Origin: a virus | DNA length: 21,154 nucleotides | IMG/VR virus record: IMGVR_UViG_3300031463_000268 | Direction: 5' to 3' (one strand) | Shown: piece after piece, positions 1 through 21,154 of the stretch | Numbering within the stretch: the stretch's first letter is position 1 | Layout of the letters: every line of letters begins with the position of its first letter | Made by a program: the position numbers and the translations under genes | Notes under the pieces: model-generated | The model's input: only the letters and a program-made list of their open reading frames with translations | Databases searched by the model: none | Told to the model about the DNA's origin: nothing

Positions 1-385
1 CTGTGTACTCCTCGTCACCCACATAGAGGTCCTCGGTGTTCTCCCTCACAATCACAAAATCAAGGTCAGGGTAGAGGCAGGGGACCCCAGGAAGGGACTT
101 AACAGGCCTCAAATTCGCAAAAAGGTCCAGCTCACGCCTTAAAGTTATTATGGCGCTCTTCTGTCCTGGTACAGTTGTCACAGCACCGAATAGGGTTGCA
201 TCAGCCTTCCTTACGAGCTTCAGGGTTTCCTCTGGGAGCGTGTCACCGCAGCGCCTGAAGCACTCATTACCGGCCTCTGCATGTGTGAATTCAAATTCCA
301 TGTCAAGGGCGTCAAGGATGTGGAGGGCTGCCTCCATTACCTCCACGCCGATCCCATCACCTGGTATAACCGTTATCCTGTACAT
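1..385 (-). CDS. aksF: Host homoisocitrate/isopropylmalate dehydrogenase family protein (AksF-like), 5' part; 3' end lies outside the window
   Basis: Manual translation from ATG at 385: MYRITVIPGDGIGVEVMEAALHILDAL...LFGAVTT...LRRELDLFANLRPV...DFVIVRENTEDLY. IPGDGIG, LFANLRP and VRENTE are hallmark motifs of the ICDH/IPMDH family. aksF versus leuB is from recall of methanogen homologues. Confidence 0.85.
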   Translation of the reverse strand, partial: MYRITVIPGDGIGVEVMEAALHILDALDMEFEFTHAEAGNECFRRCGDTLPEETLKLVRKADATLFGAVTTVPGQKSAIITLRRELDLFANLRPVKSLPGVPCLYPDLDFVIVRENTEDLYVGDEEYT

Positions 386-444
386 GTAAACGCCTCTTAA
401 ATTGGTCTCCTGAATGATGTTTATGAGATAAAGTTTTATAGAAA

Positions 445-462
445 TGTCTACATTTATAGACA
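445..462. promoter_or_regulatory. Inverted repeat TGTCTA-N6-TAGACA overlapping a TATA-like TTTATAGA upstream of the integrase (candidate operator or att core)
   Basis: TGTCTA 445-450 and TAGACA 457-462, with an overlapping AAATGT-CT-ACATTT dyad at 442-455. Confidence 0.4.
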
Positions 463-483
463 GTGCTTTCATACAAATAATTC

Positions 484-1692
484 ATGCCCACCAAGAAACC
501 ATCCCCAGATAAAGTAACACAAGACCCCCTATTCCAGGACTTTATTTTAACAAGAAACATAAAACTGGGAACGATCAGATCATATATCGCGGCTTTACAA
601 TACTATCTCCCAATAACAGGTAAAAAGAGCCTCACAGAACTCATTGAGGAAGCTGAGAATGAACAGGACCATGGTGTTAGAAGAAGAAAAAGGCGCATCA
701 GAACATATTTCATCAAATACATCAAGGCACTCGAAGAAAATGGAATCAGAGAATCAACCATCAACCTCTACCTTTCACGTCTGAAAACTATCTACAATGA
801 ATATGAGATAGACACACCACGTATCACCTACAAGACCAACACTAATAACAATGCATCACTTGAAGAGCTTCTTAGTATTGAAGAGGTGAAGCATGTTGTT
901 GATAATGTTAAAATCAGAGAAAAGGCCATAATCCTACTGCACCTCACGAGTGGAATGGGCGCTGCAGAAGTGCAAAGCCTCACACTTCATGATTATAATA
1001 GTGCGATCGGCTTTAATGTCCTGGGCGGAGATTATAATGAGTTGAAAAAAAGAATTATGGATGAGGAGATCATTGGTGTGTGGAAGATCAGACGTGTGAA
1101 GACAGGGATGCCCTATGTGACATTCAGCACGCCTGAGGCTAACCTTAAGATCCTGGAATATTTGAAACACCGGAAACTTAAGGGTGTGCCCGCCACAAGT
1201 TCAGAGGATCCTTTATTCGTAACTCGTTCTAATAAGCCCATAATGCGCTCCAATTATATGGCAATTTTTGAGAGGATAAATGATTCTTTAGGTATGGGTT
1301 TCTGTGAGAATGGATCGCGCAGGTTTACATCACATAAACTTAGAAAGTTATTCACGAGCATCCTTTATAAGGAGGGAATGGATAAGCTCATGATCGATTG
1401 GTGTTTGGGCCATAAGGTTAATCCCGTCACGGAGGCTTATTTTAAGGCTAATATTGAGCACCTGAAGCGAGAGTATAGGAAGAGGATGCATGCATTAACC
1501 CTGGAGAAGTCACGTGTTAGGAGGGTTATGTCTGATGAGGTCAGGGAGATTGTCCGTGAGTTGGAGGCTAAGGAGAGGGAGATTAAGGAGTTGCGTGAGT
1601 CTCAGGAGAAGTTGAGGGAGTGGGTGAAGAAAACGGAGAAAATCTATAATATTATTGTTTCAGATCCTGAGTTTTTGAAGAGAATGAGATAA
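484..1692 (+). CDS. int: Tyrosine recombinase/integrase with C-terminal coiled coil
   Basis: RVKT (catalytic K), SHKLRK (HxxR), WCLGH and TEAYF (Tyr nucleophile) motifs. The box I Arg position reads SGMGAAEV. Located at the provirus edge. Confidence 0.92.
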   Translation: MPTKKPSPDKVTQDPLFQDFILTRNIKLGTIRSYIAALQYYLPITGKKSLTELIEEAENEQDHGVRRRKRRIRTYFIKYIKALEENGIRESTINLYLSRLKTIYNEYEIDTPRITYKTNTNNNASLEELLSIEEVKHVVDNVKIREKAIILLHLTSGMGAAEVQSLTLHDYNSAIGFNVLGGDYNELKKRIMDEEIIGVWKIRRVKTGMPYVTFSTPEANLKILEYLKHRKLKGVPATSSEDPLFVTRSNKPIMRSNYMAIFERINDSLGMGFCENGSRRFTSHKLRKLFTSILYKEGMDKLMIDWCLGHKVNPVTEAYFKANIEHLKREYRKRMHALTLEKSRVRRVMSDEVREIVRELEAKEREIKELRESQEKLREWVKKTEKIYNIIVSDPEFLKRMR

Positions 1693-1773
1693 TGATTGTG
1701 ATTAGTTTTCAGGGGCTCTCTAAGGTTAAAGGTATTATTTATTCTTTTCTTATTAACCTTTCATAGGGTGGGG

Positions 1774-1866
1774 TCCCCAGGGGGTTTTAGAAGGAAGTTC
1801 TTTTGGCGCCCACCAAGTGACATCCCCTAATGGCCCCCTGGGGATGCGCATCCCTTAGGGGGATGC
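1774..1866. other. GC-rich multi-palindromic intergenic element (possible structured RNA or cis site)
   Basis: 11-bp inverted repeat TCCCCAGGGGG 1774-1784 / CCCCCTGGGGA 1834-1844; perfect 14-bp palindrome GGGATGCGCATCCC 1841-1854; CATCCCCTAA 1821-1830 nearly complementary to TTAGGGGGATG 1855-1865. Confidence 0.55.
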
Positions 1867-1902
1867 TATGTGATAGGTATTAATGGTAGTGTTATATATA
1901 GG

Positions 1903-1950
1903 TGCCCCCCTTTAGTGTGTGGTGGTAAGATGAAAACACCGAGGGGGGCA
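1903..1950 (-). ncRNA. Hairpin 20 nt past the RHH stop codon whose loop is complementary to the SD and start codon of the first early gene (candidate antisense regulator)
   Basis: Stem TGCCCCCCT 1903-1911 / AGGGGGGCA 1942-1950 plus inner GTGT/ACAC. It encloses the 24-bp repeat copy at 1916-1939. RNA expression is not demonstrated. Confidence 0.4.
1916..1939 (+). repeat. 24-bp direct repeat copy 1 (TGTGTGGTGGTAAGATGAAAACAC)
   Basis: Identical to 2245-2268, 329 bp away; contains the GGTGGT SD and ATG AAA ACA. Confidence 0.95.
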
Positions 1951-1970
1951 GAAGAAAGAGTTTCACTGCT

Positions 1971-2144
1971 CTATTCTTTAATTTCGTCAAGATATTCTTT
2001 ATTTTTTTCGATAAACAAATCAATAGCTTCTTCCCATGCGGAGGTAATTGGCGTTTTCTCGAATTTTAGCATTGCGATGACTTTGAAGAGTTTGAACTTT
2101 TTTGCATCGATATTGACACTTGTGTTGACCTTTTCACTTTTCAT
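1971..2144 (-). CDS. 57-aa ribbon-helix-helix DNA-binding protein, probable repressor (below the ORF-track cutoff)
   Basis: MKSEKVNTSVNIDAKKFKLFKVIAMLKFEKTPITSAWEEAIDLFIEKNKEYLDEIKE: alternating beta strand NTSVNI followed by two helices ending in EEAIDLFIE. Divergent from the early operon across an AT-rich spacer. Confidence 0.8.
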   Translation of the reverse strand: MKSEKVNTSVNIDAKKFKLFKVIAMLKFEKTPITSAWEEAIDLFIEKNKEYLDEIKE

Positions 2145-2244
2145 GGTTTCTATTTTTTCGGAGCATAGCTTAAAAATATTTATAATATTTAACCACTACA
2201 CCAATATACCAAAAAATATATATACTATATTATCTATAAAATTA
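2145..2244. promoter_or_regulatory. AT-rich divergent promoter region between the repressor and the early operon
   Basis: Purine run plus TATA-like AAAAAATATATATAC at 2211-2225 on +; TTATAAAT-like element at about 2177-2184 on -. Confidence 0.6.
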
Positions 2245-2268
2245 TGTGTGGTGGTAAGATGAAAACAC
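2245..2268 (+). repeat. 24-bp direct repeat copy 2, forming the translation initiation region of the first early gene
   Basis: Identical to 1916-1939; its ATG at 2259 opens the 162-aa ORF. Confidence 0.95.
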
Positions 2269-2747
2269 GAGATATTGTTCTTGGTAGTAGGCTTGAAGCC
2301 TGGAGAAAGTACAAGGAAGCCCTTGAAAAGGGCTACCCCGAAGAAATAGAAGAAACATACCAGGACTACCTGGACCATGACGGCATCCGGGTGAAAATAC
2401 TAACACCCGTAGAAGCCCTTGAAGACCAAGTACACGACACATGGATGGGCATCAGAAACCCTAACAAGGCCCATTTAACCAGCGAAGCAATCCGTGAATT
2501 CAGAAAAATACTTGAACACATTGCGGCTGGTCTTCTACACTCAGCAGGCAGCCTCGCGTGGATCAGAGCTCTCAGGGAACACCAAGGAGAAGAAGATGTA
2601 CTTATCGATGAAGACATTGTTTACCTTGCATTCCTTGACATACTCACCTCAGGGGATGAAGAGACAATTGAAGACTACAATGCACTCTACACGTCACTAA
2701 TTTACGGGGAGGGGGATGTGGAATATGATACCATTAAGCAAGAATGA
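2259..2747 (+). CDS. Hypothetical early protein (acidic, helical)
   Basis: Open frame; start reassigned to ATG 2259 behind GGTGGT SD; coupled to the downstream ORFs. Confidence 0.8.
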   Translation: MKTRDIVLGSRLEAWRKYKEALEKGYPEEIEETYQDYLDHDGIRVKILTPVEALEDQVHDTWMGIRNPNKAHLTSEAIREFRKILEHIAAGLLHSAGSLAWIRALREHQGEEDVLIDEDIVYLAFLDILTSGDEETIEDYNALYTSLIYGEGDVEYDTIKQE

Positions 2748-2865
2748 ACTCTACAACCGCCTCCTCATAACACGAGACATCGACAACCTTGATCACTACA
2801 GAAAAACCGTTGAGGATCTAATAAGATGGCTTCAGATTGACCTGCAGGAGGGGGATGAATGGTGA
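2725..2865 (+). CDS. 46-aa hypothetical protein
   Basis: MIPLSKNELYNRLLITRDIDNLDHYRKTVEDLIRWLQIDLQEGDEW; GAGGGGGA SD upstream; its TGA overlaps the next ATG. Confidence 0.65.
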   Translation: MIPLSKNELYNRLLITRDIDNLDHYRKTVEDLIRWLQIDLQEGDEW

Positions 2866-2981
2866 TGTCCGATCTGAACATGAGGGCTGTGATCCTCATC
2901 CTCCTAATACTCCTCCTTTTCATTTTCATGGGATTTATGAAGACACTCGAAGTTGCACCATACCACACATTTGGATTGTAG
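2865..2981 (+). CDS. 38-aa single-pass membrane peptide
   Basis: MSDLNMRAVILILLILLLFIFMGFMKTLEVAPYHTFGL; TGATG coupling; exactly fills the operon gap. Confidence 0.65.
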   Translation: MSDLNMRAVILILLILLLFIFMGFMKTLEVAPYHTFGL

Positions 2982-2993
2982 GTGGTTGATGTT

Positions 2994-3239
2994 ATGGGAT
3001 TAATGGATGAATACCATGACCTTGAGATGTTCTCCAGGACACCCCGAGACCATCTATCACTCGCCAGGTTAGCTGCGAGAATAGCTGAGAGGAAAACTTC
3101 ACGTATAAGGATGGATGCATGGGCAGAAGCGGGCCTGGAGCACCTAAGAAAGGCGGGTGTGAATGTCCCCACTGAATACTTCAGACTCAGTCCTTATGGG
3201 AAGCTGGAAATGCTTAAAAAACTCTTAAAGGGGGTGTGA
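2994..3239 (+). CDS. Hypothetical protein
   Basis: ORF track 2982..3239; ATG 2994 follows a GGTGGTTGA SD-like sequence. Confidence 0.7.
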   Translation: MGLMDEYHDLEMFSRTPRDHLSLARLAARIAERKTSRIRMDAWAEAGLEHLRKAGVNVPTEYFRLSPYGKLEMLKKLLKGV

Positions 3240-3242
3240 ATA

Positions 3243-3767
3243 TTGAATGACCTGCTACTGGAATTAGAGAATGATAAAGGATGGGAAGACCTGAACGAAT
3301 CAGCAATGTTCTGGAACCCCGTGGAGGGAGAAAGTATACGTGGCATCTGCAAAGGCATCAAGGAGATACACACAAAACTCGGCAGCCTAAAAGTCATGAC
3401 CCTCCAAACAGCAGACGGGGAATACTACGTGAAAGGCCACAAGGCCCTGGAGAAATACTTTGACAGGATACAGGAAGGATGGGGTGTCTGGATCACATAC
3501 AATGGAAAGGCAAAGTCACAGAAGGGTGCGGAATACCACAGTTACACAGTGAAGGTGAAAAGGCTCAATCAACCCACACAGTTAGGGGTTCTCCATGAGA
3601 ATGACTTCCAGGACAAAAGCATCCAGGCACTTATCATGTTAACCCGCGCCGACAAAGGGACGACAACATTAAAGAATGTGCTGGAAAAGCTTGATGAAGT
3701 CTATGGTGAGGGTGGTGTCACAGAATCCGAGTACCTCAAAATCAAGGAGGAACTGGGGGTGAACTAA
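3243..3767 (+). CDS. OB-fold ssDNA-binding-like protein with C-terminal helical domain
   Basis: FWNPVEGESIRG...EYYVKGHKAL...VWITYNGKAKSQKGAEYHSYTV fits the pattern of viral OB-fold SSB-like proteins (recalled pattern). TTG start behind GGGGGTGTGA. Confidence 0.6.
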   Translation: MNDLLLELENDKGWEDLNESAMFWNPVEGESIRGICKGIKEIHTKLGSLKVMTLQTADGEYYVKGHKALEKYFDRIQEGWGVWITYNGKAKSQKGAEYHSYTVKVKRLNQPTQLGVLHENDFQDKSIQALIMLTRADKGTTTLKNVLEKLDEVYGEGGVTESEYLKIKEELGVN

Positions 3768-3952
3768 TGGATAGAGTCAGGACCAGCATAATGCTCCCTG
3801 AAGGTGTGTACAGTTACCTGAAAGATATTGTGATAACAGCGCAGGACGAAGGAGTGAAACTATCCATGAATGAGATCATCAATGACGCCATCCTCTATTA
3901 CCTGGACTATGTGAACATCGAGAGAGAATACCTTGATAGGAGGATGCGCTGA
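3767..3952 (+). CDS. Ribbon-helix-helix DNA-binding protein
   Basis: RVRTSIMLPEGVYSYLKD...SMNEIINDAILYYLD. Confidence 0.75.
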   Translation: MDRVRTSIMLPEGVYSYLKDIVITAQDEGVKLSMNEIINDAILYYLDYVNIEREYLDRRMR

Positions 3953-4419
3953 TGGTAGGTGAACACCTACGGAGGCTGCGGAAGGCGCAGAACATTCAAG
4001 TCGAACCTCTACCTGGGGATGATGCATTACTAGCATTCATCACCCGGTCAGAGAATGGGGAATACCTTGTCACAGTACTGGATAACATGATACGATGCGA
4101 ATGCCCTGATTACCAGTACCGTCATGGCGATGAGGGTTCATACATCTGCAAACATTGCTGGGCAGTCCTGCAGCACATACTCAACGAATCATATGAAGAA
4201 TACGGTGACCATGAATGCATGCGCACATTCAAGGTACCTGCTTGGCTTGCTGAAGAAAAAGGACTCAGCAGGGAAAGAGTGACAGGAACAATAGAACATG
4301 AAACACCCAAGGCCATACTGCTGAGAACACCTAAAGGAGAGTCTTACTGGCTCCCCAAAAGCCAGATCCGTGAAGAAAGGATCCCCACTGATCAAACCAC
4401 CCTGGGGGTGAAAGGATGA
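3952..4419 (+). CDS. SWIM zinc-finger protein with C-terminal small beta domain
   Basis: CECPDYQYR...CKHCWAV is the CxC-Xn-CxH SWIM motif; C-terminal ETPKAILL...WLPKSQI. Confidence 0.8.
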   Translation: MVGEHLRRLRKAQNIQVEPLPGDDALLAFITRSENGEYLVTVLDNMIRCECPDYQYRHGDEGSYICKHCWAVLQHILNESYEEYGDHECMRTFKVPAWLAEEKGLSRERVTGTIEHETPKAILLRTPKGESYWLPKSQIREERIPTDQTTLGVKG

Positions 4420-4553
4420 GAGGAGATTTTGATGAGGAAGAACTCCAGAGTGCAATGGAAGCATGGAGTAAACTCATCAGATGGGCCCACAGATGGGAGG
4501 AAGAAGGATGCAGAGGAGGATCTGCGGAAGGCGAGATCTCCAGAAGGCCATAA
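4416..4553 (+). CDS. 45-aa hypothetical protein
   Basis: MRGDFDEEELQSAMEAWSKLIRWAHRWEEEGCRGGSAEGEISRRP; ATGA overlap with the SWIM gene; GGGGGTGA SD. Confidence 0.55.
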   Translation: MRGDFDEEELQSAMEAWSKLIRWAHRWEEEGCRGGSAEGEISRRP

Positions 4554-4750
4554 AGGAATTACTCAGAGAATATGGGGAGTTGAGTGTGGAGGAGTTGCAC
4601 AGGCTACTCCTTCACAACTATGAATTCGGAAGGAATTATGATGTAACCCGGCAGGCTGTCACAATCTACACGCGTAGGGTGGCGGCGACTACAGGGATAA
4701 CGATGAATAAGTATGGGAAACCAGTCAGGGTGTACACATTGGAGGCGTAG
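4508..4750 (+). CDS. Probable winged helix-turn-helix protein
   Basis: LQKAIKELLREYGELSVEELHRLL...VTRQAVTIY...GKPVRVYTL: three helices plus a beta wing. Start ATG 4508 behind GGAGG. Confidence 0.6.
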   Translation: MQRRICGRRDLQKAIKELLREYGELSVEELHRLLLHNYEFGRNYDVTRQAVTIYTRRVAATTGITMNKYGKPVRVYTLEA

Positions 4751-4752
4751 TA

Positions 4753-4986
4753 ATGGATGACAAGTTTATATTGACCGAGGAAGCATTTGAGGAAAGTAAA
4801 GAATTAGCGCTTAAGACTGTGAGGTTATTCCGTGATGAGGGGGCGCATCCATTAATTGGGTTGGAAGCGCTTCTAATTGCCTTAGAGGCCACAATTAAAG
4901 GTACAGGTATGAGGGAATCAGAGGCATTGGTGGCTGTTACAATAATGTCACTAAAGAAATTATTAGATGATGATGGGGGTCAATAG
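4753..4986 (+). CDS. Hypothetical protein
   Basis: Compact operon ORF with GGAGG SD. Confidence 0.7.
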   Translation: MDDKFILTEEAFEESKELALKTVRLFRDEGAHPLIGLEALLIALEATIKGTGMRESEALVAVTIMSLKKLLDDDGGQ

Positions 4987-4988
4987 TC

Positions 4989-5273
4989 TTGGAGGTTAAA
5001 GTGACTTTAAGAGTGGACGATGAATTATACAGGTTCTTCATGGAGAATGATGTTGACCTGGATAGGGTCATGCAGTTATTCATGAACCAGATGAACTACT
5101 ACTTCAGGGAGACAATGAGCATCTATTCACTGATGCGACAGGTTCCTGTAGGGGAAGTCCTCCGAAGGATGGCGTCAGAGTACGATGAGGATGAAAGGAA
5201 GAGTAAGGAGAAATTAAGGGAATATCATGAGAAAAATAGGCTAAGAGGGGCCTTAAACAGTGAAGCACCATGA
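4989..5273 (+). CDS. RHH-like DNA-binding protein
   Basis: N-terminal VKVTLRVDDELYRFF strand-helix pattern; TTG start. Confidence 0.6.
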   Translation: MEVKVTLRVDDELYRFFMENDVDLDRVMQLFMNQMNYYFRETMSIYSLMRQVPVGEVLRRMASEYDEDERKSKEKLREYHEKNRLRGALNSEAP

Positions 5274-5734
5274 AAGAAGACCAGATAAGTGTCAGGGTTT
5301 CAAGGGTTGATAAGGAGACTATTAAGAAAAGTAAGTACAGTTATGCTGATGCCATAGAATATTTCGCGAGGTTACTCAGGAAAAATAAGGGTATAATCCC
5401 AGAGTTATATCTGAAAGCACTCAGGGAAGAGTTAGATGAAATATCTGAGAGGAAGATTGAATTGGAAAAGGAATTGGAAAGATTGAACATAGAGGAGGAT
5501 CGATTGAAAAGAGAGTTAGAGAGGTTTTCTGAGCCTGTTGATGAACCCATGAGGGAGGTGAGGGAAGCTGCAAGGTTTGTTATGGAGAGACTTGAGGAGA
5601 GAGAGGGTATGGTTTCCCCCAGTGAGGTTGTTAATGATCGTGGTGAGAATCTGATAGAGGTTGCTAGTAGGATGTATGGGGCCCCTGAAGAGGAGATCTT
5701 AAGGTTACTTTCAGATATGGGAGTCTCCTTATAA
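5270..5734 (+). CDS. RHH-like N-terminus plus coiled coil; immediately upstream of the origin-like repeats
   Basis: QISVRVSRVDKETIKK...YADAIEYF followed by a heptad-rich LREELDEISERKIELEKELERL segment. Confidence 0.75.
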   Translation: MKEDQISVRVSRVDKETIKKSKYSYADAIEYFARLLRKNKGIIPELYLKALREELDEISERKIELEKELERLNIEEDRLKRELERFSEPVDEPMREVREAARFVMERLEEREGMVSPSEVVNDRGENLIEVASRMYGAPEEEILRLLSDMGVSL

Positions 5735-5745
5735 AATTATCTATT

Positions 5746-6010
5746 TGTATATACATCTTTTTTTCTTTGTATATACATTGACGAGAGTATCCCCCTCACA
5801 TCATGTATATACAGATATACAAGGCATGTATATACGTATATACAAGATTCCCTAGGGATACCTTCGCAGATGTATATACATCTTTTTTTCTTTGTATATA
5901 CATTGACGAGAGTACCCCCAGCACATCATGTACATACAGCTGTACAGGGCATGTACAGTCGACTGTACAAAACTCCCCAAGGATACCTTCGCAGATGTAC
6001 ATACATCTTT
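5746..6010. repeat. Two 125-bp tandem units plus a 15-bp partial third, rich in TGTATATACA/TGTACA palindromes; probable replication origin
   Basis: Units start at 5746, 5871 and 5996. TGTATATACA occurs at 5746, 5768, 5804, 5871 and 5893. Perfect 18-bp palindromes at 5827-5844 and 5952-5969. Located between the early and late modules. Confidence 0.85.
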
Positions 6011-6012
6011 GA

Positions 6013-6198
6013 TTCGCTAAGAAGAAAAAAATTATTTCTAAGGAAGTCAGGGAAGAATTAGATGAAATATATGATTCCTTAGAATATAAGGGGCTTCTAC
6101 CTTCATTTGCCCAGATATTGGATGATCTTAAAGAAACCGTGCAAAAGTATCCAAATGCTAAATCTGTAGATGAGATAATTCAAGAAATTTCAAGATGA
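6013..6198 (+). pseudogene. 5'-truncated antitoxin-like gene
   Basis: Start-less open frame FAKKKKIISKEVREELDEIYDSLEYKGLLPSFAQILDDLKETVQKYPNAKSVDEIIQEISR, beginning right after the repeat array and ending in an ATGA overlap with the PIN gene. Confidence 0.6.
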
Positions 6199-6804
6199 CT
6201 GAAAAAGATCATATACTCGGATTTTTCTGTGATACTGGGTTTATCATAGGGCTTTGCATAGAGACAGATAAACATCATCAAGAGTGCGCCAAATTAACTG
6301 CTAAATATCCTATAGAAAAACATGATTATTTTACATGTTTAATTGTTTGTGATGAGGTAAATCATTGGATTCACCGCCTCACGGGAAAATTAATTGAAGA
6401 AGAAGGGGACAAAGGAACAAAAATAATAGAAAGGAAGCTTAAGAGGTATTTTAATAATTTTTTGTTAAAAATAGAAGTTTTCGATGTCGATGATGTAGAA
6501 ACTGAGGCTACAGAAACTTTAAAAGAAGTATATAATCAGATCATTTTGGATTTGCAGAACTTGATAGGTTATATGACACCTAATCAAATAAATGATATTA
6601 AGATTATAGCCACCGCTTTGATATGGGGGGGCCTATACTAATTGTTATGTGCATAAATGTTTTCTAACTGTTGATAAAGGCCATATATTTGATAAAAGGG
6701 ATAAAATTTACAGGATAGGCTGTAGATGCCTTAAGACAAAAAACCCTCCTCTTAGGATTAAATATGTTGGATGCTCATCAGGTGATGGTAATTTAGCGTC
6801 TTAA
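6195..6804 (+). pseudogene. PIN-domain (VapC-like) nuclease interrupted by a frameshift in a G7 tract
   Basis: FFCDTGFII, CDEV and NDIKIIATAL motifs lie in frame 0, which stops at 6641. The last PIN motif, FLTVDKGH, lies in the +1 frame, open to TAA 6802-6804. The G run is at 6625-6631. Confidence 0.8.
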
Positions 6805-6816
6805 GTTTTATAGTCT

Positions 6817-7209
6817 ATGCTTTTTTTATTTTTGTATATGGGAATAAGTGAATCCTTAAACCGAAGATATGATATGCATAATTCTTCTAATGGTGAATGG
6901 AGACATACTCAACACTACTTCTTCCTGGAGACAATATCTGCAGACCTCAACCTCAACAGGACTGATATACAAAGAATACTCTACATAACACGGAGGGTGG
7001 GGATCAAACAATTACATAAGCGCGCATCAATGGAACAGGTCTTATTGGCCCTTGCAGTATTCATCAAGGAGGAATCAACGGGCCATCCCCTAAGGATAGA
7101 CAGGTACACTATCCTCAAAGAATACAATGTTAACTATAAATTGTACACTACTGTCCTCAGGAATCTCCTCAGATATTATCGTAGCAGATCCCCTGTTGTG
7201 AGGGGATGA
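6817..7209 (+). CDS. TFB/TFIIB-like single cyclin-repeat protein (start uncertain: 6817, 6838 or 6874)
   Basis: LETISADLNLNRTDIQRILYITRRVGIKQLHKRASMEQVLLALAVF...HPLRID matches the helix pattern of TFB core repeat 1; preceded by GEWR. Confidence 0.6.
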   Translation: MLFLFLYMGISESLNRRYDMHNSSNGEWRHTQHYFFLETISADLNLNRTDIQRILYITRRVGIKQLHKRASMEQVLLALAVFIKEESTGHPLRIDRYTILKEYNVNYKLYTTVLRNLLRYYRSRSPVVRG

Positions 7210-7424
7210 ATTTGCAGGATTACAGGATATTCCAGGTCAAAGTATATGATAATTATAATTTGTTTTTGAGTGAGGAGGAGAAATGCCCTGAATGTGAAGG
7301 TATCCATTTTGAGCTGGATTCTGAGTATAATATTTGCTGCAGGTCATGTGGTTTGGTCCTGTCAAGTGTTTGTTGTTATGTTGGTGGAGTGAAATTGGAC
7401 TTACCCTGGGGCCTCCTACTTTAA
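7206..7424 (+). CDS. TFIIB-type zinc-ribbon protein
   Basis: CPECEGIHFELDSEYNICCRSCGLVLS; ATGA-coupled to the upstream gene. Confidence 0.75.
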   Translation: MNLQDYRIFQVKVYDNYNLFLSEEEKCPECEGIHFELDSEYNICCRSCGLVLSSVCCYVGGVKLDLPWGLLL

Positions 7425-7514
7425 CCACCAGTTTTGCAGTATTCTCTAATAACTCTGTTGATGTTCCGACTACGTTACATACATATTATGAGGAGAGAAC
7501 TGAGGTGACAAAAA

Positions 7515-7652
7515 TTGGATCGTGAAGCACTAGGACTCACAGGCCTGATAATATTGGGGATGATATCCTTATACTTCAAACAATACGAATTAGGCTCTGC
7601 ATGTATCGGGGCCATCGCAGGATACATAGCCCGCCCAGGAGAAACAACATGA
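7515..7652 (+). CDS. 45-aa two-TM protein, holin-like
   Basis: TTG start behind GAGGTGA; MDREALGLTGLIILGMISLYFKQYELGSACIGAIAGYIARPGETT; ATGA overlap with the next gene. Confidence 0.65.
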   Translation: MDREALGLTGLIILGMISLYFKQYELGSACIGAIAGYIARPGETT

Positions 7653-7873
7653 CAAAAGAGGGACATGGATGCATACAAAAAGAGAGGATAACAAGCCTCG
7701 AGGAAAGACTGAAAAACATTGAATACGACATCATCGACATCAAGGAGACCAATAAAATGCTAATAGACCTCCAAGCAGAAATAGCAACACTCAAAGCCTA
7801 CCATAAAATCACCATGATACTCCTAACAGCCCTGATCATCCCCATAATCATCACACTCATACGCACAATATAA
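7649..7873 (+). CDS. Coiled-coil protein with C-terminal TM helix (XhlA-like lysis accessory)
   Basis: RITSLEERLKNIEYDIIDIK...AEIATLK then ITMILLTALIIPIIITLI; start ATG 7649 behind AGGAG. Confidence 0.6.
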   Translation: MTKEGHGCIQKERITSLEERLKNIEYDIIDIKETNKMLIDLQAEIATLKAYHKITMILLTALIIPIIITLIRTI

Positions 7874-7913
7874 CCCCAACCACAAAATCACACAAACAAA
7901 CACAAGATCACAC

Positions 7914-8435
7914 ATGAAAGAAACACCAACCCAAAGAAAAGCATTCGAATACTACTACTCCCTTGGCGACAAAAGAAACCTGAAAAAAGTCGCTGAAAAA
8001 TTTGGATACTCATATGACACAATTAGAGGATGGTCATCCAAACTCAGGTGGCGGGAGAGGATATACCAGTACGAGAAGAAACAACTCCAGGAGATAAGAA
8101 GAGCGCGTGAAGAATTATCAGAGGAGTCAAAGGAGTACTATGCTGACCTCTGGAGCAAATACCTTAAGGCTTGCAGCCTCACACTGGAGGGTTACATTGA
8201 ATCCATCGAGAATGGAGGGGAAGGCCTCACCTTACAGACATCTAAGGACCTCCATAACCTTGGATTAGCAATAGCATTAGGCCTGGGGGATCCTACTGAG
8301 ATACATGAACACCGTGAAAGTGGTGGTGAACTGGAGGATTTGCTGGAGGATCTTGTGTCGGCCACGAAGAACCTGAAGGATGAGGGTATGGATGAAGGCC
8401 TGGATGATGAAGAGGCTGAAGGTGAAGGTGGCTGA
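7914..8435 (+). CDS. terS: Terminase small subunit (N-terminal HTH)
   Basis: RNLKKVAEKFGYSYDTIRGWSSKLRW HTH; directly upstream of and overlapping TerL. Confidence 0.8.
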   Translation: MKETPTQRKAFEYYYSLGDKRNLKKVAEKFGYSYDTIRGWSSKLRWRERIYQYEKKQLQEIRRAREELSEESKEYYADLWSKYLKACSLTLEGYIESIENGGEGLTLQTSKDLHNLGLAIALGLGDPTEIHEHRESGGELEDLLEDLVSATKNLKDEGMDEGLDDEEAEGEGG

Positions 8436-9783
8436 CTGGAAAAAGAAACTGAAAGAATCAGAGAATATTCGAAGCATCCTCCAGGGCCTCTCTGACAGGG
8501 AATTGAAGCTGTTCTATTCAACGATAATATTGAACCCATATATCCCTGTGAACCCCTTCCACAAGCAGATTAAGTTTCTATTGTCAGATGAACGTGAAGT
8601 CCTGTATGGTGGTGCTGCAGGTGGCGGTAAATCAGTGGCTTTACTTATGGGGGCTCTGCAATATGTGCATTACTCTGATTACGCCGCCCTAATCCTGCGC
8701 CGAACCTATCCTGAGCTCAGCCAGGAAGGAGGCCTTATAGACATGGCAAATGACTGGCTTGGGGGGACGGATGCAGAGTGGAATGAACAGAAAAAACGGT
8801 GGACATTCCCCTCCGGCGCTGCATTGCAGTTTGGGCATATGGAACATGAAAAGGACCGCTACAGATACCAGGGGTCGTCATATCATTATATCGCATTCGA
8901 TGAACTCACAGAGTTCCTGGAGTCTCAGTACAGGTTCATGTTCAGGTCATTAAGAAAAGAAGCGGATGACCCTATACCCCTACGCTTCAGAGCCACAAGC
9001 AATCCTGGGGGGGTGGGACATGACTGGGTTAAAACCCGGTTCATAAGCGGTGAGAAAACATTCATCCCCTCCACTTGGAGAGAGAACCCCTACTTGAACC
9101 GTGATGAGTATGAGGAGGCCCTTGATATGCTGGACCATGTCACACGTCGGCAACTAAAAGAGGGTGACTGGGATGTTAGCATCCAGGGCGGGGTTTTCAG
9201 GCGGGAATGGTTTGAGATCATAGACACACCACCCCATGACTTGGTGATGAAACTCAGGTACTGGGACCTTGCAGCAACCCCCCATGATGGTTCGAATGAT
9301 CCTGATTACACGGTGGGCCTATTGATGGGTGTTGATCAGGATGACTACTACTATGTCCTTGATATTCAACGATTCAGAGGATCCCCTGGTGAGGTGAAGG
9401 CCAGGGTCTTGAGGACCGCTGAGGAGGATGGCCGGGAAGTCATCATAGCCAAGGAGGAGGAACCAGGGTCCTCTGGGAAGATTGTCACCGATTACCTGCG
9501 GAGTCTACTGCAGGGTTACACGCTCCGGGCGGACAGGGTAACTGGTGATAAGACGACACGGGCCCTGCCAGTATCCAGTTATGCTGAATCCTTTCGCATT
9601 AAGGTTTTAAGGGCCTCATGGACACAGGCATTCCTTGATGAACTTGAAGCATTCCCTTCTGAGGGCGTGCATGACGACCAGGTCGATGCCTTCAGCGGAG
9701 CATTCAATACATTGGCCATGGAGATGAGGAAGAAGAGGAAGATCTATATCTCCGGACCTCTCAGGAGGATGAGTCATGTTTAA
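8428..9783 (+). CDS. terL: Terminase large subunit
   Basis: Walker A GGAAGGGKS, Walker B YIAFDE, RATSNPG coupling motif, nuclease motifs WDLA and HDDQVDA; GTG 8428 behind AAGGTGA. Confidence 0.97.
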   Translation: MADWKKKLKESENIRSILQGLSDRELKLFYSTIILNPYIPVNPFHKQIKFLLSDEREVLYGGAAGGGKSVALLMGALQYVHYSDYAALILRRTYPELSQEGGLIDMANDWLGGTDAEWNEQKKRWTFPSGAALQFGHMEHEKDRYRYQGSSYHYIAFDELTEFLESQYRFMFRSLRKEADDPIPLRFRATSNPGGVGHDWVKTRFISGEKTFIPSTWRENPYLNRDEYEEALDMLDHVTRRQLKEGDWDVSIQGGVFRREWFEIIDTPPHDLVMKLRYWDLAATPHDGSNDPDYTVGLLMGVDQDDYYYVLDIQRFRGSPGEVKARVLRTAEEDGREVIIAKEEEPGSSGKIVTDYLRSLLQGYTLRADRVTGDKTTRALPVSSYAESFRIKVLRASWTQAFLDELEAFPSEGVHDDQVDAFSGAFNTLAMEMRKKRKIYISGPLRRMSHV

Positions 9784-11398
9784 TTATCACTTATCAATCA
9801 AATCATTAGAGAAATACCGGGCAATCAAGGGGGATACGGATTCACAGGCCCTTAAGGAGGATGGATTTGAGGAGTACGTTGAACCCAAGGTCCACCCACT
9901 AGTCCTACTCTCACTATTACAGGTGAATCCTTATCATGCCAGCGCCTGCAGTATTAAGGCTAATGATATCCTCCGTACAGGCTACCTGATAGATGGTGAT
10001 GATGGTGGGGTTGAGGAGTTATTGAGGGCATGTAGGCCCTCATTTGAGTTCATCCTCCTTCAGGCCCTTGAGGATTTGCAGGTCTTCAATTATTGTACAT
10101 TGGAGGTTGTCAGGGATGATCAGGGTGAGCCTGTCCGGTTGGATTATATCCCCGCCCATACGGTCCGGGTGCACAGGGATGGTTCAAGGTACATGCAAAC
10201 ATGGGATGGGATCCATGTAACCTACTTTAAGGATTACCGGTATGAGGGGGAGGTTAACCCGGATAATGGTGAGGATCAGGATGGTGTGGGGGCTAATGAG
10301 ATTATCTTTATCCATCTGCCTTCACCAATCTGCAGCTACTATGGAGTCCCCAGGTACCTCTCAGCAGCCCCCTCTATACTGGCCATGCAAAAGATTGATG
10401 AGTATAATTACGCCTTTTTTGATAATTACACGATCCCCAGCTATGTTATCACTGTGACTGGGGAGTTTGAGGATGAAATGGAATTAGGATCGGATGGTGA
10501 ACCCACAGGCCGAACAGTGCTTCAGGGCCTCATTGAGGACAACTTTAAGTACTTGAAGGAGGCCCCCCATACCCCCCTTGTCTTCTCAATCCCCGGGGGA
10601 GACACGGTTGAAGTTACGTTCACCCCCCTCAACACTTCACAGAAGGAACTGAGTTTCAGGGAATATGCGGCTGAGAAAAAATATGATATCGCCGCTGCGC
10701 ATATGATTGACCCTTACCGGTTGGGGATAGCTGACACAGGCCCATTGGGTGGTAACTTCGCTGAGGTAACCCGACGCACATACTATGAGTCTGTTGTGAG
10801 ACCACAGCAGAACATCATATCCTCCATACTTACAGATTTCTTCCAGGTGAGATTCAACCCCAAAACAAGATTTAAATTTAATGATGAAACCCTCCTAGAG
10901 TCAGACTCAGTGAGGAATTACGCACTCCTTGTACAGTCAGGAGTCCTCACACCCGCCGAGGCGCGTGAAAGACTGTTTGGTTTGGATGGTGGCCCTGACA
11001 TATTCATGGTACCATCAAAGGGTGCTGCCAAGTCTGTGAAGAGACAGGAAAGAAACTATGAGAAAAACCAGATCAGGGAAATCAGGAAGATCTATGCCAA
11101 ATACCGTCCACGCTTCAATGAAATCATATCATCAAAACTCAGTGCCGAAGAAAAAAAGAAAAAAATCGATGAAAGCCTGGCAGAGTTCAGGGCCGAGGCA
11201 TATGAGGCTGGAAAGAAAATGCTCATCATAGGAGGGGATATGGGTTCTATGTCAGCCCTCAACCAAGGAGTATCTGTAATCCCCTCCAAACCATTGAATC
11301 TTGAGAGGTATGAGGAACTCCTAGAAGCATCTGTTGAGGATATGATTGGGAGGATACGACACTACCTCTACAAGGTTATAGGATGGAGGGAACTGTAA
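9776..11398 (+). CDS. Portal protein (psiM2/psiM100-like) with helical C-terminal extension
   Basis: Position after TerL; LDYIPAHTVRV, YYGVP, IAAAHMIDPYRLG and LTPAEARE portal-type motifs. Confidence 0.93.
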   Translation: MFNYHLSIKSLEKYRAIKGDTDSQALKEDGFEEYVEPKVHPLVLLSLLQVNPYHASACSIKANDILRTGYLIDGDDGGVEELLRACRPSFEFILLQALEDLQVFNYCTLEVVRDDQGEPVRLDYIPAHTVRVHRDGSRYMQTWDGIHVTYFKDYRYEGEVNPDNGEDQDGVGANEIIFIHLPSPICSYYGVPRYLSAAPSILAMQKIDEYNYAFFDNYTIPSYVITVTGEFEDEMELGSDGEPTGRTVLQGLIEDNFKYLKEAPHTPLVFSIPGGDTVEVTFTPLNTSQKELSFREYAAEKKYDIAAAHMIDPYRLGIADTGPLGGNFAEVTRRTYYESVVRPQQNIISSILTDFFQVRFNPKTRFKFNDETLLESDSVRNYALLVQSGVLTPAEARERLFGLDGGPDIFMVPSKGAAKSVKRQERNYEKNQIREIRKIYAKYRPRFNEIISSKLSAEEKKKKIDESLAEFRAEAYEAGKKMLIIGGDMGSMSALNQGVSVIPSKPLNLERYEELLEASVEDMIGRIRHYLYKVIGWREL

Positions 11399-11413
11399 GA
11401 TCTTCCATTGTGT

Positions 11414-11519
11414 CGGCCAACCAACCCCGTATAAGACTTGTTTTTTCTTCAGCCATGAGATCCCCCTGTCTGATGCAAAATCTACCTCCTAAAAATATGG
11501 TTTTATGGGTGGTTGGCCG
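11414..11519 (+). other. Long intergenic stem-loop between the portal and MuF genes
   Basis: CGGCCAACCA 11414-11423 / TGGTTGGCCG 11510-11519, extendable by about 9 pairs including G-U. Confidence 0.55.
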
Positions 11520-11547
11520 GCTCCCTAATAACATTTTGTGGTGAGAC

Positions 11548-12201
11548 TTGATGGTGCGTCCTGGAGGAGTTGAGTACGATCATGAAAGGATTGACTACAT
11601 GTTTGATGAATTCCTCGCGGATATACAGGATGTCCTGACTCGTTTAAAGGTTACTGATGTTGAGTCCTTCTTATCAGATTTCCACTTACTCACTAAGGCA
11701 GAATTCATGAGGCGTTATGGTGTCAGTGAACGTGAATACAATGAACTCCAAGCCGCGCTTCAAGAAGTAGAGGATTTAAACCTGCCAACCTTCGAGGATG
11801 AGGATTTAGCGCAGATCATCTGGTTCATGGGCCTTGCAGTGGTTTATCTTGCGAGGGATATTGAACGTGACACAGAAATCCAGGCATATTGTCAGCACTC
11901 CGAAGCACATGGCGGGGAATTATATCTGAACTGGGTGACAATGGGTGATGATCATGTCTGTGAGACATGCCAAGACTATGAGGACGGATCCCCCTATAGG
12001 GTGGAGGAATTCCCCCATATCCCCCACCCCTTCTGCAGATGCCACCCTGAACCCTGCGATGAGAATGGAAGACCAATCGATGACCTTTCAGAGTACAGTG
12101 GAACTGAACTTGAATATTATGATGAGATCATGGAGGACTTTGGGGATGTTGGGATCGACTTTGAAGCCGTACCGCCGCCACCACCATACTACTACATTTA
12201 A
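11548..12201 (+). CDS. MuF/SPP1 gp7-like head morphogenesis protein
   Basis: WVTMGDDHVCETC...PHPFCRC motif; TTG start behind GTGGTGA. Confidence 0.85.
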   Translation: MMVRPGGVEYDHERIDYMFDEFLADIQDVLTRLKVTDVESFLSDFHLLTKAEFMRRYGVSEREYNELQAALQEVEDLNLPTFEDEDLAQIIWFMGLAVVYLARDIERDTEIQAYCQHSEAHGGELYLNWVTMGDDHVCETCQDYEDGSPYRVEEFPHIPHPFCRCHPEPCDENGRPIDDLSEYSGTELEYYDEIMEDFGDVGIDFEAVPPPPPYYYI

Positions 12202-12218
12202 TGGGAGTGTGATAGGTT

Positions 12219-13406
12219 GTGACTTGGAAATTGCATAGGAAAGGATATGAAAATGCAAAGAGCCTCATAGAGGCTGGGAAAATTAATGATGGTGAATGGG
12301 AGAAGCCCGACCTCAAGGACTTCAATGATGTCGAAGAGTACGCATTATTCCATCTTGCAGTAAACCCCGATGCTGACCCCAGCACTGCAGGGGCATATGC
12401 TTATCCTTATGGCCGTGAAGGGGAGGTGTACCTCCAAGCACTCAGAGCTATACGATCCTCTGCTGCAGGGGCCCGGGGAGCAACACGTAACGATGAGATA
12501 TTCAATGCTGCAGGGGGTTTGCTTGAAATGATCGATGAAAAAACTGAGAAATGCCAGGGGCAGTGCATACAACAGAACATGATAATTAAGGTGGATAAGC
12601 ACCAGCGGATAGTCACAGGCCCGGTCCTGGTCCCAGATGAATATGACCTGGACGGGGATATCCTCACCAAAGATCAGATCGAAGAAGTAGCCTACAATTT
12701 CATGGAGAACTATCAGAATATTGACATCCTCCACCGCTTCAAGAATGTGGCGAAACCAGTGGAATCCTTCATCCTGAGAGAGGATACAGTGATAGGGGAT
12801 GTGGAACTCCCTGAGGGCACATGGATACTCTCAGCAAAAGTATACGATGATGACACATGGAAAGGGATCGTCCAGGGCAAATATCAGGGTTTCAGCATCA
12901 CAGCCATCCCAGCGGCGATGAAAAAAACGACCCTGGAGGATATTGGCTGGCCATTCGAAGTAGTGACCGTTTCGATCGTGGACAGGCCAGCAGTCCCAAA
13001 AGCAAAATACCTATCCCTTAAAGGGGGAGGTGATAAGATGGATGAGAAATCCGTGCTTAAAAGCATATTCGATAGTCTGAAACAGTATTTTGAGAATGAC
13101 AAAACAGTTGAAGAAGTAGTGGGTGCCGGGGAAGTCCAGGCTTTGAAGGCTGAGATAGATTCGCTCAGAAACTCGATAAAGGAAGTGATGGATGAGTTGA
13201 AATCCATAAAAAGTACCCAGACAGAGCCCAGTGGTGAACCTGAAACATCAGATGAGGCCATTGAGGAGCCTGAAACATCAGAAGAAACTATTGATGAACC
13301 AAAAGGGGAGGATGCGCAGGCAATTAAGGGCCAAGTAGGAGCCGTTAAGGGAGCCCACACACTATATGAGGAGATGGGTGTGGACAGGTTTGGCAGACCA
13401 CTATAG
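12219..13406 (+). CDS. Prohead protease (XkdF-like) with an extra N-terminal domain and a C-terminal scaffold
   Basis: IVTGPVLVP, ILHRF..PVESF, W..IVQGKYQGFSI motifs; acidic coiled-coil tail; located just before the capsid gene. Confidence 0.85.
   Translation: MTWKLHRKGYENAKSLIEAGKINDGEWEKPDLKDFNDVEEYALFHLAVNPDADPSTAGAYAYPYGREGEVYLQALRAIRSSAAGARGATRNDEIFNAAGGLLEMIDEKTEKCQGQCIQQNMIIKVDKHQRIVTGPVLVPDEYDLDGDILTKDQIEEVAYNFMENYQNIDILHRFKNVAKPVESFILREDTVIGDVELPEGTWILSAKVYDDDTWKGIVQGKYQGFSITAIPAAMKKTTLEDIGWPFEVVTVSIVDRPAVPKAKYLSLKGGGDKMDEKSVLKSIFDSLKQYFENDKTVEEVVGAGEVQALKAEIDSLRNSIKEVMDELKSIKSTQTEPSGEPETSDEAIEEPETSEETIDEPKGEDAQAIKGQVGAVKGAHTLYEEMGVDRFGRPL
13038..13406 (+). CDS. Putative nested in-frame scaffold protein (122 aa)
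   Basis: Perfect GGAGGTGA at 13026-13033, 4 nt before an in-frame ATG at the protease/scaffold boundary. Confidence 0.6.
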   Translation: MDEKSVLKSIFDSLKQYFENDKTVEEVVGAGEVQALKAEIDSLRNSIKEVMDELKSIKSTQTEPSGEPETSDEAIEEPETSEETIDEPKGEDAQAIKGQVGAVKGAHTLYEEMGVDRFGRPL

Positions 13407-13424
13407 AAGATTTGAGGTGATACA

Positions 13425-14366
13425 ATGGATATGATGGACATGTACACAAGGCCATTCGCAATAGTCCCCAAGATAGATGTCCCTGACCTTGGCCGGGGAG
13501 TCCTACCAGTCCAGAGGTTCGGACAGTTCGTCAGGGAAGTCAGGGAATCATCATCCCTGATAGGGGAGGCGAGGATACTGAATGCTCTACAGTCATATGA
13601 GGTGGACATTTCACGTATCGGATTGAATGTCCAGTTGGAAGCTGGTAGGGACAATACAGGTGCAAAGGTCGCCCCAACAGAGGACTCAGTGGATGTCACC
13701 ACTAACACCCTGAGCATGAAGGAGCTCATCACCAAGATCAGCATAGAGGATGAGACCCTCGAGGATAACATTGAGAGGGCCCAGTTCGAGCAGACCCTCG
13801 TCACCCTACTGGGTCAGGGTGTGAGTTATGACTTGGAGTGCTTCTTCCTACACGCTGATACCAGTTACACGGGTGACAGGGCGCTCTACAAGATAAATGA
13901 TGGTTGGATGAAACTGGCTGGTAATCAGGCAACAACGGCAAGCCCAACGGATGATGACTGGCCACTCAGCCTATTTGATGAGATGCTCGGGAAGGTCCCT
14001 AACAGGTACAAGCAGATGATCCCTCAGATGAGATTCTATGTCTCATGGGATATCCTTGAAGCGTACAGGGAGTACTTGAAGGGCAGAGAATCAGCGGTGG
14101 GTGATCAGGCAATAATCGGTGGTCCTAACCTGACATATCAGGGCCTACCCGTCCAGTACGTCCCGGCCCTTGATGCTCTCCAGGATGGGAAGGTGAGGGC
14201 CCTTCTCACAGTACCCGCCAACCTGGTCTACGGGTTCTGGCGTAACATAAAGGTGGAGCCGCAGAGGGATGCCCCTATGAGACGTACAGAGTACATTGTG
14301 AGTCTCAGGGCTGATTGCCATTATGAGGACGAGAAAGGAGCAGTATCAGCGACCATAACAGTTTAG
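13425..14366 (+). CDS. Major capsid protein (HK97 fold)
   Basis: Position after the protease/scaffold; GAGGTGA SD; 313 aa with DLGRGVLP and NLVYGFWRNIKVE...IVSLRADC, recalled as similar to psiM-type capsids. Confidence 0.9.
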   Translation: MDMMDMYTRPFAIVPKIDVPDLGRGVLPVQRFGQFVREVRESSSLIGEARILNALQSYEVDISRIGLNVQLEAGRDNTGAKVAPTEDSVDVTTNTLSMKELITKISIEDETLEDNIERAQFEQTLVTLLGQGVSYDLECFFLHADTSYTGDRALYKINDGWMKLAGNQATTASPTDDDWPLSLFDEMLGKVPNRYKQMIPQMRFYVSWDILEAYREYLKGRESAVGDQAIIGGPNLTYQGLPVQYVPALDALQDGKVRALLTVPANLVYGFWRNIKVEPQRDAPMRRTEYIVSLRADCHYEDEKGAVSATITV

Positions 14367-14379
14367 AATGGGGGATCAT

Positions 14380-14670
14380 ATGGATACAAATGAACGATTG
14401 GACAGTATGGTGCAGGAACTCTTCACCAAATATTCAGGTGTAAACATCAACAACTTCGATGAACTCTTTAACCAGCCCCCTGGTTTTCTCAAGGATTTCA
14501 GTGATTACGCATATGAACTCCTGAAATTCAATGATTATATTAAAATGTCGGGGAACAGACAGCGAGATATTAGAAGACTTTATAGATTAACGGCACTCTT
14601 ACTTTTGGGTTTGGTGTACACGAGTCAGAGACTCAGCACCCTTGAAAATCCACCGGAGCCTCCAGAATAA
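14380..14670 (+). CDS. Hypothetical head-region protein
   Basis: ORF between the capsid and adaptor genes; ATG 14380 behind GGGGA. Confidence 0.7.
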   Translation: MDTNERLDSMVQELFTKYSGVNINNFDELFNQPPGFLKDFSDYAYELLKFNDYIKMSGNRQRDIRRLYRLTALLLLGLVYTSQRLSTLENPPEPPE

Positions 14671-14685
14671 TATGGGGTCTCAGCT

Positions 14686-15009
14686 ATGACAATCACACCT
14701 GAAGATATACGTATAGAGTTACGAAGGGATGAGTTAACTGATTCAGAGGAGGCATTCATCACTAGAAAAATCGAAGAGTACAGTCTACGCGCTGGGAGGA
14801 TCAACCCCACGGCACCGGATCATATAAAGGATGAGTATGTCCTTGCAGGAGTTCTGCAGGCCTTTCTCACAGATTACATGGATGATGTTTCATCATTTAC
14901 TGATGGAAGATTCAGCATAACAAGAAAATCAATCATCGAAAATCCCATCAGTGACAGGTTCAAAAAAGCCCTGCTCAAGTTACAGGGCATCAGGATATGG
15001 AAACCATAA
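14686..15009 (+). CDS. Head-tail adaptor (gp15/gp6-like)
   Basis: Size, position, helical N-terminus TPEDIRIEL and SSFTDGRFSITR beta hairpin. Confidence 0.65.
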   Translation: MTITPEDIRIELRRDELTDSEEAFITRKIEEYSLRAGRINPTAPDHIKDEYVLAGVLQAFLTDYMDDVSSFTDGRFSITRKSIIENPISDRFKKALLKLQGIRIWKP

Positions 15010-15027
15010 CGATAAGGGGGTGGATGT

Positions 15028-15369
15028 GTGCCTAACCCCGGATTGAAACGCTTTCAGCAGACCCTCTACAAGTATGGTGCTGATGCTATCCTCACCCACA
15101 GGGAAATGAAGGGTCGCGATGAGAGAGGCCAACCAGTAATGGAGGACACACAACACACTATTAAAGTATTTTTCCATGTGAACACAGGGAACGAGAGGTT
15201 AATCATTGGCCAGCATGTTGTAGATTATGACGCATACGCATTAACAATCAGAGACCTAGAGGTTGACGAGGGGGATAAACTGGAAGTAGGGGGAAGGGAA
15301 TACACAGTCAGCCTGATAATTCCTAACAGGACGCATCAGGAGTTACACTTGAAACGGGTGAGAACATGA
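15028..15369 (+). CDS. Head closure protein (gp16/FII-like)
   Basis: Beta-rich; EGDKLEVGGREYTV; synteny. Confidence 0.7.
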   Translation: MPNPGLKRFQQTLYKYGADAILTHREMKGRDERGQPVMEDTQHTIKVFFHVNTGNERLIIGQHVVDYDAYALTIRDLEVDEGDKLEVGGREYTVSLIIPNRTHQELHLKRVRT

Positions 15370-15770
15370 CAATAAGGATTGATATAGAGAAGCCAGAGGA
15401 ACTCCTGAGTAAATATGATGAAGTGGATGATCGTATTGAGCAGACAGTCACACTTCTCATGATAGAACTTGAGGAAATAGCTATGAACACAGCCCCCATC
15501 AAGACAGGTGAACTTCGTATCAGCCACACATGGAGCGTGAATGGATCAGTGGGGGAGATGACCAACACAGTACCATACTTGCAATGGGTCCTCTATGGAA
15601 GGGGATGGGTGTTCCCCGTGGAGAAAAAGGCCCTCTATTGGGAGGAACTGTTACATCCTGTGGCCTATGCCAGGCCAGCCCCGCCGAATGATTATTTCTC
15701 TGCAGCCGTTGCCTATATAGATGCGAAAGGTATCGTGGAGGATTCATTTATCGAGTGGCTGATATCATGA
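15366..15770 (+). CDS. HK97 gp10-like neck protein
   Basis: TAPIKTGELRIS motif followed by NTVPYLQWVLYG. Confidence 0.8.
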   Translation: MTIRIDIEKPEELLSKYDEVDDRIEQTVTLLMIELEEIAMNTAPIKTGELRISHTWSVNGSVGEMTNTVPYLQWVLYGRGWVFPVEKKALYWEELLHPVAYARPAPPNDYFSAAVAYIDAKGIVEDSFIEWLIS

Positions 15771-16174
15771 ACTCATTGGAACTTGCATTCAAGGAGAAAC
15801 TGGAATCAATGGGTATCAGTGACACTGTTGTCCTGGACTTTAATGAGAAAATTGAGGGCGAATCAGTCATCATAGTGAGCTTAAAGCAGTTGAAGAAACT
15901 GGAGCCGGTCCTTGATGGGAAAATCTACAGGGCCACAATAGAGGGGCATCTCACGGGTGTGTGGAAAGTTGTTGGCAATAGCGTCACAATGGCCGTTAAA
16001 AAAAGGAATGATGCATTAGAGGCTATCATGAGAGAATTTCTCTACACAAAGGTCGGCGGTGCGCGTGTACGCCTACTTAGGTGGGATAAGGACATCAGGC
16101 AGGACATAGTGAATGATAGAAGATATTATGTCCTCTTTGATGTTACGCTTGAGATTGAATTGAATATGAGGTGA
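15767..16174 (+). CDS. Probable tail terminator
   Basis: Synteny before the tail tube gene; ATGA coupling; alternative start GTG 15755. Confidence 0.55.
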   Translation: MNSLELAFKEKLESMGISDTVVLDFNEKIEGESVIIVSLKQLKKLEPVLDGKIYRATIEGHLTGVWKVVGNSVTMAVKKRNDALEAIMREFLYTKVGGARVRLLRWDKDIRQDIVNDRRYYVLFDVTLEIELNMR

Positions 16175-16179
16175 TGGAT

Positions 16180-16905
16180 ATGATTGTGGATAAACTAGCA
16201 GAAACTATACTGACAGGGGAGAACGTTGGGTTCTTCCTTGGGATACCTGTGCAGGATGAAACCCCAATAGGGGATATAGACGGGACGAATAAGGATTTTT
16301 ATGTGAATAATCCTCCAATATTCCCCAGGAGCTGCGATGACCTGACAGTGAAACCAGCAGATGTGACAGTGACAGTGGATGGTTCACCAGCAACAGTATC
16401 AAGCATCCTCTTCGACGAGGATGAAGGATACGCTAAAGGTTTCAGTCTCGCATCAGCACCAGACACAGGGGATAATGTGAAAGTATCATATGTGGAGGAG
16501 ATGGAACCATTCCTTGCCCAGGATGTCACCCCTGATGTGAAGCAGGACACAAAGGAGGTCAGCATATTAAATGAGTCGGCGAAGATAACAAGCTACGCTG
16601 GCACAACAATCACCCTAAAATCTGAGCAGATACTCTCCAAAAACGGGTTGGAGCAGTTCAGGAAACTAATGTACTACAAAGTGGGTGAAACCACAGGGGC
16701 CGAGCAATATAAACTCCATGACAAACCCATCAACCTATACGGGTACACCGTGTACCACGTGGATGGGGAGACACTGGGACGGTTCTACTTTGAAAATGTG
16801 AAACTGAAACCTGACATACCCGGAGGTAAAGCAGGGGACAACCTGTCATTTACCCTTGAGATGACCGTCGCAGACACACCAACACTAGTAATACCAAAAA
16901 TATGA
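16180..16905 (+). CDS. Major tail tube protein with an inserted beta-sandwich domain
   Basis: Synteny; beta-rich C-terminus FYFENVKL...SFTLEMTV; ATG 16180 behind GAGGTGA. Confidence 0.75.
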   Translation: MIVDKLAETILTGENVGFFLGIPVQDETPIGDIDGTNKDFYVNNPPIFPRSCDDLTVKPADVTVTVDGSPATVSSILFDEDEGYAKGFSLASAPDTGDNVKVSYVEEMEPFLAQDVTPDVKQDTKEVSILNESAKITSYAGTTITLKSEQILSKNGLEQFRKLMYYKVGETTGAEQYKLHDKPINLYGYTVYHVDGETLGRFYFENVKLKPDIPGGKAGDNLSFTLEMTVADTPTLVIPKI

Positions 16906-16913
16906 GGGAATAT

Positions 16914-17483
16914 ATGACTTCACCTAAACGCTTCTCTTTTTTCAAGAAGAAAAAATTAGATCTTAACGGAACAGAAGTAGAAATTGAAGGGTACAGGGTC
17001 ATTGACAGTGAATACGTAATACCATTGATCGAGAAGAGAAATGAGGCCCTAGAGATCGGGGCAACATACCAACGCTTTATAGAAAAAATCGAGAAAAAGA
17101 AGGAAATATCAAAAGAAGACGCGAAAAAGATCAAAGAACTCAAAGACAAGATAGATAAACTCACAGTTGAAGTCAGCAAGGTAAGCTACCCACTGGCACA
17201 GCGGGGAATCAAAAGAGCACTATACAAGAACACACAAGAATACAGGGAAGCAGAGTCCCATGGCAACCTTACTGAGTACCTTGACAGTTTACCAGATGTG
17301 GAATTAGCGCCGTATATGGTCACAGAGATCGTGAATATCATGTTAGAGCTGGGGAACCCTGATATCATAGGGGTATCCACTGATGAACTAGACCCTAGGG
17401 GTACTGAAAATACTGAAAAAAAGAGTGGAACCCGGAGGAGGAGTGGATCTCCCTCAAAAGGGGGATCTACCAGCTCAGCATGA
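16914..17483 (+). CDS. Tail assembly chaperone (G-like)
   Basis: Between the tail tube and tape measure genes; ends shortly after an A AAA AAG slippery site. Confidence 0.75.
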   Translation: MTSPKRFSFFKKKKLDLNGTEVEIEGYRVIDSEYVIPLIEKRNEALEIGATYQRFIEKIEKKKEISKEDAKKIKELKDKIDKLTVEVSKVSYPLAQRGIKRALYKNTQEYREAESHGNLTEYLDSLPDVELAPYMVTEIVNIMLELGNPDIIGVSTDELDPRGTENTEKKSGTRRRSGSPSKGGSTSSA

Positions 17484-17653
17484 AGACAGGGTGGAGCTTA
17501 AGGGAGATACTTGAACTTGAGTACAGTGTATTCATAGAATATCACCTGGCTCATATGGAACCCCCCAGGGTGAAACCCTCCAAGGAGGAGATTGAGAAAA
17601 AACTAGAGGCCCTCAAAAGGATAAATTATTCTTTAAATGATGAGGACGAATAA
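17417..17653 (+). CDS. -1 frameshift extension of the tail chaperone (GT-like)
   Basis: A AAA AAG at 17417-17423 in the correct phase; the -1 frame is open for [35 protein letters not shown]...NDEDE up to TAA 17651-17653. Confidence 0.8.
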
Positions 17654-18343
17654 GATGATCATAGCGGTTATTAATTGGACTGATCTAAGAGGTTTAGGGT
17701 TATCTTTCCTGTAGATTATACTTAGTGCAGTGAGGATTGGAACTAGGAACATGATAGTCAGGGCCATGATACCCTCACTTTCACTTGCAGTGGGGTTGAT
17801 CAGAAGTAATGCAATGTAACTTCCTAGGAGGATGGCTGTTGCGTGGAGGACATGGAAACCTCCTTCTACTTCCCTGGGCCCTTCTTTATCAGAATCTCCT
17901 TTAATAGTGCCAAGCACTCCTTCAATGGTTAGGACCGCCCCTGCTAGTAATCCTAATATACCGAAGGCACCATAGATCAGGCTTTTAGGGTCATGGATGA
18001 CGATTATGCCTAATATGAGGAATAGGATACCCTCAATGGCAAGTAATTCTTTAGGGTTTTTTTCGCGGAGGATTATGGCTGATATGATTATAGCTGGCAA
18101 AATAAATAATATCAATTCTATTAGAGTCAGTTCTATATCCCCTAAATTCTGGATACCTCCATTTGTAGCTGCCACTAACCACATAAATGCAAGGTATATG
18201 CTGCATTTTAATACACTTAGATCTTCGTCTTTCTCTAGGTTCCCCCCGCATTCACATGTGTAATCCTTGGGGTTTTCATCATCTTTTAGGGTGTACTCCC
18301 GGCCACACTCCTTACATTTAACCTTCAAGTGAGACACCCCCAT
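17633..18343 (-). CDS. Moron: N-terminal zinc ribbon plus multi-pass membrane protein
   Basis: CKECG...CECGG followed by about 7 hydrophobic segments; opposite strand; own BRE/TATA-like GAAAAAA-TTTAATTA at 18378-18364; AT-richer than the flanks. Confidence 0.85.
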
Positions 18344-18394
18344 AATAATGTTATGTTAATAAGTAATTAAATTTTTTCATGGAGGCTTATTTCT

Positions 18395-21154
18395 TTGAGT
18401 GATCATAGCCTTGCTGTGCAGGTTCAGATGGATGCTGAGGAAGTGTTGAACGGTTTGAATGAGATTAACAATATGTTATCGAATCTTCCAGGTTCAGTGG
18501 AAGTCGATTTCACCAGTGAAGATGCAATCACTCCTATCCTTGAATCTATCCAGGAGGGTTTGAACAGCCTGCCCTCAGATGTTGAAATCGCTATCTCAGC
18601 ATTCGATGACTTCGCCACAGAGACCATCACAAATCTTAAAGACCTTGTAGAGGCATTGCCATCAGAAGTGAATGTGAACCTCACAGCAGAGGATAATGCA
18701 TCGGATCTGCTTGATTCTTTGAAGGAGAAACTCTCTGAGGAATTCAACATAACATTGAACGTAGAGGATAACGCTACTGAAACACTTACAAACCTGAAAA
18801 ACATCCTTGACGAACTCCCATCCACCGTGGATATCTCCTTGAACGTAGAGGATAACGCTACAGAAATTATTGAAAGACTCCATGACCTCCTAGGGGATAT
18901 CCCTGATGAAGTCACAACCACAGTGAACGCTGAAGTTAATGAAGGGGAGGTGGAGGACCTTAAGACTAAACTTGAGGAGATCGATGGGACCACATATGAT
19001 GCTACGGTTAATGTGGATACGGAATCAATTGAAACAGCTGCAGAAACAACAAATACTTTCAATGGAGCTATCGACGGTTTAACTTCTAAAGTCGCTGGCT
19101 TAACGGCGGGATTCTTATCATATAATAAAACACTCGAACTCCTAGATTATAATAGGATAATTGAGCAGTCAGCAATCCTCACAAATGCAACTCAAAGTCA
19201 GAGAGAAGCCATGGAGGATCTAATCCGTGAAAACTATGTCTACTCACTAGGGATGAAGGGAACAGCGTCAGTGATGTACACACTTGCAGCCTACACCAAT
19301 GATGTGAACCTGACTATGGGATACTTTAAAGCAGCCCTTCTTGGGGTTAAAAGGAGTGGCGAGGATGCCACTGCAGTGACACTGGCACTTGCAAGGATCT
19401 TCAGAGACTTCAATGTCAATGTACAAGAATCGACGGATACCGTGAACCTGCTACTTGGGTTATGGAGAGTTTCAGGTTACTCCTCATTCACACAGTTCAT
19501 TGATACCGTTGATCGCCTTGGGTATTTTTTCAGGCAGGCAGGTTTGAGTGTGGAGGACACAGCCAGGATAATTGCATCAGTAGGCCCTGTTGGCACACGA
19601 CTTCTGAGACCATTCGCTAAAGAGTTAACTGAAATCTCAAGGGAATGGGAGAGGGGTGGTACGGGTGTCCAGGAATACGGTGATAAACTTGAAAAGTTTG
19701 GCGTGGCTGTGAAAGACGCTCATGGTAATATCAGACCATTCCGTGATGTGCTTTTTGATTTTATAGAGGTTCTTTCTCGGATTCCTGATCAGCAGGAACG
19801 TGTTAGGGTGGCCACTGAGGTTTTTGGTGAATCGGTGGGGCCAGCGCTGGCACAGGTGGCAAGTAACTGGAAAACCACGGGTAAGGTAACTGAAGAGGAA
19901 TCTGAGAGGATGAACAAAGCGCTCGGTAAATCAGCGGAAAAACATAGGGATATATTAGGATGGATAAGGTACTATCTGGATCAGTTCGTGATATGGTTGA
20001 ACGATTTTTTCGGTGACATGGGCCTAATCGGAGAATCACTGCTTGTTGGGGTATTCACAAAAGCCGCTGAGTACCTTGCCGAAGGCTTAAAGAGACTCAT
20101 CCCACGTGTCACTGGGGCTATCAGGAGGCTATTGTCCGACGGATTCGATGAATTGAAGGGAAGGTTGCCTGAGGAACTGTCACGCCGCCTCATAGATACA
20201 TTATCTGAAGGATTTGATAAGGCGGCGGGCAAAGCAAAGGATATCATTAAGGGGTTTATTGACACGATTAAGAGGATCCTTGGTGATGAGACAGGCCGTT
20301 TAACACCTAAAATTGAGATCCCTGCAGAATTCAAATTCAAACTCCCCAAAATAGATTTAACTATAGGGGATACTCAGATTGATGACGCTGCAAGGACCCT
20401 CCTAGAGAGATTCACGGGGGGTGTTGATGACGCTGCAAGGGTTAGTATCCCTAAGTTAGGGTCCCGTATAGGATCCTTGCTTATACGGGGTATTGGTGAG
20501 GGTGTGGGTGCGGCTCTCATGACCGTGGACATCCTCGCAAACTTCAGGCAATACCTGAGTGATGCTCTCACAGATCCTACTCAACTATTTGGGCCTATAG
20601 CATACACGACCCCTGAACCTGTCAGGAGGATCTTCAGCCCTGAGAACCTCTTAAAGAGGTTGTACGGCCCTGAGGAGTGGGAGAAGAGGAAGGGTATCCT
20701 CATGGATAATACTAAAAAGTATGTAGAGGATCCCATCCGCGAGCAGCTCCGAAAGTTCGCTGAGAACCCGCCAGGGTACCTCATCCAGGGATTCAGTCAG
20801 ATGTGGAATGATTTCAAATCATGGGTATCATCTCATATACCCAAGTTCAGATGGCCAAGACTTCCCAGCCTCAGCATACCTAACCCTGTGACTGCTATCC
20901 AATCCGCTTGGGCCAAATTCACGTCATGGGTATCATCCAATATACCCCGATTCAGGTGGCCACGCCTACCTAACATCACAATACCCAACATAGTCGGAGC
21001 TATCCAATCCGCTTGGGCCAAATTCAGGTCATGGGTATCATCCAATATACCCCGATTCAGGTGGCCACGCCTACCTAACATCACAATACCCAACATAGTC
21101 GGAGCTATCCAATCCGCTTGGGCCAAATTCAGGTCATGGGTATCATCCAATATA
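18395..21154 (+). CDS. Tape measure protein, 3' end beyond the window
   Basis: TTG 18395 behind GGAGG; 920 uninterrupted codons to the window edge; LEKFGVAVKDAHGNIRPFRDVL is a typical TMP core motif; amphipathic repeats. Confidence 0.92.
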   Translation, partial: MSDHSLAVQVQMDAEEVLNGLNEINNMLSNLPGSVEVDFTSEDAITPILESIQEGLNSLPSDVEIAISAFDDFATETITNLKDLVEALPSEVNVNLTAEDNASDLLDSLKEKLSEEFNITLNVEDNATETLTNLKNILDELPSTVDISLNVEDNATEIIERLHDLLGDIPDEVTTTVNAEVNEGEVEDLKTKLEEIDGTTYDATVNVDTESIETAAETTNTFNGAIDGLTSKVAGLTAGFLSYNKTLELLDYNRIIEQSAILTNATQSQREAMEDLIRENYVYSLGMKGTASVMYTLAAYTNDVNLTMGYFKAALLGVKRSGEDATAVTLALARIFRDFNVNVQESTDTVNLLLGLWRVSGYSSFTQFIDTVDRLGYFFRQAGLSVEDTARIIASVGPVGTRLLRPFAKELTEISREWERGGTGVQEYGDKLEKFGVAVKDAHGNIRPFRDVLFDFIEVLSRIPDQQERVRVATEVFGESVGPALAQVASNWKTTGKVTEEESERMNKALGKSAEKHRDILGWIRYYLDQFVIWLNDFFGDMGLIGESLLVGVFTKAAEYLAEGLKRLIPRVTGAIRRLLSDGFDELKGRLPEELSRRLIDTLSEGFDKAAGKAKDIIKGFIDTIKRILGDETGRLTPKIEIPAEFKFKLPKIDLTIGDTQIDDAARTLLERFTGGVDDAARVSIPKLGSRIGSLLIRGIGEGVGAALMTVDILANFRQYLSDALTDPTQLFGPIAYTTPEPVRRIFSPENLLKRLYGPEEWEKRKGILMDNTKKYVEDPIREQLRKFAENPPGYLIQGFSQMWNDFKSWVSSHIPKFRWPRLPSLSIPNPVTAIQSAWAKFTSWVSSNIPRFRWPRLPNITIPNIVGAIQSAWAKFRSWVSSNIPRFRWPRLPNITIPNIVGAIQSAWAKFRSWVSSNI
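20894..21154 (+). repeat. 105-bp (35-aa) near-identical tandem repeats in the tape measure gene
   Basis: Units start at 20894, 20999 and 21104, with a diverged unit at about 20789; peptide AIQSAWAKFRSWVSSNIPRFRWPRLPNITIPNIVG. Confidence 0.95.

Follow-up and report, generated by a model that had tools for sequence, protein, structure and literature searches.

The window, i.e. the whole stretch of 21,154 nucleotides that was analysed, was compared with known viruses of methanogens. It is 87.7% identical to Methanobacterium phage psiM2 over 420-2500, and the identity between the window and psiM100, a Methanothermobacter prophage, is 76%. According to these sequence comparisons, the window is a psiM2/psiM100-like Methanothermobacter prophage. 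The features at its left end are listed in Table 1. A structured spacer is found between the integrase gene (int) and the GC-rich hairpin.

Table 1. Features at the left end of the window, with their positions in the whole stretch, their strand and the basis of the assignment.
Feature	Positions	Strand	Basis or remark
Host gene	2-472	minus	Left end of the window
Tyrosine integrase (int)	484-1692	convergent to the hairpin and the RHH-like gene	Pfam Phage_integrase, E = 1.5e-15
Second TATATATA box, adjoining the hairpin base	1893-1900		Invariant in the alignment with relatives
GC-rich hairpin, 3' of the RHH-like gene	1903-1950	minus	RNA folding; scaffold common to five types
Anti-TIR segment, reverse complement of the ORF31 mRNA 5' end, SD and AUG	1916-1939	minus	Exact repeat
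Spacer from stop codon to hairpin, 20 nt	1951-1970	minus	Sequence; compared with relatives
RHH-like gene, 57 aa, putative immunity repressor (protein P0001)	1971-2144	minus	Conservation, codon-position counts
AT-rich divergent promoter region	2145-2244		Sequence; conservation with psiM100
Target: presumed early mRNA 5' end, SD-like GGUGG (2250-2254), AUG (2259-2261) and the next 7 nt	2245-2268	plus	
ORF31 homologue (P0002), 162 aa, first gene of the rightward operon	2259-2747	plus	Homology

The divergent promoter region contains a TATATATA box at 2217-2224 with an A-run just 5' of it. If TATA box and start are spaced as they usually are in archaea, transcription of ORF31 would begin at approximately 2246-2248. 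The start codon of the ORF31 homologue is placed at 2259 because the protein is homologous with ORF31 of psiM2 and psiM100. The protein matches phrog_37053, a PHROG whose function is not assigned; it has no Pfam match, and nothing was found in Atlas. Its AF2 model has a pLDDT of 53, which is too poor for a fold search.

The GenBank records of psiM2 and psiM100 annotate a plus-strand "ORF30" and leave the minus-strand RHH-like gene unannotated. The minus-strand ORF is 67-71% identical among the window, psiM2 and psiM100. In the pairwise comparisons of the three phages, the numbers of substitutions at its codon positions 1/2/3 are 12/8/36, 15/5/29 and 16/10/35. Position 3 of the RHH-like codons is position 2 of the ORF30 frame, and the accumulation of substitutions there indicates that the minus-strand gene is under purifying selection. 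Judged by this pattern, the minus-strand RHH-like ORF is the true coding gene, and the plus-strand ORF30 is a shadow frame.

The product of this gene, P0001, has no match in Pfam, PHROG or the PDB sequences, and a Foldseek search with the monomer model found nothing. The predicted monomer (pLDDT 69) consists of an unstructured N-terminus and two helices, 14-28 and 34-47. A model of the homodimer obtained a score of 0.57, and the best of three controls obtained 0.00. The mark set for this score is reached by 20 of 30 proteins solved as one-chain pairs, and by one of 23 solved as single chains. The contacts agree to at least 95% between the dimer runs, with a partner pLDDT of at least 77. The predicted dimer is symmetric and held together by antiparallel N-terminal contacts (9-9, 11-7, 14-6) and by contacts between the second helices. 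The model points to a possible intertwined dimer like those of the ribbon-helix-helix (RHH; Arc/MetJ/CopG) repressors, and its pass may stem from likeness to RHH dimers already solved. P0001 can reasonably be taken for an RHH-like immunity repressor; "repressor" and "first lytic gene" are inferred labels.

The 24 nt TGTGTGGTGGTAAGATGAAAACAC form an exact direct repeat, with one copy at 1916-1939 and the other at 2245-2268. No further match with up to three mismatches exists in the window, and two matches were obtained in 0 of 100 shuffles. In the nearest genome, G001 (1.7 Mb), the 17-nt loop target is found at the two prophage sites only, when up to two mismatches are allowed. The first copy is part of the hairpin, in which T1903/G1904-C1910 pair with G1943-C1949/A1950. 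For the minus strand, RNAfold predicts an outer GC stem (UGCCCCCC/GGGGGGCA), a 5-bp inner stem (GGUGU/ACACU) and a 17-nt loop, UUUCAUCUUACCACCAC, at 1919-1935. The MFE is -24.4 kcal/mol (z = -3.3), and an equally good fold was found in one of 200 shuffles. The stop codon of the RHH-like ORF is at 1971-1973, and therefore 20 nt separate it from the hairpin. On the minus strand, the loop is complementary to the Shine-Dalgarno (SD) region and the AUG of the ORF31 homologue. The original prediction had claimed the exact duplication, a GC hairpin with this loop sequence 20 nt past the stop codon, and complementarity of the loop to the SD and start of the early mRNA. The repeat search confirms the duplication, the coordinates and RNAfold agree with the hairpin, and the second copy does cover the GGUGG and the AUG. 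As the segment at 1916-1939 is a direct DNA repeat 329 nt from its target, any action would be in trans.

An Rfam scan of 1600-2400 with E up to 10 returned nothing close to the gathering score, and c4 was not matched. No sign of an intrinsic terminator was found in the window, i.e. no T run of at least four follows the hairpin on either strand; the spacer at 1951-1970 has no T tract of at least five. The possibility that the hairpin is the terminator of the convergent int was rejected, as relatives without int keep the hairpin. The lack of a plus-strand T run after the hairpin, except for a TTTT in psiM100, also speaks against it. A YUNR U-turn motif in the loops was dropped as too degenerate to inform.

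To cover the relatives, we collected about 45 loci in which a homologue of the small gene lies beside an ORF31-type gene. Protein-seeded searches of IMG/VR, GTDB genomes and metagenomes supplied part of them, and contigs encoding homologues found in a large protein collection the rest. With three exceptions, all lineages that bear ORF31 have a hairpin of the form GCCCCC(C)...(G)GGGGGC after the stop codon. The loops and targets fall into five types, and in all five the same GC scaffold is present 3' of the stop codon. In type A (the window; 9 loci) the shared 24 nt cover the SD, the AUG and the next 7 nt, and give a duplex of 24 bp. Type B (the psiM100 group) shares 16 nt, GGAGTTGATCAGACAT (GGAGUUGAUCAGACAU), from the SD through the AU of the AUG. 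Type C (the psiM2 group) has AGGCGGCGAC(U), which gives ten Watson-Crick pairs and one G.U pair. Type D (the P0013 group) shares 11 nt, AGGTGGCGACC (AGGUGGCGACC), and type E (the P0011/P0012 group) 14 nt, AGGTGGCGACCAAA (AGGUGGCGACCAAA), upstream of a TTG start. The hairpin loop of each type matches the translation initiation region (TIR) of its own ORF31 and that of no other type. The N-terminal strand of the RHH-like protein differs as well, being NTSVNID in type A, HTSIYIN in type B and VPVNxRV in types C, D and E.

The 120 nt 3' of the small gene were compared with the ORF31 region from -40 to +20. Within lineages the longest string common to both measures 24, 10 and 16 nt, compared with 6-7 nt between lineages and 5-8 nt in a control with the reverse complement. 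The observed length was attained by 0, 32 and 0 of 5000 shuffles, respectively. At 65 C the duplexes have predicted energies of -13.6 to -23.5 kcal/mol and the hairpins of -7 to -12 kcal/mol; the shorter loop/target duplexes have a higher G+C content. Within a lineage the two copies are the same, and from one lineage to another they cannot be aligned; this is not what neutral drift produces, and linkage or common descent is thus no explanation. In L013, a MAG contig, the left flank of the hairpin is replaced while both 24-mers are intact. In L013 and L046 about 9 of the 20 nt just 5' of the target differ from the window, and the target 24-mer is unchanged. The boundary of conservation at 2245 coincides with the transcription start expected from the TATATATA box upstream of ORF31.

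A direct repeat permits two pairings: the hairpin RNA may come from the minus strand and bind the plus-strand mRNA of ORF31, or the strands may be swapped. Transitions that affect one side only can tell the two apart, since what is a G.U pair in one orientation becomes an A.C mismatch in the other. Type C differs from types D and E by a double change, with G replaced by A in the loop and C by U in the target, i.e. a G-C pair against an A-U pair. In L003 the loop has changed from A to G, facing a U in the target. In L033 and L035, which come from two independent sources, the target has changed from C to U, facing a G in the loop. L043 combines the loop of type C (G) with the target of type E (U), and is an intermediate of the compensatory change. 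The three one-sided cases all give G.U pairs between the RHH-sense loop and the ORF31 mRNA, and A.C mismatches in the opposite orientation. The helix lengths are 24, 14 and 11 in the proposed orientation, compared with 21, 7 and 10 in the opposite one.

The stems behave in the same way. Four pairs vary in the stems of types C, D and E. Each of them is U.G when read on the RHH-sense strand and is broken on the opposite one; standard stem pairs account for 100% of 73 cells on the RHH-sense strand, compared with 91.8% on the other. There is one weak counter-example outside the repeat, G1915 against A2244 at its left edge, which would add a G.U pair only in the opposite orientation. Taken together, the compensatory change and the strand-specific G.U changes, with a small number of independent one-sided changes (about 5-7), indicate RNA-RNA pairing of a minus-strand loop with a plus-strand mRNA. 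These sequence variants favour a pairing of the ORF31 mRNA with an RNA from the small gene's strand. The original prediction had proposed this orientation, and G.U changes are tolerated in it only. It had also looked to co-conservation of both copies in relatives; the five types, the compensatory double change and the G.U intermediates go beyond that.

Some relatives lack the element or carry an unmatched version. In L046-48 the type A target is intact and the hairpin is cleanly deleted together with the TATA box, leaving the junction ACCAAT/AAATGTTGG. In L039 the 3' flank is replaced, and there is no hairpin. L020, a contig that ends 73 nt past the stop codon, is a recombinant with the N-terminus and target of type B and a broken half of a type A hairpin. 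According to these variants, the element is dispensable for the persistence of the DNA. The distant RHH homologues P0014 (L021-24) and P0015 (L025-26) lie next to other first genes and have no GC hairpin. Their loop-TIR complementarity amounts to an LCS of 7, with duplex energies no better than those of shuffles, in a statistic that is crude because the inputs are long. A scan of IMG/VR for the motif of hairpin arm plus TATA box added just two sequences, both chance matches (a tRNA end and a coding region). By its distribution among these sequences, the element is non-essential and confined to those members of the psiM group that bear ORF31.

We propose, with a probability of roughly 60%, that the element is a trans-acting anti-TIR RNA borne in the 3' UTR of the repressor mRNA. 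The minus-strand immunity transcript, which encodes the RHH-like protein, would carry the stable GC hairpin 20 nt past its stop codon, and the active form would be either the 3' UTR or a processed 3' fragment. ORF31 opens the divergent early operon, and the hairpin loop would serve as the antisense "seed" against its TIR. Where the immunity gene is expressed, the loop and the ORF31 mRNA would form a duplex in trans over the 5' end, the SD and the AUG of the mRNA, of 11-24 bp and with a predicted dG of approximately -14 to -24 kcal/mol at 65 C. This pairing would occlude the ribosome-binding site, and cleavage may follow. A single transcript would in this way yield both a protein repressor and an RNA repressor. 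As loop and target vary between relatives, the pair would act as a determinant of immunity specificity at the RNA level. We infer the inclusion of the hairpin in the transcript, the pairing in vivo, its repressive effect and the role of the RHH-like protein as a repressor. The comparisons point to a layer of RNA control over lysis and lysogeny, not described before, in an archaeal virus. We regard it as an even bet that the immunity mRNA of psiM2-like methanogen viruses (Psimunavirus) has a dual function, as the message of a protein repressor and as a re-targetable antisense loop that acts in trans to shut off the first early gene and, with its target, defines RNA-based immunity groups.

The two copies could also be DNA operators, i.e. 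a duplex site for the RHH-like or another regulator that lies over the ORF31 start and again behind the repressor gene. Looping or autoregulation would then be possible, and the copies would covary since one protein reads both. The N-terminal strand of the RHH-like protein differs by type in parallel with the site types, which may be linked to the specificity of the protein. Furthermore, the D/E core GGTCGCCACC is nearly palindromic, type B contains TGATCA, and a protein bound from about +1 to +24 could be an obstacle to the archaeal RNA polymerase. However, an operator pair leaves unexplained why one copy is constantly placed in a loop between conserved G/C arms, why the one-sided changes are all transitions that give G.U in one strand pairing, and why the target is centred on the SD or the AUG but never on TATA/BRE. 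Copies of 10-24 nt in a shifting register to the AUG are also unlike a fixed protein site, and the TATA-flanking repeats, ATATAC(C/T) in types A and B and AAAGATAA in types C, D and E, would be better candidates for operators. We consider this reading unlikely. A function on the plus strand, either as twin RBSs of ORF30 and ORF31 or as twin sites for a translational repressor protein, appears very unlikely, although several observations agree with it. ORF30 is a GenBank plus-strand gene in psiM2 and psiM100, the first copy in the window has its own SD and ATG (1931), the 110-codon frame from 1931 overlaps the ORF31 start at its end by an ATGA, and a conserved TATA box lies just upstream of the first copy. 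On the other hand, the concentration of substitutions at codon position 2 marks ORF30 as a shadow frame, no start codon is present behind the psiM2 copy, the psiM100 copy has ATT/TTG, and the variants in stem and duplex mismatch on the plus strand. If the TATA box fired rightward, transcription would start inside the loop, which would preclude a plus-strand hairpin.

It is even harder to credit that the repeats are a substrate for recombination, by which the 329-bp repressor cassette would be deleted to give a virulent derivative with ORF31 transcribed from the TATA box at 1893-1900. The 24-nt direct repeats do flank exactly the RHH gene and the promoter region, with a conserved TATA box to the left of copy 1, and Pfister et al. 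reportedly described psiM2 in 1998 as a deletion derivative of psiM1. But the repeats of types C, D and E, of only 10-14 nt, are poor substrates and yet are kept and covary, and neither the hairpin context nor the G.U pattern is explained. The predicted junction of the cassette deletion was not found in IMG/VR, all ORF31-seeded IMG/VR loci retain the RHH gene, and the sole natural deletion seen takes the hairpin and not the cassette. We give just as little credence to the absence of any function, with local duplication or gene conversion homogenising the copies and the hairpin serving the RHH gene merely as 3' stabiliser or terminator. The copies are only 330-400 bp apart in a region that is highly mosaic among relatives (L020, L036, L043), and variants without the hairpin exist. 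Gene conversion across tracts of 10-16 nt is however improbable, all five sequences occupy the same two places, the loop and the SD/AUG, and the copies stay intact where their flanks diverge.

We compared the proposed antisense loop with known systems. The original prediction had likened it to P22 Sar and to P1 c4 among others; the likeness to Sar is loose because Sar is cis-encoded, and c4 is the better analogue. In c4 (immI) of P1 and P7, as Citron and Schuster reportedly found in 1990, a loop acts in trans on the first gene of the lytic/antirepressor operon, whose RBS it complements, and heteroimmunity is said to be set by a few loop bases and matching changes in the target. The c4 RNA is encoded on the same strand as its target and upstream of it, is co-transcribed with it, and is cut out by RNase P. 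The element described here is likewise a stem-loop with a loop complementary to an RBS, in which loop and target covary among relatives. Unlike c4, it follows a protein gene on the divergent strand, belongs to a virus with an archaeal host, and has no homology to c4 in sequence or structure (Rfam, E up to 10). P1/P7 c4 is the closest system in its logic, and the element is not a member of the c4 family.

Other regulators, such as the bacterial 3'UTR-derived sRNAs CpxQ and SroC and the CI RNA of phage P4, share the 3' end of an mRNA or are processed from a longer transcript. Their seed is usually outside the terminator hairpin, whereas here the proposed seed is within the hairpin loop. F55 of the archaeal virus SSV1 is, according to what Fusco et al. 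are said to have reported, a small RHH protein encoded divergently from the early genes and the proposed lysogeny repressor; we know of no antisense hairpin described with it. P0001 is likewise a small, possibly RHH-like protein encoded divergently from early genes, but it has no detectable similarity to any Pfam RHH family.

Among archaea, the Halobacterium virus PhiH produces in its immune state an antisense RNA, Tant, that removes the RBS of the first early lytic transcript; Tant is cis-encoded opposite its own target and is fully complementary to it over about 150 nt (PMC4284463). The mechanism proposed here would also be an antisense control aimed at the early lytic transcript of an archaeal virus. 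In contrast to Tant, the complementary segment is a copy of 10-24 nt, located 330-400 bp away in a hairpin loop. The full complementarity at a shared location that characterises the cis-encoded class (P22 Sar, PhiH Tant) is not found at this locus. In Methanosarcina mazei, sRNA154 and sRNA41 act in trans, with loops that mask RBSs and repress translation (PMC5867862). These are chromosomal intergenic RNAs of nitrogen metabolism, whereas the element here is viral, and would be appended to an mRNA and directed at a single viral target. The original prediction had held such an element to be undescribed for methanogen viruses. Literature searches agree: of the full texts searched on psiM2, psiM100 and Methanothermobacter, among them a 2026 preprint on the psiM2 life cycle, none describes the element.

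Next to nothing has been described of the control of lysis and lysogeny in methanogen viruses, and in the records of psiM2 and psiM100 the repressor-like gene is not annotated on the correct strand. It was lately reported that psiM2 can take up a non-lytic state (bioRxiv 10.64898/2026.10.07.757236). The hairpin/target pair is compact and naturally variable, and so represents a directly testable switch; genetic tools exist for Methanothermobacter. If the proposed pairing is true, the P1 c4 logic of RNA-encoded immunity specificity would reach Archaea, and the RNA would be the first trans-acting regulatory RNA of any archaeal virus. It would also provide a small thermostable translational repressor module for engineering methanogens.

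The RNA data are Logan contigs of metatranscriptomes, which carry neither strand nor depth nor end information. One contig from an unstranded RNA library (X1) spans 1833-2103, which takes in the hairpin and the 3' portion of the RHH-like gene, with DNA carry-over possible. A variant contig (X5) covers 1953-2193 and ends 3 nt short of the hairpin, which is an uninformative gap. The hairpin is not covered by contigs of other RNA runs, and such gaps carry no weight.

Possible transcript ends can be seen in some of the relatives. In L013, L033 and L035, which have no int, a T7 tract is present about 20 nt past the hairpin on the RHH-sense strand, and beyond it lies a convergent pseudomurein endoisopeptidase gene. 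The tract resembles an archaeal-type terminator, placed after the hairpin and not before it. In the window type, where such a tract is missing, the minus-strand RNA may extend past the hairpin, first into the structured spacer and then antisense to int. A T5 run is present within the ascending stem of types D and E and, in L037, ahead of the hairpin; these runs could stop some transcripts early. The TATATATA box at 1893-1900 is kept in all types, including the variants without int; in L046-48 it is lost along with the hairpin. Its candidate roles are that of a promoter on the plus strand, antisense to the RHH gene, and that of a single-stranded tail on the minus-strand RNA.

The plus-strand 'ORF30', to which transmembrane regions are assigned in the GenBank records of psiM2 and psiM100, is on sequence grounds a shadow frame of the RHH-like minus-strand gene, the putative immunity repressor. 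This gene is conserved, its product has 57-59 amino acids, and in the minus-strand frame the third codon position takes the bulk of the substitutions. The immunity region around it is highly mosaic in three related loci (L020, L036, L043). The two halves of the RHH-like gene (N- and C-terminal), the hairpin loops, the translation initiation regions and the ORF31 bodies are variously combined there, which argues for frequent recombination inside a few hundred bases.

Features of the immunity region and its surroundings
Feature	Location	Strand	Remark
'ORF30' frame (GenBank, psiM2 and psiM100)	window 1870-2262	+	overlaps RHH-like gene 1971-2144 (-)
ORF30/RHH-like gene region in relatives	L001 2951-3325; L002 2979-3281
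TATATATA box	window 1893-1900		adjoins hairpin base directly
Short repeats flanking early-promoter TATA box	window 2201-2228; also L002, L001 intergenic regions
Structured spacer	window 1774-1861		between int and the GC hairpin

Among the loop/target sequence types, the repeat flanking the early-promoter TATA box is ATATAC(C/T) in types A (the window) and B (psiM100 group), with 2-4 copies, and AAAGATAA in types C, D and E (psiM2, P0013 and P0011/P0012 groups), with 2-3 copies. The RHH-like protein may use these repeats as operators. The TATATATA box is conserved across all types, including those lacking the integrase; it could be a rightward promoter for an RNA antisense to the RHH-like gene, or a piece of the minus-strand RNA tail.

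The structured spacer contains a long-range inverted repeat of 11 nt, CCCCAGGGGG/CCCCCTGGGG, which covaries with its psiM100 counterpart, CCTCAGGAGG/TCCTGAGG. A second fold is formed by a GCATCCC...GGGATGC hairpin, and an Rfam search gave a weak, non-significant minus-strand match here to the archaeal H/ACA RNA Pab19 (22 bits, E = 0.35). Since the element is missing in the relatives without an integrase, it travels with the integrase cassette.

The integrase-less loci L013, L033 and L035 have the order RHH-like gene, hairpin, T7 tract and a convergent pseudomurein endoisopeptidase gene; the immunity module is thus retained in apparently non-integrating genomes. In three biogas-fermenter contigs (L046-L048) the hairpin and the adjacent TATA box are precisely deleted, with the 24-nt ORF31 target, of type A, unchanged, making them candidates for a natural loss-of-antisense mutant. 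In another locus, L037, 13 nt are duplicated in tandem (TTGAATGAAAAATTGAATGAAATTG) where the ORF31 homologue begins with its TTG codon, immediately downstream of the antisense target.

Follow-up and report, generated by a model that had tools for sequence, protein, structure and literature searches.

Are the two small genes that stand directly ahead of the packaging genes of an archaeal virus the halves of a transcription factor derived from TFB, the archaeal initiation factor? In this study, we addressed this question for a 21,154-nucleotide stretch of viral DNA (IMG/VR record IMGVR_UViG_3300031463_000268), hereafter called the window. The original prediction for this locus had read the first gene as a GEWR motif followed by a single cyclin-like repeat and the second as a stand-alone TFIIB-type zinc ribbon, that is, as a TFB mimic split in two with its parts in reversed order.

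Locus, annotation and boundaries of the two genes

BLAST comparison revealed 97.9% identity between the window, from position 6802 onward, and the Methanothermobacter wolfeii prophage psiM100, and 86% identity of the same part with phage psiM2; the source is a psiM100-type virus of the methanogen Methanothermobacter. Two ORFs on the same (plus) strand were present where they had been predicted, one ending at 7209 with possible starts at 6817 and 6838, and the other spanning 7206-7424. The first, gene A, corresponds to ORF6, a hypothetical protein in the records of both psiM2 and psiM100; its product is basic (pI 10.1), and its family (PHROG 30657) is listed as unknown in PHROGs. The second, gene B, encodes an acidic protein of 72 aa (pI 4.4) and is absent from the GenBank/RefSeq annotations of both psiM2 and psiM100, in which it occupies the gap between ORF6 and ORF7 (window, 7206-7424; psiM100 (L001), 10510-10728; psiM2 (L002), 3736-3948).

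In psiM2 and psiM100, ORF6 is followed by ORF7, TerS (ORF8), TerL (ORF9), the portal and the structural genes. Accordingly arranged in the window, genes A and B directly precede a late-gene block (7515-9783, plus strand) composed of a 45-aa membrane-protein ORF (7515-7652, also unannotated in the psiM2 and psiM100 records), ORF7 (7601-7873), TerS (7914-8435), which has its own HTH, and TerL (8380-9783), with the portal beyond. The proposed placement at the early/late boundary was therefore borne out with respect to the packaging and structural genes that adjoin the pair, whereas "lysis", the label given to part of this operon, is putative (XhlA match, E 0.4).

Gene A most likely extends from 6838 to 7209 and encodes 123 aa, since all ORF6 homologues begin with MG[IV]xESL and a TATA-like sequence, TTTTATAG, is located at 6806-6813, approximately 28 nt before the ATG at 6838. 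The alternative ATG at 6817 falls between this box and the 6838 start. The box belongs to a conserved block (6802-6837, plus strand) with whose first position the homology to psiM2 and psiM100 begins; TAA[TG]TTTTATAGTCTATGC was kept in the window and in all four other psiM-type genomes aligned, and the DNA directly upstream was unrelated between these genomes. Judged by the archaeal spacing between TATA box and start, the block would function as a promoter, and the gene A start most likely lies on a leaderless transcript made from this TATA-type promoter of its own. The predicted ATGA coupling of the two genes is found in the window, where the ATG of gene B overlaps the TGA of gene A, but it is confined to the psiM100 type: in psiM2-type genomes, gene B starts at a GTG 3 nt past the gene A stop.

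Position 6802 is also a mosaic junction (region compared: window 6195-6804 and psiM100 (L001) 6786-10078). Upstream of the TATA-like box, the window has a 148-aa ORF and a 51-aa ORF, psiM100 has the inserted fragment IFa and ORF5, psiM2 has ORF5, and the contigs L007 and L010 carry yet other DNA. At the opposite end of the window (20813-21154), three tandem copies of a repeat with a 105-nt period (81% identical) sit within a large ORF that leaves the window and is annotated in psiM100 as the tape-measure protein.

Judging from the substitutions between the window and psiM2, A and B are both real genes maintained by purifying selection, since dN/dS was approximately 0.24 for gene B, and for gene A pN was 0.20 and pS 0.87 (saturated). 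The two copies of gene B are 56% identical, and the four cysteines and the C-terminal DLPWGLLL are invariant between them.

Predicted cyclin box of gene A and zinc ribbon of gene B

The AF2 model of gene A, built from seven homologues (pLDDT 77, pTM 0.71), contained five helices over residues 18-117. When this model was compared with the PDB by Foldseek, the top matches were almost solely TFIIB, TFB and Brf chains (E 0.4-2, probability 0.8-0.96, query TM 0.5-0.68). The BFVD matches included a "putative transcription initiation factor B" of the rudivirus SSRV1 (probability 0.97, TM 0.58, E 0.34) as well as giant-virus TFIIBs, and in the ESM Atlas the nearest named clusters were TFIIB-repeat proteins (score 0.85), which we take as a lead only. 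Gene A is thus predicted to fold as one five-helix cyclin box superposing on repeat 1 of TFB/TFIIB, in agreement with the single cyclin-like repeat that had been proposed for it, and the doubt as to whether this protein has a cyclin fold at all was answered by the model in favor of that fold.

Sequence comparison was less informative. PF00382 matched neither gene A nor 39 relatives in Pfam, cyclin-clan matches in the family were restricted to weak Cyclin_N/RB_B hits in three members, and profile searches of Pfam, NCBIfam and PDB with the close (A2) or wide (A4) family alignment returned nothing significant. Alignment of the family with 28 or 107 TFBs by hhalign fell into the right register, on cyclin 1, with P of 0.02-0.09. 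Because these methods stayed below significance, the link between gene A and TFB is one of fold and architecture, without significant sequence similarity. Neither a second cyclin repeat nor a BRE-reading helix-turn-helix was found in gene A, gene B or the fused relatives described below; in the distant relative P0037, the A-type domain occurs twice in tandem, and there is no ribbon.

For gene B, the evidence came from the sequence itself. The C4 ribbon (7284-7352, plus strand) reads CPEC-x14-CRSC followed by GLVL, as in the TFB of the host. The copy in the window matched PF08271 with an E-value of 6e-4 to 1e-3 (19-19.7 bits, under the 29-bit cut-off), and its best PDB match was the Pyrococcus furiosus TFB ribbon (E 0.08). 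At the level of the family, PF08271 was matched by all 19 divergent members examined and was the top family in each of them (best E-value 1.5e-8), and four of the 19 also matched Zn_ribbon_RRN7, the TFIIB-like ribbon of Rrn7. The family profile found 1pft, the P. furiosus TFB ribbon, as its best PDB match (E 1.4e-8), and hhalign against 107 TFBs gave 97.2% (E 3e-11). By these profile comparisons, the ribbon is at family level of the TFIIB/Rrn7 type rather than a generic one, and the proposal of a stand-alone TFIIB-type ribbon was upheld. The AF2 model of gene B was too poor for a structure search (pLDDT 50).

Downstream of the ribbon, gene B has a C-terminal tail (7377-7421, plus strand) that is conserved in the 19 divergent members, with the consensus Y-[VS]-[AG]-G-x-x-[ILF]-x-L-P-[WY]-G-[LI]-L. 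The tail is located where the B-reader of TFB begins, without significant similarity to it, and a similar motif is kept after the ribbon in the fused forms P0025 and P0041; it may stand in for the B-reader or contact protein A. Neither a B-reader of the GPEWRAF type after the ribbon nor a B-linker could be demonstrated. With respect to the latter, hhalign set the N-terminal LLxKY of the gene A family opposite the RLRKWQ linker helix of TFB, without significance and in a part of the model where pLDDT is below 50.

The GEWR tetrapeptide of gene A (residues 19-22; 6892-6903, plus strand), which had been read as a B-reader motif of the GPEWR type, was also considered, and this assignment was rejected. 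Within the close family, no residue of the motif other than the Trp is invariant, the psiM2 version being SGWK, and about half of the members of the wider family retain no more than W[RK]. The model places the motif at the N-terminal edge of cyclin helix 1, where it aligns near residues 108-112 of human TFIIB and not with the B-reader, and it belongs to gene A instead of following the ribbon. Likewise, the corresponding KWR motif of fused genomic forms stays beside the cyclin domain, distant from the ribbon.

Pairing and fusion among relatives

Gene B was intact directly after ORF6 in psiM100, psiM2 and eight IMG/VR contigs, that is, in ten of ten psiM-type loci. A profile search with the ORF6 family in 1.84 billion representative proteins yielded 53 relatives, mostly of 120-180 aa. 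All five divergent metagenomic relatives that were unfused and had readable context were followed on the same strand by an ORF for a B-type ribbon, either immediately adjacent (P0009, P0010, P0011 and P0012; missed by the gene callers in three of them) or approximately 800 bp away (P0013). Where the flanks were long enough, the order was the same as in the window: A, B, small membrane proteins, TerS, TerL and portal. In the four loci read for this feature, the terminase lay a few small genes downstream of the pair (L042, L048 and the psiM type) or of a fused gene (L045).

We also searched 329 Methanobacteria genomes with the gene A profile (E <= 1e-3), and the domain was found in 135 of them, representing 21 of 30 genera. 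Approximately 45 were strong virus-type matches, and many of the others belonged to a distinct cellular relative with a length of about 170 aa. A "phylum" genome search covered no families beyond the four of the "class" search and gave nothing further, and a scan of the genome contigs with the close-family alignment A1 found no relative. A B-type ribbon was present within 1.5 kb downstream in 20 of the 30 best genomic loci. Six of the remaining loci were re-read with 5-kb flanks, and three of them had a ribbon (one degenerate) and three had none; overall, A upstream of B was observed in about 23 of the 30. Gene A can thus occur alone, since no B-type ribbon was found within 5 kb in half of the loci re-examined. 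Co-occurrence of the two genes, on which the original prediction depended, was seen at the psiM-type, divergent and genomic loci alike, and relatives in which the two domains are fused were found as well.

The solitary relative was inspected in three genomes (L083, 1986-2423; L084, 1998-2435, minus strand; L085, 1920-2453). It is a protein of about 146-178 aa, very similar in all three and distantly related to the gene A domain (E 1e-10 to 1e-12 at ORF level), which lies in differing chromosomal neighborhoods with no ribbon gene nearby and had no match in Pfam, PHROG or NCBIfam. Single weak profile matches in ORFs of similar length were found in many other Methanobacteriaceae genomes. This protein may be a cellular one-cyclin protein.

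Fused forms (P0025, P0041, P0042, P0043, P0049 and L086-L088) carry the ribbon at the N-terminus, then a linker of 60-80 aa, and the A domain at the C-terminus, which is the domain order of TFB itself and roughly its spacing. The ribbon of P0043, whose gene is just upstream of TerL, clears the PF08271 cut-off at 31.8 bits, and L087 matched the NCBIfam TFIIB model over the ribbon and its flank (E 2.7e-5). As these relatives run from ribbon to cyclin, like TFB, the split genes, in which A precedes B, have the reverse order, just as the description "order-reversed" implied.

Several neighboring genes were recorded in passing. In the virus-like contig L048 (with TerS, TerL and a Mu-type portal), the region just upstream of the gene A/gene B pair (807-3520) contains genes of a type IV CRISPR-Cas system (Csf1, a RAMP protein and Csf3) together with a methyltransferase and a PAPS reductase. 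In L052, a 64-aa archaeal histone-fold protein (4323-4517) is encoded approximately 500 bp upstream of the fused ribbon-cyclin gene, among methyltransferase and PAPS-reductase genes.

Putative role at the late operon

On balance, we lean towards the view that the virus encodes a TFB-derived transcription factor in two halves, A and B, and that this factor lacks the second cyclin repeat and would act on the host RNA polymerase at the late operon. The pair should be regarded as a TFB derivative and not as a member of the family in the full sense, because it has one cyclin repeat and no BRE-reading HTH, and the GEWR motif is not conserved. The TFB ribbon docks on the polymerase, and the first cyclin repeat contacts TBP, the DNA flanking the TATA box and the polymerase wall. 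By analogy, the ribbon of gene B would dock on the dock/clamp of the polymerase, with its short conserved tail sitting where the B-reader would start, and gene A would supply the basic, cyclin-1-like domain. Both proteins would be made from one leaderless A-B message that starts at the unit's own TATA-type promoter. The two proteins would assemble and bring the host polymerase to the adjoining late operon or co-activate there. In doing so, they would either replace the usual initiation factor independently of the BRE or, like TFB3, be a co-activator beside host TFB and TBP. The association of A with B, their binding to polymerase, TBP or DNA, and their effect on late transcription, which could be activating or inhibiting, are all suggested by position and homology.

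The gene A fold, the type of ribbon in gene B, the conserved pairing and position, the fusions, the TATA-like box and the basic character of gene A all favor a TFB-derived factor. The A domains attached to the two nucleases described below count in the same direction, as do two precedents, TFB3 and the TFB homologues of viruses and mobile elements. The points against it are that gene A had no B-type ribbon within 5 kb in three of the six re-examined loci, that no B-reader or B-linker could be recognized, that no shared late-promoter motif was found, and that the gene B model was poor. With regard to the promoter, the natural candidate target is the intergenic region ahead of the late genes (7425-7514, plus strand). 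Genomes of the psiM2 type and the psiM100 type hardly differ in this region, but the conservation alone is no sign of a regulatory site because the whole late region downstream is equally conserved. We detected no canonical TATA box in 7425-7514 and no repeated or shared late-promoter motif across the late region. In the divergent relative L042 (5600-5860), AT-rich palindromic repeats and a terminator-like GC hairpin with a long T run lie, in this order, between gene B and the late genes. By this arrangement, the A-B unit and the late operon would be transcribed separately there.

A more specific version is possible, though we hold it only tentatively. It states that A and B, as a minimal initiation factor in two pieces, would together with host TBP be enough to direct the host polymerase to BRE-less viral late promoters. 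Tailed viruses of Methanobacteriales, among them those that infect gut Methanobrevibacter, would widely encode such a factor, and the hosts would have a cellular one-cyclin relative that is free-standing.

Other explanations should also be considered. First, a TFB-derived pair could be a decoy that occupies the polymerase dock and wall, or TBP, and blocks host TFB, thereby shutting off or re-biasing host transcription. Archaeal viruses do target the polymerase with TFB-mimicking inhibitors such as RIP, and a blocking role would fit a protein pair that has kept the modules contacting polymerase and TBP, lacks the HTH/BRE module and has no demonstrable B-reader or linker. However, the virus has no polymerase of its own and needs the host enzyme for the late genes that follow, phage late activators occupy the same kind of position as the one conserved here, directly before the packaging genes, and TFB3, the nearest truncated precedent in cells, is an activator. 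We therefore regard a decoy as unlikely.

Second, gene A might be a sequence-specific DNA binder on a cyclin-like scaffold with no relation to the polymerase, for example acting at the pac site with the terminase, as a repressor or in a partition-type function, and gene B a generic zinc-ribbon partner. The A domain is found at the C-terminus of an HNH (HNH_3) nuclease (P0055) and of a GIY-YIG nuclease (P0058). Homing endonucleases usually carry DNA-binding modules at the C-terminus, and these fusions point to a putative DNA-binding capacity of the A domain; the cyclin repeats of TFB also bind DNA. The basic charge of gene A, the proximity of the pair to TerS and TerL, the loci with A and no B, and the solitary cellular relative of about 170 aa could be accommodated as well. 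In contrast, the ribbon of gene B is specifically of the TFIIB/Rrn7 type (PF08271 on top in every divergent member, and a TFB ribbon as best PDB match), the fused forms reproduce the order and spacing of TFB domains, and a TerS with its own HTH is already present. Such a binder thus appears quite improbable, more so than the decoy. Finally, mere coincidence, in which gene A is just a five-helix bundle and gene B a pair of CxxC zinc knuckles without joint function, is hardly credible given that fold ranking, ribbon family, repeated fusions in TFB order and purifying selection converge and that the adjacency is conserved across proteins only 25-40% identical.

Compared with archaeal TFB and its relatives (TFIIB, Brf1 and Rrn7), the TFB-derived pair favored here shares the C4 ribbon with CPEC...C..CGLV, which is also seen in the Methanothermobacter host TFB, the predicted five-helix cyclin box and, in the fused relatives, an N-terminal ribbon and C-terminal cyclin domain separated by a linker of TFB-like length. 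It differs in being virus-encoded and split into two proteins with reversed gene order, and in having one cyclin repeat, no HTH/BRE module and no demonstrable B-reader or B-linker. [quoted passage not shown] The single-polypeptide feature of TFB3 is absent in the window and present in the fused relatives.

TFB homologues are also encoded by other mobile elements, including the Italian rudiviruses SSRV1, MRV1 and ARV3, an Asgard wyrdvirus and other Asgard mobile elements, and thaumarchaeal ICEs, and are presumed to redirect the host polymerase. The psiM-type pair is similar to them in that it would represent TFB-family genes on archaeal mobile elements, and the SSRV1 protein was among the fold matches of gene A. 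On the other hand, those proteins were annotated as TFB homologues in the papers that describe them, and that of SSRV1 is a single chain of 270 residues, whereas the psiM-type pair is split, has one cyclin repeat, occurs in tailed viruses of methanogens and had gone unrecognized, with A recorded as hypothetical and B not annotated at all. In bacterial siphophages, RinA/ArpU-type sigma-like regulators are late activators encoded just upstream of the terminase genes, and lambda Q and P2 Ogr are functional analogues. By analogy, the pair would be another case of small regulators at the early/late boundary, derived from TFB here and from sigma in bacteria.

In a search of the accessible literature on psiM2, archaeal tailed viruses and Methanobrevibacter viruses, neither ORF6 nor its partner was found to be described as TFB-like. 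A 2026 preprint on psiM2 does not mention ORF6, TFB or zinc, and neither the survey of archaeal Caudoviricetes nor the MSTV1 paper mentions TFB. The statement that no split viral version had been described is consistent with this search, although viral TFB homologues in general were already known; what is new is the two-gene, one-cyclin, order-reversed form in tailed viruses of Methanobacteriales. Taken as a whole, the original prediction was supported in its cyclin fold, TFIIB-type ribbon and co-occurrence, to which the fused relatives add, and its B-reader element was not retained.

These results have consequences for annotation and for virus biology. Gene B should enter the psiM2 and psiM100 annotations, and PHROG 30657 can receive a predicted fold and role. 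The A-B pair is a good candidate for the way in which related methanogen viruses steer the host RNA polymerase, and, if true, a virus-encoded TFB derivative at the early/late boundary would offer a direct handle on that steering, in one of the few cultivable methanogen virus systems (psiM2/psiM100) and in a host genus for which genetic tools now exist. The separation of ribbon from cyclin 1 and the loss of cyclin 2 would amount to an evolutionary dissection of TFB, which could show the modules that are sufficient for polymerase recruitment. A minimal two-piece factor, if confirmed, would play in archaeal viruses the part that sigma-like late regulators play in bacterial phages.
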